Source: Myxococcota bacterium
Lineage (GTDB): Bacteria; Myxococcota_A; UBA9160; UBA6930
DNA length: 64,000 nucleotides
Reading direction: 5' to 3'
Assembly: GCA_965223415.1 (NCBI GenBank)
Contig: OZ245002.1
Span: forward strand, 3,904,001-3,968,000
A program made the position numbers and the translations under genes. Numbering within the stretch: the stretch's first letter is position 1; each line of letters opens with the position of its first letter. Below, in pieces: positions 1 to 64,000 of the stretch. The notes under the pieces are model-generated. The model made no database searches. It was not told the origin of the DNA and saw only the letters and a list, made by a program, of their open reading frames with translations.

Positions 1-84
1 AACGTCGTTGGCGCCGATCGCCCAGGCCATGTACAACGCGAGTACGCCGGCCATGGCGATCTCCGGCGCGACTCCGAACGGCAA
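1..84 (-). CDS. PiT-family inorganic phosphate transporter, N-terminal fragment (runs off window)
   Basis: Not in the ORF track. TTG at 84 is preceded by GGGAGG and reads LPFGVAPEIAMAGVLALYMAWAIGANDV; GANDV is the PiT signature. Confidence 0.8.
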   Translation of the reverse strand, partial: MPFGVAPEIAMAGVLALYMAWAIGANDV

Positions 85-227
85 GTGCGGGCCCTCCCGG
101 TGAACGGCGCCCAGGGTGTACCTGATTTCCTCCGTCCGTCACAAGATCGTGCGCGAAACGCCACCAGGTCCGCGCCGAGCGCCTGCCCGTTGCGTTGGGG
201 GCCCGTTCCGTTCGTTGCGTTGCCGGG

Positions 228-1274
228 TCAGTTTCGGGCGATGCAGGCTTCGGCGCGGCGGAAGAGGCCCAGGGTCTGGGCGTGGAGGAGATCGCCGATC
301 GGCTTGGGCGCCTTGCCGGCGCACGCCCGGGCGTGGGTGCCCTCGAGGATGATGCCGAGCTTGTAGCAGGCGAGGACCTCGTACCAGGCGATCGCGTCCA
401 AGGAGCGGACGGTGCCCCGGCGGTACTGCGCCACCAGCTCGTCGGCGGTCGGAAAGCCATCCCAGGGCTGGATCGCCACCGCGCCGGCGCCGGTGCCGTC
501 CGGCTGGGGCCAGGTCGCGAGCAGCCAGCCCAGGTCGAGCAGCGGATCGCCGATGGTGCTGAGCTCCCAGTCGACGATGGCCGCTAGCTCCGGGCTCTGG
601 CGTTCGAAGAGGACGTTCGCCAGGTGGTAGTCCCCGTGCAGGACGCCGGGAGACCACTCACCGGGCTTGTGTCGATCGAGCCACGCGGCCACCCGGTCGA
701 CGCCGGGAATCTCGGGCCCGCCGTATCCCTCGAGCTCGGAGTAGCTCGCCAGCTGCTTCTGCCAGCGGGGCACCTGTCGTTCGATGTATCCCTCTGGCCG
801 CCCGAAGCCCTCCAGCCCGACGGCCCGGTAGTCGACCCGGCCGAGTGCGGCGATGCCGTCGACCATCGAGAGCCCCATGCGGTGGCGGACGTGCGGGCTG
901 CCCGCGTGCAGCTCCGGCATCTCGGTCGGTGCGTGGAAGCCGTCGATCGGCTCCATCAGGTAGAACGCCGCGCCGAGCACGTCCTCCTCGGGACAGGCGG
1001 CGATGAGCGCCGGGTGCGGAACCTCCGAGCCCGCTAGGGCCCCGAGCACCCGCGCCTCCCGGCGCATGGTCTCGTCGCTGTTCGCCCGCTTGTGGAGGGG
1101 CGGCCGGCGCAGCACGAAGGCGTCGCAGCCTCGCCGGAAGCGCAGCAGGATGTTCTGGGTGCCGCCGCCGAGCGGCTCCACCTCCTCGAGGGGTCCGCTT
1201 CCCAGGCCCCGTTCGTCCATCCAGGCGCGCAGGACGTCCAGGTCGACGCCGGGGATCGGGGCGGAATCCGTCAT
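228..1274 (-). CDS. APH/ACAD10-like phosphotransferase family protein
   Basis: GGGTQN, VLRRPP, HGDYHLAN and DWELSTIGDPLLDLG motifs; start taken at MTDSAP. Confidence 0.85.
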   Translation of the reverse strand: MTDSAPIPGVDLDVLRAWMDERGLGSGPLEEVEPLGGGTQNILLRFRRGCDAFVLRRPPLHKRANSDETMRREARVLGALAGSEVPHPALIAACPEEDVLGAAFYLMEPIDGFHAPTEMPELHAGSPHVRHRMGLSMVDGIAALGRVDYRAVGLEGFGRPEGYIERQVPRWQKQLASYSELEGYGGPEIPGVDRVAAWLDRHKPGEWSPGVLHGDYHLANVLFERQSPELAAIVDWELSTIGDPLLDLGWLLATWPQPDGTGAGAVAIQPWDGFPTADELVAQYRRGTVRSLDAIAWYEVLACYKLGIILEGTHARACAGKAPKPIGDLLHAQTLGLFRRAEACIARN

Positions 1275-1419
1275 GGCGGCGCAACGGTACCCGACCCGCG
1301 CGTTCGGGGGAGATTCGCCCCGCGGGGGAAGGCCCGCTCGACGGGTTGGCCATTCCGGCGCAGCCTGTCCGAATCGGGCGTTCCCGGTCGTAGTACGCCC
1401 GCGCTCACAGGAGGCATCC

Positions 1420-1809
1420 ATGCCCATTCCGATCACGGGTCTCTACCTGGCCATCTTCGCGGTGATGTCCGGCATCCTGGCCTTCCCGGCCGGGAGACTG
1501 CGCGGCTCCACCGGGATCTCCGTCGGCGATGGCGGCAACCCGGAGCTGCTGCTGGCGATGCGCCGTCACGCCAACTTCGTCGAGTACGTGCCGCTCCTGC
1601 TGGTGATGTTCGCCGCGCTGGAGCTCGGCGGGGCCTCGGCGGGGCTGCTCCACGGGCTCGGCCTCGCGCTCGTCGTCGCGCGCATCTGCCACGCCGTCGG
1701 GCTCAAGGCGGACTCCGTCCAGGGCGCCCTGCGCGGCGTCGGGGCCGGTGGCACGCTGCTGATCACCCTCGTCGCCGCGGGGGCGTTGGTGATGCAGTTC
1801 CTCGCCTGA
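1420..1809 (+). CDS. MAPEG family membrane protein
   Basis: RRHANFVEYVP and ARICHAVG motifs, hydrophobic helices, GGAGG RBS. Confidence 0.85.
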   Translation: MPIPITGLYLAIFAVMSGILAFPAGRLRGSTGISVGDGGNPELLLAMRRHANFVEYVPLLLVMFAALELGGASAGLLHGLGLALVVARICHAVGLKADSVQGALRGVGAGGTLLITLVAAGALVMQFLA

Positions 1810-1868
1810 GGCCCGCGGCCTGAACTCGGCAGCTTGACGCCGGCTGCGGCGCATGGAGACTTGCCTCC

Positions 1869-3041
1869 ATGCAGGGATCCGCGGCCGTCGTCGGCGTTGG
1901 CGAATCGGCGTACTACGTGCGCGGCCGGTCGCCGGACACCGAGTTCCAGCTCGCTTGCACCGCGATCCGACACGCCGTCGAGGATTCTGGCCTCGCCCTG
2001 GAGGACGTCGACGGCATCGTCTCCTACATGGATCAGCGCAACGATCCCATGCGCCTGGCCGCGGCCCTGGGAATCCGGGAGCTGCGCTGGACCGGCCAGC
2101 CCTTCGGCGGCGGAGGCAACAACGCGGCCGCCGCCGTCCAGCTGGCCGACGCCGCCGTCACGGCCGGCTACGCCCGCCACGTGGTGGCGTTCCGCGCCCT
2201 GGCCCAGGGGCAGTTCGGCCGCTTCGGCCAGGCCGGCGCGGGCGCCGGCCGCGGCGGCGCCATCGGAGGACCCATGGCCTGGTCCGCGGCCTACGGCCTG
2301 CTCTCGCCGGCCCAGGAGTGCGCGCTCCACACGCGACGCTTCCTGCACGACCACGGCATCTCCCAGGAGGCCCTCTGCGAGATCGCGCTCGCATGCTATG
2401 CCAACGCCCAGCGCAACCCGCGTGCCCTGCGGGGCGGCCGGCCCCTCACCCGCGAGGCCTATCATGCCTCCCGATGGATCGTGGAGCCCTTCCATCTCTA
2501 CGATTGCTGTCCCGAGAACGACGGTGCCGCGGCGGTGGTCGTCACCTCGGCCGAGCGCGCCCGCGATCTCGCGAAGCCACCGGTGGCGATCGCCGCCGCC
2601 GCCCAGGGCTACGGGCCGCGCTTCGGCAGCGCCGCCTTCCAGCCCGCCCACTTCCCCGGCGTCTTCTACCGCGAGGCCGCCCGGGATCTCTGGGACCGGG
2701 CCGGGGTGGAGCCCAGAGACGTCTCCGTCGCGCAGTTCTACGAGAACTTCACCGGCCCCGTCCTGATGGCGCTGGTCGAGATGGGCTTCTGCGCCGCCGA
2801 CGAGGTGGAGGCCTTCGTCGCCGACGGCGCCCTGGCCGGGCCGGACGCCCGGCTCCCCTTCAACACGAGCGGCGGCAACCTGGGCGAGGCCTACATCCAC
2901 GGCTTCGAGCTGGTGAACGAGGCCGTCCGCCAGGTGCGCGGCGAGTCGACCTGCCAGGTGGAAGACGTCGAGCACTCTCTGGTGGTGGGCGGACCCGGCT
3001 ATGCGCCCGCGAGCACCGTGCTCTTCGAGAGGGCCCGATGA
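1869..3041 (+). CDS. Thiolase-fold Ltp2-like/SCP-x-like protein (probable retro-aldolase)
   Basis: DCCPENDGA, FYENFT and NTSGGNLGEAYIHG motifs; no thiolase catalytic Cys; followed by a DUF35 gene. Confidence 0.8.
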   Translation: MQGSAAVVGVGESAYYVRGRSPDTEFQLACTAIRHAVEDSGLALEDVDGIVSYMDQRNDPMRLAAALGIRELRWTGQPFGGGGNNAAAAVQLADAAVTAGYARHVVAFRALAQGQFGRFGQAGAGAGRGGAIGGPMAWSAAYGLLSPAQECALHTRRFLHDHGISQEALCEIALACYANAQRNPRALRGGRPLTREAYHASRWIVEPFHLYDCCPENDGAAAVVVTSAERARDLAKPPVAIAAAAQGYGPRFGSAAFQPAHFPGVFYREAARDLWDRAGVEPRDVSVAQFYENFTGPVLMALVEMGFCAADEVEAFVADGALAGPDARLPFNTSGGNLGEAYIHGFELVNEAVRQVRGESTCQVEDVEHSLVVGGPGYAPASTVLFERAR

Positions 3042-3448
3042 GCCGCGTGCTGGGCGATGGCTGGCTGGTCCCGGCACTCGACGACGGCAACCGGGCCTTC
3101 TTCACCCGCGGCGCCGTCGTGCTGCGCCGCTGCGAGGACTGCGGTGTGCTCTCCCATCCGCCGGACGATGTATGCGGCAGCTGCCAGGGCACCCGCTTCG
3201 GCGAGTTCGAGAGCGCGGGCCGGGGCCGGATCGAGAGCGTCGCCGTGGTCCACCACCCGGTGCACCCGGCGCTGGCGGACGCGTGCCCCTACGCCGTCGT
3301 CGTGGTCTCCCTCGACGACGCGCCGACGGTCCACCTGATCGGCAATGTCGTCGGAACGCCGCCCGGGGAGATCGCCATCGGCCAGGCGGTTCGTGCCGTG
3401 TTCGAGGAGGTCGGGGAGCTGCGCATCCCGCAGTGGGAGCCCTGCTGA
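3038..3448 (+). CDS. Zn-ribbon/OB-fold DUF35 (ChsH2-like) protein
   Basis: CEDC...CGSC Zn ribbon, PYAVVVVSL; ATGA overlap with the upstream gene. Confidence 0.85.
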   Translation: MSRVLGDGWLVPALDDGNRAFFTRGAVVLRRCEDCGVLSHPPDDVCGSCQGTRFGEFESAGRGRIESVAVVHHPVHPALADACPYAVVVVSLDDAPTVHLIGNVVGTPPGEIAIGQAVRAVFEEVGELRIPQWEPC

Positions 3449-3481
3449 GGCGCTCGCGATAGACTGGGCCCGGGAGGAGCC

Positions 3482-3970
3482 ATGGGCGTCGAAGTCAACG
3501 GGATCGCACATCTCCAGCTGACCGTGCGGGATCCGGACCGCTGCATCCCGTTCTGGGAGAAGCTGTGCCATTTCCTCGAGATGAAGACGCTCATCAAAGG
3601 CGACGACATCGTCTACTGCATCGGCAGCCGCACGGGCATCCTCGTGCGGGGCGCGCCGCCAGACAAGCGCGACGTCGCCTTCGACCAGGAGCGCCCGGGG
3701 CTCCACCACCTGTGCTTCCGGGCCCGTCAGCGCGAGGACGTGGACGCGATCTTCGCCTTCGCCCGGGACGATCTCGGCGCCACCGTCGTCCACGGGCCCG
3801 AGGAGGGCGGCTTCGCGCCGGGCTACTACTCCATCCTGCTCGAGGACCCGGACGGCATTCGCATCGAGGTGAACTTCGTTCCGGGCAAGGGGCACCTGGG
3901 GAAGGGCGGCCGGCTGGGCGAGGGCGGCGACGGCGTCGCCACCGAGTACGGCGAGGAGGGCCTCGGCTGA
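3482..3970 (+). CDS. VOC/glyoxalase family protein
   Basis: IAHLQLTV, GLHHLCF, EDPDGIRIEV; GGAGG RBS. Confidence 0.85.
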   Translation: MGVEVNGIAHLQLTVRDPDRCIPFWEKLCHFLEMKTLIKGDDIVYCIGSRTGILVRGAPPDKRDVAFDQERPGLHHLCFRARQREDVDAIFAFARDDLGATVVHGPEEGGFAPGYYSILLEDPDGIRIEVNFVPGKGHLGKGGRLGEGGDGVATEYGEEGLG

Positions 3971-4749
3971 TGGCCGAAGGCCTGTTCAACTACCTCGCGC
4001 CCATGGACGAGCGCCCCTACTACTACGTCGGCTCGCCGCCGGAGGGCAGGCCGTGGCGCAACACCCGGGGCGATCGTCGCCGCCTGCCGGTGGCGGACGC
4101 CCGGCAGGCCACCGAAGCCAGCCTCGACCGCGAGGGCTTCGCGCTAGCGCGGCTCGTGAGTGCGGCGGACCCGTGGGATCCCAGGGACGTTCGCGGGCGC
4201 TACCTCCCTGAGGTCGAGGCGTTGGTGCGCGAGGCGACGGGCGCGGCCCGCGTCGTGGCCTTCGACCACAACGTGCGCTCCGAGGCCCGGGCCGACGGCG
4301 CCCAGGCCCCGGTCCGCTTCGTCCACAACGACTACACGCTGGGCTCGGGCCCCCAGCGGGTGCGCGACCTCATGCCCGCCGACGAGGTGGACGAGCTGCT
4401 CGCGCGGCGCTTCGCGGTCATCAACGTCTGGAAGCCGATCGCCCGCCCCGTGCAGCGGGCACCGCTCGGCTTCCTCGACGCGCGGAGCCTCGTGCAGGAG
4501 GACTTCGTCGCGACGGACCTGCGCTACCCGGAGCGGACCGGCGAGGTCTACTCGCTGCTCTGGCGCGAGGCCCATCGTTGGGCCCACTACCCGGAGATGC
4601 AGCCGGACGAGGCCCTGCTCCTGAAGTGCTACGACTCCGCCGCGGACCGGGCCCGCTTCACCGCCCACTCGGCCTTCGACGATCCGGCCACTCCCGAACA
4701 CGCACCGGCCCGTGAGAGCATTGAGGTCCGGACCCTGGCGTTCTTCTAG
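3970..4749 (+). CDS. CmcJ/NvfI-like oxidoreductase
   Basis: FDHNVR, VHNDYT, INVWKPI, AHSAFDDP and RESIEVR motifs. Confidence 0.8.
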   Translation: MAEGLFNYLAPMDERPYYYVGSPPEGRPWRNTRGDRRRLPVADARQATEASLDREGFALARLVSAADPWDPRDVRGRYLPEVEALVREATGAARVVAFDHNVRSEARADGAQAPVRFVHNDYTLGSGPQRVRDLMPADEVDELLARRFAVINVWKPIARPVQRAPLGFLDARSLVQEDFVATDLRYPERTGEVYSLLWREAHRWAHYPEMQPDEALLLKCYDSAADRARFTAHSAFDDPATPEHAPARESIEVRTLAFF

Positions 4750-4751
4750 CC

Positions 4752-5867
4752 ATGGCCGACGACCCGATCACCCAGGTCGAGAGCGGCGAGGCCTGGCACG
4801 CCTTCTGCGATCTGCTGAAGCAGGCCGGCGACGTCCTGCAGCGCGAAGAGCTGCGCGCGACGACCTTCGATCGCGCCGAGGGGATGCGCTACCTGAGCCG
4901 CCTGCTGCGGGCGGGGCTGGTCGCCTTCGCCGAGGGCACGGGCCCCCTGCACCCGGAGTTCCGGGCCCTGCCGGAGCTCGTGAAGATGGGCCTCGACAAC
5001 CCGGACAACTGGTATCTCTCGGCTTCGGTGAACGCCCGCCACCGCTACCGCATCCAGGGACGCCGCGGCACGATCCACTACTTGAGCTTCGCGGCCCAGA
5101 GCCAGAACTTCGCAAAGCGGGATCGCATCACCGGCGGCGCTGGCCACCTGAACGACGCGGAGCTCGTGCTCGACGACGACGGCTGCTTCGAGATCCTCGC
5201 CAGCCAGGAGCCGCCGGAGGCCCCGGGCGTGAGCTGGCTGCGCATGAGCCCGGACACCACCCAGATCCTGCTGCGCCAGACCTTCCTGCGGCGCGCTCGC
5301 GAACGGCCGGTGGAGGCCTCGATCGAGTGTCTCGACCACGAGGAGGCCCCGGCGCCCCTCGACCCGGCGCGGGTGCCCGGCCAGCTCATGGGTGCCGCCC
5401 TGTACGCGATCGGCTGTGCCCAGTGGTTTGCCGACTGGGTGGTGGGCTTCCTCGAGAAGGCGCCCGTGAACGCATTCCATCTCCCGGACGCCGAGAGCCA
5501 CCGCTTCGTGGGCGGCGACCCGAACATCGTGATCCCCCTGGGCTACTGGCGGCTCGCCCCCGACGAGGCCCTGGTGATCGAGGCGCCGGTGCCTGCCTGC
5601 CACTACTGGAACTTCCAGCTCGGCAACGTGTGGGCGGAATCGCTCGACTACCGCAATCGCCGGGTCCACCTGAACAGCGCCGATGCGGTGGTGGGGGACG
5701 ACGGCGTGGTGCAGATCGTGGTCGCCGCCCGTGACCCGGGGCACCCCAACTGGATGGACACGGCCGGTCACGACCACGGCACCATGGGATTCCGCTGGGT
5801 CCGGGCCGACGCCCACCCGATCCCCACCACCCGGGTCGTGCCGCTCGGGAGCCTGACGCGCGCCTAG
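4752..5867 (+). CDS. DUF1214-type domain protein
   Basis: [25 protein letters not shown] and [13 protein letters not shown]; paralogous to 28595-29785. Confidence 0.7.
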
Positions 5868-5980
5868 GCTGTTCGAAACGGCGTTCGATTTCCTTCGCGT
5901 TTCGAGGGGGTTGCAAACCCGTTACCCTCCGCGCCGTCCGGAAGCCCCTCATCTCGGGGGGGCCGATCCACGGAGGATGG

Positions 5981-7996
<2,016 letters not shown>

Positions 7997-8105
7997 GGGT
8001 CGGTTCCGCTTGTTGCGTTCCCTCCGGGGAGCGCGCGGCGGTTCTGGCAAAAGGCCGGGCCGGGTGTTACCGATGAGCCCCTTTCACGGGAGGCCGGAAC
8101 GGCAG

Positions 8106-8417
8106 ATGATCGACTCCTCGATCCTTTGGAACGTGGGCTGGAGCGCGGTGGCCGCCATGGTGCTCGGCTGGCTCGTCGTGTCCTTCGTGCCCGCCGGCCG
8201 CGGCAAGGCGCTGCTGGCCCGGCTGACCGCCATCGCCATGTACGTGGCGTTCCTCTGCCTGTTCACGGCGGGCTTCCAGCGCACCGAGAGCACGGTGGGA
8301 ACGCTCGGCTTCGGCTTCCTGGTGGGCCTGTTCGCCGCGGGCTTCCTCGTCAGCCTCTGGAAGGGCGTGCAGGAACTCGCGGGCGGCGCATCCGCGGGGG
8401 AGCACGCCGCCCACTAG
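8106..8417 (+). CDS. Small hypothetical membrane protein (about 3 TM)
   Basis: 103 aa with three hydrophobic stretches; fills the gap between tkt and dnaE2. Confidence 0.6.
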   Translation: MIDSSILWNVGWSAVAAMVLGWLVVSFVPAGRGKALLARLTAIAMYVAFLCLFTAGFQRTESTVGTLGFGFLVGLFAAGFLVSLWKGVQELAGGASAGEHAAH

Positions 8418-8479
8418 CAGCTGCCCGCCATGAAGTTGCTGTCGAGGGTCCGGGGGCGAATCTGAGTCAGGTGGACGGG

Positions 8480-11400
8480 CTAGTGGTAGTCGTGGGACCC
8501 GTAGCCTCGCCCCCGCCCGCTTCGGCCGCCGCTTCCAGGGGATTTCACTTCGGTCTCCATGGCGAGGGGCCGGATGCTCCCGACCTTCACGTGGATGACC
8601 CCGTCCACGTTCTGGATCGGCCCGGCCACCTCGAGCAGCGGGGAGGCGTGCAGGGGGATCCGCAGCCGGGCGAAGGCGTCCGGCGTGAGGACCGCGTTGG
8701 AGGTGCCCGTCTCGTCCTCCAGGGTGAGGAAGCAGAAGCCCTTCGCCGAGCCCGGGCGCTGGCGCACGATCACGTGGCCGGCGGTGCGCACGAAGCGCCC
8801 ATTCGGCAGCTCCTTCAGCGCGCCGGCGGAAAGGACGCCGCGGGCCCGGAGCTCCGCACGCAGGTGGCTCATGACGTGGGGCCCGGTCGTGATGCCCGTC
8901 GTGCGGTAGTCGGCCAGGGTGGTTTCGAGGGGGCTGAGCTCCTCGAGAGGGGAGGGCGCGTCGCTCCCGGGCGGCTTCGCCCCGGCGAAGAGCGACTGGG
9001 GATCGCGCTCCACCGCGGCCACCTGCCAGATCGCCGAGCGTCGCGTCGGCGCCGCCGGGTCGATCGACGCCAGGGCGCCGCTCTCGGCCAGGGCAAAGGT
9101 CTCGTCTCGCTTGGGCGCCACCCGCTTCGCGAAGTCCGCCAGCCCCTCGAAGGGCGCCTGGGCGCGCTCCATCGCGATCCGCTCCCCCGTCTCCTTCGCC
9201 AGCCCCGCCACGTACCGCAGCCCCACCCGCGGCCGCGGTCCCGTTTCGCCGGGTTCGAGGACGCACTTCCAATCGGAGTGGGCAACCTCGATGGGGAGGA
9301 CGGTGACGCCGTGGCGCTGGGCGTCCTTCACGAGGGTGGCGGGGTTGTAGAAGCCCATGGGCCAGGCGTTCAGCATGCCGACGAGGAAGGCGGCCGGATG
9401 GTGGGCGCGCAGGTAGGCGGAGGCGTAGGCGATCAGGGCGAAGGAGGCCGAGTGCGATTCGGGGAAGCCGTAGAGGGCGAACGACGTGATGCCGCGGACG
9501 ATCTCCTCCTGGGCTTCGCCGGTGATGCCGCGCGCCTGCATGCCGCTGCGTAGCCGCTCCTCGATCTCGGCCATGCGCTCCACCGAACGCTTGAAGCCCA
9601 TGGCCCGGCGCAGCTCCTCGGCCTCGCCGCCGGTGAAGCCCGAGGCCTCCATCGCCAGCCGCAGGAGTTGCTCCTGGAAGATCGGCACGCCCAGGGTGCG
9701 CTTCAGGATCGGCTCGAGGGAGGGATGCGGATAGGTCACGGGCTCGCGCCCGGCCCGGCGGTTCAGGTAGGGGTGCACCATCTGCCCCACGATCGGCCCG
9801 GGCCGGATGATCGCGATCTCTACCACCAGGTCGTAGAAGCAGGCGGGCTTCATGCGCGGGAGCGTCGCCATCTGGGCGCGGCTCTCGATCTGGAAGACAC
9901 CGACGGTGTCGGCCTCCTGGATCATGGCGTAGGTCTTCCGGTCGTCCGGGGGCAGGTGGGCCAGGTCGATCTCCACCCCTTCGTGCTCGCGGATCAGCGG
10001 GATCGTCTGCTCCAACGCATCGAGCATGCCGAGGCCGAGGAGATCGATCTTGATGATCCCCAGGTCGGCGCAGTCGTCCTTGTCCCACTGCACGACGCGC
10101 CGGTCCGGCATGGCAGCGGGCTCGATCGGCACCACCTCGTCGAGCCGGTCCTGGGCGATGACCAGGCCTCCGGTGTGCTGGCCCAGGTGCCTCGGCAGCC
10201 CCTGCATCTGCTCCGACAGCTCGAGCAGGAGCTGGACGCGGGGTGAGCGAGGATCGACGCCGGCCTCCCGGAGCATGGCGCAGGTGTCGTCCAGGTCCTC
10301 CCGGAAACGGAACTGGCGCAGCTTCTTCGAGAGCCGGTCGAGGAAGTCGGCCTCCATGCCGAGCACCTTGCCGATCTCGCGGAAGGCGGAGCGGGTGCGG
10401 TAGGAAATCACCGTCGCGGTCATGCCCACGCCGTGGGGGCCGTACTTCTCGTAGACGTACTGGATCGCCTTCTCGCGCTGGTCGCCGGAGGGGAGGTCGA
10501 GGTCGATGTCCGGCCACTCGCCGCGCTCCTCGGAGAGGAAGCGCTCGAAGAGGAGCTCCATGCCCACCGGATCCACCGCCGTGATGGAGAGCGCATAACA
10601 AACCGCGCTGTTTGCCGCCGAGCCCCGGCCCTGGCACAGGATCCCCTCTTCCCGGGCGAAGCGAGCGATGTCCCAGACGATCAGGAAGTAGCCGGCCAGG
10701 TCGAGCTTCTCGATCACCGCGAGCTCGTGCTCGATCTGCGTGCGCGCGCGCGGCGGCAGGGGATCGCCGTAGCGCTCCCGTGCCCCGGAAAAGGTGAGCC
10801 TGCGCAGCCAGGAGCTCTGGCTCTCGCCCGGTGGCGTCGGATAGATGGGAAAGCGGTAGCCCAGGTCCTCGAAGGTGAACGCGCAGCGTTCGGCCACCTG
10901 GCGGGTCGCGCGCAGCCAGGCGGGCCGATCGGCGAAACGCGCTGCCATCTCGGCGGGCGTGCGCAGGACGCGCTCGCCGTTCGGCAGCAGCTCCCGCCCC
11001 GCCTGGTCGAGGCGGGTCTTCGCGCGCAGGCAGGTGAAGGCGTCGAGCAGCCGCCGGCCCTCGGGGCGCGCCACCCGCACGTCGCCCCAGGCCAGGACGG
11101 GGACGTCGGAGCTCTCGGCCACCGCCACCGCGAAGCGGCTCTGGCCCTCGAGCGCGCGATCGAGGGCGCGGGCCACGCCGACCGCGACACGGCCCCCGCC
11201 GAAGACGCCCTTCAGCCGATCGAGTCGCGCCGGCGTGAGGGAGCCGCTGGCGGGCACCAACGCCGTGAGCCCGCCCGCGTGGGCCTCGAGCTCCTCCCAG
11301 CCGGCCCGGGCCTCGCCCTTGGGCGCGTTCCCCTGGGCCGTGGTGAGCAGTCGCGCCAGGTTCCGGTAGCCCTGGCGGCTCTCGGCCAGGAGCACCAGGG

Positions 11401-11632
11401 GCGCACCACCGGCAGCGGACAGCTCGGCCCCCACGATGGCGCGCACCCCGGCCCGCCGTGCCGCGGCGTGGAAGCGAGGGGCGCCGTAGAGGCCGTCCCG
11501 ATCGGCCAGGGCCAGCACGCCGTGCCCCAGGGCGGCTCCCTGCTGGACCAGATCCTCCGGGTTGGACGCGCCTTCCAGGAAGGAGAACGCGCTTCGGCAC
11601 CGGAGCTCGACATAGGGGGAGGCGTCGGGCAC
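8480..11632 (-). CDS. dnaE2: Error-prone DNA polymerase DnaE2 (ImuC)
   Basis: SAFSFLEGAS, GRGSAANS, PDIDLD, YGFPESHSASFA, and C-terminal SHDYH (SRDFH-like). Start moved to GTG 11632 because the ORF-track TTG is the -35 hexamer. Confidence 0.95.
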   Translation of the reverse strand: MPDASPYVELRCRSAFSFLEGASNPEDLVQQGAALGHGVLALADRDGLYGAPRFHAAARRAGVRAIVGAELSAAGGAPLVLLAESRQGYRNLARLLTTAQGNAPKGEARAGWEELEAHAGGLTALVPASGSLTPARLDRLKGVFGGGRVAVGVARALDRALEGQSRFAVAVAESSDVPVLAWGDVRVARPEGRRLLDAFTCLRAKTRLDQAGRELLPNGERVLRTPAEMAARFADRPAWLRATRQVAERCAFTFEDLGYRFPIYPTPPGESQSSWLRRLTFSGARERYGDPLPPRARTQIEHELAVIEKLDLAGYFLIVWDIARFAREEGILCQGRGSAANSAVCYALSITAVDPVGMELLFERFLSEERGEWPDIDLDLPSGDQREKAIQYVYEKYGPHGVGMTATVISYRTRSAFREIGKVLGMEADFLDRLSKKLRQFRFREDLDDTCAMLREAGVDPRSPRVQLLLELSEQMQGLPRHLGQHTGGLVIAQDRLDEVVPIEPAAMPDRRVVQWDKDDCADLGIIKIDLLGLGMLDALEQTIPLIREHEGVEIDLAHLPPDDRKTYAMIQEADTVGVFQIESRAQMATLPRMKPACFYDLVVEIAIIRPGPIVGQMVHPYLNRRAGREPVTYPHPSLEPILKRTLGVPIFQEQLLRLAMEASGFTGGEAEELRRAMGFKRSVERMAEIEERLRSGMQARGITGEAQEEIVRGITSFALYGFPESHSASFALIAYASAYLRAHHPAAFLVGMLNAWPMGFYNPATLVKDAQRHGVTVLPIEVAHSDWKCVLEPGETGPRPRVGLRYVAGLAKETGERIAMERAQAPFEGLADFAKRVAPKRDETFALAESGALASIDPAAPTRRSAIWQVAAVERDPQSLFAGAKPPGSDAPSPLEELSPLETTLADYRTTGITTGPHVMSHLRAELRARGVLSAGALKELPNGRFVRTAGHVIVRQRPGSAKGFCFLTLEDETGTSNAVLTPDAFARLRIPLHASPLLEVAGPIQNVDGVIHVKVGSIRPLAMETEVKSPGSGGRSGRGRGYGSHDYH

Positions 11633-11639
11633 GAAACGG

Positions 11640-11668
11640 ATTTTCGTCTTTTCTTCGCCACGGGTCAA
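11640..11668 (-). promoter_or_regulatory. Promoter/operator of dnaE2 (TTGACC-17-GAAAAT with CGAA-N7-CGAA)
   Basis: 25/29 identical to 34744-34772 upstream of imuA. Confidence 0.7.
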
Positions 11669-11703
11669 GTGTTCCTGCCCGGGGTTTCCGCCATCTTCGA
11701 GGT

Positions 11704-12078
11704 GTGGAACCGGGTCCTCTCGCTCTCGTCGTCGACGACGAGCCCATCGTCCAGCGCCTCGTGGCGCGCATCTTCGAGCGGGACGGCATCGAGGTGTGTC
11801 CGGCGATCGACGGCGACGGCGCCCTCGAGCGCATCCGCGACCGCACGAGGCCTATCGACCGCGCGCTGATCGACGCCACCGTGCCGCCGGGCGGCGCCGC
11901 CCCCGTGATCGAGGCCCTGCTCGACCTCGACCCCCGTCCCCTCGTGGTCGTGACCAGCGGCAAGCCCCTCGACGGCGACCTGCAGCTCCTCGTCGAGCGC
12001 ATCGGCGCCGTCTACCTGCCCAAGCCCTTCGGTCCCCAGTCCCTGCTCGATGCCGTGGAGGCCGCCCGTCGGTCGTGA
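11704..12078 (+). CDS. Single-domain response regulator receiver
   Basis: LVVDDE, ALID (phospho-Asp position), VVTSG, LPKPF. Confidence 0.85.
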   Translation: MEPGPLALVVDDEPIVQRLVARIFERDGIEVCPAIDGDGALERIRDRTRPIDRALIDATVPPGGAAPVIEALLDLDPRPLVVVTSGKPLDGDLQLLVERIGAVYLPKPFGPQSLLDAVEAARRS

Positions 12079-12148
12079 GCCGCCGGCACGCTCGCCGCAT
12101 CGCTCGCGTGCTCCCGCCGGGTCCGCACCGGTTTGCGAGACTCCCGCC

Positions 12149-13093
12149 GTGACCCGGGTCCTCGTCATCGGTGCCGGAGCGGCCGGGCTGGCCGGCGCCC
12201 GCCGGCTCCAGGCCCTCGGCTGCGACGTCGAGGTGATCGAGGCCTCGGGCCGGGTCGGAGGCCATCTCACCGAGCTGCCCCTGTGCGTGCTGGACGCTGA
12301 GGCCCAGGAGGCCCTCGCCGTGCTCGGCGTGCGGGAGCTTCCGTCTGTCGGCGCGAGCGAGATCGCGGAGGCCGGTGCTCCGTCCGAGCCGGTTCGCACC
12401 ACCGGAGGGTGGCGAGCTCTCGCCCGTCGGTGGCTGGCAGGGCTCCGCCCGCGCATCGCCGCGCCGCCTCCTCCCCGGGCTCCCGCCCTGATCCCCGGGG
12501 CGGCCCTCGCCCACGCCCTGGCTCCGGACGTGCCCGTCCGCTTCGGGTGGGAGGTGCTCGACGTGAAGGGCTCGGCCGTGGCCGCGACGGTCCAGTACGT
12601 CGCGCCCAGCGGAGAGCGCAGTCAGGACGCCGACGCGGCCCTGGTGACGCTGCCTGCCGAGCCGGGGACCGGCGTCGAACGTCGTCTGGCGATCTTCTTC
12701 ACGGCGGGCTGCGACGGGGGCGCCGCCGCGGCGGCTGCGACCCACGGGGCCGTACCGCCGGGAAGCGAGGCGGCCCACGTGTGGATCCTCCGGGACGGGG
12801 ACCACGGGGTCGTGCGCATCGACCTGACCCCGGAGGCCTCCCGGGCGCTCTGGGATGCGGACGACGAAGAGCTGGCGACCTCCGTGTGGGACCTGCTGCC
12901 CGCCGACCTGCGGCTCGCCGAGGCGCGCCCCCAGGTGCACCGGTTCTGCGTGCCCGTGGCGGCCCCGGTCGACGCCGGCGACCTCCGGGTCGCCCGCGTG
13001 CCCGCGGCCGGCGACCTCGGCGCCACCCTCCGCGCGGCGGTCGCCACCGCCGAGGAGCTGGTCCAGCGGATCCATGGCAGCATGGCGCCATGA
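12149..13093 (+). CDS. FAD-dependent oxidoreductase (divergent)
   Basis: N-terminal VLVIGAGAAGL...EASGRVGG dinucleotide-binding motif; the rest is not recognisable. Confidence 0.6.
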   Translation: MTRVLVIGAGAAGLAGARRLQALGCDVEVIEASGRVGGHLTELPLCVLDAEAQEALAVLGVRELPSVGASEIAEAGAPSEPVRTTGGWRALARRWLAGLRPRIAAPPPPRAPALIPGAALAHALAPDVPVRFGWEVLDVKGSAVAATVQYVAPSGERSQDADAALVTLPAEPGTGVERRLAIFFTAGCDGGAAAAAATHGAVPPGSEAAHVWILRDGDHGVVRIDLTPEASRALWDADDEELATSVWDLLPADLRLAEARPQVHRFCVPVAAPVDAGDLRVARVPAAGDLGATLRAAVATAEELVQRIHGSMAP

Positions 13094-13890
13094 CCACGCC
13101 GAACTCCTGGAACGACGACACCGAGTACGATTTCGGGGCCCTGGTCGGCGCCCTGAACCGCTACTTGCGGCTCCGCACCACCCCCGTGGGCATGAAGCGC
13201 TTCCGCGACGCGGCCGAGCTCGAGGGCATCCACCGGCTGCGTCGCCCGCCCGAGGGAGAGAAGCTCGCCACCGACCAGATCGTCGGGCAGTCCCGCTGGC
13301 TCGGCTACACGATCGGCATCACGATGGAGAATCTGGTCGGCGCCCAGTGCGGGGCCGTCGTCGGGCTGCACCCCCGGGACGAGGGCTTCCTGAGCGGCCA
13401 CATGTTCAACGGCGTGTGGTACGGCGATCTCGAGAGCAGCGCCCGGCACCAGGAGGAGATGTCCTGCGCACCGTTCGGCGAGTACGAGGCCCTGGTCACC
13501 TCGCCGCTCACCTCCGGCCGCATCGACAACCCGGACATCTGCCTGGTCTACGGCACGCCCGGGCAGATGATCACCCTGATGAACGGCCTCCAGTACCGGA
13601 ACTACCGCAAGTACACCTTCACCTGCGTCGGCGAGAGCGCCTGCGCCGATTCCTGGGGCCGCGCGCTCCAGAACGGCGAGCCCTCCCTGTCGATTCCCTG
13701 CTACGCGGAGCGCAAGTTCGGCGGAGTCCAGGACGACGAGATGCTGATCGCGCTGGCGCCGCGTCACCTGCCCGGCATCGTGGACGGCCTCGCGTCCTTG
13801 AGCAAGAGCGGGCTCCGCTACCCGATCCCGAACCACGGGCTCGACAAGTCCCCGATCGCGAGCCTCGCCCAGAGCTACGGCGAACGTTAG
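13090..13890 (+). CDS. DUF169-like protein
   Basis: RLRTTPVGMK, PDICLVYGTPGQM, GESACADS and SIPCYAERKFG. Confidence 0.7.
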   Translation: MTTPNSWNDDTEYDFGALVGALNRYLRLRTTPVGMKRFRDAAELEGIHRLRRPPEGEKLATDQIVGQSRWLGYTIGITMENLVGAQCGAVVGLHPRDEGFLSGHMFNGVWYGDLESSARHQEEMSCAPFGEYEALVTSPLTSGRIDNPDICLVYGTPGQMITLMNGLQYRNYRKYTFTCVGESACADSWGRALQNGEPSLSIPCYAERKFGGVQDDEMLIALAPRHLPGIVDGLASLSKSGLRYPIPNHGLDKSPIASLAQSYGER

Positions 13891-13892
13891 GC

Positions 13893-15062
13893 GTGGCCCC
13901 GGACCTCGACGTCTCGATCGAGGAGCTCCGTCGCCGGCGGGGCGGCAAGTGGACCGCCTTTCCGCCCGACGTCCTCCCGGCCTGGGTGGCGGACATGGAC
14001 TTCCCCATCGCCGAGCCGATTCGGGAGGCGGTACTCGGCGTGCTCGAACGGAACGACGCCGGATACCCCGGGGAAGACTCGCACCGGGCCCTCGGCGCCG
14101 CCTTCGCGGCGCGCATGCAGGAGCGCTTCGGCTGGGCCCCCGATCCGCCCAAGGCCCTCCCCGTCGGCGATCTGATCCAGGCCATGATCGCGAGCGTGGC
14201 CAGCCTGACGGCGCCGGGCGAGGGCGTTCTGATCCAGACGCCCATCTACTATCCCTTCCTCCAGATCGTGGAGCTGCTGGGACGGCGCCTCGTCGAGAAT
14301 CCCCTGGTCGAGACCGGCGACCGCTACGAGATGGACCTGGACGGTCTGGACCGGGCGATCGACGAGGGGACGCGACTCGTCCTCTTCTGCAATCCCCACA
14401 ACCCGACCGGCCGCGTGTTCGAACGCCGCGAGCTCGAGGGCCTGGCCGAGCGGGTCCTGCGTCATGACCTCGTCGTCGTGTCCGACGAGGTGCACTCGGA
14501 CCTCGTCTACCCGGGTGCGACCCACGTCCCCTTCGCGTCCCTCGGGCCGGAGATCGCCTCCCGCACGATCACGCTGAACGCCGCCACCAAGGCCTTCAAC
14601 ATCGCCGGTCTGAAGTGCGCCCTGATCCACTTCGGCTCCAAGGCGCTCCGGGATCGCCTGGTCTCCGCCTTCCACCCGCGCCTGCTGGGCAGCCCCAACG
14701 TCTTCGGCATCGAGGCCACCCTCGCGGCCTGGCGCGACGGGGAGGTGTGGCTCACGGCAGCCGTCCGGCAGCTCGACGCGAACCGCGACACGCTCGCGCG
14801 CTTCCTCCGCGACCGGCTTCCGGAGGTGGGGTTCCATCCGCCGGAGGCGAGCTTCCTGGCGTGGATGGACTGTGGTGGGCTGGAGCTGCCCTCGCGGCCG
14901 TACGAGTTCTTCCTGTCCGAGGCGCGGGTGGCATTGAGCGACGGCGCGGTGTTCAGCTCTCGGAGTGACGGGTTCGTGCGGTTGAACTTCGCGACGGCGG
15001 CGGGGGTTCTGGGAGAGGTGCTCGAGCGGATGGAAGCGGCGGTGCGGGGGGCGGCGGCGTAG
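13893..15062 (+). CDS. PatB/MalY-family PLP-dependent C-S lyase
   Basis: WVADMDF, CNPHNPTG, SDEVHSDL, TKAFNIAGL and VRLNFAT. Confidence 0.9.
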   Translation: MAPDLDVSIEELRRRRGGKWTAFPPDVLPAWVADMDFPIAEPIREAVLGVLERNDAGYPGEDSHRALGAAFAARMQERFGWAPDPPKALPVGDLIQAMIASVASLTAPGEGVLIQTPIYYPFLQIVELLGRRLVENPLVETGDRYEMDLDGLDRAIDEGTRLVLFCNPHNPTGRVFERRELEGLAERVLRHDLVVVSDEVHSDLVYPGATHVPFASLGPEIASRTITLNAATKAFNIAGLKCALIHFGSKALRDRLVSAFHPRLLGSPNVFGIEATLAAWRDGEVWLTAAVRQLDANRDTLARFLRDRLPEVGFHPPEASFLAWMDCGGLELPSRPYEFFLSEARVALSDGAVFSSRSDGFVRLNFATAAGVLGEVLERMEAAVRGAAA

Positions 15063-15193
15063 CCCGGTCGTGGCGGCGTGACTCTCGGGGTTGGGGTTGG
15101 TTGGGATCGGGCGCGTTCGGGTGGTTTCGCGGCTTCCTTCTCTCCTGCGGAACACCGGGGCGTCCCGGCCAGCTGGGAACGGGCCGGACGACG

Positions 15194-16714
15194 CTACCGA
15201 CTCCCGCCCAGCTCCTCCCGCAGCTCGTGCTTCAGGATCTTCATCGTCGCGTTCCGAGGCAGGGCGTCCCGCAGCTCGAGCTGCTCCGGGATCTTCTGCG
15301 TCATGAGGCCCGCCGCACGGCAGTGTTCCACCATCTCGTCGAACTCCAGGGGTGACGCTCCCGGCGCGGTCTCGACCACGGCGCAGACGCGTTCTCCCCG
15401 AGTGGGGTCCGGCAATCCGATCACGGCGACGGCACCGACCTTCGGGTGGGTGTAGAGGACGTCTTCCACCTCCTGGGCGGAGACGTTCTCGCCCTTGCGG
15501 ATGATGACGTCCTTGAGGCGCCCGGTGAGGACGACGTGGCCGTCCGCTCGGAGCAGACCGAGGTCCCCTGTGCGGAAGCGGCCCACGTCGTCGAAGGCAT
15601 CGCGGTCCAGCGCGGGGTCGGTGTAGCCGTGGAAGAGCATCGGGCCGGCGACCCGTACCTCGCCCGGCTCGCCGGGGCCCGCGTCCCGGCCGTCCGGTCG
15701 GACGATCGAGACGCGCAGCCCTTCCACCGGCGCGCCTTCGCTGTGGGCGAGCTGGTCGTCGCTGTCGGTCGGGCGGCCCTGGCTGATCATCGGGCATTCG
15801 GTCATGCCGTAGCCGTGGGCGATGGGGATGTGGAGCTCGCGTTTGACTTCGAAGTAGAGCTCGGCCGGCATCGGGGCGCCGCCGCCGGCGAGGGCGCGGA
15901 GGGTGGGGAAGGCGGGCTCGTCGGGGCTGCGGCGTTGGTGCTCGAGCAGCATGGCGTAGAAGGCGGTGGAGCCGCCGGCCAGGGTCACACCGTGGCGTCG
16001 GAAGAGCCGCGCTGCTCCGTCGGGGGCGAAGCGCTCCATCAGGAGTGCACCGAAGCCGGCCTCCAGCATGGCGATGACGTAGTCGGGCCCACCGATGTGG
16101 GCGTAGGGGAAGGCGATCGAGCCCAGGTCGTCTTCGCCGGTGCCGAGGGCGGCGGCGAGGCCGCGGCCGGCGGCGAGGAGCGACGCGTCGGTGTGGAGGA
16201 CGCCCTTCGGGTCGGAGGTGGTGCCGGAGGTCGTGTAGATCCAGCGCACGTCGTCGGCGGAGGTGGGAGGGGCGGGAAGGCCCGCCGGGTCGCCCTCCGG
16301 CAGCGCGTCGTAGGCGACGAGGACCTCCGGCGGCTCCGGCAGGCCGCGAGCGACGCTGCGTGCCATGGCCGCGTAGTCGAAGCCGTTCCAGACCCCCGGC
16401 GTGAGCACGAGGTGCGGCCGGGTCTGGCGCAGGCAGAAGCCCACCTCCCGCTCCCGGTAGAGGTGGATGATCGGGTTCTGGACGGCGCCGAGCCGGCACA
16501 GGGCGAAGGAGGCGACCAGGGTCTCGATGCGCGTGGGGAGCTGCCAGGTCACCGGCGTGTCGGCAGCGACGCCGAGCGCCGCCAGGCCCGCCGCCACGCG
16601 CTCCGCCCGGTCCCGGAACGCGCGAAAGCTCGTCCGCCGGTCCTCGGCGTCGATCAGCATCGTGCGGTCGGGGCTCCGGGCGACCCGCCACTCGAGCAGC
16701 TCCCAGAGGGTCAT
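15194..16714 (-). CDS. AMP-binding acyl-CoA synthetase
   Basis: YTTSGTTSDPKG, GYGMTE, FRTGDLG and GRLKDVIIRKGEN. Confidence 0.9.
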   Translation of the reverse strand: MTLWELLEWRVARSPDRTMLIDAEDRRTSFRAFRDRAERVAAGLAALGVAADTPVTWQLPTRIETLVASFALCRLGAVQNPIIHLYREREVGFCLRQTRPHLVLTPGVWNGFDYAAMARSVARGLPEPPEVLVAYDALPEGDPAGLPAPPTSADDVRWIYTTSGTTSDPKGVLHTDASLLAAGRGLAAALGTGEDDLGSIAFPYAHIGGPDYVIAMLEAGFGALLMERFAPDGAARLFRRHGVTLAGGSTAFYAMLLEHQRRSPDEPAFPTLRALAGGGAPMPAELYFEVKRELHIPIAHGYGMTECPMISQGRPTDSDDQLAHSEGAPVEGLRVSIVRPDGRDAGPGEPGEVRVAGPMLFHGYTDPALDRDAFDDVGRFRTGDLGLLRADGHVVLTGRLKDVIIRKGENVSAQEVEDVLYTHPKVGAVAVIGLPDPTRGERVCAVVETAPGASPLEFDEMVEHCRAAGLMTQKIPEQLELRDALPRNATMKILKHELREELGGSR

Positions 16715-16730
16715 CGGCCCGCCCGCCGAC

Positions 16731-17588
16731 TCAGTCGAGCTTCAGGACCTTGCGGGCGTTGTCGCGCAGGAACTTCGGCCACACGTGGTCGCGGAAGGGC
16801 ACCTCGGGCATGTCGGTCATGATGCGCTCGAGGGAGAGCCCCATCGGGAAGTAGCCGGCGTAGATGATCTTGTCGGCGCCCCGGGTGTTCGCGTACTTCA
16901 CGATCTCCTCCGGGTAGTACCGGGGCGCGAAGGCCGAGGTGGAGTAGTAGAGGTTCGGCCACTTCAGCATCAGCTTCATGGCCAGCTTCTCCCACGGCTC
17001 GCAGCCGTGGCGGGTCACGAAGACCAGCTCCGGGAAGTCGTACATGACCTGGTCGACGTGCTCGACCTTCTGGGGCCACATCGGGAAGCGCGGTCCCGGC
17101 ACGCCGACGCAGGAGAAGATCGGCACGTCCAGCTCCACGCACTTCGCGTAGATCGGATACATCTTCGCGTCGTTGATGGCGACCTGCGGGTTGAAGCCTG
17201 CGTTGAAGGCGCCGAAGGAGGAGACGCCGAACTCCTCGTACTGCCGGACCATGTCGCGGATGCCTTCCATCCCGCGGTTCGGGTCCACGTTGCCCTGGCC
17301 GACGAAGCGGTCGGGGTGGTCCTTCAGGGCCTTGTTCGTCACCTCGCCGCCGACGCCGATCAGGCCGATCTCGACGCCGAAGCGGTCCATCTCGTGCAGG
17401 GTGATGGAGATCGGGTCCTTCGAGCCGTACAGCTCCTTCGGGACGTGCTTGAACATGTACTCGACCGGGAAGTCGAACTCCTTCGAGCCGTCCTTCAGCT
17501 GCTTGCGGATGAAGTCGTACTGCTCGAAGTCCTGCGCGGGAAAGCCGATCATGCAGTCGACGATGCCGATGTCGGCGGGCATGCCCAT
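16731..17588 (-). CDS. Amidohydrolase_2 family protein
   Basis: YPIYAKCVELDVPI, FPELVFVTRHG, NLYYSTSAF and NARKVL. Confidence 0.8.
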   Translation of the reverse strand: MGMPADIGIVDCMIGFPAQDFEQYDFIRKQLKDGSKEFDFPVEYMFKHVPKELYGSKDPISITLHEMDRFGVEIGLIGVGGEVTNKALKDHPDRFVGQGNVDPNRGMEGIRDMVRQYEEFGVSSFGAFNAGFNPQVAINDAKMYPIYAKCVELDVPIFSCVGVPGPRFPMWPQKVEHVDQVMYDFPELVFVTRHGCEPWEKLAMKLMLKWPNLYYSTSAFAPRYYPEEIVKYANTRGADKIIYAGYFPMGLSLERIMTDMPEVPFRDHVWPKFLRDNARKVLKLD

Positions 17589-17609
17589 GGGGGGTCCTTT
17601 CGTCGCGGC

Positions 17610-18851
17610 CTAGGAGGCCGCGGCCTGCTGCTCCGCGGCCTCGCGCAGCGCCGCCGTGAAGAGGTAGCAGTGCGAGTCCCGGGGAATCTGCTCCACCGGC
17701 AGGGGCGTGTCGATCTGCTCCGGCGTGGGCCCGTGCTGCCGGGCCAGGGGGCGCAGCTTGTCGAGGTCGAAGCCGTAGAGCTCCGCCGCGTTCTCGCCGA
17801 AGAGCCTGCGCCGCTGCTCCTCCGGGATGTCGGCGAAGGTCAGGCGCAGGGACTCGAGGTTGTGGGGGAAGGTGCCCTCGTAGTGCGGGTAGTCGTTGCC
17901 CCACAGGACCCGGTCCACGCCTACCTCTTCGATGCCTTGCAGCTCGACCTTGCTCGGGAAGCTCGCGCCGTACCAGCAGTTGCGCTTCGCGTAGAAGCTC
18001 GGCGGCTCGTCGAGGTGCCACTTCTGGTCGCCGTAGGTCAGCTCGCCGATGGCGCCGCGCTTCATGCCCATGTGGATGCGGTCCATGTGGGCGAGCATCT
18101 CCGGCGCCCAGGAGCAGCCGCTCTCGGTGAGGATGTACCGCAGCTTCGGGAAGCGCTGGAAGACGCCGCTCATGATCAGGTGCCGGTAGCCTCGGCGGCA
18201 GTAGAAGGCGACCTCCGAGACCCACAGGGCCTCGGCGACGAGCCCTTCTCCGTAGTCCGGCGATCCCTGCCCCGAGTGCTGGTTGATCACCAGGTCGTGG
18301 TCCTGGATCGCGGCGTACACCCTGTCCCAGTCCGGGTGGTGAAGGGGCTTCAGCCAGGTGCAATCCTCGGGGATCAGCGGAAGCAGCACGCCGCCTCGCA
18401 GGCCCGACTTGCCGATGAACTCGATGTCCTTCACCGCTTCGTCCAGGTCGTTCGGCAGGATGATGCCGATGCCCGCGCGGCGGTCCGGATCCTCGGCGCA
18501 GAAATCCACGAGCCAGCGGTTGTGGGCGCGGGCGCCGGCCAGGCACAGCTCGTAGTCCCCGGGCCGCGGCGGCTGGGTGGTGACGATGCTCTTCCGGTAG
18601 AAGGGTGGCACCGTGTTCGGGTAGACGACCTCGCCCACCACGCCCTGGCTGTTCTGGTCGGCGATGCGGATCTCGAGATCCCAGTTGCGCTTCTTCTTTC
18701 GCCCGTAGTGCTCCTCGGACGGGTTGCGGTAGCCGCCCCGCCACTCGTCGAAGGCCTCCCGGTACTTCGGGTCGAGGTACTCGCGGTACTGGGAGTGGCT
18801 CCCCCCTGCGTGGGTGTCGGCGGTGATGAGGACGTAGGGGTCGTTGCTCAT
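17610..18851 (-). CDS. Amidohydrolase_2 family protein
   Basis: ADTHAG, HNRWLVDFC, LTESG, WGNDYPHYEGTFP and GENAAELY. Confidence 0.85.
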   Translation of the reverse strand: MSNDPYVLITADTHAGGSHSQYREYLDPKYREAFDEWRGGYRNPSEEHYGRKKKRNWDLEIRIADQNSQGVVGEVVYPNTVPPFYRKSIVTTQPPRPGDYELCLAGARAHNRWLVDFCAEDPDRRAGIGIILPNDLDEAVKDIEFIGKSGLRGGVLLPLIPEDCTWLKPLHHPDWDRVYAAIQDHDLVINQHSGQGSPDYGEGLVAEALWVSEVAFYCRRGYRHLIMSGVFQRFPKLRYILTESGCSWAPEMLAHMDRIHMGMKRGAIGELTYGDQKWHLDEPPSFYAKRNCWYGASFPSKVELQGIEEVGVDRVLWGNDYPHYEGTFPHNLESLRLTFADIPEEQRRRLFGENAAELYGFDLDKLRPLARQHGPTPEQIDTPLPVEQIPRDSHCYLFTAALREAAEQQAAAS

Positions 18852-18861
18852 GGCAATAGAA

Positions 18862-18910
18862 TGAACGATTTCGCCAAAGAATTCAATGAAAATCTTACGA
18901 GATCGGTTCA
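18862..18910. promoter_or_regulatory. Tandem double TGAA-N16-TTCA operator overlapping a promoter
   Basis: Boxes at 18862-18885 and 18887-18910; same architecture at 58194-58242. Confidence 0.7.
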
Positions 18911-20721
18911 GCCAATGCCTCGGCCTCGTCCACCATCTCCCCCAGCAGCGCCAGGCCGCCTTGCCAGAAGGCCGGGTCCGTGATGTCCAGGCCGACCCGG
19001 GCCAGCAGCTCCGGCGGGCTGGCGGAGCCGCCGGCCCGCAGCAGCTCGAGGTAGCGGGGCACGAAGGCCTCGCCCTGCTCGTCGTAGCAGCGGATCAAGG
19101 CCAGAACGAGGAGCTCGCCGAAGGCGTAGGCGTAGCAGTAGAAGGGCGAGTGGACGAAGTGGGGGATGTAGAGCCACCACCAGGCGTAGTCGTCGGTCAG
19201 CTCCACCGCATCGCCCAGCATCGGGCGGTTCGCCTCCATCCAGAGCTCGTTCACCCGCGGGATCGCGAGCTCGCCCTCCGCCCGCCGCGCCGCGTGCAGC
19301 GTCTCCTCGAAGCGCGTCATCGCCACCTGGCGGAAGACCGTGGCGAAGGCGTCCTCGAGCTTCCCGCACAGCAGCGCCAGCCGGACCTTCGGGTCCTTTT
19401 CCTCCTTGAGCAGGCGGCGGAACACGAGCATCTCGCCGAACACGCTGGCGGTCTCGGCGGTGGTCAGCGGCGTGTCCTGCTCGAAGAGCCCCTGCTCCCG
19501 GGCCAGGTACTGATGGACGCCGTGCCCGAGCTCGTGGGCGGTGGTCATCACGTCGCGCAGGTTGCCGGTGTAGTTGAGCAGGACGTAGGGGTGCACCGAG
19601 GGCACGGTCGAGGCCGAGAAGGCGCCGCCGCGCTTGCCCTCCCGCAGCTCCGCGTCGATCCAGCCCTCGTCGAAGAAGCGCCGGGCGATCTCCGCCATCT
19701 CCGGAGAGAAGTCGCGGTAGGCGTCGAGCACGATGCGGCGGGCCTCGTCGAAGCTGCGCTCGCCCTGAGGCTCGCCGACCGGCGCATAACGGTCGTAGTC
19801 GAAGAGCGGCTCGATGCCGAGGAGCCGCCCCTTCAGCCGGTAGTAGCGCTGGACCAACGGGTAGCCGGTCTGGCAGGCGTCGAGGAGCGCGCGCACCCCG
19901 GGCCCGTCGATCTCGTTGGCCAGGTTGCGCGCCTGCATCGGGTCCGTGTAGCGGCGCAGCCGGTCCTGGGTCGCCTTGTCCTGGACCAACGTGTTGAAGA
20001 TGAAGGCCAGCACCCGCGCGTGCTCCTTCAGGCCCTCGGTCAGGCCGCGGGCCGCGGCCCGCCGCTCGGCCCGGTTCGGGGCGTACAGCAGCGAGAGCAC
20101 CTGCTCCTCCGAGAGCTCCCGGGTCTCTCCGTCCAGCTCCACCTCGAAGCGGGCCGCGCCGAGGATCTCGTCGAAGAGCCGGGAGAAGGCGCGCTCGCCC
20201 GTGTTCGCCGTCTCCTCGAGGATGCGCTCCTCGGGCTCCGAGAGGACGTGGGGGCGGTAGCGGCGCAGGCTCTCGAGCAGGTGGCGGCGGTCGGCCAGGG
20301 CTGGCTCCGCCAGCAGCCCGGCGACGCGCTCGTCGTCCGCGGCGACCCACTCGAGCTCGAAGAACAGCAGGTGCTGGCGGATCGCCGTGCCCTGCTCCTG
20401 CACGTGCTGGAGCAAGGCGCCGTGGGCCGGCGCCTGGGTATCCCCCGCGAACCGGAGGTGCGCGAAGGCGCCGGCGCGGCCCACCGGCTCCTGGAGGGCC
20501 TCGTAGGCCGAGACCGCATCGGCCAGCTCCGCGGCGCTGAGCTCGGCGAGGCGGCCGCGGTAGCGGGCTTCGAAGGCGCGGGCGGCTTCGAGGCTCCGCT
20601 CCAGGTCGGCCTCGAGGCCCTGGCGGGCGGGCTCGGGGTAGAGGTGTGAGAGGTCCCAGCGCACGCCGGCGGCGGGGCCCGTTCCGGGACCGGAAGTCGG
20701 GGTCGAGGTCGGCTCGGTCAT
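18895..20721 (-). CDS. M3B oligoendopeptidase F family
   Basis: GKRGGAFS, HELGHGVH, AETASVFGE and IPHFVHSPFYCYAYAFG. Confidence 0.92.
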   Translation of the reverse strand: MTEPTSTPTSGPGTGPAAGVRWDLSHLYPEPARQGLEADLERSLEAARAFEARYRGRLAELSAAELADAVSAYEALQEPVGRAGAFAHLRFAGDTQAPAHGALLQHVQEQGTAIRQHLLFFELEWVAADDERVAGLLAEPALADRRHLLESLRRYRPHVLSEPEERILEETANTGERAFSRLFDEILGAARFEVELDGETRELSEEQVLSLLYAPNRAERRAAARGLTEGLKEHARVLAFIFNTLVQDKATQDRLRRYTDPMQARNLANEIDGPGVRALLDACQTGYPLVQRYYRLKGRLLGIEPLFDYDRYAPVGEPQGERSFDEARRIVLDAYRDFSPEMAEIARRFFDEGWIDAELREGKRGGAFSASTVPSVHPYVLLNYTGNLRDVMTTAHELGHGVHQYLAREQGLFEQDTPLTTAETASVFGEMLVFRRLLKEEKDPKVRLALLCGKLEDAFATVFRQVAMTRFEETLHAARRAEGELAIPRVNELWMEANRPMLGDAVELTDDYAWWWLYIPHFVHSPFYCYAYAFGELLVLALIRCYDEQGEAFVPRYLELLRAGGSASPPELLARVGLDITDPAFWQGGLALLGEMVDEAEALAEPIS

Positions 20722-20747
20722 GGCCCGGGACGTTACCTTTCGGGATC

Positions 20748-22001
20748 GTGACCGCCGCCTCGCGCTTCCAGCGCACGATCCTGCACGCCGACATGGACGC
20801 CTTCTACGCGTCCATCGAGCAGCGGGACCACCCGGAGCTGCGGGGCAAGCCGGTGGTGGTCGGCGGCGCGGGCTCCCGCGGCGTGGTCTCCGCGGCGAGC
20901 TACGAGGCCAGGGAGTACGGCATCCACTCGGCCATGCCGAGCGCCCAGGCCCAGCAGCTCTGCCCCCACGCGATCTTCCTGCCCGGTCGGATGTCGGTCT
21001 ACAGTGCCGATTCGAAGCGCATCTTCGAGATCTTCCGGCGCTTCACGCCGGCGGTGGAGGGCCTCTCCCTCGACGAGGCCTTCCTCGACATGACCGGCAC
21101 CGAGCGGCTGCTCGGGCCGGTGGCCCGGGTGGGCGAGCGGCTGCGCAAGGAGGTGCGAGAGGAGACGGGTCTGGCCGTCTCGGTCGGAATCGCGCCGGTG
21201 AAGATGGTCGCCAAGATCGCCAGCGATTCGGCCAAGCCCGACGGCCTGCTGGAGATCCGGCCCGGCGAGGTCCAGGAGTTTCTCTACCCGCTGCCGGTCG
21301 GCCGCATCTGGGGCGTGGGCCCGGTCGCCCGGGAGCGGCTGGCGCGCATCGGCGTGGAGACGATCGGCGACCTGGCCCGGGCCGAGGGGAAACGGCTCGA
21401 GGAGGTGCTCGGGGACTGGGGCCTGCGGGTGGCGCGCCTGGCCCGGGGCGTGGACGTGCGCGAGGTCGAGGCCTACCGGGATGCCGTCTCCATGAGCGAG
21501 GAGAACACCTTCGGCCGTGACGTCTCCGACGTGCGCAAGCTCGAAGCCGCCATCCTCACCCACGCCGAGTCCGTGGCCCGGCGGCTGCGGCGAAGCGAGG
21601 CGAAGGCGCGCACCGTCGTGCTCAAGGTGAAGCTCGCTCGCCGGGTGGCGGCGGGTCCCCGCGGCTTCCCTCTCTTGACCCGGCGGGAGACGCTGCCGGA
21701 TCCCACGGACGACGGCGGCGAGATCGCCGACACCGCGAAGGCGCTCCTCGCCCGGACGGAGCTCGCCGAGCCCGTGCGCCTGGTCGGCGTCGGCGTGACG
21801 AACCTGATCTCGCGCCCGGAGCAGCTCTCGCTCTTCCGCAAGGGCAGCGGCCAGGAGAAGCGCGCGCGCCTCAATCGGGCCCTCGACCAGCTCACCGACC
21901 GCTTCGGCTCGAAGGCCGTGCGACGCGCCGGCCAGAGCGACGTCGAGCGCATGGCCCCGAGCCTCCAGATCAAGCGGGGGGAGGACGAGCCGGATCGCTA
22001 G
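20748..22001 (+). CDS. dinB: DNA polymerase IV
   Basis: HADMDAFYASIE, SYEAR, SLDEAFLD and AKIASDSAKPDG. Confidence 0.95.
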   Translation: MTAASRFQRTILHADMDAFYASIEQRDHPELRGKPVVVGGAGSRGVVSAASYEAREYGIHSAMPSAQAQQLCPHAIFLPGRMSVYSADSKRIFEIFRRFTPAVEGLSLDEAFLDMTGTERLLGPVARVGERLRKEVREETGLAVSVGIAPVKMVAKIASDSAKPDGLLEIRPGEVQEFLYPLPVGRIWGVGPVARERLARIGVETIGDLARAEGKRLEEVLGDWGLRVARLARGVDVREVEAYRDAVSMSEENTFGRDVSDVRKLEAAILTHAESVARRLRRSEAKARTVVLKVKLARRVAAGPRGFPLLTRRETLPDPTDDGGEIADTAKALLARTELAEPVRLVGVGVTNLISRPEQLSLFRKGSGQEKRARLNRALDQLTDRFGSKAVRRAGQSDVERMAPSLQIKRGEDEPDR

Positions 22002-22024
22002 GCGCAGGTCTCTCGACTCGGTCG

Positions 22025-22492
22025 TCAGGGCGCGGCGAGCGGCAGCGCCGTCGTGTACTTGATCTGGCGCAGGGCGAAGCTCGAGCTTGCCGAGTCGACG
22101 GCCGGGTGGTGCAGCAGGTGGCGGGTGAGGAAGCGGTCGTAGGCCGCGACGTCGCTCACCACCACCCGCAGCAGGTAGTCCCGGTCCCCGGTCATCGACC
22201 AGCACTCGACGATCTCCGGGTGCTCGGCGACGAAGCGCTCGAAGGCCGCGCGGCTCTCGTCGCGGTGCTCGGTGAGCGACACGCTGGCGATCACCGAGAC
22301 GCCGAGGCCGACCGCTTCCGGCGCGAGGAGCACCACCTGCCCCGCGATCACACCCGCCTCCTCCAGCGCGCGCACGCGCCGCCAGCAGGAGGTGGCCGAA
22401 ACGGCGACCTGCCGGGCCAGCTCCGCCTGGGAGACGCGCGCGTCCCGCTGCAGCCGGTCGAGGATCCGCAGGTCGATCTCATCGAGATCCAT
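22025..22492 (-). CDS. Lrp/AsnC transcriptional regulator
   Basis: LDEIDLRIL, CWRRVRALEEAGVI and MTGDRDYLL; divergent from phhA. Confidence 0.9.
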   Translation of the reverse strand: MDLDEIDLRILDRLQRDARVSQAELARQVAVSATSCWRRVRALEEAGVIAGQVVLLAPEAVGLGVSVIASVSLTEHRDESRAAFERFVAEHPEIVECWSMTGDRDYLLRVVVSDVAAYDRFLTRHLLHHPAVDSASSSFALRQIKYTTALPLAAP

Positions 22493-22604
22493 GATGGAGG
22501 AATCATCCAATAATTGAGTAAGAACCGCAAGAATCCTCCCAAACGGTGCAGTCCAGGGCCCAGAAAGAAGCGATCTGTCAACGATGAAGGGCGATTCTCC
22601 TTCC

Positions 22605-23417
22605 ATGGAGGCCAGTCTCCACCACCCCATGATCGACGACGCTCAGGCCCGCCGGGCCCTGGCCCTGGCGGCCTGCTTCGAACGGCCGGGCGCGCGGGAC
22701 CCCGAGGGCCTGTTCATCGACCAGCGCTACGCGGGCTACGACGGCCGCGACCAGGAGACCTGGCGTCTCCTGGTCGACCGCCAGACGGCCTGGCTCGAAA
22801 AGCACGCAGCCGACGCCTTCCTCGCTGGCGCCCGGGACATCGGGCTCTCCCGGGAGCGCATTCCCGAGCTCGCGGTCCTCTCCCGCCGCCTGCTCGCACG
22901 CACCGGCTGGTGCAGCCGCGCGGTGCCGGGCTACCTGCCGCCGCGCGCCTTCTTCGCGTGCCTGGCGCAGCGCACCTTCCCCACCACCGTCGTGGTCCGG
23001 CCGCGTGCGAGCTTCGCCTACCTCCCGGAGCCCGACATCTTTCACGACGTCTTCGGCCACCTGCCGCTCCTGGCCGATCCGGCCTTCGCGGACTTCCTCC
23101 GGCTCTACGGCGAGACGGCTCTCTCCACCGAGGATCCCGCCCACACGCTGCGCCTGGCGCGGCTCTTCTGGTTCAGTGTCGAGTTCGGCCTCGTCGCCGA
23201 ACGCGGCGACGCGCGCCTGTACGGTGCGGGCCTTCTCTCCTCGCCGCGAGAGGCGGTGCACGCCCTGCGTTCCCCGGACGTCGAGCGCAGGCCCTTCGAC
23301 CTGGAGGAGGTCTGCGAGACCTCGTTCGAGATCGATCACCTCCAGCCCGTACTGTTCGTGCTCGACGGCTTCGGGCAGCTGGAGGACGCGATGCGCGGCT
23401 ACGCGCGCACGCTGTGA
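22605..23417 (+). CDS. phhA: Phenylalanine 4-hydroxylase
   Basis: YLPEPDIFHDVFGHLP, FWFSVEFGL and YGAGLLSS; start uncertain (22584, 22605 or 22629). Confidence 0.9.
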   Translation: MEASLHHPMIDDAQARRALALAACFERPGARDPEGLFIDQRYAGYDGRDQETWRLLVDRQTAWLEKHAADAFLAGARDIGLSRERIPELAVLSRRLLARTGWCSRAVPGYLPPRAFFACLAQRTFPTTVVVRPRASFAYLPEPDIFHDVFGHLPLLADPAFADFLRLYGETALSTEDPAHTLRLARLFWFSVEFGLVAERGDARLYGAGLLSSPREAVHALRSPDVERRPFDLEEVCETSFEIDHLQPVLFVLDGFGQLEDAMRGYARTL

Positions 23418-23428
23418 TGGGAGACGCC

Positions 23429-24475
23429 ATGGACAATCCGATGGGAACCGACGGCTTCGAGTTCATCGAGTTCGCTGCGCCCGATCCGGCCCTGCTCGGC
23501 CGGCTCTTCGAGCAGCTCGGCTTCGCGAAGGTGGCGCGGCACCGCTCGAAGGAGGTCTGGCTCTACCGCCAGGGAGACGTGAACTTCCTCGTCAACGCGG
23601 AGCCCGACAGCTTCGCCCAGGCCTTCGCCCGCATCCATGGCCCGAGCATCTGCGCGATGGCCTTCCGGGTGGACGACGCCGGCCGCGCCCTCGAACGCGC
23701 CCGCTCGCTGGGTGCCTGGGTGGTGGAGAGCTCCGTCGGACCGATGGAGCTCTGCATCCCGGCGATCAAGGGCATCGGCGACAGCTTGCTCTACCTGGTC
23801 GACCGCTACGGAGAGCGCGGCACGATCTACGACGTGGATTTCATGCAGCTGCCCGTCCCCGAGAGGGAGGGAGGCGCGGTGGGCTTCGAGCACGTCGACC
23901 ACCTCACCCACAACGTCCATCGCGGACGCATGGCCGAGTGGGCCGAGTTCTACGAGCGACTGTTCGGCTTCCGCGAGATCCGCCACTTCGACATCGAAGG
24001 TCGGGCGACCGGTCTGCACAGCAAGGCCCTGACCAGCCCCTGCGGCAAGATCCGGATTCCCCTCAACGAATCGGCGGACGATCGCTCCCAGGTGCAGGAG
24101 TACCTGGAGGCCTATCATGGCGAGGGCATCCAGCACGTCGCCTTCCACACGGCGGACGCCTTCGGCACCGTGGAGGCGCTACGAGCCCGCGGTGTCCGCT
24201 TCCTCGACACCCCCTGCACCTACTACGAGAAGCTCGACGAGCGGGTGCCCGACCACGGCGAGGATCTCGAGCGGCTGTGGTCCAACCGGATCCTGCTCGA
24301 CGGCGGATCGGCGGAGGGCACGCTGCTGCAGATCTTCACCGAGACGGTCGTCGGCCCGATCTTCTTCGAGATCATCCAGCGCAAGGGGAACGCCGGCTTC
24401 GGCGAGGGCAACTTCCAGGCGCTCTTCGAGTCCATGGAGCTGGAGCAGATCCGGCAGGGGAGGGTGCAGGCATGA
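23429..24475 (+). CDS. hppD: 4-hydroxyphenylpyruvate dioxygenase
   Basis: NPMGTDGFEFIEF, DHLTHNV, GEGIQHVA and FFEIIQRKGNAGFGEGNF. Confidence 0.95.
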   Translation: MDNPMGTDGFEFIEFAAPDPALLGRLFEQLGFAKVARHRSKEVWLYRQGDVNFLVNAEPDSFAQAFARIHGPSICAMAFRVDDAGRALERARSLGAWVVESSVGPMELCIPAIKGIGDSLLYLVDRYGERGTIYDVDFMQLPVPEREGGAVGFEHVDHLTHNVHRGRMAEWAEFYERLFGFREIRHFDIEGRATGLHSKALTSPCGKIRIPLNESADDRSQVQEYLEAYHGEGIQHVAFHTADAFGTVEALRARGVRFLDTPCTYYEKLDERVPDHGEDLERLWSNRILLDGGSAEGTLLQIFTETVVGPIFFEIIQRKGNAGFGEGNFQALFESMELEQIRQGRVQA

Positions 24476-25614
24476 AGGCACCGCGACCGCAGGAGATCCC
24501 GATCCAGCGGCGGGAGGGACGCATCTCCCGCCAGGCCCACGTCGACGTGCCGGAGGAGGGCTACGAGCGCGAGATCGGCCGCGCCGGCTTCGCCGGCCCC
24601 GCCAGCCACGTGATCCACGCCCACCCGCCCACGGGCTGGAGCGGCTTCGACGGCCCCCTGCGCCCGCGCGCCTTCGACACGCGGGACCTCAAGGACGAAG
24701 AGGTGCTTCCCTTCGACGCGCCCCTGCTGCTGGGTGGCGCTCACCTGGAGCTCCGCTTCTGGGTCACCGCCGCGCCCATGTCGCAGCTGGTCCGCAACGC
24801 CGACGGAGACCAGCTGCTCTTCGTCCATGCCGGCCGGGGTGCGCTCTTCTGCGACCACGGCCACCTGCCGTTTCGCGACGGCGACTACCTGCTGCTGCCG
24901 CGCGGAAGCGCTTGGAGGATCGAGCCGGTGGAGCCGCTGCGCATCCTGCTGCTCGAGGCCACGGGCCAGCGCCTCGGCCTTCCGGACCGGGGCCTGCTCT
25001 GCCAGCACGCGCTCTTCGATCCGGACGTGCTCGAGACGCCGCGCCTCGACGAGGCCTTCGACGCCCAGCGCAGCGAGGCCACCACGGAGCTCGTCGTCAA
25101 GGGCCGCGGCGGGCGCACGACGATCACCTATCCATTCAATCCCCTCGATGCCCTCGGCTGGAAGGGAGGCCTCGCGCCAGTGCGCCTCAACTGGCGGGAC
25201 CTGCGGCCGGTGGGGAGCGCGCGCTACCACCTGCCGCCCTCCGCCCACACCACCTTCCTCGCCGAGCACTTCGCCGTCTGCACATTCGTCCCGCGGCCGC
25301 TCGAGAGCGATCCGCGGGCGCTGAACCTGCCGTTCTTCCATTCCAACGACGACGTCGACGAGGTGCTGTTCTACCACCGCGGTCGCTTCATGAGCCGCGA
25401 CGATGCGGGGCCGGGCCTGCTGAGCTTCCATCCCGCGGGCTTCCCCCACGGCCCGCACCCGAAGGCGCTCGCCGAGGCCCGCGCGGGGGGCCGGGAGGCC
25501 ACTGACGAGGTCGCCGTGATGATCGACGCCTTCGAGGCGCTCGAGCCCGGGCCCGGGGCGGCGCAGATCGAGCGGGCGGCCTACGCGGACTCCTGGAAGG
25601 GAGAGCCGGCGTGA
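24472..25614 (+). CDS. hmgA: Homogentisate 1,2-dioxygenase
   Basis: RNADGD, RYHLPPSAHTTF, PFFHSNDDVDEVLFYH and HGPHP; operon context. Confidence 0.88.
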   Translation: MKAPRPQEIPIQRREGRISRQAHVDVPEEGYEREIGRAGFAGPASHVIHAHPPTGWSGFDGPLRPRAFDTRDLKDEEVLPFDAPLLLGGAHLELRFWVTAAPMSQLVRNADGDQLLFVHAGRGALFCDHGHLPFRDGDYLLLPRGSAWRIEPVEPLRILLLEATGQRLGLPDRGLLCQHALFDPDVLETPRLDEAFDAQRSEATTELVVKGRGGRTTITYPFNPLDALGWKGGLAPVRLNWRDLRPVGSARYHLPPSAHTTFLAEHFAVCTFVPRPLESDPRALNLPFFHSNDDVDEVLFYHRGRFMSRDDAGPGLLSFHPAGFPHGPHPKALAEARAGGREATDEVAVMIDAFEALEPGPGAAQIERAAYADSWKGEPA

Positions 25615-26603
25615 AGCTCGCCTCCCTGCGCTGCGGGCGGGACGGCGAGCTCGTGATCGTGAGCCGCGATCTCGTCCGCGCGGTCCGGGCCCCGGAGATC
25701 GCGCCCACGCTGCAGGCGGCCCTGGACGAGTGGGCGATCCTCGCGCCCGCTCTCGCCGAAGCGTGCGATCGTCTCGAGGCCGGCGAAGCTCCGGGCGTCT
25801 TCGCCCTGGATCCGGCGGACCTGGCCGCGCCCCTTCCCCGCGCCTTCCAGTGGCTCGACGCCAGCGCGTACGTGAACCACGTGGAGCTCGTGCGCCGCGC
25901 CCGCGGCGCCGAGATGCCGCCCCGCTTCTGGACGGACCCGCTCATGTACCAGGGCGGTTCCGATGTCATGCTCGGGCCGTGCGAGCCGATCCGGGCTCGC
26001 GACGAGGCATGGGGCATCGACTTCGAGGCGGAGATCGCGGTGGTGACCGGCGACGTGCCCCGCGGTGCGGGTCCCGAGCTGGCGCAGGGATCGATCCTCC
26101 TGGTGCTGCTCGTGAACGACGTCTCGCTGCGCAACCTCATTCCGGACGAGCTGGCCAAGGGCTTCGGCTTCCTGCACGGCAAGCCACCGACCGCGTGCTC
26201 GCCGGTGGCCGTGACCCCCGATGAGCTGGGGGACGCCTGGGATGGGGGCCGTCTCCATCTGCCCCTCGAGGTGCATCGCGGTGACGAGCGCTTCGGCGCT
26301 CCGGACGCGGGGACCGACATGACCTTCGACTTCCCGACCCTGATCGCCCACGCCGCCCGCACCCGGCCGCTCACGGCCGGGACGATCCTCGGCTCGGGGA
26401 CGGTCTCCAACCGGGATCGCAGCCGCGGCTCCTGCTGCATCGCCGAGCGGCGCATGCTCGAGACCCTCGAGCGAGGTGCGCCCAAGACGCCGTTCCTCCG
26501 CCACGGCGACCGTGTGCGGATCGAGATGCGCGACGCCGCGGGCCGCTCGATCTTCGGCGCCATCGACCAGTGCGTGGAAGGGACCCCCGACGAGCTACCC
26601 TGA
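25611..26603 (+). CDS. Fumarylacetoacetate hydrolase family protein
   Basis: YQGGSD, IDFEAE, NDVSLRNL and GSGTVSN; last gene of the homogentisate pathway. Confidence 0.88.
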   Translation: MKLASLRCGRDGELVIVSRDLVRAVRAPEIAPTLQAALDEWAILAPALAEACDRLEAGEAPGVFALDPADLAAPLPRAFQWLDASAYVNHVELVRRARGAEMPPRFWTDPLMYQGGSDVMLGPCEPIRARDEAWGIDFEAEIAVVTGDVPRGAGPELAQGSILLVLLVNDVSLRNLIPDELAKGFGFLHGKPPTACSPVAVTPDELGDAWDGGRLHLPLEVHRGDERFGAPDAGTDMTFDFPTLIAHAARTRPLTAGTILGSGTVSNRDRSRGSCCIAERRMLETLERGAPKTPFLRHGDRVRIEMRDAAGRSIFGAIDQCVEGTPDELP

Positions 26604-26621
26604 CGGCACGGGGAGGACGTC

Positions 26622-27305
26622 ATGGCCCATCCGCGCAGCCTCGAGGCGCTCGTCAACCAGCAGGTCCGTCGCTGGGAGCTCTCGCCGCAGGGCGCCCCGG
26701 GCCGCCGGGTCGCGCCGACCGTCGCGCTCTCCCGCCTTCCGGGCTCGGCCGCCGCGGAGCTGGGCCAGGCCGTCGCCGACCGCCTCGGCTTCGGCTTCTT
26801 CGGCATCGAGATCGTCGACCTGATCGCCCGGGAGACCGGCACCCGACGGGAGCTCGTGGCCGGGCTCGACGAGCACGTTCGCAGCGCCATCGAGCGCTAC
26901 GTCGTGGACGCGACCAAGGGGCGCACCTACGACGAGAGCGCCTATCACCAGCAGCTGGTCCGGACCGTGGCGACCCTCGGCGAGCGCGGGCTGGCGGTCA
27001 TCCTGGGCCGCGGAAGCGCCTTCCTGTTGCGGCCCGAGCGCTCCCTTCGTGTGCTGGTGGTCGCGCCAAGGGACCAGCGGGTGGAGCGGCTGGCGAAGCG
27101 CCTCGACGTGGACGCCGCGACCGCTGCGACCCGTCTCGACCGGGAGGATGCGGAGCGGCTGCACTTCAACCGACACCACTTCCACGTGGACCCGGATGAC
27201 GCGAGCCACTTCGACCTGGTCGTGAACACGGGAACGCTCTCGCTCGGGCTCGCGACGGACCTGGTCGTCGAGACGGCCCAGCGGAGGTTCCCGCAGCTGG
27301 GCTGA
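26622..27305 (+). CDS. Cytidylate kinase-like family protein
   Basis: VALSRLPGS, VILGRGS and FDLVVNT. Confidence 0.75.
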   Translation: MAHPRSLEALVNQQVRRWELSPQGAPGRRVAPTVALSRLPGSAAAELGQAVADRLGFGFFGIEIVDLIARETGTRRELVAGLDEHVRSAIERYVVDATKGRTYDESAYHQQLVRTVATLGERGLAVILGRGSAFLLRPERSLRVLVVAPRDQRVERLAKRLDVDAATAATRLDREDAERLHFNRHHFHVDPDDASHFDLVVNTGTLSLGLATDLVVETAQRRFPQLG

Positions 27306-27309
27306 TCGG

Positions 27310-28598
27310 TCAGCCGCCCGGCGCGACGTCGAAGCATGCCCGGTAGCGCGCGAAGGCGGCCCGGAGCTCCTGCGGGTCGGCGCCCAGGCCGTCGAGCGGG
27401 TAGGCGTGCCCGCCGTAGCGATTCGCCGGATTCTCGCCGAGGGCCTTCGCCATGGCGGCTTCGGTGTCCGCATTCCAGGGCCGCTGGAAGCGGGTGTAGA
27501 GCCCGCGCACGACCGCGAGCGCGTCCCGCTGGAAGTCCTCGAAGTGGCTGTGATGCACCCGCGCCTCGGGCAGGAGCCCCGCCTCCGTCCAGTCCACCAG
27601 GGCCTCGAAGGTCGCGCAGTAGCGCCGCAGGTGGCCCTCGGCGATCGCGTCTCCCTCGACCACGTCGCTGTGGGCCCAGCGGAGGTTGGCGATCAGCTGG
27701 TCAGGGACGCCAGCAAGGTGGGCGGGTCCCGGTGTGTGACGGCGATGCGCGCGTCCGGGTAGATGGCCAGCAGCGTCGGCAGCGAGTGCAGATGGACGGG
27801 GGACTTCAGGACCCAGGCCGACGTGGGACACCGACGTTGGAGCACCTGGAGGACGAGGCGATGCATCCGATAGGCCGGCTCCATGTCGGCGCCGAAGAGC
27901 CAGCGCTCGTAGCTCGGGACGGCGTAGCGCGCCGTGAACTCCTCGGACTGGAAGACCAGGGACATGGCCGAGAGGCACTCCTTCGGTCGTCGTGCCCCGT
28001 ACTCGTGGATGGCCCGCAGCCCGCTCACCACTGTCTGGGGGCCGGCGAGCTCGCGCTCGGCCAGGGCGACCCGCGGATCGTCGTCCGAGGCCTCCGGGTC
28101 ACTCCGTGGAGGGGGCACCGGGCGCAGCAGCTCCCAGCCGAGGGGCACCCGGTGGCGCGGATCGGCGGCGAGCAGGGTGTGGAGGATGGTCGTCCCCGTC
28201 CGGGGCGCACCGGCGACGAAGAGCGGCGCGTCGATGGCCTCGTCCACGACGCCCGGGTCGCCGTCCAGGTACGCGAGGAGCTGCAGTCGCACCTCCAGGA
28301 GCCGCAGCAGGAAGCGCCGCGTGAGGAGGCGCCCGACCTGCGTGAGGCGCGCCTCCTCCTCGAGGGCCGTGGTGAGCAGGCCCAGGTTCCCGATCGCCGG
28401 CTCCGCTTCGAAGCCGGGCCGCCCGAAGGCGGCGCGCAGCTCGGAGGGCGAGCGCGCGTCCCGGCCCTGCCGGGCAGCCGCCTCCGCCAGCAGCGCGTCG
28501 CGTTGGAGCGGCAGCGCGGCCTCCTCCGCCACCGGGCCCGCCTCGGCCGCGTTCAGGGCCACCACCCAGTCGGGACGCGCGGGCGGCTCCCAGCTCAC
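27310..28598 (-). pseudogene. Sulfotransferase (Stf/Sulfotransfer_3 type) with a 1-bp frameshift
   Basis: GAPRTGTT (PAPS binding), LKSPVH and THRDP. The frame breaks at ACC AGC TGA near 27695; one added C restores SLTSLIANLRW. Confidence 0.75.
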
Positions 28599-29785
28599 GT
28601 CCGGAAGCGCCACGCGAGGTGGCTCTTGCGCCGCCGGATCTCCTCGCGGCGGGCCGCCGCGTCGACCTCCGGCGTGTCCCCGGGCAGCGCGTCGCGCAGC
28701 TCGGCGCGGGGAAGCGTCCGGACCTTCGGGGTCGGGTCGCTCTCGGCCCAGAACCAGCGGTAGGTCAGGATCCCGCTTCGGTGGCCGGCGGTGTCGAGCC
28801 AGTTCGGCACGCGCGGATCCTCGTGGGCCAGGACGAATCGCACACGCCCGTCGCCGCCCACCACGGCCTGGTGCTGGTTGATCGACGTCACCCGGTGGAC
28901 GGGCTCGATCGGCTCGAACCAGCCGAGGCTCGCGATCTGCAGCCCCCAGTATCGCGCTCGGGGCACGTCCGTCTCGATCAGGAGCGCCTGCTCGGGACCC
29001 AGATCCCAGAACAGGAAGCCGTAGCGGGCGTCCGAGAGCACCTTCGCGACGGTTCCGTGCATCGTGAAGGTGTTGTCCGCGGCCTCCGCGCGATGCTGCT
29101 GGAGGTATTCGTTCCAGCCGAGCATCGAGCGCTCGACCTGCTCGAGCGCATGGTCGAGCTGCGCCGCGATCCGCTCCGGCCCGGGCGGGGGCGGGGCGCC
29201 CTTGGGGTCGAGGCATTCGATGGTGAACACGGCCGGCTCGGCCGGCTGCCAGTCGACGTAGAACTCCCGCAGGGAGACCGTGGTGACGTCCTCGGGAATC
29301 GCCGTCCAGCCCGGCTCGCTGCCATTGCCGCCCAGCAGGATCTCGAAGTCGTCGCCCGGGCCGAGGCCGAGGTCGACCGAGGAGATCGCCTTCTTCGTTC
29401 CCCACTCCTTCATGTGCATGAAACCCACCCGCAGCGTCAGCGCGAAGTGCTCGCAACTGTGCATGCGCCCGCGAATTCGATACCGGTGCTTCGGGTCGAT
29501 CCGCGCGTGGTGGTAGGCGTTGTCCTGGTTCGGGCCGCCCCATTGGGTGAAGAGGTCGTTCGAGCGGTGGAAGAAGGGTGCGCTCGTGTCCGCGTGGGCG
29601 AGCGCCCAGCCGAGCCAGCAGGAGACCTGGTCGGCGAGGTGGGCGACGCCCTCCGAGACGTCGCGGGGCTCGTTCGGGAATTCGTCCTCCAGCAGACGCT
29701 CGCCGAGGGCCTCCACGCGCCGGCAGAAGCGCTTCCAGGCTCGGACGTCCTCGGGGAGCGAAGGCGCGGGCCCCCTCTCGCTCAT
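28595..29785 (-). CDS. DUF1214-type domain protein
   Basis: WGGPNQDNAY, YRIRG and HEDPRVPNWLDTAGH; paired with a sulfotransferase. Confidence 0.7.
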   Translation of the reverse strand: MSERGPAPSLPEDVRAWKRFCRRVEALGERLLEDEFPNEPRDVSEGVAHLADQVSCWLGWALAHADTSAPFFHRSNDLFTQWGGPNQDNAYHHARIDPKHRYRIRGRMHSCEHFALTLRVGFMHMKEWGTKKAISSVDLGLGPGDDFEILLGGNGSEPGWTAIPEDVTTVSLREFYVDWQPAEPAVFTIECLDPKGAPPPPGPERIAAQLDHALEQVERSMLGWNEYLQQHRAEAADNTFTMHGTVAKVLSDARYGFLFWDLGPEQALLIETDVPRARYWGLQIASLGWFEPIEPVHRVTSINQHQAVVGGDGRVRFVLAHEDPRVPNWLDTAGHRSGILTYRWFWAESDPTPKVRTLPRAELRDALPGDTPEVDAAARREEIRRRKSHLAWRFRT

Positions 29786-30570
29786 GCCCGCATCACGCCG
29801 CCGCCGTCGACCATGAAGGTCTGGCCGGTCACGTAGCGGCTCGCGTCCGACAGCAGGAAGGCCACCACCGGCGCGATGTCCGCCTCCGGGTCTCCGTCGC
29901 GGCCGAGTGGGTGGTCCTTGTACATCTCGGCGAAGGCCGCGGCGCGCTGGCCGTCATCGTCCGCGACCGCCATGCGGTGGGCCACGGAAGCCGGGCAGAC
30001 GCAGTTCACCGTGATTCCGAACTCGCCCCACTCGCGGGCGGCGGTCCGGGTGAGAGAGCGGGTCCCCTCCTTCGCCGCCGAGTAGGGGCCGTAGCCCGGC
30101 GCCCCCGTCAGGCCCATGGCGGAGCCCATCGTCACGATGCGCCCGCGGCCGAGGGCCTGCATGTGGGGAAGCACCGCCTGCATCAGCCAGAGCGTGCCCT
30201 TCGGCCCCGTGTCCAGGACGCGATCGATGTCTTCGGGCCGGACATCCGCCAGCTTCGTGACGGGACGCAGGGATTGGGCGTTCGCGACGAGGCCGTCGAT
30301 CCGGCCGAAGGCGTCGATCGCGGTCGCCGCGACGGCGCGGCTGGCCTCCGGATCGGCGACGTCCGCGACCCTCGTACGATGGGGCGCGCCCAGGGCACGG
30401 AGCTCCTCGCCCAGCCGCTCGAGACGCTCCTGCTTGCGCCCGGTGATCGTCAGCTGGACGCCGGCCCTCGCGAGCACGCGCGCCAGGCCGAGGCCGATGC
30501 CCCGCGTCCCACCCGTCAGGACGACGCTTCGACCCGCCAGGTCGCCCGGGATCACGGAGAGGTCCTCCAC
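29782..30570 (-). CDS. SDR oxidoreductase
   Basis: TGGTRGIG, YSAAK and GQTFMVDGG. Confidence 0.9.
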   Translation of the reverse strand: MEDLSVIPGDLAGRSVVLTGGTRGIGLGLARVLARAGVQLTITGRKQERLERLGEELRALGAPHRTRVADVADPEASRAVAATAIDAFGRIDGLVANAQSLRPVTKLADVRPEDIDRVLDTGPKGTLWLMQAVLPHMQALGRGRIVTMGSAMGLTGAPGYGPYSAAKEGTRSLTRTAAREWGEFGITVNCVCPASVAHRMAVADDDGQRAAAFAEMYKDHPLGRDGDPEADIAPVVAFLLSDASRYVTGQTFMVDGGGVMRA

Positions 30571-30588
30571 GGCCGCACGATACCGCGC

Positions 30589-31380
30589 CTACGCGACGGG
30601 CGCGGCGGCGATCCGGACCAGAGCGGTCGAGGTGAGGGCGTCGTCTCGACCGCGGTCCCGCTGCGTCACGCAGAGCATCCCGGCAGCGGGCTCGCCGATC
30701 CAGTGGGCCTCGCTCTCCACGGGTCCGATGGAGGCCGCAGCCAGGTAGCGAAGATCGAGCTCGGTCACGACGGCCGGGCCCTCGGCTGCGTGCTCGGCGA
30801 GGGCCAGCGAGGCGCACTCGGCGAGGAGGGCGACGAGGGCGCCCTGGAGCACGCCCTCGGGGTTCAGCAGCGCTTCGCGAAGCGCCAGGCGGACCGCACC
30901 GCGCGTCGCGTCGACCGTCTCGACGCCGACCTCCTCGTCGAGGGGGCGTTCCAGGGGGTGGAAGGGGATCTGCTCCGGCGTCGCGAGCGTGCGCCGATCC
31001 GGCACGGGTCCGCTGCGGGCCCGGCGCAGGAACGTCGTCTGCCCGTAGGCGTGCATGCCTTCGCCGGATTCCAGGCGGACCTCCGTCGTGACCAGCCGGC
31101 GGCCGACGCGAAGCGGGGTGGCGTGGGCGATCACCTTCGCGGGCACGCCCGGCCGCGGGACGCGCAGGGAGAGGTCCGTCGTGAAGGTAGCGTCGGTACC
31201 GGCGGCCTCCCGGGCCGTGAATCCGCCCACCAGGTCGACCGCCGATGCGAGCACCGTCGCGCGCAGGGCGCCGTTCCGGCAGACCTGCGGGTAGGGCTCG
31301 ACCCGCAGCGGGGTCCGTGCGACGCCCGTTCGCGAGAATCCGTAGCGGGTGAAGAGCGGAGGCGTCCGGTCCGCGGTCAA
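30589..31380 (-). CDS. Tandem PaaI/hotdog thioesterase-like protein
   Basis: NGALRATVLASAVD and NPEGVLQGALVALLAE hotdog repeats; TTG start overlaps the upstream TGA. Confidence 0.7.
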   Translation of the reverse strand: MTADRTPPLFTRYGFSRTGVARTPLRVEPYPQVCRNGALRATVLASAVDLVGGFTAREAAGTDATFTTDLSLRVPRPGVPAKVIAHATPLRVGRRLVTTEVRLESGEGMHAYGQTTFLRRARSGPVPDRRTLATPEQIPFHPLERPLDEEVGVETVDATRGAVRLALREALLNPEGVLQGALVALLAECASLALAEHAAEGPAVVTELDLRYLAAASIGPVESEAHWIGEPAAGMLCVTQRDRGRDDALTSTALVRIAAAPVA

Positions 31381-32168
31381 CGCTTCGGCACGTCCGGAGT
31401 GGGGGTCGGGTAGCGGCAGGCGATGCCGCCGTCGACGGGGACGACGACGCCCGTCACGTAGCTCGCCTCGTCGGAGGCGAGGAAGAGGGCGACGTTCGCG
31501 ATCTCCTCCGGCGCGCCGAGCCGGCGCAGGGGCACGCCCTCCTCCATGCGCTGCCTCAGGCCTTCCACGGAGTCGAGGTACGAGGCGAAGCCCTCGGAGG
31601 CGATCGGCCCCGGCGAGATCACGTTGGCGCGGATGCCATGGGGGCCGTACTCCTCCGCCACGCTCTTGGCGAGGTTCACGACGCCGGCCTTGGCCATTCC
31701 GTACGCCGCGAGTCCCGGCACCGCGCCGAGCCCCGCACCGGACGTGGTGATGAGGATGCAGCCGGACCTGCGCGGCAGCATCACCCGGAGCGCCGCGCGG
31801 GTTCCGAAGAAGACGCCGTCGAGGTTCAACGCCAGGGTCGCGCGGTACTCGTCGTCGCGGAGGCCCTCGGTGGGCTGCGGGAGTGCGCCACCCGCGTTGC
31901 TGAACATGACGTCGAGTCGCCCGAAGTCGTTCACCGCCCGGTCGACGAGCCCGTCGACTTGCGCCGAGTCGGTGACGTCGGCGGGATGGCAGATCGCGTT
32001 TCCGCCGAACTCGACGATGGTCTTTGTCGTGTCCTCGGCGGTCGCTGCGTCGACGTCGCTGACGACGACCGTCGCGCCGGACCGGGCGAAGCGGATCGCG
32101 CAGGCCCGCCCGATGCCCCGGCCGCTTCCGGTGATGATCGAGATCCTGCCGGCGAGTCGTTCGTCCAT
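31377..32168 (-). CDS. SDR oxidoreductase
   Basis: TGSGRGIG, SNAG, YGMAK and VPVDGG. Confidence 0.9.
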   Translation of the reverse strand: MDERLAGRISIITGSGRGIGRACAIRFARSGATVVVSDVDAATAEDTTKTIVEFGGNAICHPADVTDSAQVDGLVDRAVNDFGRLDVMFSNAGGALPQPTEGLRDDEYRATLALNLDGVFFGTRAALRVMLPRRSGCILITTSGAGLGAVPGLAAYGMAKAGVVNLAKSVAEEYGPHGIRANVISPGPIASEGFASYLDSVEGLRQRMEEGVPLRRLGAPEEIANVALFLASDEASYVTGVVVPVDGGIACRYPTPTPDVPKR

Positions 32169-32173
32169 GGCGG

Positions 32174-33958
32174 CTAATCGTACACCGCGTCGATGGACCA
32201 GCAGCGTCCGACGTGGTCGCATCGCAAGCGGAAGACCCAGCCGTCGCGGGTCTGCACGTCGTAGTGGTCGAAGGCGTAGCGCTCGCCCTCGGACCACCAG
32301 CGGCCGGTGGTGCGCCAGGGGCCGGCGCAGTGGACGACGTCGCCGTTGGCCAGGGGGCTGCGGATCCGGCGCGGCTGGCCGCCCGGCGCGTCGACCTGGG
32401 CGCGCACCGGCGGGCGCAGGGCGCGCAGCGCCAGGTGGGGGCGCGTGGGGTCCGGAGGCTCGGACGCTCCGGCTTGGGAGGGGCGGAAGGCGGCGACCTC
32501 GTAGGCGTCCGGGCGGTGGTCGTCGGCGACGGCGGGGGCGCCGACGCGATCGGCGCCGCACAGGGCGCCGAGCTCGGCGAGGGTGTGGTCGAGGACGGCG
32601 GGGCTCGGGCCGGGAGGACGGAAGAAGTCGAGCTGGTCGCCGCGCAGGGGCGCGCCGGGCGTCGCCAGGCGCACGTGGATGGGCGCCTCGCCCGGTGGCT
32701 TCGACTCGAGGGAGAGGGCGACCAGCCGCAGGGCCAGGCGCGGATCGACGGTGGGGGCGGCCAGGCCGACGCGTCGCGCGTCGCGGCCGCCGCCCTCGAA
32801 GCCGAGCTCGAGCTCGAGATCGCCCAGGGCCAGGCCGCGACAGGTGAGCCGCCCCTGCAGCCGCGAGAGCATGCCGCGCAGCACGAACAGCAGGGGCTCG
32901 AGCTGCTGCACGGCGAACTCGAGCTCCATGGCCTCCTCGAAGCAGAGCGTGGCCTCGGCGGAAGGAGGCGGCGCGCGGTCGTGGCCGCGGGCCAGATCGA
33001 GGAGCGGCACCACCCGCGCGCCGAGGCGCTGGGTGAGGGCACGTTCGGACAGGCGCAGCAGGTCGGAGACCCGGCGCAGGCCGAAGCGGGTGAGTGCGCT
33101 GGCGAGATCGTCGTCCGGATCCAGCAGGTCGAGGGGGAGAGGGGCCAGGGCCTCCGCGTCTTCGCCCGGCGGCACGACGCGCACGCTCTCGCCGGCGAAG
33201 GCGAGCTGCCGGGCGAGGATGCGGGCGGCGCCGCGGGAGCCGGCCACCGCCACCACGCCGGGCAGTCCGAGTCGCGCCGCACGCTCGCCGAGGGCGCTGG
33301 CGAAGCCGGCCTCGGAGTGGAAGAGGGCGCTCGTGCCGCTCGCGTCCACGATGGCGGCGGCCTCGGCGGCGTGCAGGCCGCTTCCGGCCGGGGCGAGCTC
33401 GGCGCGGGGCGAGGTGGAGAGCGCCGCGTCGAGGAGCGCGTCCCGGGCGGCGCGCTCGAGCGCGGGCGAGGCGACCTGCACGTGGAGCTCGGCGCAGGCG
33501 GCGCGGGCGTGCACCACGGTCGTACCGGGGCGGACCGCCGCCCGCGCCGCTTCGGGCGAGACCGCCAGGATCTCGGCGCGGGAGCCCGCGGCGGAGGCGA
33601 CGGCAAAGGGGCGTCCCCGAAGCTCCGGGTGGGCGCGCAAGGCGGCGGCGAGGGGCATGGCCGGGATCAGGAGACACGCCAGTCTGTTGGGACTTCGCTC
33701 GCCGGTCGTTCGCTTCCGCTCACGGGCTCGCTGCGCGTGCCTCGCTTCGCGGGTCGCTTGCGGGAGGAGAGGTGCGCTGGGCTCGTCGCTGCGGGCGGGC
33801 TCCTTGCGCGGCTTCGTCGGCTCGCGTTTCGCCTTCGGCGGCGGCTCGAGCTCGGGGAGCAGCGCCGGCTGCTCGAGACGCTCGGTGAGTCGCTCGCGAC
33901 GGATGCGCTTGGCGCGCGGAGCCTCGTCGCGGGAATCGGGACGCGTGGGGGGGGACAC
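32174..33958 (-). CDS. imuB: ImuB, inactive Y-family polymerase homologue
   Basis: AARAAVRPGTTV, APLPLDLL and C-terminal GPWRTTGRWW...DAVYD; no DinB catalytic motifs; follows imuA. Start uncertain. Confidence 0.85.
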   Translation of the reverse strand: MSPPTRPDSRDEAPRAKRIRRERLTERLEQPALLPELEPPPKAKREPTKPRKEPARSDEPSAPLLPQATREARHAQRARERKRTTGERSPNRLACLLIPAMPLAAALRAHPELRGRPFAVASAAGSRAEILAVSPEAARAAVRPGTTVVHARAACAELHVQVASPALERAARDALLDAALSTSPRAELAPAGSGLHAAEAAAIVDASGTSALFHSEAGFASALGERAARLGLPGVVAVAGSRGAARILARQLAFAGESVRVVPPGEDAEALAPLPLDLLDPDDDLASALTRFGLRRVSDLLRLSERALTQRLGARVVPLLDLARGHDRAPPPSAEATLCFEEAMELEFAVQQLEPLLFVLRGMLSRLQGRLTCRGLALGDLELELGFEGGGRDARRVGLAAPTVDPRLALRLVALSLESKPPGEAPIHVRLATPGAPLRGDQLDFFRPPGPSPAVLDHTLAELGALCGADRVGAPAVADDHRPDAYEVAAFRPSQAGASEPPDPTRPHLALRALRPPVRAQVDAPGGQPRRIRSPLANGDVVHCAGPWRTTGRWWSEGERYAFDHYDVQTRDGWVFRLRCDHVGRCWSIDAVYD

Positions 33959-33979
33959 GTCGCGCTCCGGGTGGTGGAA

Positions 33980-34735
33980 TCATGCGGCGCGCTCGTCTTC
34001 GGCGCGCGTTGGCCCGTTTCCGACGGTGGGCTCGCTCTCTGCGCGCCAACGCACGGGGACGGAGCGGCCGTCGGGGCCGAGGCGGTTGCGGACCAGGGCG
34101 ACGCGACCGTCGAGCCCTTCGAGCCAGGCCGGGCCGGCTTCGAAGCAGGGACGCGCCTCCCCCAGCTCGAGGGCGAGATCGGCGAAGGTGCCGATCAGCC
34201 GCTGGTGGCTGAGCGTGACGAAGGCGGCGGAGGTGGAAGCCACGAGCTTGCGCACGCGCGGCCAGACCGCCTGGGAGACCCGCGGCGTCTCGTGGGCCAT
34301 GGCCAGGTCGAGCAGCACCAGGGCGAAGCCTCCGGCGCGCAGCACGTGCTCGGCGCAGCGCAGGGCCTCGGGCACGCCAGGGGGCCGGGCCCAGAGCACC
34401 CGGGCCAGGTCGACGCCGCCGTCCCGGGCCGAGATCGGGTCGAAGGCGTCGGCGCGGTCGATCACGCAGGCCAGCCCGCCGCCGGCCGTGGCCCGGGCGA
34501 GCAGGGCATGGGCCAGGGAGGTGCGGCCGCAGGAGGCCGGGCCGGCGATCTCGCTCACGCGCCCGCGCGGGAAGCCGCCCCCGAGCAGCGCGTCCAGCGG
34601 CTCCAGGCCGGTGGGCTGGCGTTCTTCGGGCAGACCGGGGCCGCCGCCTCGTCGGACGGGGACGGGAAGGGAGCGCAGGAGTCTCTCAAGGCGGCCGTCC
34701 TCGGCGGGGGCGGCTGCCCGGGGGGGCGAGAGCAT
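33980..34735 (-). CDS. imuA: ImuA, RecA-like protein
   Basis: PTGLEPLDALLGGGFPRG, degenerate P-loop GPASCGRTS, and GVDLARVL. Confidence 0.85.
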   Translation of the reverse strand: MLSPPRAAAPAEDGRLERLLRSLPVPVRRGGGPGLPEERQPTGLEPLDALLGGGFPRGRVSEIAGPASCGRTSLAHALLARATAGGGLACVIDRADAFDPISARDGGVDLARVLWARPPGVPEALRCAEHVLRAGGFALVLLDLAMAHETPRVSQAVWPRVRKLVASTSAAFVTLSHQRLIGTFADLALELGEARPCFEAGPAWLEGLDGRVALVRNRLGPDGRSVPVRWRAESEPTVGNGPTRAEDERAA

Positions 34736-34743
34736 GACTCGGG

Positions 34744-34772
34744 ATTTTCGCTCTTTCTTCGCCTCGGGTCAA
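34744..34772 (-). promoter_or_regulatory. Promoter/operator of imuA (TTGACC-17-GAAAAT with CGAA-N7-CGAA)
   Basis: Near-identical to 11640-11668 upstream of dnaE2. Confidence 0.7.
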
Positions 34773-35386
34773 TCCGAAACGGAGACCCGCCCCTCCTCGA
34801 TCCGCAGCCGGCCCAGGGCGAACGCCCGCACTGCTTCCGGCACCAGCCGTCGCTCGGCCTCGGTCACCCGGGCCTGCAGGGTCTCGATCGTGTCGTCCTC
34901 GCGCACCGTCACCGCCTCCTGGGAGACGATCGGTCCGTGGTCGTACTCCTCGTCGACGAAGTGCACCGTGGCACCGGTGACCTTCACGCCCTTGGCGAGC
35001 ACCGCCTCGTACACCCGACGGCCGTAGAAGCCCCGGCCCGAGAAGGCCGGGATCAGCGCCGGGTGCACGTTCAGGGCGCGGCCCTCGTAGCACCCGCGCA
35101 GCTGGAAGGGCGAGAGGAAGCCCAGCAGGCACACGAGCTCCACCTCGTGCTCGGCCAGGAAGGCGTGGATGCGGTCGTTGAACGCCTCGAGGTCGCGATG
35201 CCGCTTGCGCGGGACCGCGAGGGCCGGGATGCCGCGCTTCTCCGCCCGGCGGAGCCCGCCCACGTCTTCCTTGGAGCTCACCACCGCGACCACCCGCGCC
35301 GGCACGCGTCCCGCGTCGATCTGCTCGCACAGGTTCTCGAGGCTCGTGCCCTCGCCGGAGAGGAGCACGCCCACACGCAGCGTCAT
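34769..35386 (-). CDS. purN: Phosphoribosylglycinamide formyltransferase
   Basis: VLLSGEGTSL, LNVHPALIP, GATVHFV and YDHGPI. Confidence 0.93.
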   Translation of the reverse strand: MTLRVGVLLSGEGTSLENLCEQIDAGRVPARVVAVVSSKEDVGGLRRAEKRGIPALAVPRKRHRDLEAFNDRIHAFLAEHEVELVCLLGFLSPFQLRGCYEGRALNVHPALIPAFSGRGFYGRRVYEAVLAKGVKVTGATVHFVDEEYDHGPIVSQEAVTVREDDTIETLQARVTEAERRLVPEAVRAFALGRLRIEEGRVSVSD

Positions 35387-35437
35387 TCCGCACCCACGTG
35401 CAGCGTCATTCCGCACCCACGTGCAGCGTCATTCCGC
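35377..35437. repeat. 23-bp tandem repeat (about 2.65 copies) at the metF/purN junction
   Basis: GCAGCGTCATTCCGCACCCACGT at 35377 and 35400, plus a 15-bp partial copy at 35423. Confidence 0.95.
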
Positions 35438-36298
35438 GAGCAGCCGCTTCATCACGCGGCGCGAGGCCGGCGACTTGTTGAGGGTGTAGAGGTGGATTCC
35501 CGGAGCGCCGCCCGCCAGGAGCTCCCGGCACTGGGCCGTCGCCCAGGTGACGCCCACCTCGAGGGAGCGCTCCGCATCGCCGGAGGCTTCGGCGAGGGCT
35601 TCCTCCAGCTCCCGCGGCGTCTTCGAGCCCGGTGAGAGCCGCATGGCCGCCCGCAGGTTCTGCAGGGCCACCATCGGCATGATGCCCGGCACGATCGGGA
35701 CGTCGATCCCCGCCGCACGGGCCCTGCGAACGAAGGCGAAGTAGTCCTCGTCGTCCAGGAAGAGCTGCGTGATCAGGAACTCGGCGCCCGCCTCGACCTT
35801 GTGCTTCAGGTTCGCGAGGTCCTGCTCGAGGCTCTCCGCCTCCGGATGCTTCTCCGGGTAGCAGGCTCCGCCCACGGTGAGGTCGAAGTGGCCCTTGATG
35901 AAGGCCGTGAGCTCGCTCGCGTGGCGGAAGCCGCCGGGCACCGGGCGCCACTCCGGCTGGTCCTTCGGCGGGTCTCCGCGCAGGGCCAGCACGTTGCGGA
36001 TGCCCTCGGCGTGCAGCCGGCCTAGCGTGACCGCGAGCTCCTCCCGGGTCAGGCCGGTACAGGTCATGTGGGCCATCGCGGTGAGGCCCAGCTCGTTCTG
36101 GATGCGAACCACGAGGTCGGTGGTCTTGCTGCGGGTCGAGCCCTGGGCGCCGCAGGTGACGGACACGAAGCCCGGGCCCAGCTCCTTCAGATCTTCGATC
36201 GTGCGGTAGAGGGCGCGGTAGCCCGCGTCGGTCTTCGGCGGGAAGAACTCGAAGGAGAAGACGGGCCCTTCCCCCTGGTACAGCTCTGCGATGCGCAT
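35429..36298 (-). CDS. metF: 5,10-methylenetetrahydrofolate reductase
   Basis: SFEFFPPK, AHMTC, LALRGDPP, YPEKHPE, ITQLF and HLYTLN. Confidence 0.95.
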   Translation of the reverse strand: MRIAELYQGEGPVFSFEFFPPKTDAGYRALYRTIEDLKELGPGFVSVTCGAQGSTRSKTTDLVVRIQNELGLTAMAHMTCTGLTREELAVTLGRLHAEGIRNVLALRGDPPKDQPEWRPVPGGFRHASELTAFIKGHFDLTVGGACYPEKHPEAESLEQDLANLKHKVEAGAEFLITQLFLDDEDYFAFVRRARAAGIDVPIVPGIMPMVALQNLRAAMRLSPGSKTPRELEEALAEASGDAERSLEVGVTWATAQCRELLAGGAPGIHLYTLNKSPASRRVMKRLLAE

Positions 36299-36377
36299 CC
36301 GGTGGAGTGTACCCGACGGCCCATTGACGCTACGGGGCCATGGGCGAGACTGCCCCGCGAGCAGCCAGGAGGGTCGG

Positions 36378-37319
36378 ATGTCGGTGTTGTGTACAGGATC
36401 GGTGGCGGTGGATCACATCATGGTGTTCCGGGGCCGATTCCGGGACGTGATCCTGCCGGACAAGGTCCACATGCTGAACGTCGCCTTCCACGTGCCCGAG
36501 CTGCGGCGCAGCTTCGGCGGCACCGCGGCGAACATCGCCTTCAACCTGCGCCTGCTCGACGTGGATCCCCTCATCCTCGCGACGGTCGGCGGGGCCGACT
36601 TCGCCGCCTACGCCGAGTGGCTCGATCGGCACGGGCTGCGCCGGGACACCATCGTGCCCCTGGCGGACGAGTCCACGGCCGGCGCGTACATCACGACGGA
36701 TCTGGACGACAACCAGATCACCGGCTTCCATCCGGGCGCCATGGATCGGGCCCACGAGGCCGGCCTGGATCTCGTCCGGGCTCCCTACGAGATCGCCGTG
36801 GTCTCCCCCAACGGCAAGCAGGCGATGATCGACCACGCCCGCGGCCTCAAGGAGCGGGGCGTGGCGACGATGGTCGACCCCGGCCAGGGCCTGCCGCTCT
36901 TCGAGAAGGAGGAGCTGATCGAGCTACTGACCGGAGCCGACCTCTACGTCGTGAACGACTACGAATGGCAGCTCACCCAGGAAACCACCGGCCTCAGCCG
37001 GGAAGAGGTGGAGGACCGGGTCGGCGCCCTGGTGGTCACCCGCGGAGAGAACGGCTCCACCATCTACCACGACGGTGCGAGCGTCGAGGTGCCCGTGGTG
37101 CGTGCGGAGCAGGTCATCGATCCCACCGGCTGTGGGGACGCCTTCCGTGCGGGCTTCCTCGCCGGCCGCCTGCGCGGCCTCGACCTCGAGGCCAGCGCTC
37201 GGCTCGGAAGCGTGATGGGCTCGTTCCTGGTCGAGCGCGCAGGAACCCAGAACGCGGACTTCGGGCAGGGCGACGTCCGCGCCCGCCATCGCGAGGCCTT
37301 CGGCACGGACCCGGAATGA
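36378..37319 (+). CDS. PfkB-family kinase (adenosine kinase-like)
   Basis: GSVAVDHIM, GGTAANIA, DPGQ, NDYE and DPTGCGDAFRAG. Confidence 0.85.
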   Translation: MSVLCTGSVAVDHIMVFRGRFRDVILPDKVHMLNVAFHVPELRRSFGGTAANIAFNLRLLDVDPLILATVGGADFAAYAEWLDRHGLRRDTIVPLADESTAGAYITTDLDDNQITGFHPGAMDRAHEAGLDLVRAPYEIAVVSPNGKQAMIDHARGLKERGVATMVDPGQGLPLFEKEELIELLTGADLYVVNDYEWQLTQETTGLSREEVEDRVGALVVTRGENGSTIYHDGASVEVPVVRAEQVIDPTGCGDAFRAGFLAGRLRGLDLEASARLGSVMGSFLVERAGTQNADFGQGDVRARHREAFGTDPE

Positions 37320-38512
37320 CGGGCGGGCAGGCGGGCGCATGGCGGGACTGGCTGTGGCTGGCGATCTCGCTGGCGATTCCGCTGCCCTGGATCGTCGTAC
37401 ACGTCCGCGGCGCCCATCCGGCGCCGGAGCTCGTCGCGCTGCTCGCCGGCGCGGCGATCCTCGGCTCCGCCATGCTGCTCTCCTGGGCGACAGAGCTGGC
37501 GGAGAAGGACATTCCCCAGTCCCTGGCCCTGCTGGTGCTCGCCCTGGTGAGTGTGCTGCCCGAGTACGCCGTCGATCTCTCCTTCGCGATTCGCGCCGCC
37601 GAGGATCCGGAGTACGCCCAGTACGCGGTCGCCAACATGACCGGCGCGAATCGCCTGCTGATCGGACTCGGCTGGGCCACGGTGGTGCTCGTGGCGTGTC
37701 GGCGCAGTCGTACGTCGGAGCTCGAGCTACCGCCGACGCGGATCCTCGAGCTCCGCTTCCTGCTGGCCGCGACCGTCTATGCCTTCCTGATCCCCCTCGA
37801 TGGAAGGCTCTCGCTCCTCGACGCCGCGGTGCTGATCGGCCTCTTCCTCGCCTACGCCTTCCGGGCCTCCCGCGGCTACGCGGAAGACGTCGAGCTCGTC
37901 GGCCCGCCGGCGCGCCTCGAGGCCCGCTTCGGCGACACCGGTCGCCGCGTGTGGGCCCTGGTCCTCTTCCTGTTCGCCGGTTACGCCATCTGGGTCGCCG
38001 CCGAGCCCTTCGCCGAGAGCCTCGTCGCGGTCGGCAAGCGCACGGCCATCGACGAGTTCGTGCTCGTGCAATGGGTGGCGCCCCTCGCGTCCGAGTCGCC
38101 GGAGTTCATGATCGCGCTGCTCTTCGCCTTCCGGATGCGCGGTGAGGTGGGGCTCGGGGCGTTGATCTCGTCGAAGGTGAACCAGTGGACGCTCCTGGTC
38201 GGGGCGCTCCCCATCGCCTACTGCGTGGCGGCCGGGACCCTGAGCGGCCTCCTCCTCACCCCACGCCAGAGCGAGGAGCTGTGGCTGACGGCGGCCCAAT
38301 CGCTCTTCGCCGTGCTCGTGGTGGCGGATCGGGTCTTCCGGGTCTGGGAGGCCGTGGCGATCGCCGGCCTGTTCGCCGTGCAGCTCGTCTTCCCGAGCCC
38401 GGAAGTCCGCATCGCCTTCACCTGGCTCTACCTGGTGCTGTTCGCCGGCTTGCTGGCCCACTCGTCGGCGCGACGCCGGGCGATGCTCCGGCTCCTTCGG
38501 TTCCGGCGCTAG
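37316..38512 (+). CDS. Sodium:calcium/proton exchanger family membrane protein
   Basis: Alpha-repeat motifs VLPEYAVD...NMTGAN and ASESPE...SSKVNQ; many TM helices. Confidence 0.8.
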   Translation: MTGGQAGAWRDWLWLAISLAIPLPWIVVHVRGAHPAPELVALLAGAAILGSAMLLSWATELAEKDIPQSLALLVLALVSVLPEYAVDLSFAIRAAEDPEYAQYAVANMTGANRLLIGLGWATVVLVACRRSRTSELELPPTRILELRFLLAATVYAFLIPLDGRLSLLDAAVLIGLFLAYAFRASRGYAEDVELVGPPARLEARFGDTGRRVWALVLFLFAGYAIWVAAEPFAESLVAVGKRTAIDEFVLVQWVAPLASESPEFMIALLFAFRMRGEVGLGALISSKVNQWTLLVGALPIAYCVAAGTLSGLLLTPRQSEELWLTAAQSLFAVLVVADRVFRVWEAVAIAGLFAVQLVFPSPEVRIAFTWLYLVLFAGLLAHSSARRRAMLRLLRFRR

Positions 38513-39327
38513 CGGGCGTCCGCCAGCCAGGCGACCGCGGCTGCCACGTTGTCCCCCGCCCGCTTCTCGCGATGGGAGCCGCAGGCGCGCTCGCAGACCG
38601 CCCGGGCCAGGGCGGGGGCGCGCAGGTCGGCGGGCTCCCGCCCGGCGCCTTGCACCGCGGCGGCGACGGCCGCCGCCGGGTCCTTCACCCCGATTCCTTG
38701 CTCGCTCAGCCCGTCGGTCACGCACACCACCGCGCGAACGCCCGCCAGATCGTGACGCCCGAGCTGGCAGCGGGTGTGGAGGCTCTCCGGGGTCTCCTCG
38801 CGGGTGCCCAGGAAGGGGGTCGGTCGGCCGATCCGGGAGCCCAGCTCGTGCACGCTGCCCTCCGCTCCCACCACGAAGAGGTGGCTGTCGCCGACGCAGG
38901 CGTAGAAGAGATCCCCGGTCTCGGGGCGGACGAGGGTGGCGACCAGGGTGGTCTCCGAGTCCAGGTGCAGGCCCTGAGCCTTCTCGCGGAGGATGTCCAG
39001 GTTCGCGTCGCAGAGGGCGGCGAGGGCGTGACGACCCCAGCCGGTGAGGAAGCTCGCGTCGTCGCCGGTCCACTGGGGCGCCGGGTGGGCGAGCAGGTGC
39101 TCGACCGCCACCTCCGCCGCCTCGAAGCCCGAATGGCCGTCGGCCACGACCAACAGGGCGCCACCGGTCCCGCGGAAGAATCCGGCGGTGTCCTCGTTGG
39201 GATCGGTGTGCAGGTAGCTCTTGGGTGCGCCGCCCCGGGAGTTGGCGATGGCGACGGGTCCCTCGGCGACCACGTCCACCGCGCCGAGGTGGTCATGCTC
39301 CCGGCCACGAAGGACCGCGGACTTCAT
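38509..39327 (-). CDS. PP2C-family protein phosphatase
   Basis: NED, VADGHSG, VGDS, VTDGL and DNV motifs. Confidence 0.85.
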   Translation of the reverse strand: MKSAVLRGREHDHLGAVDVVAEGPVAIANSRGGAPKSYLHTDPNEDTAGFFRGTGGALLVVADGHSGFEAAEVAVEHLLAHPAPQWTGDDASFLTGWGRHALAALCDANLDILREKAQGLHLDSETTLVATLVRPETGDLFYACVGDSHLFVVGAEGSVHELGSRIGRPTPFLGTREETPESLHTRCQLGRHDLAGVRAVVCVTDGLSEQGIGVKDPAAAVAAAVQGAGREPADLRAPALARAVCERACGSHREKRAGDNVAAAVAWLADAR

Positions 39328-39413
39328 GGGTCGCAGGATATCGGCGCCGTCGCTGGCCTGCGAGTGATCCGGCGCGGTGTATCGGAGGAACCCCTTAGAT
39401 ACTCCCTTCGTCG

Positions 39414-40409
39414 TCAACCCTTCGTGGCGAAGAATTTCTCGCCAAGGAAGTCCTGGTCGTGGCGGAGCATGCCGTAGATGGCGTGGAGCAGCTTCCGCAT
39501 GACGGCGACGAGTGCTTGCATCTTGGTTTTGCCCTTGGAGAGCAGCTTCTCGTAGAAGGCCTTCACGTTCGGTTCCCAGCGTGCAGCGACCATCGCAGGA
39601 AGAAAGAGTGCGCGGCGAAGGTGGGCGTTGCCGGTCTTGCTGATGCGAGCTGGCTTGTGCACAGAGGTGCCCGATTGAAACTGTCGGGGGTCGAGGCCCG
39701 CATGCGCGACCCATTGCCGGGTCGTCATGTCCTTGGGCAAGGTGCCTAGCTCGGCGAGCAACTGGATGCCGGCTGCGTCGGCGATACCCTTGATCGATGT
39801 GATGTGGCCGAAGTCTCTGGCGAGCTCGGGGCTCTGCTCGATCACCTTCAACGCTTGCTTGCGCAGCCGATCGATTCGCCCCTCCAGGAGCTCGATCAGT
39901 TCGCGGATGTCTTGCTTCACGAACTCACTGAGCTCCTCGCTCTGGTCGTTGGCATGGAGCCGGTTCTTCTCCTGCGTCACGGTCTTGCTCAGAGCCTCCA
40001 CGCGGCGGGAGAGGGCCCGTACCTCCAGAATTCGGGGGTCCGGCGGAGTCCAGGCGGAAAACTCCATGCGCATTCCGAACTCGAGAATCGTTTCCGCATC
40101 GAGCGCATCCGTCTTGGAGCGTTGAAGCGATGCCTTGGCGAACGCGGCAATGGCCCGCGGGTTCGCCACCATCACCTGGGACGCCTTCGCACGGTGAAGC
40201 GCGAACGCGAGGTCGAGGCCGTACACCCCGGTCGATTCCAGGACGACGCGCGCCGTCGCATTCCCCTTCGTGGCCCACCGAATCAGCCTCTGGTGGCCCT
40301 TGGGATCGTTCGCAAAGACCAGCCCGCCCTCGCGAGTTCCGTTCCGGTCGATGGCGACGACGAGCTCCTTCGCCCCGACGTCCACGCCCACGTAATGACA
40401 CTTCTTCAA
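39414..40409 (-). CDS. IS110 recombinase/transposase
   Basis: DEDD RuvC-like VGVDVG, LESTG, KTDALDA; C-terminal GLDPRQFQSGTS with catalytic Ser; GGAGGAG RBS before TTG. Confidence 0.93.
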   Translation of the reverse strand: MKKCHYVGVDVGAKELVVAIDRNGTREGGLVFANDPKGHQRLIRWATKGNATARVVLESTGVYGLDLAFALHRAKASQVMVANPRAIAAFAKASLQRSKTDALDAETILEFGMRMEFSAWTPPDPRILEVRALSRRVEALSKTVTQEKNRLHANDQSEELSEFVKQDIRELIELLEGRIDRLRKQALKVIEQSPELARDFGHITSIKGIADAAGIQLLAELGTLPKDMTTRQWVAHAGLDPRQFQSGTSVHKPARISKTGNAHLRRALFLPAMVAARWEPNVKAFYEKLLSKGKTKMQALVAVMRKLLHAIYGMLRHDQDFLGEKFFATKG

Positions 40410-40459
40410 GGTCTCTCCTCCCCGTGATAAGCTGGGACCCGGGTCTCCCGACCCTGCAC

Positions 40460-40625
40460 ATTCACCTACGGACCTTGTAGACGCAGGCTCTCGGGCCTCG
40501 GATACTCCACGGCATGGGTGACGAGGGCGGGAGGCCCATCTAACGGACAAGCTCTCTGGCTTCAGGCAGCGACGGCCTTTCCCGGGAACCCATCTCGGAG
40601 TCTCACTCAGGCCCGAAGAGCCTGC
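40460..40625 (-). ncRNA. Predicted bridge RNA (5' hairpin, target-binding loop, donor-binding loop)
   Basis: Two internal loops, each with an inner 4-bp hairpin; guide segments match the donor and target. Boundaries approximate. Confidence 0.8.
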
Positions 40626-40727
40626 TCAGAGGTACAAGAGCAGCGCGTGCCGGCCCGGATTATCCTGCCCCCCTGATCCGCATGGACGCGGATCCGCCTC
40701 AGCCGAACGCAAGGGGATGCTTCGCCC

Positions 40728-41360
40728 ATGGACTGGGTCCGGCCGGTCTGCCACGAGCTCGGGAACCTGCTGGCAGGTGTCCAGCTCTCGGGGCACTTCC
40801 TGGGCGGCGAGCTCTCCGATCGCGATCGCCGGCAGGTGGCCCGGGACGTCCAGCTCCTGAGTGCCCAGGCCGGCGCATGGGTCGCGCTGATCCGTCCGCT
40901 CCAGCTGCGCAAACCGCCGCTCTCCCGGGTGGCACCGGCCGAGATCCTGGCCGCCCTGCGCCGGAGCGTCGATGAGCTCTTGTGGAAGCCCGACCAGCTC
41001 AAGGTGTCGAAGGGCACGCGGCAGTCGGACGTCCGGGTCGACTCGGACGCGGTCCACCATCTGCTGGCGCTCCTCGTGAGCGCCGCCCTCGCCGACGGGG
41101 GCGCGACCTCCCAGCTCCGCCTGGGCACCCGCCAGCAGTCGCGGCACCTGGTGCTGGCGCTGACCGATACGGGCCCGGTCCTGCCCAAGCCCACGGCGGT
41201 GCCCGCGGCCCGCGGGCGGGAGCTGGCGCTCCAGGTGGGCGACGCGATCCTGCGGGCCGGCGGCGGAAGGCTCGCTCTCGTGTCGCGCCGCGTGGGCAAT
41301 CGCATCGAGCTCTACCTGCCCTGGGCGCCTCGCCGGGCTCGGGCGGCGCGGCGCGGCTAG
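40728..41360 (+). CDS. Sensorless histidine kinase-like protein (degenerate ATPase domain)
   Basis: VCHELGN H-box at residue 9; degenerate G boxes (DTGPVLP, GRELAL). Confidence 0.6.
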   Translation: MDWVRPVCHELGNLLAGVQLSGHFLGGELSDRDRRQVARDVQLLSAQAGAWVALIRPLQLRKPPLSRVAPAEILAALRRSVDELLWKPDQLKVSKGTRQSDVRVDSDAVHHLLALLVSAALADGGATSQLRLGTRQQSRHLVLALTDTGPVLPKPTAVPAARGRELALQVGDAILRAGGGRLALVSRRVGNRIELYLPWAPRRARAARRG

Positions 41361-41403
41361 CCCCGTTCCGGCGCGACCGCGTTCCTGGAACCGGGCTCCG
41401 TCG

Positions 41404-42327
41404 TCAGGCGGCCCGCGCCAGGGTGGCCTTGGCGGCGCGGCCCGCCCGGATCGCCCCGGTGGGCTCGCGGAGGTCCCAGACGAGCCCCACCCATGAGAGC
41501 GCCTTCAGCACGTACCAGGTCACGTCCACCTCCCACCAGAAGAAGCCGTTGCGGGCGGCCGCCTGGTAGTAGTGGTGGTTGTTGTGCCAGCCTTCGCCGC
41601 AGGTGAGCAGCGCGATCCACAGGTTGTTGCGGCTGGTGTCCGTCGTCTCGTAGCGGCGCGAGCCCCAGAGGTGGGCCAGGGAGTTCACGCAGTAGGTGGC
41701 GTGCCACAGGGCCGTGGTCGAGACGGCGAAGCCCCACACCAGGCCCGGGAAGCCCGCGACCAGGCCGCACAGCACGGCGAGGGTGAGCGGCGGTACCCAG
41801 TGGTGCTTGTTCAGCCACACGAGCTCCGGGAAGCGCGCGAAGTCCTTGATCACGTCCTCCGGCGTGCCCTCCCAGCGGGAGTCGAAGATCCAGCCCTGGT
41901 GGGAGTGGTACCAGCCGTCCTTCGGACTGTGGGGGTCGCCTTCCTGGTCGGAGAAGCGATGGTGGCGCCGGTGGTTGCCCGCCCACCAGAGCGGCCCCTT
42001 CTGGGTGGCGGAACAGCCGATCCAGGCGATCACGAACTGGAAGATGCGGCCGGTCTTGTAGCTCTTGTGGGAGAAGTAGCGGTGGTAGGCGCCGGTGATG
42101 CCGAGGACCCGCACCACGTAGGTGGCCACGCCGAGCAGTACGGCCTCGACGGGCGCGCCGACCACCAGGACCAGGAGACAGGCGGCGTGAATGCCCCAGT
42201 AGACGGCCCTGGAGAGCACGTCCGTGCGGGTCAGCCAGCCGTCGGAGGCCTCGAAGCCCTGGCGGTAGCTCTCGGGCTCGGGCGTCCCGGGGCGCGGATC
42301 TTCCTTGGCCGGTGCAGCGCTCGCCAT
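41404..42327 (-). CDS. Acyl-CoA (delta-9-like) fatty acid desaturase
   Basis: His boxes HRYFSH, HRRHH and GEGWHNNHH. Confidence 0.92.
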   Translation of the reverse strand: MASAAPAKEDPRPGTPEPESYRQGFEASDGWLTRTDVLSRAVYWGIHAACLLVLVVGAPVEAVLLGVATYVVRVLGITGAYHRYFSHKSYKTGRIFQFVIAWIGCSATQKGPLWWAGNHRRHHRFSDQEGDPHSPKDGWYHSHQGWIFDSRWEGTPEDVIKDFARFPELVWLNKHHWVPPLTLAVLCGLVAGFPGLVWGFAVSTTALWHATYCVNSLAHLWGSRRYETTDTSRNNLWIALLTCGEGWHNNHHYYQAAARNGFFWWEVDVTWYVLKALSWVGLVWDLREPTGAIRAGRAAKATLARAA

Positions 42328-42492
42328 GTTCCCTCCGGATGAGCGGTCGCGAGGATACGGACCCTTTCGGTGGCCGGGGCGCCTGGCCTGTGAAACTTGC
42401 GTAAATCCCCGGTTCGATGGGGTATCGGCCCCACGGCTGCCGACGGGAAGCGCTGGCGGGGGCCCGGAGCTTCCCCCACAATCGGGCGCGCC

Positions 42493-43308
42493 ATGGCGAC
42501 GAACCCCATCGAGCCCCTGGGACTGTCCCCGCAGGAACGCGACGCCTACCGGGAGGACGGCTTCTTCTTTCGCGCGGCCGTGCTGAGCTCCGACGAGGTG
42601 GACGGGCTTCGCACCGCCGCCGAGGAGGTGGTGAAGCGAGCCGAGCAGGCCGTGGCCGGGAGCGAGGACTGCTACGCCATCGACGGCAACCAGTACGTGG
42701 AGGTCCGGGAGCTCGGTGACGGCTCGACGGTCCAGCTCGAGCACGCGCCCGGCTCGCGCACGATCCGGGTGATCGAGCCCTTCCACTTCCTGCACCCGGT
42801 CTTCGACCGGCTCGTCGACGATCCCCGCATCGTCGAGCCCATGCGGGGACTCGTGGGAACGGAGAGGATCGCCCTCTTCTCGGACAAGATGAACCTGAAG
42901 CGTCCCCGGGAGGGCTCGCGCTTCGACTGGCACCAGGATTCGCCCTACTGGGCGCACTTCTGCGACCACCTGGACCAGCTCCCCAACGTGCTCGTCGCCC
43001 TCGACGACGCCGATGCGCAGAACGGATGCTTCCGCGTGGTGCGCGGCAGCCACACCCAGGGCTGCCTGCCGGGACGCGAAGGCGAGGGCACCCTGGGTCC
43101 GCTCTTCACCCATCCCGATCACTTCGACGAGACGGAACAGGTCGCCCTCGAGGTGCCGGCGGGCTCCCTCGTCTTCTTCAGCCCCCACACCGTGCACGGC
43201 TCCCAGCCCAATCGCTCGGGCCGCGCCCGTCGCGCCCTGGTCCTGACCTACCAGCCCGGCGGCCGGCGCATGTTCAAGATCGACCGGGTGCGGGGCGTCG
43301 GACGTTAG
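42493..43308 (+). CDS. Phytanoyl-CoA dioxygenase (PhyH) family
   Basis: WHQD, VALDDADAQNGC and HGSQPNRS...RR. Confidence 0.88.
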   Translation: MATNPIEPLGLSPQERDAYREDGFFFRAAVLSSDEVDGLRTAAEEVVKRAEQAVAGSEDCYAIDGNQYVEVRELGDGSTVQLEHAPGSRTIRVIEPFHFLHPVFDRLVDDPRIVEPMRGLVGTERIALFSDKMNLKRPREGSRFDWHQDSPYWAHFCDHLDQLPNVLVALDDADAQNGCFRVVRGSHTQGCLPGREGEGTLGPLFTHPDHFDETEQVALEVPAGSLVFFSPHTVHGSQPNRSGRARRALVLTYQPGGRRMFKIDRVRGVGR

Positions 43309-44156
43309 GCGATCAGCACCTCGCGGCACCACGAGTGCAGCCGGGTGTCGTCCACGGCCCAGGCCCAGAACGCCGCGAGCCAACGCTCGGCTGCATCCCG
43401 GTAGGCGGCGAGCCCGTGCTCGGCGAGCCAGCGGCCGGCGAAGGCGCGATCCGCGTCGGTGGCGGCCGGTGACATCGCCGGCGCCAGGTAGATCGCCGCG
43501 CCCAGCGGGTCGAGGCGCCGATCGCCGATCAGGGTGACCGGACCGAAATCGAGGACGGCGCTGATCCCGTCGCCGTCGACCAGGACGTTGCCCGGGAAGA
43601 AGTCCATGTGCACGAGGTCGCCGCGCGCGGGCTCCGGGAGCGCGCGGGCCAGGGCCGCCGCGTCGACCGCGTCGAAGCCGGGGCCCGCCCTCGCCAGGCT
43701 TCGCGCCGCACGCGCCTCGAGATAGTCGCGTTGGGTCGGCGTGTGGATCGGATCCGCCGCCAGCAGATCGCCGAACCACGGGCGCGGGAGGGGGAGGTCG
43801 CCGATGCGGTCCGCAGCGGTCAGGTAGGCGTCGAGGAGTGCCTCACGGCGGTCGCCCCGGGCTTCCCGGAGCACGTCGCACATCGCTCGCCCCGGAAGCC
43901 GGCGCTCGACCGAGACGATCCAGTCGTCGCGGGCTTCGGTCTCGAGCACCTCGGGAAGCTCGAAGGGCACCGCGTTCCGACCCCGACCCAGCTCGGCGTA
44001 GAGCTCCGCCCGGCGTTCGACGGCCGCGCGGCTCGTTCCCGGCCGATGCACGCGCAGGACGCGAGACCCGTTCAGGGCGTACACCTGCGCCTCGCCGCCC
44101 TCTCCCAGCAGCGCGTCCGGACCGAGGCCGAACGCCCGAAGCGCCTCTTCAGGCAT
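43305..44156 (-). CDS. Aminoglycoside phosphotransferase-like kinase
   Basis: LGEGGEAQVY, HMDFFPGNVL and LDFG. Confidence 0.8.
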   Translation of the reverse strand: MPEEALRAFGLGPDALLGEGGEAQVYALNGSRVLRVHRPGTSRAAVERRAELYAELGRGRNAVPFELPEVLETEARDDWIVSVERRLPGRAMCDVLREARGDRREALLDAYLTAADRIGDLPLPRPWFGDLLAADPIHTPTQRDYLEARAARSLARAGPGFDAVDAAALARALPEPARGDLVHMDFFPGNVLVDGDGISAVLDFGPVTLIGDRRLDPLGAAIYLAPAMSPAATDADRAFAGRWLAEHGLAAYRDAAERWLAAFWAWAVDDTRLHSWCREVLIA

Positions 44157-44916
44157 CCGGGTCGGTGGCCGCGCCCCGCCGCAAGGCGAGCACGAGCACC
44201 GTCGCACCGACGGCGCCGGCCAGCACCATCAGGCCCTGGGCCGGGGTCCAGCCGAAGTAGCGGGCATCGCCGGTGCGCAGCCCATCCAGGGCGAAACGGC
44301 CGGGCGCGTAGAGCAGGAAGAAGAGGCCGAAGAAGAAGCCGGTCGGCCGGGGCCTGCGCGCCAGTGCCACGAACACGAGGGCGATGACGCCCACGAACAG
44401 GAACTCGAGCAGCCCCAGGTCGAAGCGCGGGCCGTCCGGGAAGGCGACCGCCAGTGGGTGGGTCGAGGCCACGCCCAGGTGGTCGTGCTGGAGTGCACAG
44501 CCGAGGCGCCCGGTGGCCAGGGTGAAGGGCAGGGCGAAGACGCAGAGGTCGAACAAGCGCAGCGCGTCCCGGGGGCCGGTGCCCTGCCAGCGCATCACGA
44601 GGAGCAGGCCGAGCAGCCCGCCGACCATGCCCCCGGTGGAGGAGAGGCTTCCCCAGACGGCGAGTAGCACGAGCGGGTTCTCCCGCAGCTGCTCCGGGAA
44701 GTAGAAGAGCACGTCGAAGACGTGGGCCGAGACCAGACCGATGCCGATGGCCCAGATGCACAGGCTGCCGGCGCGCTCGGAGCTGAGCGCGAAGCGGGGC
44801 GCCGCCCGGACGACGACCTGGTACTGCACGATGACGGCGGTCAGGGTCAGGACCCGGAAAGCGGTCAGTTCGTAGCCGCCGAGCTCGAGGGTGGGGTGCG
44901 GGATGTAGGGCAGCAC
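44149..44916 (-). CDS. Divergent prolipoprotein diacylglyceryl transferase (Lgt-like)
   Basis: GSLSSTGG, GRLGC, YAPGRFALDGLR and TPAQ; multi-TM. Confidence 0.7.
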   Translation of the reverse strand: MLPYIPHPTLELGGYELTAFRVLTLTAVIVQYQVVVRAAPRFALSSERAGSLCIWAIGIGLVSAHVFDVLFYFPEQLRENPLVLLAVWGSLSSTGGMVGGLLGLLLVMRWQGTGPRDALRLFDLCVFALPFTLATGRLGCALQHDHLGVASTHPLAVAFPDGPRFDLGLLEFLFVGVIALVFVALARRPRPTGFFFGLFFLLYAPGRFALDGLRTGDARYFGWTPAQGLMVLAGAVGATVLVLALRRGAATDPDA

Positions 44917-44949
44917 GGGAGCGGAGCGTAGACGATACGATGGGCGTCC

Positions 44950-45657
44950 GTGAGCGCGCCGTCCCGCAAACCGCCTCGCGAGCAGCTCGGCCAGACCGTC
45001 GGGCTCCTGCTCTTCGGCCTGCTCGTGCTCCGCCAGGTGTCGCTCTTCCCGGACCCGCTGAATCCCATCGACGGCCTGCGCTGGCTCCTGATCAGCCTGT
45101 TCTTCCTGCTGGCCTGCTCCGCCTACGCGACGCGCCACGCCGCCCGGGTGCTCGCCCGCGGACCGCTGGACGTGCTCCTGCCCCTCGTCTGCGCGGCCCT
45201 TCCGCTGGTCCAGAGCCAGGTGCCCTCCGACCTGGCCCGGGAGCTGGGCGCCGGGCTCGCAGCCTTGGGCCTGCCGCGGGACGGGCTCTGGGTCCGCCGC
45301 CTGGACGCCGGGCCGGGGTTGGGCCTCGGCCTCGCCGCCTTGGGCGAGCTCGTCATGCTCGCCGGGTTGATCAGCCTGCGCCGCTCCTTCAGCATCTTCA
45401 CCGAGGCGCGGGAGCTCGTGACGACGGGGCTCTACCGCTGGGTGCGTCATCCCCTCTACCTGGGCGAGATCGCGACCGTCTGGGGTATCGCCCTCTCCTG
45501 GCCGACGCTCTGGGCCTTCGGCCTGGCGGGCGTGTTCAGTGGGCTCCAGCTCTGGCGGGCGCGCCGGGAGGAGCGGCTCCTGGCGAGCGTCTTCCCCGAG
45601 TACGCGGGCTACCGCCGGGAAGCGGGGTTCCTGTGGCCCCGCCGCGGTGCGCCCTAG
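44950..45657 (+). CDS. ICMT/PEMT-like membrane methyltransferase family
   Basis: LVTTGLYRWVRHPLYLGE and EERLL...EYAGY. Confidence 0.8.
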   Translation: MSAPSRKPPREQLGQTVGLLLFGLLVLRQVSLFPDPLNPIDGLRWLLISLFFLLACSAYATRHAARVLARGPLDVLLPLVCAALPLVQSQVPSDLARELGAGLAALGLPRDGLWVRRLDAGPGLGLGLAALGELVMLAGLISLRRSFSIFTEARELVTTGLYRWVRHPLYLGEIATVWGIALSWPTLWAFGLAGVFSGLQLWRARREERLLASVFPEYAGYRREAGFLWPRRGAP

Positions 45658-47182
45658 CCCTGATCCGGCATTGAGATCACGGATCCGAGCGTAGGTCTGG
45701 CGGGCTCACGCGGCGAGCGCGGTCTCGGCGGCCCGGATGGTGGAGCGGCTGCGCGAGGACGCGGCGATTCGGAGCGAAGCGCGTCCGGCAGGCCGAGCGA
45801 TGCGGCCAGGGAGCTGGATCAGCTCGAAGCGGAGCGTGCGGAGCGAGGGGAAGCGGAGCCGGGCGGTCCGCTTTCGGCCGTTGGGTCGCTCTGGCAGGCC
45901 AAGCGTGGCTTGGAAGTCCCGCACCAGGTTGTGGGTCAGGGCACTGAGCAGCTGCCAGTTGCTGTTGGCGTCCCAGTCCTGGGTCGGGATGGTGGCGAAC
46001 GCCAGGTGCTGTTTGAGCTCGGCCAGCGTCTTCTCGTGGCCGCCGCGTCCGGCCATGAAGGCCCAGACGGCGGCCTCGCTGGTCCGCTTGTTCGTCGCGA
46101 CCATCGAGTACTCGTAGTGGCCATCGTCCGGGGTGAAGAGGTCGAGCTGGAAGTTCTTCGCGCTTCGCCCGGAGACCTTCTTGCGGAACACCACGATCCG
46201 CTCGCAGCGCTTCCACTGTGGGATCCGGTGGACGACGGAGAAGGCGTCGACGCTCGCGTTGACGCGGTGCCAACGCTTCCGGGCGGCGATCTTCTCACGC
46301 ACGCCGAGCCAGCGCCACATGGGGACCTTGAGGGCGTACTCCACGCGAGAGGCCGTGAGAACCTCGAGAACGGCCTTCTGGAAGAAGGCGCCATCGAGCC
46401 GCACCTCGATCGGGACCCGATCGAGGCGCCGCTTCGCGTCGCCCAGGAGAAAGGCCAGCTTCTCCGCAGCGCCCACCGCATCGTTCACATTGCCCGGCCG
46501 GTTCCATACGCCGAGCAGCTGGCTCGTCTGCGCCAGGTGCGCCGTCAGCGGGTAGTAGGACGGGTCCTTCGGGTGATGTGGGTTGAAGCCGCGCTCGGCG
46601 CCGTCCACGTACTCGCCCGTCCGAAGCACGGTGCCGTCCAGCTCGATCGTGGCCCGCTCCAAGCCGAGCCCTGTGTGGGTTCCATAGGCCATGTCCCGCA
46701 GCAGTTCGTTCAGACGATCGCGGTAGCCCGACGTCAGCTCCTTCAGGTTCCTCGCCAGGGTCCGCTCGTCCGGAAGCCGCTGCAATCGGACGAACCGCCG
46801 AAACAACGGATCCCGATCGAGCACCCGGACATGCGAGAGACGGCTCCCTCCCAGCAGCAGCATCCCCACCACCACCAGCATGCAGCGGAAGGATCCGTAG
46901 TCCGAGTCGAACGCCCGATCCGCAAAGGCCGCTTTCAGGCGCTCTGCCCAAAAGCGGTCGAAGAAGCGCCGGAACAGCTCCAGCCCGCCGTAGCTCGTCA
47001 GCGCCTCATCCGTGAAGGCGATCGACAATTCGCCCTTGACGCGGGCTCGAATCCGGTGTCTGCTTAGCTTCACGAATGTGGCTCCTCGGAGGCATGATGG
47101 TGGTTGGCACTTCCATCAAGCACACCGACGGAGCCACTTTCAATTCCGGGCTTTCCCTACACCTCGCAATGCCGGATCAGGG
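45658..47182 (-). mobile_element. IS1380-family insertion sequence, 1525 bp
   Basis: 16-bp perfect terminal IRs CCCTGATCCGGCATTG (45658-45673 and 47167-47182) flanked by a CTAG duplication. Confidence 0.92.
45706..47073 (-). CDS. IS1380 DDE transposase
   Basis: LTSYGGL, ELDGT, YYPL, RLDGAF and GRGGHEKTLAELK. Confidence 0.88.
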   Translation of the reverse strand: MKLSRHRIRARVKGELSIAFTDEALTSYGGLELFRRFFDRFWAERLKAAFADRAFDSDYGSFRCMLVVVGMLLLGGSRLSHVRVLDRDPLFRRFVRLQRLPDERTLARNLKELTSGYRDRLNELLRDMAYGTHTGLGLERATIELDGTVLRTGEYVDGAERGFNPHHPKDPSYYPLTAHLAQTSQLLGVWNRPGNVNDAVGAAEKLAFLLGDAKRRLDRVPIEVRLDGAFFQKAVLEVLTASRVEYALKVPMWRWLGVREKIAARKRWHRVNASVDAFSVVHRIPQWKRCERIVVFRKKVSGRSAKNFQLDLFTPDDGHYEYSMVATNKRTSEAAVWAFMAGRGGHEKTLAELKQHLAFATIPTQDWDANSNWQLLSALTHNLVRDFQATLGLPERPNGRKRTARLRFPSLRTLRFELIQLPGRIARPAGRASLRIAASSRSRSTIRAAETALAA

Positions 47183-47803
47183 CTAGCTCTCGCCCTCGAT
47201 CGCCCGGGCCGCTTCGTCGAATGCGGCCGAGAGCTCGTCGTATCCTCGGGTGACCGGGAACTGGGGGAACTCGCGGATCACGTTGTCCGGCGGGCGGAAC
47301 AGGATGCCGCGATCGGCCTCGCCGAGCATGGTCGTGTCGTTGTAGGAATCGCCGGCCGCGATCGTCTGGAAGTTGAGGGAGCGGAAGGCCTGGACGGCCT
47401 TGCGCTTCGGGTCCTGCTGGCGCAGGTGGTAGTTCGCGATCCGGCCGTCGCCTGCGATCTCGAGATCGTGACAGAAGAGGGTGGGCCAGCCGAGCTGCTG
47501 CATCAGCGGCTTGGCGAACTGGTAGAAGGTGTCCGAGAGGATCACGACCTGCATGCGCGCCCGCAGCCGGTCCAGGAACGCGCCGGCGCCCTCCAGGGGC
47601 GTGAGGCCGGCGATGACCTCCTGGATGTCGGCGATGCCGAGGCCGTTCGTCTCCAGGATGCCGAGCCGGCGGGTCATCAGCTCGTCGTAGTCCGGGATGT
47701 CGCGGGTGGTGAGACGCAGCTCCTCGACGCCCGTTCGCTCGGCCACGCCGATCCAGATCTCGGGAACGAGGACCCCTTCGAGGTCCAGGCAAGCGATGAT
47801 CAT
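47183..47803 (-). CDS. thrH: Phosphoserine phosphatase/homoserine phosphotransferase
   Basis: [27 protein letters not shown] and [10 protein letters not shown]. Confidence 0.93.
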
Positions 47804-47812
47804 GGCGGCGGC

Positions 47813-49354
47813 CTACTCGGGAGCCGGGCCGGGGAACTGCTCGCGCAGGATCCGCTTCAGGATCTTCCCCGTCGGGTTGCGGGGGATCTCGTCTATGAAG
47901 TGCACGCTCCTCGGCTGCTTGAAGCGGGCGAGCTTGGTCTGACAAAACTGGATGACGTCGTCCTCCGTGACCTGCGTGTCCGGCTTGCGGACCACGATGG
48001 CGGCCGCGGATTCTCCCCACTTCGGTGACGGCATGCCAATCACGGCCACGTCGGCCACGTCCGGATGGGCGGAGATCGCGTTCTCCACCTCGGCCGGGTA
48101 CACGTTCTCGCCGCCGGAGATGATCATGTCCTTCTTCCGGTCCTGGATGTAGACGAAGCCCTCCTTGTCGATGGTCGCCAGGTCGCCGGAGTGGAGCCAG
48201 CCGCCCTGGATCGTCTCCGCCGTGGCGTCGGGCCGGTTCCAGTACTCCTTCATCAGGTGGCGGCCGCGGATGATCACCTCGCCGATCTCGCCGGGGGCCA
48301 CGTCGCGCCGGGCCTCGTCGACCACGCGCACGTCGGTGTGGAAGAAGGCCGGGCCCGTGGAGCCGGCCTTGGCGATGGCGGCCTCCGGGCTGATCAGGCA
48401 GGCGGGGCCGCCGGTCTCGGTGAGGCCGTAGACCTGGTGGATCTCGGTGCCGAGCTCCGCGTACTGCTCGATCAGCGGGACCGGCACGGGCGCGGCACCG
48501 GACATGAACCAGCGCAGGGTGGAGCGGTCGTGCTGGCCGTGGTTGCCCGCCGCGAGCATGAAGCGGAGCATCGCGGGTACGGCGAGGCCGACGGTGATCT
48601 GCTCGCGTTCGATCACGGGGAAGACCTGGGAAGGGTCGAAGGCGCGCATCAGCACCAGAGCCATGCCACGGTGGATGCCCGAGGTCAGCGGCGTCAGCGC
48701 ACCCACGTGGAAGAGCGGCAGCATCTGCAGGTAGCGATCGTCGAGCCGCATGTCCGCGGTCATGTTGATCGTCGTGGACGCCCACAGCATCGAGCTGTGG
48801 GTATGCACCGCGCCCTTGGGGAGGCCCGTCGTGCCCGAGGTGTACATGATGAAGAGGAGGTCGTCGCCTTCGGCGGCGATCTCGGGCTCGGCGTCGCTCG
48901 CGTCCGAGGTGAGTGCGTCGTAGCTCTGGGCGAAGCCCGCAGCGTCGCCCGGGCCGCCCGCGCGGATCCAGGTGCCGACGGGGGTGTCGCCTGCGTGAAG
49001 GGCCGCTGCGGCGTCGTCGAACTCCTGGTCGAAGAGGAGCACGGTCGATCCGGAATCGCCGAGGATGAACGACAGCTCGTCGGGGACGAGGCGCCAGTTG
49101 AGGGGCACCATCACCGCGCCGATCTTGGCGATGGCGAAGTAGGCCTCGACGTACTCGACGCCGTTCATCATCAGCACGGCGACCCGGTCGCCCTTGCCCG
49201 TGCCCTGATCGCGCAGGACGTGGGCGAGGCGGTTCGCGCGGGCGTTCAGCTCGCCGTAGCGGAACCGACGGCCCCGCTCGAGCTCGATCAGGGCCTCCCG
49301 GTCGGGGCCGAGGGCGGCGCGCTTGGTCAGGAAGAGTCCGAGATTCTCACGCAT
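47813..49354 (-). CDS. Long-chain fatty acid-CoA ligase
   Basis: YTSGTTGLPKG, YGLTE, SGDL, GGENVYPAE and PRNPTGK. Confidence 0.9.
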   Translation of the reverse strand: MRENLGLFLTKRAALGPDREALIELERGRRFRYGELNARANRLAHVLRDQGTGKGDRVAVLMMNGVEYVEAYFAIAKIGAVMVPLNWRLVPDELSFILGDSGSTVLLFDQEFDDAAAALHAGDTPVGTWIRAGGPGDAAGFAQSYDALTSDASDAEPEIAAEGDDLLFIMYTSGTTGLPKGAVHTHSSMLWASTTINMTADMRLDDRYLQMLPLFHVGALTPLTSGIHRGMALVLMRAFDPSQVFPVIEREQITVGLAVPAMLRFMLAAGNHGQHDRSTLRWFMSGAAPVPVPLIEQYAELGTEIHQVYGLTETGGPACLISPEAAIAKAGSTGPAFFHTDVRVVDEARRDVAPGEIGEVIIRGRHLMKEYWNRPDATAETIQGGWLHSGDLATIDKEGFVYIQDRKKDMIISGGENVYPAEVENAISAHPDVADVAVIGMPSPKWGESAAAIVVRKPDTQVTEDDVIQFCQTKLARFKQPRSVHFIDEIPRNPTGKILKRILREQFPGPAPE

Positions 49355-49403
49355 GGGGGCATTATTCTTCGTGCGGCTGGGAAGGGGAAGGGGGGAGCGA
49401 GGC

Positions 49404-50186
49404 ATGCAGCCGCTCGAGGCGGTGTGGCTGGGGATCGTGCAGGGGTTGACCGAGTTCTTCCCGGTCTCGAGCTCCGGCCACCTGGTGATCGCCGAGACCC
49501 TGCTCGGCCACCTGGGCGAGGGCGTGCTCTTCGAGATCGCCGTCCACGTCGGCACGCTGATGGCGATCCTCGTCTTCTACCGGGAGCGGATCGCCGGGCT
49601 CCTGACCGGCCTGCTGGCCCGGGAGAGCGAGGCCTGGGTGTATTCGGGAAAGCTGGCCCTGGCGACGTTGCCGGCCGTGGTGGCCGGACTCCTGGCCAAG
49701 CCCTTCATCGAATCGCTGTTCGAGAGCCCGCCGGTGGTGGTGGGGACGCTGGCGGCGACGGGGGCGTTCCTGCTCACCATTCGATTCACCCAGCCACAGG
49801 CCGCCGCGCCGGCGCCGAGCTGGTCCCAGGCCTTCTGGATCGGCTGCGCCCAGATGCTGGCGATCGCGCCGGGGATCTCGCGCAGCGGCGCCACCGTCGC
49901 CGCGGCCCTGGCGCTGGGCGTGGCCCCGCTGGCGGCCACCGAGTTCTCGTTCCTGATGGCGGTGGCAGCCATCACCGGCGCTGCGGTGCTGGCGCTCCCG
50001 GAGGCGAACGCCGCCGACGCGAGCACGCTCTGGGCCTGCGCCATCGGCGCCCTCGCCGCCGCCGCATCGGGCCTGCTGGCGCTGCGCGGCTTCGTGCGCC
50101 TGCTCGAGAGCCAGCGCTTCCACCTCTTCGCCTACTACTGCTTCGCCGCCGCCGCCGCCTTCGGGACGTACCTGCTGTCAAGTTAG
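49404..50186 (+). CDS. uppP: Undecaprenyl-diphosphate phosphatase
   Basis: QGLTEFFPVSSSGH, PGISRSGAT and EFSFL. Confidence 0.93.
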   Translation: MQPLEAVWLGIVQGLTEFFPVSSSGHLVIAETLLGHLGEGVLFEIAVHVGTLMAILVFYRERIAGLLTGLLARESEAWVYSGKLALATLPAVVAGLLAKPFIESLFESPPVVVGTLAATGAFLLTIRFTQPQAAAPAPSWSQAFWIGCAQMLAIAPGISRSGATVAAALALGVAPLAATEFSFLMAVAAITGAAVLALPEANAADASTLWACAIGALAAAASGLLALRGFVRLLESQRFHLFAYYCFAAAAAFGTYLLSS

Positions 50187-50222
50187 GTTCCTGGAACCCA
50201 ACTTAACGAATCGAGTCGGCGG

Positions 50223-51599
50223 CTAGGGCTCAAGGATGGGGTGGAGGCGCTGGGCCGGCATGGTGTCGCGCAGCTTCTTGAGGGCGCGGGCCTCGAGCTG
50301 GCGGACGCGCTCACGGGAGAGCCCGAGGCTCTGGCCGATCTGCTCGAGGGTGTGCTCCTCCTCGCCGCCGAGGCCGTAGCGCAGGCGCAGGATCAGCTGC
50401 TCGCGGTCGGAGAGGGCGCCGATCAGGTGGCCGACCCCGGAGCGCATGCGGTCGTCGTCGATGCCGCCGTCGGGGATCTCGGCACCGGCGTCGGCGACGA
50501 AGTCCTCGAGCCGCTTCTCGGTGCCCGCCACCGACGACTCCAGCGAGATGGCCTCGCGGCTGAGCCGGTCGAGGGCCTCGAGGCTCTCGGTGTCGGTGCC
50601 GAGGGCCGGGGCCAGCTCGGCGGGCGTCGGCTCGCGGCCCAGCTTGCCCGTCAGCTCGGCCTTCACGCGCTGGCTCCGCTGGAGCCGATCGTGCACGTGG
50701 GAGGGCAAGCGGATCGTGCGGGAGTGGTTCTGGATGGCCCGCACCAGGGCCTGGCGGATCCACCACACCGCGTAGGTCGAGAATTTGAACCCGCGTCGGT
50801 GATCGAACTTCTCGACGGCGCGGATCAGCCCCAGGTTCCCCTCCTGGATCAGGTCGGGGAAGGAGAGGCCCAGGTTCCGGTAGTCCTTGGCGATGGCGAC
50901 GACCAGCTTCAGGTTGTGCTCGATGAAGCGGTTCTTGACGGCGGTGAGCCGATCCTGGGCCGCTTCCACATCGTTCCAGCGGGACGAGAACGTGGTCTTG
51001 TCGTGGCCCGCGTGGATCTCGAGCTCCTTCAGCCGGCGGCTGCCCTTGCGGGCCCGGCGCATGTTGCGGCCGAGCCGCCGCACGTCCTCGCGAAGCTCGG
51101 CGAGCACCGCGAGGGAGAGCTGGGCGTTGTCCATCTCGGTCGCGATGCCACGATCGGCGCGCGTCCACTGGGCCTTCGGCGAGCGGGTGTTGAGGCCGTC
51201 GCGCCGCTTCACGTGGCGGCGCAAGCGGGTGACGGCCGCTTCCACCCGGGCCGCGATCTCGCCCGTGTCCTCGTCGCCGGCGGACTCGGAGAGCTTCGCG
51301 CCGGTATGGGACATGGCGCGCAGGGAATCCCAGCGGTCGATCACGAAACGCGCGCAGGACGGGATGGCGTAGAGGGCGGCCCGCAGCTGGGCCGTGGCGG
51401 CCTCCAGCTCCTTCGCCAGCACGACCTCTTCCTCACGCTTCAGCGTGCGGGTTCCGCCGATTTCCTGGAAGTAGGACTCGAGGGGGCGCCGCTCGCGGGC
51501 GGCGTCGTGCTCTTCGATGGGGAGGGCGGGCTTGGCACCCTTCGCCGCCCGAGCGGGCTCGGTCGGCGTGGTGGCGGGGGCTCGCGTGGTCTCGTCCAA
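50223..51599 (-). CDS. RpoD/RpoS-type sigma-70 factor
   Basis: [32 protein letters not shown] and [15 protein letters not shown] before TTG. Confidence 0.92.
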
Positions 51600-51951
51600 G
51601 GTCGGAGGCTCCTTGCAGGTCGGGGAGGGGGGGGAGGCGATCGAAGGGTCGGGTGGCCGAAGGCGTGCGCCTCCGACCAGGGGCACCGGCGGAGAGCTAC
51701 ACGAGGCCCTCCGGGGCGGCAGGGGGGAAGATCGCGGTCCTCATGATCTCTGGGATCTGGCTCCGGCTCGCTGGGCGCGCTCGCCCCGGGGGAGATGACT
51801 CGAAGTCGGCCAGGGCAGGCGATCCGATATCTTCTTACGTCCTTCCTCGCATTTCCAGAACTTTCTTCGACGTCGATGTCAATTCCGGTCCCGCGGGGGT
51901 ACCTCGCCACGGTCCCGGCTCGCAGCAGCGGCCCCAACTGACCGGGATTCC

Positions 51952-52362
51952 TCACGGGACGACGAAGATCAGCTCCAGTCCCAGATCCGCGACCCGGAAC
52001 GGAACCGAGGCGAAACGGGCCGACACATGGCGCGTCCGGCCCCGTGAGATTCCCCCGAATGGGAGCCGGCCGCTCCGTTGCTCCCCGCCGGGGCCGTACA
52101 GAATGACCCGTAGCATCCCCTGCTCGAGATCCCGGGAGCTGCCGTTGGTGAGGGTGAGGTCGATCCGCAGCTCCTCTCCGACCCGCTCGACGTCCCCCGG
52201 GCGCCAGGTGAGCTCACCACTGCGGGGATGGCTCGACCGGGTCAACGGAGTTCCGTGCCCGCGCTCTTCCAGGGTCTCGTAGGGAAGGGTGGCGACGCCG
52301 CAGCTTGGGAGCAGGCCGAGCAGCACGACCAAGACGGCCAAGCGACGCGCGAGCGCGGGCAT
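51952..52362 (-). CDS. Putative lipoprotein
   Basis: Signal peptide with lipobox LPSC; beta-rich mature part. Confidence 0.6.
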   Translation of the reverse strand: MPALARRLAVLVVLLGLLPSCGVATLPYETLEERGHGTPLTRSSHPRSGELTWRPGDVERVGEELRIDLTLTNGSSRDLEQGMLRVILYGPGGEQRSGRLPFGGISRGRTRHVSARFASVPFRVADLGLELIFVVP

Positions 52363-52418
52363 GCGAGCCATCCTACCTCCAGCCCGGGCTCGGTTGACGC
52401 CCATTGCGGGCCGCGGTA

Positions 52419-52436
52419 GTACTGACCAGTCAGTAC
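52419..52436. promoter_or_regulatory. Palindromic operator GTACTGAC-CA-GTCAGTAC (probable TetR site)
   Basis: Perfect 8-bp arms overlapping the -10 of TTGACG(52394)-17-TAGTAC upstream of tetR-RND. Confidence 0.75.
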
Positions 52437-52462
52437 CGCTCGCGCCCCGAGCCGCTCGCTTC

Positions 52463-53140
52463 GTGCCCAGCCCCGAACCCGATCCTAACGGCGCACCCGC
52501 TCGGCCGCCGCGCGCGCCGGCCGGCGAGCGGCGTCGCCAGATCCTGGCGGCCGCCCGGGAGGTGAGCCTCGAGCGGGGTCTCGCCGCCGTGCGTATGGAA
52601 CAGATCGCCGCGCGGGCCCGGGTCTCCAAGGGCACCCTCTACAACCACTTCGAGAGCAAGGAAGATCTCCTGCTCGCGATGCTGGAGGACCGGCTCGCCC
52701 TCGGCACCGAGATCGTCGCCCGGGCCGTCGGCACCGAGCCCGACCCGGCCCGTGCCCTCGAGCGCACCCTCGACGGTCTGGTCCAGCTGATCGGTGTCCA
52801 GGCCCAGACGACCTCGCTGCTCTACCAGGCCTGGGCCCTGGTGGCCGACGCGCCGCCGCTGCAGCAGCGGCTGGAGGAGGCGCTGCGGCGCTTCTTCCAG
52901 CTCTGGGCCCGCAGCACCCACCAGAACCTCCAGGTCGGCCAGGCCGCCGGTGCGTTCCGGGCGGACGCGGACGCGGAGGCGTTCAGCGCGGCGCTTCTCG
53001 CCCTGGTCTCCGGCTTCATCTTCCGCGGCGCCTTCGATCCGGGCGCGATCGAGCCCGCCGCCCTGCGCGCCGCCTTCCAGGCCCTCGTGGCCGACCAATT
53101 GCTCGCCGAGCCCGCCGCCCGCTCCGGAGGACCCCGATGA
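52463..53140 (+). CDS. TetR/AcrR transcriptional regulator
   Basis: IAARARVSKGTLYNHFESKEDL; start uncertain. Confidence 0.9.
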   Translation: MPSPEPDPNGAPARPPRAPAGERRRQILAAAREVSLERGLAAVRMEQIAARARVSKGTLYNHFESKEDLLLAMLEDRLALGTEIVARAVGTEPDPARALERTLDGLVQLIGVQAQTTSLLYQAWALVADAPPLQQRLEEALRRFFQLWARSTHQNLQVGQAAGAFRADADAEAFSAALLALVSGFIFRGAFDPGAIEPAALRAAFQALVADQLLAEPAARSGGPR

Positions 53141-54321
53141 ACGAGCCCCTGGCTTCCCGCGCACCGGCCGCACGCGCGCGCTGGATCTTCCTCGGCGCGG
53201 CGGGCCTGCTGCTGCTCGGGACCTTCGCGCTCTTCGGCTCGGCCCCGGAGCCCGAGCGCGAGGGAGCCGCCCGCACCGACGCGAGCGCGGTGGCCGTGTC
53301 GATCTGGACCGTCGCGCCCCGGCCACTGGCCCGCACGACCCGCCTCTCCGGCGTCGTCGAGGCGCGCCGGCGGGTGGAGCTCTTCGCCGAGGTGGGCGGC
53401 CGCGTCACCGAGCTCGGCGCCGAAGAGCTCGACCAGGTCGAGGCCGACCAGCTGCTGGTGCAGCTGGATCCCCTGCTGACGGAGGTCGCGGTCGAGCGTG
53501 CCCTGGCCTCGGTGGCGCGTGTCGAGAGCCAGCTGGCCTTGGCCGAGAGCGAGCGCAAACGCTTCGAGAGCCTGGCGACCCGCGACGCCGCCAGCGCGTC
53601 GCGGCGCGATCAGGCCGTGAACGCCCAGAAGGTGGCGGCGGCGAACCTGCGCGAAGCCCGTGCGAACCTCTCCCAGGCCCGGGACCAGCTCGCAAAGAAG
53701 ACGATCCGCGCGCCGTTCGCCGGCGTGCTCCAAGGCTTCCCGGTCGAGCGCGGCGAGGTGCTCCAGCCCGGCGAGCGGGTGGGCGAGCTGCTCGACCTGA
53801 CCACCGCGCGGCTCGAGCTCGGCGTGACGGACCGCGAGATCGTGACGGTCGATACGGGCGCCGAGGTGAGCGTCGAGCTCGAGGCCTACCCGGGCGAGAC
53901 CCTCGAAGGGCGAGTGATCCGGGTCGGTGCGGCCGCTGACGTCACGAGCCGCAAGTTCCCCGTCGAGGTCGAGCTCGAGAATCCGGAGCGACGGATCCTG
54001 CCCGGGATGATCGCCCGGGTCCGTCTCGGTCTCGGCCCGCCGACGCCGGTCCGGGCGCTGCCGCGGGACGCGACCCTCGACCAGTACGGCGTGCGCCTCG
54101 TGTACGTCGTCGAAGAAGGGGAGGGCGGCACCGTCGTGCGCCAGCGCCGGGTCGAGCTGCGGGACATTCCCTTCCAGCCCGAGGAGGTGGAGGTTGTCTC
54201 CGGCCTCCGCGACGGAGAGCGGGTGGCGGTGAGCGGGATCCGCGAGCTCCGCGACGGCGCCTCGGTGCGGGTGCGGGGCGAAGCCTCGGTCGCCCGCGCC
54301 GCCGAGGAGGAAGGCGCATGA
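53137..54321 (+). CDS. RND efflux periplasmic adaptor
   Basis: N-terminal TM, IRAPFAG, ILPGMIARV and GLRDGERV. Confidence 0.9.
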   Translation: MNEPLASRAPAARARWIFLGAAGLLLLGTFALFGSAPEPEREGAARTDASAVAVSIWTVAPRPLARTTRLSGVVEARRRVELFAEVGGRVTELGAEELDQVEADQLLVQLDPLLTEVAVERALASVARVESQLALAESERKRFESLATRDAASASRRDQAVNAQKVAAANLREARANLSQARDQLAKKTIRAPFAGVLQGFPVERGEVLQPGERVGELLDLTTARLELGVTDREIVTVDTGAEVSVELEAYPGETLEGRVIRVGAAADVTSRKFPVEVELENPERRILPGMIARVRLGLGPPTPVRALPRDATLDQYGVRLVYVVEEGEGGTVVRQRRVELRDIPFQPEEVEVVSGLRDGERVAVSGIRELRDGASVRVRGEASVARAAEEEGA

Positions 54322-57300
54322 GCCTGCCCGAGTTCTCGGTCCGCCAGGTCGTCCTGGTGAACATCCTGTTCGTGATGGTGATCGGCGCCGGGCTCTTCGC
54401 CTGGGCCCGGATCCCGATCGAGGTCTTCCCGGACATCTCCTTCAACTCGGCCGTGGTCAATACCGTCTGGCCCGGCGCCTCGGCGGACGAGATGGAGCGG
54501 CTCGTCACCACCAGGCTCGAGGAGGAGATTCAGGACGTCGACGGCATCAAGGAGATGGTGAGCTCGTCGTTGGCCGGCCTCTCCTCGATCGACATCGAGT
54601 GGGACGAGACGCTTTCCGCCGCCGAGCAGGAGAGCTCGCTGAACGAGCTGCGCGCGGCCATCGACCGGGTGAACGACCTGCCGGACGACGCCGAGCGGCC
54701 CTTCGTGATGGAGCTCTCGGTCCACGAGGTGCGGCCATCGTGCATGATCGCCGTGGCGGACGTCGGCGGGGTCGGCGAGTACACGATCCGCGAGGTGGCC
54801 CGGAGCCTGGAGGATCGGCTCGAGCGGCTTCCCGGCGTGCGCAAGGCGGTGCTGCGCGGCGAGCGCGAGCGGGAGCTGCGGGTGTACGTGGACCGGCGGC
54901 TCGCGATGCAAGCGGATCTCACGCTCCCCGAGATCAGCGCGGTGATCCGCAGCAACAACCAGAACATCCCGGCCGGCAACTTTCTGAACGCCCAGTCCGA
55001 CGAGATCACCGTGCGCGGCCTCGGCAGCTTCGCGACGCCGGCCTCCCTGGCCGCCACGGTGGTGAAGAAGGATCGGGACGGGCGGCACATCACCCTGGGC
55101 GAGATCGCCACGATCGAGGAGGGCTTTGAGACGCGGCGCGTGTTCGGCCGCTACAACGGCAAGCCCGCCATCCAGATCGGCGTGGCCCAGCAGAGCGGCG
55201 TCGACGTACGCAAGCTCGTGGCGCGGGTGCGCGAGCTGGTCGAGAAGGAGCAGCCGCAGCTTCCGCCGGGTGTCGAGGCCACGGTCACCTGGGACAGCTC
55301 GACCTACGTCGAGTCCCGCATGGCGCTGCTCCAGTCGAACCTGGTGATCGGCATCCTGGCGGTGATCGGCGTGCTCTGGTTCACCGTCGGCTTCCGCAAC
55401 GCGCTGCTCGCGATCCTGGCGGTTCCGTTCTCGTTCCTGTTCGCGATCTACGCCTTCCCGTACATGGGGATGAGCCTGAACAGCCTGACGCTGATCGGCT
55501 TCATCATGGTCTCGGGGATGCTGGTCGATCACGCGATCATCATCATCGAGAACATCTACCGCCACGTGGAGGAGGGCAGCCCGCTGCGCACGGCCATCGT
55601 GGAGGGAACGCGCCAGGTCATGTGGCCGGTGATCGCCACTGTCGCCACAACCCTGGCGGCCTTCTTGCCGATGCTGCTCGTCTCCGGCACCTCCGGCGAG
55701 TTCTTCTCGCTGCTGCCGAAGGCGGTGATCATCACCCTGGTCGGCTCGCTGATCGAAGCGCTGATCATCCTTCCGGCCCACTACCTCGATTGGGGAAGCC
55801 GTGCCGGTGCCGCGGCGGCGGGCGACGCCGCCGAAGGGCCCGGTGTCACGGCCTTCTCCCAGCGGGCGCGCGCTCGCGTGGACGGGTGGCTCGGCCAGGC
55901 CCGGGAGAGCTACCTGCGGGCCCTGGAGCCGGTCCTGCGCCACCGGGGGAGCTTCTTCCTGGCCTGCTGCGCCGCGCTCGCCTTCTCCTGCGGGCTCACC
56001 CAGCATGTCGACGTCGCGCTCTTCAAGTCCGATTTCAACCAGCTCTTCGTGAACGTGGACGCGCCGATCGACGCGGGCATCGACCAGACCGGCGAGGCGA
56101 TGGCGGCTGTCGATTCGGCGCTCGCCGAGTTCGGCGGCGAGCTCACCGACTACCTCTCCTACGCCGGCATGAAGATGTCGCCCAACGGTGGGCCGACGAA
56201 CGGTGTGAACTACGGCGTCTTCTACGTGCAATTCCCGGACACGCCGCACAACGTCGCGCATCCGGAGGCCATCTTCGAGCGGATCCGCGAGCGGGTGGAA
56301 GGGACGGCGCGGGAGCAGGCCGGAATCGAGAAGGTGTTCGCGATCGCGCCCCGCAACGGCCCGCCGGTGGGCAAGCCCGTGGCGATCCGCGTGTACTCGG
56401 ACGACTACGACGAGGCGAAGCGGGCCGCCGCGGAGCTCAAGGCCGAGCTGGCAGCCATCCCCGGTGTCTACAACATCGAGGACAACATGCCGATCGGTCC
56501 GCGGGAGCTGCGCGTTCGCCTGGACGAGCACCGGGCGTCCCTGCACGGCCTCACCTTCCAGGACGTGGGTATGGCGCTGCGTGCCGCCAACGACGGCCTC
56601 GTCCCCGGGACCTTCAAGGACCCGACCGCCGACGAAGACGTCGATATCCGGGTCATGTATCCCGAGGCCCAGCGCAGGAGCATCGCGGACCTCCTCGACG
56701 TGGAGATCCGCGCGCCCGCCGGCCACACCGTGAAGCTCGGAGACGTGGCGCGCATCGATGTCGAGCGCAGCTACCACACCCTCACCCACTACGATGCCCG
56801 CCGGGCCGTCGTGGTCTACGCCGAGGTGGACGGTGACCAGGCCACGTCGTTCTCGGCGAACCGGGAGATGGCGGCGCGCTTCGCCGACGCGAGCCAGCGC
56901 TGGCCCGGCGTAACCCTGGTCTTCGGCGGCGAGGCCCAGGAGACCGAGCGAAGCATGTCGGAGCTGCTGGGCACGCTCTTCATCGCGCTGATCGCCATCT
57001 ACGCGATCCTGGCCGCCCAGTTCCGCTCCTACCTCCAGCCGGTAGTGGTGATGAGCGTGATCGGCTTCGCCTTCATCGGCGTCGTGCTCGGCATGTTCGT
57101 GCTCGACTACCCGCTCACCATGTACGTCTTCTACGCCATGGTGGGCCTGGCGGGCATCGTGGTGAACGACTCGCTCGTGCTGATCGACTTCGTGAACCAG
57201 GGCCGCGCCGGCGGCCTTCCCGCCCTGGACGCCGTGCGCGCCGCCTGCCGGCTGCGCTTCCGGCCGATCCTGCTGACGACGGTCACCACCATCGCAGGCC

Positions 57301-57500
57301 TGCTGCCGATGGCGATCGGCCTCGGCGGCACCCATCCCGTGTACGGGCCCTTTGCCGCCGGTATCGTGTTCGGCCTGGGCATCGCGAGCTGCCTCACCCT
57401 CTTCACGGTCCCGGCGCTCTACCTGATGGTGGAGGGGGCGAAGGACCGGGTCGTCACCTGGCGCGGAGGAGCCGAGCCCGTCGCAGCGCCAGGACGCTAA
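54318..57500 (+). CDS. RND efflux permease (AcrB family)
   Basis: GMLVDHAIIIIENI, GIVVNDS and RFRPILLTT. Confidence 0.93.
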   Translation: MSLPEFSVRQVVLVNILFVMVIGAGLFAWARIPIEVFPDISFNSAVVNTVWPGASADEMERLVTTRLEEEIQDVDGIKEMVSSSLAGLSSIDIEWDETLSAAEQESSLNELRAAIDRVNDLPDDAERPFVMELSVHEVRPSCMIAVADVGGVGEYTIREVARSLEDRLERLPGVRKAVLRGERERELRVYVDRRLAMQADLTLPEISAVIRSNNQNIPAGNFLNAQSDEITVRGLGSFATPASLAATVVKKDRDGRHITLGEIATIEEGFETRRVFGRYNGKPAIQIGVAQQSGVDVRKLVARVRELVEKEQPQLPPGVEATVTWDSSTYVESRMALLQSNLVIGILAVIGVLWFTVGFRNALLAILAVPFSFLFAIYAFPYMGMSLNSLTLIGFIMVSGMLVDHAIIIIENIYRHVEEGSPLRTAIVEGTRQVMWPVIATVATTLAAFLPMLLVSGTSGEFFSLLPKAVIITLVGSLIEALIILPAHYLDWGSRAGAAAAGDAAEGPGVTAFSQRARARVDGWLGQARESYLRALEPVLRHRGSFFLACCAALAFSCGLTQHVDVALFKSDFNQLFVNVDAPIDAGIDQTGEAMAAVDSALAEFGGELTDYLSYAGMKMSPNGGPTNGVNYGVFYVQFPDTPHNVAHPEAIFERIRERVEGTAREQAGIEKVFAIAPRNGPPVGKPVAIRVYSDDYDEAKRAAAELKAELAAIPGVYNIEDNMPIGPRELRVRLDEHRASLHGLTFQDVGMALRAANDGLVPGTFKDPTADEDVDIRVMYPEAQRRSIADLLDVEIRAPAGHTVKLGDVARIDVERSYHTLTHYDARRAVVVYAEVDGDQATSFSANREMAARFADASQRWPGVTLVFGGEAQETERSMSELLGTLFIALIAIYAILAAQFRSYLQPVVVMSVIGFAFIGVVLGMFVLDYPLTMYVFYAMVGLAGIVVNDSLVLIDFVNQGRAGGLPALDAVRAACRLRFRPILLTTVTTIAGLLPMAIGLGGTHPVYGPFAAGIVFGLGIASCLTLFTVPALYLMVEGAKDRVVTWRGGAEPVAAPGR

Positions 57501-57566
57501 GAAGCGGGGCCAGAGTTAAGAATTCAGTTGTCCACAACTGAATTCTTAACTCTGGCCCCGCTTCTT
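57499..57566. repeat. Perfect inverted repeat, 33-bp arms with a 2-nt spacer
   Basis: AAGAAGCGGGGCCAGAGTTAAGAATTCAGTTGT-CC-reverse complement; fills the gap between convergent genes. Confidence 0.95.
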
Positions 57567-57570
57567 CATT

Positions 57571-58191
57571 TCAGGAGGCGACGGCGTCGCGGACGAACTG
57601 CACCACTGCGTCGAGGATCTTCGGGGTGTCCGGGAAGCGCGGGTCGCGGCGGTAGGCGCGGCCGGAGTAGTCGCTCTGGAGCTGGCAGATCACGTCGGCC
57701 ACCGAGGGGACGTCCAGGTCCGGGCGGAACTCGCCGCTCTCGATGCCGCGGCGCAGGATGGAGGCGACCAGGTCCCGGTGGGGCTGCACCCGGTCGGCGC
57801 TGGCGGCGGAGATGCGCGGCAGGTCGAGGGAGCGCTCGCCCCGCAGCAGGGCGGGCAGGAGGGGGTGGCTGCGGCAGAACTCGACCGAGCGGCGGAACAT
57901 GCCCTCCAGGGTCTCCCCGGCGGGCTCGTTCTCCGCGTCGCGAGGGACCATCGCGCGGACCCAGTCGCGGATGATCTCCTCCATGACCACCTCGTAGAGG
58001 TGCTCCTTGTCGCGGAAGAAGCGGTAGAGGAGGCCGTTGGAGACGCCGGCGTCCCGGGCGATGGCGCCGATGGTGGCGCCGGCGTAGCCGTGGGAGCCGA
58101 AGCAGGAGCGGGCGGCGGCCAGGATGCGCTGACGGCGGGCCTCGCTCTCCTGCTGGCGTCTTCCGGTCTTCTCGGCGGTCTCGGATCTCAC
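57571..58191 (-). CDS. TetR/AcrR transcriptional regulator
   Basis: IARDAGVSNGLLYRFFRDKEHL. Confidence 0.9.
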   Translation of the reverse strand: MRSETAEKTGRRQQESEARRQRILAAARSCFGSHGYAGATIGAIARDAGVSNGLLYRFFRDKEHLYEVVMEEIIRDWVRAMVPRDAENEPAGETLEGMFRRSVEFCRSHPLLPALLRGERSLDLPRISAASADRVQPHRDLVASILRRGIESGEFRPDLDVPSVADVICQLQSDYSGRAYRRDPRFPDTPKILDAVVQFVRDAVAS

Positions 58192-58193
58192 GG

Positions 58194-58242
58194 TGAACGA
58201 AATCTATCAGAAATTCATTGAAAAATCGCTCCAAATCGTTCA
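58194..58242. promoter_or_regulatory. Tandem double TGAA-N16-TTCA operator in a divergent promoter
   Basis: Boxes at 58194-58217 and 58219-58242; matches 18862-18910. Confidence 0.75.
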
Positions 58243-58274
58243 TCTTACGACTCGCCCCGCAAAGGAGACCCGCC

Positions 58275-59222
58275 ATGGCCGAGCTCGCCTTCCGCGCCTT
58301 CGACGCCGACCACCACTACTACGAGCACGAGGACGCCTTCATCCGCCACATCGATCCGCGCATGAAGCGGCGCTGCATGCAGTGGGCGGAGGTGAACGGG
58401 CGCAAGCGGCTGCTCGTGGGCGGGAAGGTCAACTCGTTCATCCCGAACCCGACCTTCGACCCGGTGGCCAGGCCGGGTGTGCTCGACGAGTTCTTTCGAG
58501 GCAAGAACCCGGACGGCAAGGGCATGGTCGAGCTCTTCGGCGAGCTCGATCCGATCAACCCCGCCTACCGGGATCGCGATGCCCGGGTGCGACTCCTCGA
58601 CACCCAGGGCCTCGACGGCGCCTACCTGTTCCCCACGCTCGGCGTCGGAATGGAGTTCGCCCTGGCCGACGATCCGGAGGCGGCCCTCGCCGCCTTCCGC
58701 GCCTTCAACCGCTGGATCGAAGAGGACTGGGGGTTCGCCTACCAGCTCGCCTTCCACTCGGGCGACGCCGGCTACAACCGCTTCGCCGACGAGTGGGGCG
58801 CGCTCTCGCCGGAGCCCATCGCCGACACCCTCGCCGCCGTGATCTGCCACGGCGTCCTCACCCGCCACCCGAACGTACGAATCGCGACCATCGAGACCGG
58901 CAGCATCTGGGTGCAGCCCCTGCTGCGGCGTCTCAAGAAGGCCTACGGCCAGATGCCCTTCGCCTTCGAGCACGACCCGGTCGAGCAGTTCAAGCGGAAC
59001 GTGTGGGTGTCGCCGTACTACGAGGACGACCTGGAAACGCTCCGGAACACGATCGGCGCCGACCACGTGCTTTTCGGCTCGGACTATCCCCACGCCGAGG
59101 GCCTCGCCGAGCCCACCGACTTCCTCTACGACTGCAAGGGCTACGACGAGGACGAGATCCGGCTGGTCATGCGCGAGAACGCGATGGGACTCATCGAGCC
59201 CCGCCCGGCGAGCCGCGCCTAG
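58275..59222 (+). CDS. Amidohydrolase_2 family protein, apparently internally shortened
   Basis: DADHHYYE, LFPTLG, FNRWIEEDWGF, IETG and FGSDYPHAEG; only 315 aa. Confidence 0.75.
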   Translation: MAELAFRAFDADHHYYEHEDAFIRHIDPRMKRRCMQWAEVNGRKRLLVGGKVNSFIPNPTFDPVARPGVLDEFFRGKNPDGKGMVELFGELDPINPAYRDRDARVRLLDTQGLDGAYLFPTLGVGMEFALADDPEAALAAFRAFNRWIEEDWGFAYQLAFHSGDAGYNRFADEWGALSPEPIADTLAAVICHGVLTRHPNVRIATIETGSIWVQPLLRRLKKAYGQMPFAFEHDPVEQFKRNVWVSPYYEDDLETLRNTIGADHVLFGSDYPHAEGLAEPTDFLYDCKGYDEDEIRLVMRENAMGLIEPRPASRA

Positions 59223-59288
59223 GACACGCGCCGGGGCGGGCGCCCCGGCGCTCCGTCTGGCACCCTCGGGCGCCCACAGGGAGGCCCG

Positions 59289-60257
59289 ATGACCGACTAC
59301 GCCACCGAGCTCGACGTCGCTCTCGAAGCCGTGCGTGCGGCCGCCCGCGTGTGCCGGGCGGTGCAGCAGCGCCTCGTCACCGCCGAGACCCTCGAGAAGA
59401 AGGACAAGAGCCCGGTCACGGTGGCCGACTTCGCCTCCCAGGCGATCGTCTGCCAGCGGCTGGCGGCGGCGCTGCCGGACGACCGGGTGGTCGGCGAGGA
59501 GGACTCGGCGGAGCTGCGCGCACCGGACCAGGCGGCGCTCCGCGCCGCGGTCGCCCGGGAGGTGGCCGCCGAGGTGGACGGCGCAGCCGACGAGGAGGCG
59601 GTGCTCGGCTGGATCGACCGGGGCGGCGCCGCCGCCGACACCGCGCGCTACTGGACCCTCGACCCGATCGACGGGACGAAGGGCTTCCTGCGCGGCGAGC
59701 AGTACGCGGTGGCCCTGGGCCTGATCGAAGGCGGTCAGGTGGTGCTCGGCGTGCTGGGCTGCCCCAACCTGGACGGCGGCCTGCTCTTCTCCGCTGTGCG
59801 TGGCCAGGGCGCCCGGGAGCACGCCCTGGCGCCCGGCGGGGCCGGCACGCCGATCCGGGTCGCCGGTGTGACCGCGCCGGCGCAGGCGCGCTTCTGCGAA
59901 TCGGTGGAATCGGCCCACTCCGACCAGAGCGAGTCCGCCCAGATCGCGAGCCGCCTCGGCATCACCCAGGAGCCCTACCGCATCGACAGCCAGTGCAAGT
60001 ACGCCGCGGTCGCCCGGGGCGACGCCTCGATCTACCTGCGTATGCCCACCCGCAAGGACTACCGCGAGAAGATCTGGGACCACGCAGCGGGAATGCTCGT
60101 CGTGCAGGAGGCGGGCGGGTGCGTGTCCGACGTGCTGGGGCAGGAGCTCGACTTCAGCCGGGGACGCACCCTCGACGCCAACCGCGGCATCGTCGCCACC
60201 GCGGCCCCGATCCATGCCGACGTGATCGCCGCCGTGCGCGCCGTGCGGGGCGAGTAG
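59289..60257 (+). CDS. 3'(2'),5'-bisphosphate nucleotidase (HAL2/SAL1-like)
   Basis: SPVTVADF, GEED, DPIDGTKGF, DSQCKY and EKIWDHAAG. Confidence 0.9.
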   Translation: MTDYATELDVALEAVRAAARVCRAVQQRLVTAETLEKKDKSPVTVADFASQAIVCQRLAAALPDDRVVGEEDSAELRAPDQAALRAAVAREVAAEVDGAADEEAVLGWIDRGGAAADTARYWTLDPIDGTKGFLRGEQYAVALGLIEGGQVVLGVLGCPNLDGGLLFSAVRGQGAREHALAPGGAGTPIRVAGVTAPAQARFCESVESAHSDQSESAQIASRLGITQEPYRIDSQCKYAAVARGDASIYLRMPTRKDYREKIWDHAAGMLVVQEAGGCVSDVLGQELDFSRGRTLDANRGIVATAAPIHADVIAAVRAVRGE

Positions 60258-60263
60258 CTCCGC

Positions 60264-62027
60264 TCAGCCGAGCGGCCAGACCCAGGGAATGACGGTGAGC
60301 GCGACGACCGCGCACACCACGTCCAGGGGCAGGCCCGCGCGCACGAAATCGGTGAAGCGGTAGCCGCCGGGCCCGTAGACGATCAGGTGGGTCTGGTAGG
60401 TCACCGGGTTCGCGAAGGCGCAGGCGGCGCCCAGGGCCGTGGCCATCACGAAGCCTCTCGGCTCGGCGCCGACCTGGGCCGCCGCCTGGATCGCGATCGG
60501 GAACATGATGGCGACCGCCGCGTTGTGGTGCAGGAACTCCGAGAGGAGCACGGTGAAGCCGTACACCGCGGCGAGGGTGAGCCACGGATCCATGCTGCCG
60601 GCGCTCCCGACCAGCAAGCTCGCCACCGCGGCGGCAGCGCCGGTCTTGTCCATGGCCAGGGCGATGCCGAGCCCGGCGCCGATCACGACGAGGACGTCCC
60701 ACTTCACGGCCTGGCGCGCCGTCGGGCCGTCGATGCAGCGGGTGCCGATCAAGGCGCCCGCGGCGACGAAGGAGGCGATGGAGATCGGCACGACGCCGAG
60801 GGCGGCGACTGTGACCATCGTGACGAGGATGACCAGGGCCACGCCGGCCTTCTCCGTGCGCGGTGCGACGTGGCCACCGATCTCGCTGACCAGGTAGAAA
60901 TCGGGGCTGCCGCCGTGGGCGCGCATGAAGCCCGGGGCGGTCTGCATCAGCAGGGTGTCGCCGGGGCGCAGGACGATCTCGCCGATCTTGCCGCCGACGC
61001 GCTCGCCATTGCGGTGCACCGCGACCACCGCCGCGTCGAAGGTCGTGCGGAAGTTGACGTCGCGGATGCTCTGGCCGCGCAGGGGCGAGCTGCTCGACAC
61101 CACCGCCTCGACGAGCCGACGCTCCCGGGTGCCCGCCACGTCGTCCGTGTCCGGGACCAGGCCGGGGAAGCGCTGCAGGTCGACGATCGTCGACACCACG
61201 CCGGCGAACACCAGCCGGTCGCCCTCGCGGAGCCGCTCCTGGGGCCCGACCGGCGTGACCGTCTGCCCGTCCCGATCGATCTCGACCAGGAAGAGGCCCG
61301 GAAGCTGGCGCAGGCCCGCCTCCTCCACGGTCTGACCGGCGAGTCGGCTCCCGGCCTCGACCCGCATCGCCGCCGTGTACTCGCGCCAGCGGTCGCCGAG
61401 CTGCTGGGCCAGGTCCTGGCGGGCGGGGATGAGCCGCGGGGCCACGACCACCACGTACGCCAGGCCGACGATGCAGATCGGGAGGCCGACCGGCAGGAAC
61501 TCGAAGAAGCGGAGCGGCGGCATGCCGGCCTGGTCGACGAGGCCCGCCGCGGTGAGGTTCACGCTCGTGCCGATCACCGTCAGCACGCTGCCGAGGATCG
61601 TCGCGTAGGAGAGGGGGATCAGGAAGCGGCTCGGGGAGAGGCCGGTGCGCCGCGACCACTCGATCACCACCGGCGTCATCATGGCCACGATCGGCGCGTT
61701 GTTGAGGAAGCCCGAGAACGCGGCGAGGGGCGGGCACATGCGCACCAGGGCCGAGAGCTCGCTGCGCGCCCGGCCGAAGAGCCGCACCACGGCCCCCTCC
61801 AGGAGCCCCGTCTCGCGCAGGCCCGCGGAGACGATGAAGAGCGCGCCCACCGTAGCCATGGCCGGGTTCGCGAAGCCCGAGAAGGTCTCGCCGGGGGTGA
61901 GGACGCCGGTGATGGCGAGGGTGAACAGGCCCGCCATCACGATCAGGTCGGGCCCGGCCAGCTCCTTGGCCATGGCGGCGACCATCAACACGAGGACGCC
62001 CACGGTCAGCCAGCCGTCGAATCCCAT
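60264..62027 (-). CDS. SLC13 permease with TrkA-C (RCK_C) domains
   Basis: SGFLNNAP, IGTSVNL, two TrkA-C repeats and PVTYQTHLIVYGPGGY. Confidence 0.88.
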   Translation of the reverse strand: MGFDGWLTVGVLVLMVAAMAKELAGPDLIVMAGLFTLAITGVLTPGETFSGFANPAMATVGALFIVSAGLRETGLLEGAVVRLFGRARSELSALVRMCPPLAAFSGFLNNAPIVAMMTPVVIEWSRRTGLSPSRFLIPLSYATILGSVLTVIGTSVNLTAAGLVDQAGMPPLRFFEFLPVGLPICIVGLAYVVVVAPRLIPARQDLAQQLGDRWREYTAAMRVEAGSRLAGQTVEEAGLRQLPGLFLVEIDRDGQTVTPVGPQERLREGDRLVFAGVVSTIVDLQRFPGLVPDTDDVAGTRERRLVEAVVSSSSPLRGQSIRDVNFRTTFDAAVVAVHRNGERVGGKIGEIVLRPGDTLLMQTAPGFMRAHGGSPDFYLVSEIGGHVAPRTEKAGVALVILVTMVTVAALGVVPISIASFVAAGALIGTRCIDGPTARQAVKWDVLVVIGAGLGIALAMDKTGAAAAVASLLVGSAGSMDPWLTLAAVYGFTVLLSEFLHHNAAVAIMFPIAIQAAAQVGAEPRGFVMATALGAACAFANPVTYQTHLIVYGPGGYRFTDFVRAGLPLDVVCAVVALTVIPWVWPLG

Positions 62028-62076
62028 GCGGGGGCGACCATACCGGGATCGGGGCCCATCCGCGACAATGCGCCGG

Positions 62077-63180
62077 ATGCCCTTCGGCCCCGACGCCCCT
62101 CCCCGCGCCTTCTCGGAGCGCGCCTTCTATCAGCGCGAGTTCCGCGCGCGCACCCTCGCGGTCGCGTCGCTTCGGGCCGACGACTTTCGGCATCCGGGCC
62201 TGGCCCAGGGCCTCGATGTCCTGCACGACGGGGGAGGTCGGGCCGTCGTCGTCGGTCCGGACGAGGAGGCCCTTGACGCGCACACCGGCGGCGCCACCTG
62301 GGCGATCGACGACGACGGGCTGGAAGGCGCGCTGTGGCGGGCGCTCGGCAAGGCCTCGCCGGTGGGGGTCGTCGCGCCGGCGCAGGGTTTCGACGCGTCG
62401 CTCCGCGGCCTGGCCGCAGGCCTCCGCTTCTTCAAGGTGGTGCGGCTCGATGCCGGGGGCGGGCTCCGATCGAAGCGCGAGGGCCGGCACTCCTTCGTGC
62501 ACCGGGAGGAGCTCCGGGCGTGGATCGCCGGCGGCGGCGAGGGGTTGGCCCGGGACGATCGGCTGCCGCTGTGGCGGGAGGTGGTCGCGCTCCTCGACGC
62601 CGGGGTGCCGGCGGTCAACGTGTGCGATGCGGCCGGGCTGACCGACGAGCTCTTCACCTACGCGGGCGTCGGCACGCTCTTCACCAGCGAACGCTATGTC
62701 GGCGTGCGAGCCCTCACCATCGACGACTACGCCGCGGCGGCGGACCTGATCGCCCGCGGCATGGAGGAGGGCTACCTGGCGCCGCGCAGCGACGCGGAGA
62801 TCGACCGCATGCTCGGCAGCGGCTTCGGGGCCTTCGTCGAGGGGCGCTACCTGGCCGGGATCGGTGCGCTCCTGCGCTGGGGCGACACCGGCGAGATCAG
62901 CTCGCTCTACACGCTCACCCGCTTCCTGGGCGAGGGCGTGGGGCAGCACCTGGTGGCCCACGCCGTGCAGCGCGCCGCCGAGCTGGGCCTGGGGAGCATC
63001 TTCGCCTGCACCACCTCGGAGCGGGTCGCGAGCTTCTTCACACGACAGGGCTTCGTCGAAGCAGACCCCGCCGAGCTGCCGCCGGAGAAGTGGAGCGGCT
63101 ACGACCCGGCGCGTCGGGCAAAGCTCCGCTGCCTGCGTCGGGAGATCCGCGGCGACGGTGTGGCCGGAGGTGGACTGTAA
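62077..63180 (+). CDS. ArgA-like N-acetyltransferase (reduced kinase-like domain plus GNAT)
   Basis: DELFTYAGVGTLF, EGYLAPRS, RFLGEGVG and FFTRQGF; start 62068 or 62077. Confidence 0.7.
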   Translation: MPFGPDAPPRAFSERAFYQREFRARTLAVASLRADDFRHPGLAQGLDVLHDGGGRAVVVGPDEEALDAHTGGATWAIDDDGLEGALWRALGKASPVGVVAPAQGFDASLRGLAAGLRFFKVVRLDAGGGLRSKREGRHSFVHREELRAWIAGGGEGLARDDRLPLWREVVALLDAGVPAVNVCDAAGLTDELFTYAGVGTLFTSERYVGVRALTIDDYAAAADLIARGMEEGYLAPRSDAEIDRMLGSGFGAFVEGRYLAGIGALLRWGDTGEISSLYTLTRFLGEGVGQHLVAHAVQRAAELGLGSIFACTTSERVASFFTRQGFVEADPAELPPEKWSGYDPARRAKLRCLRREIRGDGVAGGGL

Positions 63181-63598
63181 GCCGGGTTCTGTTCCGGCCC
63201 GCGGTCGCCCGCGAGCCGGCGAGGATCATTCATCTAGGCGACGCATTGCTGCGCCACTCGAGCGCTCTCACCCGGACGTCGGTTCCTTGCGGACGCTCGG
63301 GCGGACCACCCTCGGCGACGTCCCTATTCGAGCTTGCTCCGGGAGGGGCTTGCCCCGCCGCCGGTCACCCGGCAGTCGCGCGTGGGCTCTTACCCCACGA
63401 TTTCACCCTTGCCTGTGCCTCCTCCGGCGGCCCCTCTCAGAGCCTCCGGGATCGCGGGCCATCGGCGGTGTGGTTTCTGTGGCGCTTTCCCTCGGGTCAC
63501 CCCGGGTCGCCGTTAGCGACCTCCCTGCCCTGTGGAGCCCGGACTTTCCTCCCGCGGGCGATGCCCGCCCGCCGGCGATCCTCCGTCCACCTCCGGCC
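63162..63598 (-). ncRNA. rnpB: RNase P RNA (type A)
   Basis: GAGGAAAGTCCGGGC near the 5' end and ACAGAACCCGGCTTA near the 3' end; complementary termini form P1; TAGGCT -10 upstream. Confidence 0.97.
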
Positions 63599-63691
63599 CC
63601 GCAAGCCTAATCCGGAGCGGAGGCCTGGCAAGCGCACGCCAGCCGAGTTCCCTGGGTCCGGGAGCCACCCCGAGGGGACTTGATTCGTCAG

Positions 63692-63712
63692 TCAGTATCC
63701 GATAGATACTGA
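63692..63712. promoter_or_regulatory. Palindrome TCAGTATC-N5-GATACTGA (probable HxlR autoregulatory operator)
   Basis: Perfect 8-bp arms ending 5 nt before the start codon. Confidence 0.7.
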
Positions 63713-63717
63713 TCTCC

Positions 63718-64000
63718 GTGTCCGAACACGTCTCCCCCACCCCGATCCTCCGTCCCGGCGAGATCTTCGATCCGGTGGCGCGGGCCCTCGACTGGATCGG
63801 CGACAAGTGGACCCTGGTGCTGGTCCGCCACCTGCTGCGCGGGCCCCGCGGCTTCCAGGAGCTGCGCCAGCGCACCGGCATCACGCCGCGGGTGCTCTCC
63901 AACCGGCTGCGCCAGCTCACCTCCGCCGGCTTCGTCGAGGCGACGCAGACCGAGGCCGGCCGCCCCGCCTACGCCGCCACCGAGAGCGCCCGGGAGCTCG
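63718..64000 (+). CDS. HxlR-family transcriptional regulator (partial)
   Basis: Not in the ORF track; reads PVARALDWIGDKWTLVLVRHLLRGPRGFQEL...ITPRVLSNRLRQL. Confidence 0.88.
   Translation, partial: MSEHVSPTPILRPGEIFDPVARALDWIGDKWTLVLVRHLLRGPRGFQELRQRTGITPRVLSNRLRQLTSAGFVEATQTEAGRPAYAATESAREL

Follow-up and report, generated by a model that had tools for sequence, protein, structure and literature searches.

An IS110-group element with a bridge recombinase and a predicted bridge RNA in a Myxococcota genome

Results

A complete IS110-group element in an intergenic gap

The window, by which we mean the whole 64-kb stretch of DNA analysed here, carries a single IS110-group element on its minus strand. 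An earlier note on this DNA had described the element as complete, and every motif was found at the coordinates it gave. The element and its main parts are as follows.

39397..40638, minus strand: whole IS110-group element, 1242 bp with both CT cores
40637..40638, minus strand: left core dinucleotide CT, its position matched in relatives
39397..39398, minus strand: right core dinucleotide CT, preceded by GAGTAT as part of a ...GAGTAT-CT end conserved among relatives
39414..40409, minus strand: recombinase gene, TTG start at 40409, 331 aa, stop TGA at 39416-39414

Read along the minus strand, the left junction is ...CGCTGCT-CT-TGTACC and the right junction is ...GGAGTAT-CT-AAGGGG, with termini CTTGTAC... 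at the left and ...GGAGTATCT at the right. Both junctions agree with the rejoined ends GGAGTAT-CT-TGTAC proposed earlier. The non-coding left end (LE) spans 229 nt (40638-40410), and the right end (RE) after the stop codon spans 16 nt, core counted in. A long LE, a short RE and a CT at both junctions correspond to the layout of the IS110 group, for which PMC11208160 describes a repeated core and no long terminal inverted repeats. The ends, which the earlier note had proposed to compare with those of other copies, are the same as in relatives: (C/A)TTGTA... at LE and ...GAG(T/A)ATCT at RE. Relatives range from 1235 to 1420 bp, and the closest three (L002, L003, L024) measure 1241-1246 bp. One sub-lineage combines a target core AT with a donor core CT.

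The GC content of the element is 62.7%, against 71.2% for the window, and by this composition the element is foreign. It occupies a gap of 160 bp that has a PP2C phosphatase gene on one side and a divergent ORF on the other, and it may disturb the promoters of both. No second copy was found in the 64-kb window, where a 21-mer from the left end occurs once and the RNA model described below matches once.

The recombinase carries every catalytic residue of IS621

The recombinase contains the Pfam domains PF01548 (DEDD_Tnp_IS110; 3.8e-26) and PF02371 (Transposase_20; 1.5e-20), and it scores 218 bits against the NCBIfam model NF033542 ('IS110 family RNA-guided transposase'), which has a cut-off of 140. 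With phmmer, residues 3-320 align with the ISCro4 transposase (PDB 9t56; E 4.2e-49) and with the IS621 chain 8wt6 (E 2e-46). Its length of 331 aa compares with 330-331 aa in relatives.

Residues D10, E58, D101, D104, S246, and G247 align with D11, E60, D102, D105, S241, and G242 of IS621, the residues reported in PMC11208158; numbering in the IS621 PDB chain runs 2 ahead of these published numbers. Among 26 homologues, E58, D101, D104, S246, and G247 are invariant and D10 is nearly so. S257, in the motif RISKTG, was considered as the catalytic serine and rejected, as the IS621 alignment points to S246. The sequence therefore predicts a full-length protein with a DEDD (RuvC-like) domain and a Tnp domain in which every IS621 catalytic residue is present, in agreement with the earlier reading of an intact DEDD set and catalytic serine.

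Covariation among relatives defines a structured left-end RNA

The non-coding left end contains the following RNA features.

40608..40624, minus strand: 5' stem-loop CAGGC-TCTTCGG-GCCTG, predicted from folding (5'-segment MFE -15.5 kcal/mol)
40436..40592, minus strand: bridge RNA core, comprising closing helix, target-binding module and donor-binding module, from covariance model R1
40581..40586, minus strand: closing helix P1, 5' strand CCCGGG, pairing with 40438-40443
40438..40443, minus strand: closing helix P1, 3' strand, from covariation
40549..40562, minus strand: target-loop capping hairpin AAGC-CAGAGA-GCTT, from covariation
40524..40531, minus strand: long-range helix around the donor module, 5' strand CCCGCCCT, pairing with 40447-40455
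40447..40455, minus strand: long-range helix, 3' strand AGGGTCGGG with one bulged T, from covariation
40485..40498, minus strand: donor-loop capping hairpin AGGC-CCGAGA-GCCT, from covariation

The left-end RNA region is conserved at 70 of the 76 loci that have at least 200 nt upstream. RNAalifold recovered two modules, each of stem, internal loop and hairpin, with compensatory changes at 15 of 20 pairs. For a structure of 35 pairs, pairing amounts to 87.3% in the MAFFT alignment and to no more than 54.6% once the structure is slid along it; in the model-fitted alignment pairing reaches 90.1%, with compensatory changes at 31 of the 35 pairs. In the same alignment, 73.9% of the cells of P1 (helix 1) are paired and five of its six pairs have changed on both sides. 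The long-range helix (helix 4) is 93.9% paired, with six of eight pairs changed on both sides. Among 60 distinct rows, the second pair of the target-loop capping hairpin is A-U in 30 and G-C in 29. The 5' stem-loop is common to L002 and L024, and farther relatives usually appear to fold a hairpin of another sequence here.

Covariance model R1 was built from 56 relatives with the window left out. Searched against the 64-kb window, it gave a single match, 40436-40592 on the minus strand (163.3 bits, E 3e-31), which covers positions 1-157 of 157 with no non-standard pair and ranks third by score among 77 R1 matches. Six loci (L025, L049, L063-L065, L073) had been dropped before alignment A2 was built, being poorly aligned or having no RNA; L025, L049 and L063-65 were picked up afterwards by the model at 37-75 bits. 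The model found no match at L007, L058, L070 and L073; in two of them, L007 and L058, the sequence breaks off at the gene's 5' end. Compared with R1, the IS621 DBL matches positions 66-141 only (18.2 bits, E 0.0027), and is homologous to the donor module.

Folded as a single sequence, the left end does not stand out from shuffled versions (z = -1.12; 29 of 200 reach a fold as good), so the case for its structure rests on the relatives. A search of 39000-41000 against Rfam 15 at E up to 10 returned two chance miRNA matches and nothing else, and eight related loci gave nothing at E up to 0.1; the bridge-RNA call is thus not confirmed by any curated model. Of the covariance scoring that the earlier note had suggested, the part based on relatives succeeded and the part based on Rfam 15 gave no bridge-RNA match.

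We preferred the two long-range helices to a local pairing of GGG (40583-40581) with CCC (40531-40529) that would extend the target-loop stem, since the helices comprise more pairs and show covariation beyond the bases that both folds use. The RNA could switch between the two folds. On the comparative evidence the left end is a predicted bridge RNA with a 5' hairpin and target-binding and donor-binding internal loops. The hairpin and both loops, with their capping hairpins, lie where they had been placed before, and the R1 match together with the covariation supports the earlier proposal of a bispecific bridge RNA.

The donor loop matches both ends of the element

The donor loop and the two handshake guides are assigned as follows.

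40501..40508, minus strand: left donor guide GGAGTATC, 7/7 to the right end GGAGTAT
40474..40480, minus strand: right donor guide CTACAAG, pairing with left-end CTTGTA
40538..40539, minus strand: target-loop handshake guide AT, complementary to donor positions 6-7 (AT)
40472..40473, minus strand: donor-loop handshake guide GT, pairing with the last two bases (GC) of the guide-specified left target

On the left-end side, TACAAG (40479-40474) pairs with CTTGTA at 6 of 6 positions, core included. Across the relatives, 5-7 of the 7 positions of the donor guide agree with the right end in every case, and position 5 of the left donor guide covaries with the right end at 58 of 58 loci (T/T in 41, A/A in 17). 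A role for handshake guides is described for IS621 in PMC11208158. Here, 35 of 46 distinct classes pair the first base of the donor-loop handshake with position 7 of the guide; shuffles gave a mean of 25.1, and 1 in 20,000 was as high as 35.

Target guides follow the flanks across the family, with a one-base offset in the window

The target loop and the base that separates it from register with its site are listed below.

40564..40572, minus strand: left target guide TCGCTGC plus core guide CT (TCGCTGCCT), register fixed by relatives
40540..40547, minus strand: right target guide TCCGTT plus core guide AG, pairing with top strand CT-AACGGA
40639..40639, minus strand: additional T that separates the core from the guide-matching flank CGCTGC (40645-40640) and places the left arm out of register

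The register of the left guide follows from relatives such as L006 and L034, each matching at 7 of 7 positions. Across the family, left guides match their own left flanks at 4.76 of 7 positions, compared with 2.31 for the flanks of other elements; right guides match their own right flanks at 3.96 of 5, compared with 1.43. In permutation tests none of 20,000 was as high as observed on either side. The window was excluded from these tests, which used 38 distinct guide classes on the left and 24 on the right. Guide extraction was one column off in L032, L037, L043, L066 and L042, which have longer loops, and these rows were kept in the counts, so the observed means are lowered. Covariation of the guides with target and donor among homologues, which the earlier note had named as a check, is therefore present.

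At the window's own site the agreement is partial. The left flank CGCTGCT matches the guide TCGCTGC at 0 of 7 positions in register and at 6 of 6 when read one base outward, and the right arm matches at 4 of 5 (AACGG expected, AAGGG found). The site reads GCGCTGC-T-CT-AAGGGG, with one extra base and one mismatch. Among 65 insertions scanned, the window alone has a real one-base offset; L066, an apparent second case, proved to be an artefact of reading its longer loop. An in-register score of 0/7 alongside 6/6 when shifted indicates that the window copy lies at a pseudo-site. The empty target CGCTGCT-CT-AAGGG given in the earlier note is formally right, but its left flank is out of register with loop 1, whose right side the note had read as CCGTTAG at 40546-40540 of the minus strand.

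Within the window, both the reconstructed empty site and the guide-predicted target have matches elsewhere at 3 mismatches only (2 found against 3.3 expected, and 6 found against 8.4 expected, respectively).

Relatives probably insert at an attC-like repeat

A single base separates the target loop of the window element from the loop of L001, L024, L011, L015, L071 and L072. Since this loop is common to relatives and its usual target is an attC-like repeat, the data do not bear out the earlier suggestion of a target specificity peculiar to the element.

From the relatives, the target loop would be aimed at one end of arrayed attC-like repeats, GCYGC-CT-AACGGA, which on the other strand contains the GTTAGGC core-site box. 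Integron attC sites form an imperfect palindrome, bounded by RYYYAAC and GTTRRRY boxes and interrupted by a spacer that stays unpaired and by extrahelical bases, and they lie in arrays after short ORFs (PMC5027507). In the relatives, boxes and palindrome were found in 14 of the 17 empty sites and in 11 of the 18 occupied ones. In L005 such sites are arrayed, with six in 6 kb, and the ORF layout around the repeats fits cassettes. The window's own site has no distal GTTRRRY box, no palindrome and no array features. Judged by these motifs, the lineage usually targets a conserved attC-like repeat, which is not present at the window site.

A candidate promoter across the circle junction

Two hexamers would form a promoter once the ends of the element are joined.

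40629..40634, minus strand: candidate -10 hexamer TACCTC, of a promoter across the circle junction
39412..39417, minus strand: candidate -35 hexamer TTGACG, which lies in the right end and overlaps the stop codon

With the ends joined, TTGACG and TACCTC are 17 nt apart. The -35 hexamer matches TTGACA at 5 or more of 6 positions in 44 of 55 relatives. The -10 hexamer reaches at least 4 of 6 in 41 of 55 (TATATC, TATCTT and similar), but only 2 of 6 in the window, L002, L003 and L024. A sigma-70 scan of the integrated copy found no promoter-like site. By sequence, putative junction-promoter hexamers are conserved across relatives, and the window's -10 candidate is poor.

Discussion

We consider it very probable that the locus holds a single structurally intact IS110-group copy, consisting of a bridge recombinase and its own bridge RNA, of an ordinary and well-described kind. 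By analogy with the IS621 mechanism (Durrant 2024, PMC11208160; Hiraizumi 2024, PMC11208158), the element would excise as a circle joining GGAGTAT-CT-TGTAC, and this junction would bring the RE -35 (TTGACG) to 17 nt from the LE -10 and drive the RNA. The RNA would bridge the donor junction and a target xCGCTGC-CT-AACGGA, and a recombinase tetramer would exchange strands at the CT core via Ser246. Programmability and activity of the window element are predictions from IS621.

The window site is most likely a look-alike of the usual target, entered by off-target insertion or by insertion followed by a 1-nt gain. If the T was already there, which would make this a bulge-tolerant or half-match insertion, the empty site would read ...CGCTGCTCTAAGGGG... 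(CGCTGCTCTAAGG); if it was gained later, the empty site would read ...CGCTGCCTAAGGGG... (CGCTGCCTAAGG).

The second route, in which the element inserted on target into CGCTGC-CT-AAGGG and the T arose at the junction afterwards with no off-target event at all, is possible but less likely than not. The 6/6 match one base out, the 4/5 right arm and the lack of any real offset in the other 64 insertions speak for it; yet even without the T the site is not attC-like, as the distal box and palindrome are missing.

It is rather unlikely that the copy is a stranded relic, intact in sequence but deprived of mobility by its out-of-register left junction and weak junction promoter. The extra T at 40639 with its 0/7 left flank, the 2/6 score of TACCTC, the lone copy in 64 kb and the negative promoter scan of the integrated copy would all fit, and under the excision model of PMC13626964 a mismatch between left flank and guide could hamper excision. 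Against this, the ORF is complete and retains every catalytic residue, and the RNA has no broken pair and a near-top R1 rank. TACCTC also occurs in L002, L003 and L024 from other genomes, so the hexamer belongs to a lineage that spread. In addition, IS621 excision is reported in a preprint (10.64898/2026.08.31.748434) to need donor-arm recognition only.

That the left end is instead a 5' leader controlling transposase translation or stability, with incidental flank matches, is highly improbable: the P1 3' strand does end about 15 nt upstream of a GGAGG ribosome-binding site, so the fold could affect translation too, but the loops as well as the stems follow each element's own flanks and ends, the flank matches exceeding all 20,000 permutations, the T/A covariation holds at every locus scored, and the donor module is detectably homologous to the IS621 DBL.

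Returning to the intact bridge-recombinase copy, a broader proposal would place it in an IS110-group lineage of Myxococcota, Gemmatimonadota and related MAGs whose three-way-junction bridge RNA is tuned to the attC core-site end, with the window copy as a bulge-tolerant or half-match insertion outside an integron. We put this forward tentatively, as possible rather than probable.

For the window itself the finding matters little, adding one more IS110 element. The family, in turn, provides some 40 naturally varied target loops whose insertion sites are known. Its long right guide, extra closing helix, AT/CT core sub-lineage and attC-like target amount to natural experiments that bear on bridge-recombinase engineering, namely on fidelity, core flexibility and off-target rules.

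Comparison with known systems

The best solved relative of the recombinase is the ISCro4 transposase, a distant orthologue. With IS621, from E. coli, the window element shares the IS110 group, the two protein domains and the catalytic residues, a left-end RNA in which a 5' stem-loop precedes a target loop that varies and a donor loop that is conserved, the CT core, and the handshake guides AT and GT. It also shares the placement of a -35 in RE and a -10 in LE, 17 nt apart with the ends joined, a layout described for IS621 in PMC11208160. The IS621 donor ACAGTAT-CT-TGTAT, which the earlier note had cited as similar and which we confirmed on an annotated IS621 copy, is nearly identical to the window's GGAGTAT-CT-TGTAC. 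Bridge RNAs were predicted in 85.7% of IS110-group elements by Durrant et al. (PMC11208160).

The two systems differ in several respects. The recombinases share only 36% protein identity (tblastn). The right target guide extends 6 nt beyond the core in the window and 2 beyond the core in IS621 (RTG G77-G80, as given in PMC11208158). Unlike IS621, the window RNA has two extra helices, the closing P1 and the long helix around the donor module, which yield a three-way junction and an extension of about 30 nt past the donor module; in IS621 the start codon marks the end of the donor module. The window's lineage has an attC-like repeat as its usual target, and IS621 an E. coli REP.

Natural targets that are repeats with a stem-loop beside the guide-matched sequence have been described for ISPpu10, an IS110 element of Pseudomonas putida (preprint 10.64898/2026.03.19.712850); its host, target and RNA all differ from those of the window element.

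As described in PMC11187229, the IS1111-attC group (ISKpn4, ISPst6; seekRNA) belongs to the DEDD transposase family and makes an RNA-guided choice of one attC end; its non-coding region follows the gene, and it has inverted repeats that are subterminal and 7-17 bp long. Judged on layout, the window element falls outside this group, having an RE of 16 nt and its RNA upstream of the gene. As far as our limited literature search reached, attC-end targeting has so far appeared in print only for these seekRNA elements; if the relatives of the window element do target attC, theirs would be a solution independent of the IS1111 group.

Boundaries and recombinase of the element

The IS110-group insertion sequence at 39397-40638 on the minus strand has a GC content of 62.7%, lower than the 71.2% of the window and the 71-72% of the 5-kb stretches flanking the element, and is therefore a foreign insert. 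The element is 1242 bp long and present in one copy in the 64-kb window. It splits an intergenic gap of ~160 bp between a PP2C-family phosphatase gene and a divergent ORF, for which a Pfam search gave no match; an H-box-like HELGNLL motif can be read in the translation of this ORF.

Features of the element and its surroundings (window positions)
Left junction, minus strand: flank ...GCACGCGCTGCT + CT + TGTACCTCTGAGCAGG...
Right junction, 1.2 kb further, minus strand: ...GACGAAGGGAGTAT + CT + AAGGGGTTCC
TTG at 40409 to TGA at 39416-39414, minus strand: recombinase ORF, 331 aa, with a GGAGG ribosome-binding site in front
39327-38509, minus strand: PP2C-family phosphatase gene (PF13672 at 9e-14)
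40728-41360, divergent from the phosphatase gene: ORF of 210 aa
40700-40665, minus strand: inverted repeat GGCGGATCCGCG...CATGCGGATCAGG in the intergenic left flank, ~30-60 nt upstream of the insertion site

A protein search returned 5487 proteins at E ≤1e-3 among 8000 candidates scored; the best non-self protein among these candidates was 87% identical, and most matches lay on 1-3-kb metagenome contigs. A contig scan with a 26-protein alignment yielded 79 related loci (numbered from L001, 36-83% identity) in MAGs labelled Gemmatimonadota, Myxococcota or Deltaproteobacteria, Acidobacteriota and others, all from genomes other than that of the window. Alignment of the upstream and downstream regions of these relatives extended to conserved sequences at the left end, [C/A]TTGTA(T/C)..., and at the right end, ...GAG(T/A)AT-CT, giving element sizes of 1235-1420 bp (1241-1246 bp in the closest, L002, L003, and L024). 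In multi-copy genomes, identity is lost no more than a few bases from these ends, except where the flanks are conserved repeats. The conserved ends and the breakdown of identity there show that the boundaries drawn in the earlier note are right, and every motif it listed is in place on the minus strand. Among the relatives, L026 carries two same-orientation copies of one element (1818-1994 and 3574-3750, 1756 bp apart), which is 1350 bp long in L027-L029. In L014, two occurrences of the left-end start CTTGTATCTTCT lie 40 nt apart, some 198 and 238 nt 5' of the RNA core, and in L013 the flank picked by the left-end rule matches the guide at 1/7; both of these copies may have a duplicated or rearranged left end.

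The recombinase matches the Pfam families DEDD_Tnp_IS110 (3.8e-26) and Transposase_20 (1.5e-20), as well as NCBIfam NF033542, "IS110 family RNA-guided transposase" (score 218 bits, cut-off 140). Over residues 3-320 it matches two transposases of solved structure, those of ISCro4 (9t56, E 4.2e-49) and IS621 (8wt6, E 2e-46). The IS621 catalytic residues D11, E60, D102, D105, and S241, together with G242, conserved beside the serine (Hiraizumi et al., PMC11208158; the PDB chain numbering is 2 higher), align to D10, E58, D101, D104, S246, and G247. Across 26 homologues (64-100% identity), E58, D101, D104, S246, and G247 are invariant and D10 nearly so, consistent with the intact DEDD residues and catalytic serine reported previously. 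The protein covers relatives of 330-331 aa end to end, so the recombinase gene is intact.

Structure of the bridge RNA

Of the 76 loci with 200 nt or more of upstream sequence, 70 conserve the left-end region. L025, L049, L063-65, and L073 were set aside before RNA alignment, and RNAalifold on 57 distinct sequences gave two modules, each built from a lower stem, internal loop, and capping hairpin (20 pairs, 15 with compensatory changes). Two long-range helices were added by eye.

Bridge RNA features (window positions, all minus strand)
40624-40608: 5' hairpin
40572-40564: loop 1, left strand, TCGCTGCCT
40546-40540: loop 1, right strand, CCGTTAG
40508-40501: loop 2, left strand, GGAGTATC
40479-40474: loop 2, right strand, TACAAG
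40586-40581 with 40443-40438: long-range helix P1, 5' strand CCCGGG
40531-40524 with 40455-40447: second long-range helix, CCCGCCCT with AGGGTCGGG, enclosing the donor module

On a MAFFT alignment, the 35-pair structure was 87.3% paired, compared with 20-55% when partners were slid, and 24 of the 35 pairs showed changes on both sides. The long-range helices covary, join the target and donor modules as a three-way junction, and carry the RNA to ~15 nt from the ribosome-binding site. The 5' hairpin is common to the element and its closest relatives, and remoter ones seem usually to fold some hairpin there.

A covariance model of the RNA core, R1 (positions 1-157), was built from 56 relatives with the window left out. 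It found a single, full-length match in the window, at 40436-40592(-) (163.3 bits, E 3e-31), and 77 matches in the window and the 79 loci together. In the model-fitted alignment, which leans towards the model, 90.1% of cells were paired and 31 of the 35 pairs had changed on both sides. This independent match and the covarying stems bear out the bridge RNA that the earlier note had placed in the left end. A single-sequence fold of the window's RNA was no better than shuffles (z = -1.12), and an Rfam search of the element region returned nothing for a bridge RNA.

Among relatives, guides match flanks and ends

The two strands of loop 1 are the left and right target guides and those of loop 2 the donor guides, around a CT core. 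Their register was set from relatives such as L006, where loop and flank both read GATGCCGC-AT. The left target guide (7 nt before the core) matched its own left flank at 4.76/7, against 2.31 for the flanks of others (38 distinct classes), and the right guide (5 nt after the core) its own right flank at 3.96/5, against 1.43 (24 classes); these means are lowered by longer-loop rows (L032, L037, L043, L066, and L042) that were mis-extracted by a column and retained. In permutation tests excluding the window, 0 of 20000 reached the observed mean on either side. The donor loop fits the ends everywhere, with 5-7/7 for the left donor guide and at least CT+TGT for the right. At the sole variable donor position, 41 loci have GAGTAT in both loop and end and 17 have GAGAAT in both, with no discordant locus. 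Differing ends and non-covarying guides had been named beforehand as evidence against the interpretation; the ends agree and the guides covary.

The dinucleotide after each 3' guide behaves like the handshake guides of IS621 described in PMC11208158. The AT after the right target guide is complementary to the donor AT. In 35 of 46 classes, the base directly following the right donor guide pairs with the final base of the left target guide; shuffles gave a mean of 25.1, and 1 of 20000 was as high.

The usual target is an attC-like repeat

The window's element shares its right guide with L001, L024, L011, L015, L071, and L072, and its target loop is one base off theirs. A right flank that starts with AACG and continues into conserved sequence is present in 19 loci. 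Uninterrupted copies of the target sequence lie nearby (L001:2346, L003:4509, L007:2905, L010:4463, L018:4399, L069:497, and L069:5712), each the start of a 130-180-nt imperfect palindrome that runs from a GCCTAAC-type to a GTTAGGC-type box and contains a short unpaired spacer and single-base bulges. By the criterion applied, the distal inverted box is found at 14 of 17 empty sites (including a one-mismatch match in L003, probably the wrong box) and, where flanks were long enough, at 11 of 18 occupied sites.

Target repeats in three related loci (locus positions)
L005: 177, 1005, 1597, 4172, 4645, 5244
L006: 4022, 4843, 5695
L012: 1628

The six copies in L005 lie within 6 kb in one orientation with short ORFs between them; opposite-strand ORFs begin 11-22 nt from four repeats, and the distal box coincides with the end of the preceding ORF. 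Integron attC sites combine RYYYAAC and GTTRRRY boxes with an unpaired central spacer and extrahelical bases (PMC5027507). In cassette-strand orientation, the element has inserted within the GTT/AGGC box. Judged by these sequence features, the usual target repeat of the lineage is likely, but not proven, to be an integron attC site. Targeting of attC has been published for the IS1111-group elements ISKpn4 and ISPst6, with a downstream seekRNA (PMC11187229); a limited search of the literature found attC and bridge RNA together only in the reference list of Durrant et al., leaving novelty unproven.

No attC-like features were found at the window's own site. The target loop is thus a lineage trait aimed at a repeat absent from the insertion site and from the 64 kb. 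Since the loop is near-identical in relatives and the repeat is absent here, the earlier description of an element with its own target specificity does not fit.

In a sub-lineage (L004, L005, L006, and L012), the left target guide has AT, while the donor core and right target guide have CT. The empty sites of L005, L006, and L012 have a repeat core of AT (GCCGC-AT-AACGG), and all four loci have AT at the left junction and CT at the right. This sub-lineage is a naturally occurring example of target and donor cores that differ. L022 and L077 combine an AT guide with a CT left junction.

In other lineages (L051, L052, L054, L056, L075, L047, L074, L039, and L046), insertions directly follow the 3' side of GC-rich hairpins (such as CGCAGGGC...GCCCTGCG/CT), and the left guide matches the 3' arm. 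Such flanks resemble REP elements or terminators.

The insertion site in the window

The unusual point of the window copy itself is a one-base misfit at its left junction. In the relatives' register, the left target guide TCGCTGC-CT matches the left flank CGCTGCT-CT at 0/7; of the 66 insertions whose left flank could be read, no other scores zero. Shifting the reading of the flank by one base away from the core gives 6/6 against the guide, and among 65 insertions scanned a real one-base offset occurs only here; an offset also flagged in L066 is an extraction artefact. The right arm, AAGGG, matches the guide AACGG at 4/5, so the site can be written GCGCTGC-[T]-CT-AAGGGG. It reads as a near-copy of the guide-specified target with an extra T at 40639 and one mismatch. 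The guide-predicted 14-mer occurs in the window only at 3 mismatches (6 found, 8.4 expected), with no better site.

These data fit a recombinase that accepted the site with the right arm and core paired properly and the left arm displaced; IS621 can insert at "half-match" sites paired across the core and only one arm, according to a preprint (10.64898/2026.08.31.748434). They also fit a T gained at the junction after a cleaner insertion.

Comparison with IS621

The finding of an intact IS110-group element whose bridge RNA can be read is real, and its main interpretation was correct; by analogy with IS621, we infer that the element may be active, expressed, and programmable. What exceeds the ordinary lies mostly in the relatives, namely the attC-like target, the extra helices, and the AT target core with a CT donor core.

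For comparison, we used the annotated IS621 of an E. coli plasmid (designated L080). Its left end, CT-TGTAT, and right end, ACAGTAT-CT, agree with the IS621 donor given in the earlier note, and its loops are ATCGGGC-CT / GTAG-AT and ACAGTATC / GCAAG-GT. The two recombinases share 36% identity. The right target guide is longer in the window's element than in IS621, and the two extra long-range helices of the window's family were not detected in the L080 left end, where the donor module ends at the start codon. R1 finds only the donor module in IS621 (positions 66-141, 18.2 bits, E 0.0027) and matches a Salinibacter ruber plasmid copy at full length (58.6 bits).

A junction promoter reconstituted on excision has been described by Durrant et al. 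(PMC11208160). In the joined ends of L080, TTGCAG from the right end stands 17 nt from TATTAT of the left end. The window's family shares this layout across its joined ends: 44 of 55 loci carry a candidate -35-like hexamer (at least 5/6) and 41 of 55 a -10-like one (at least 4/6); the candidate hexamers in the window are TTGACG and TACCTC.
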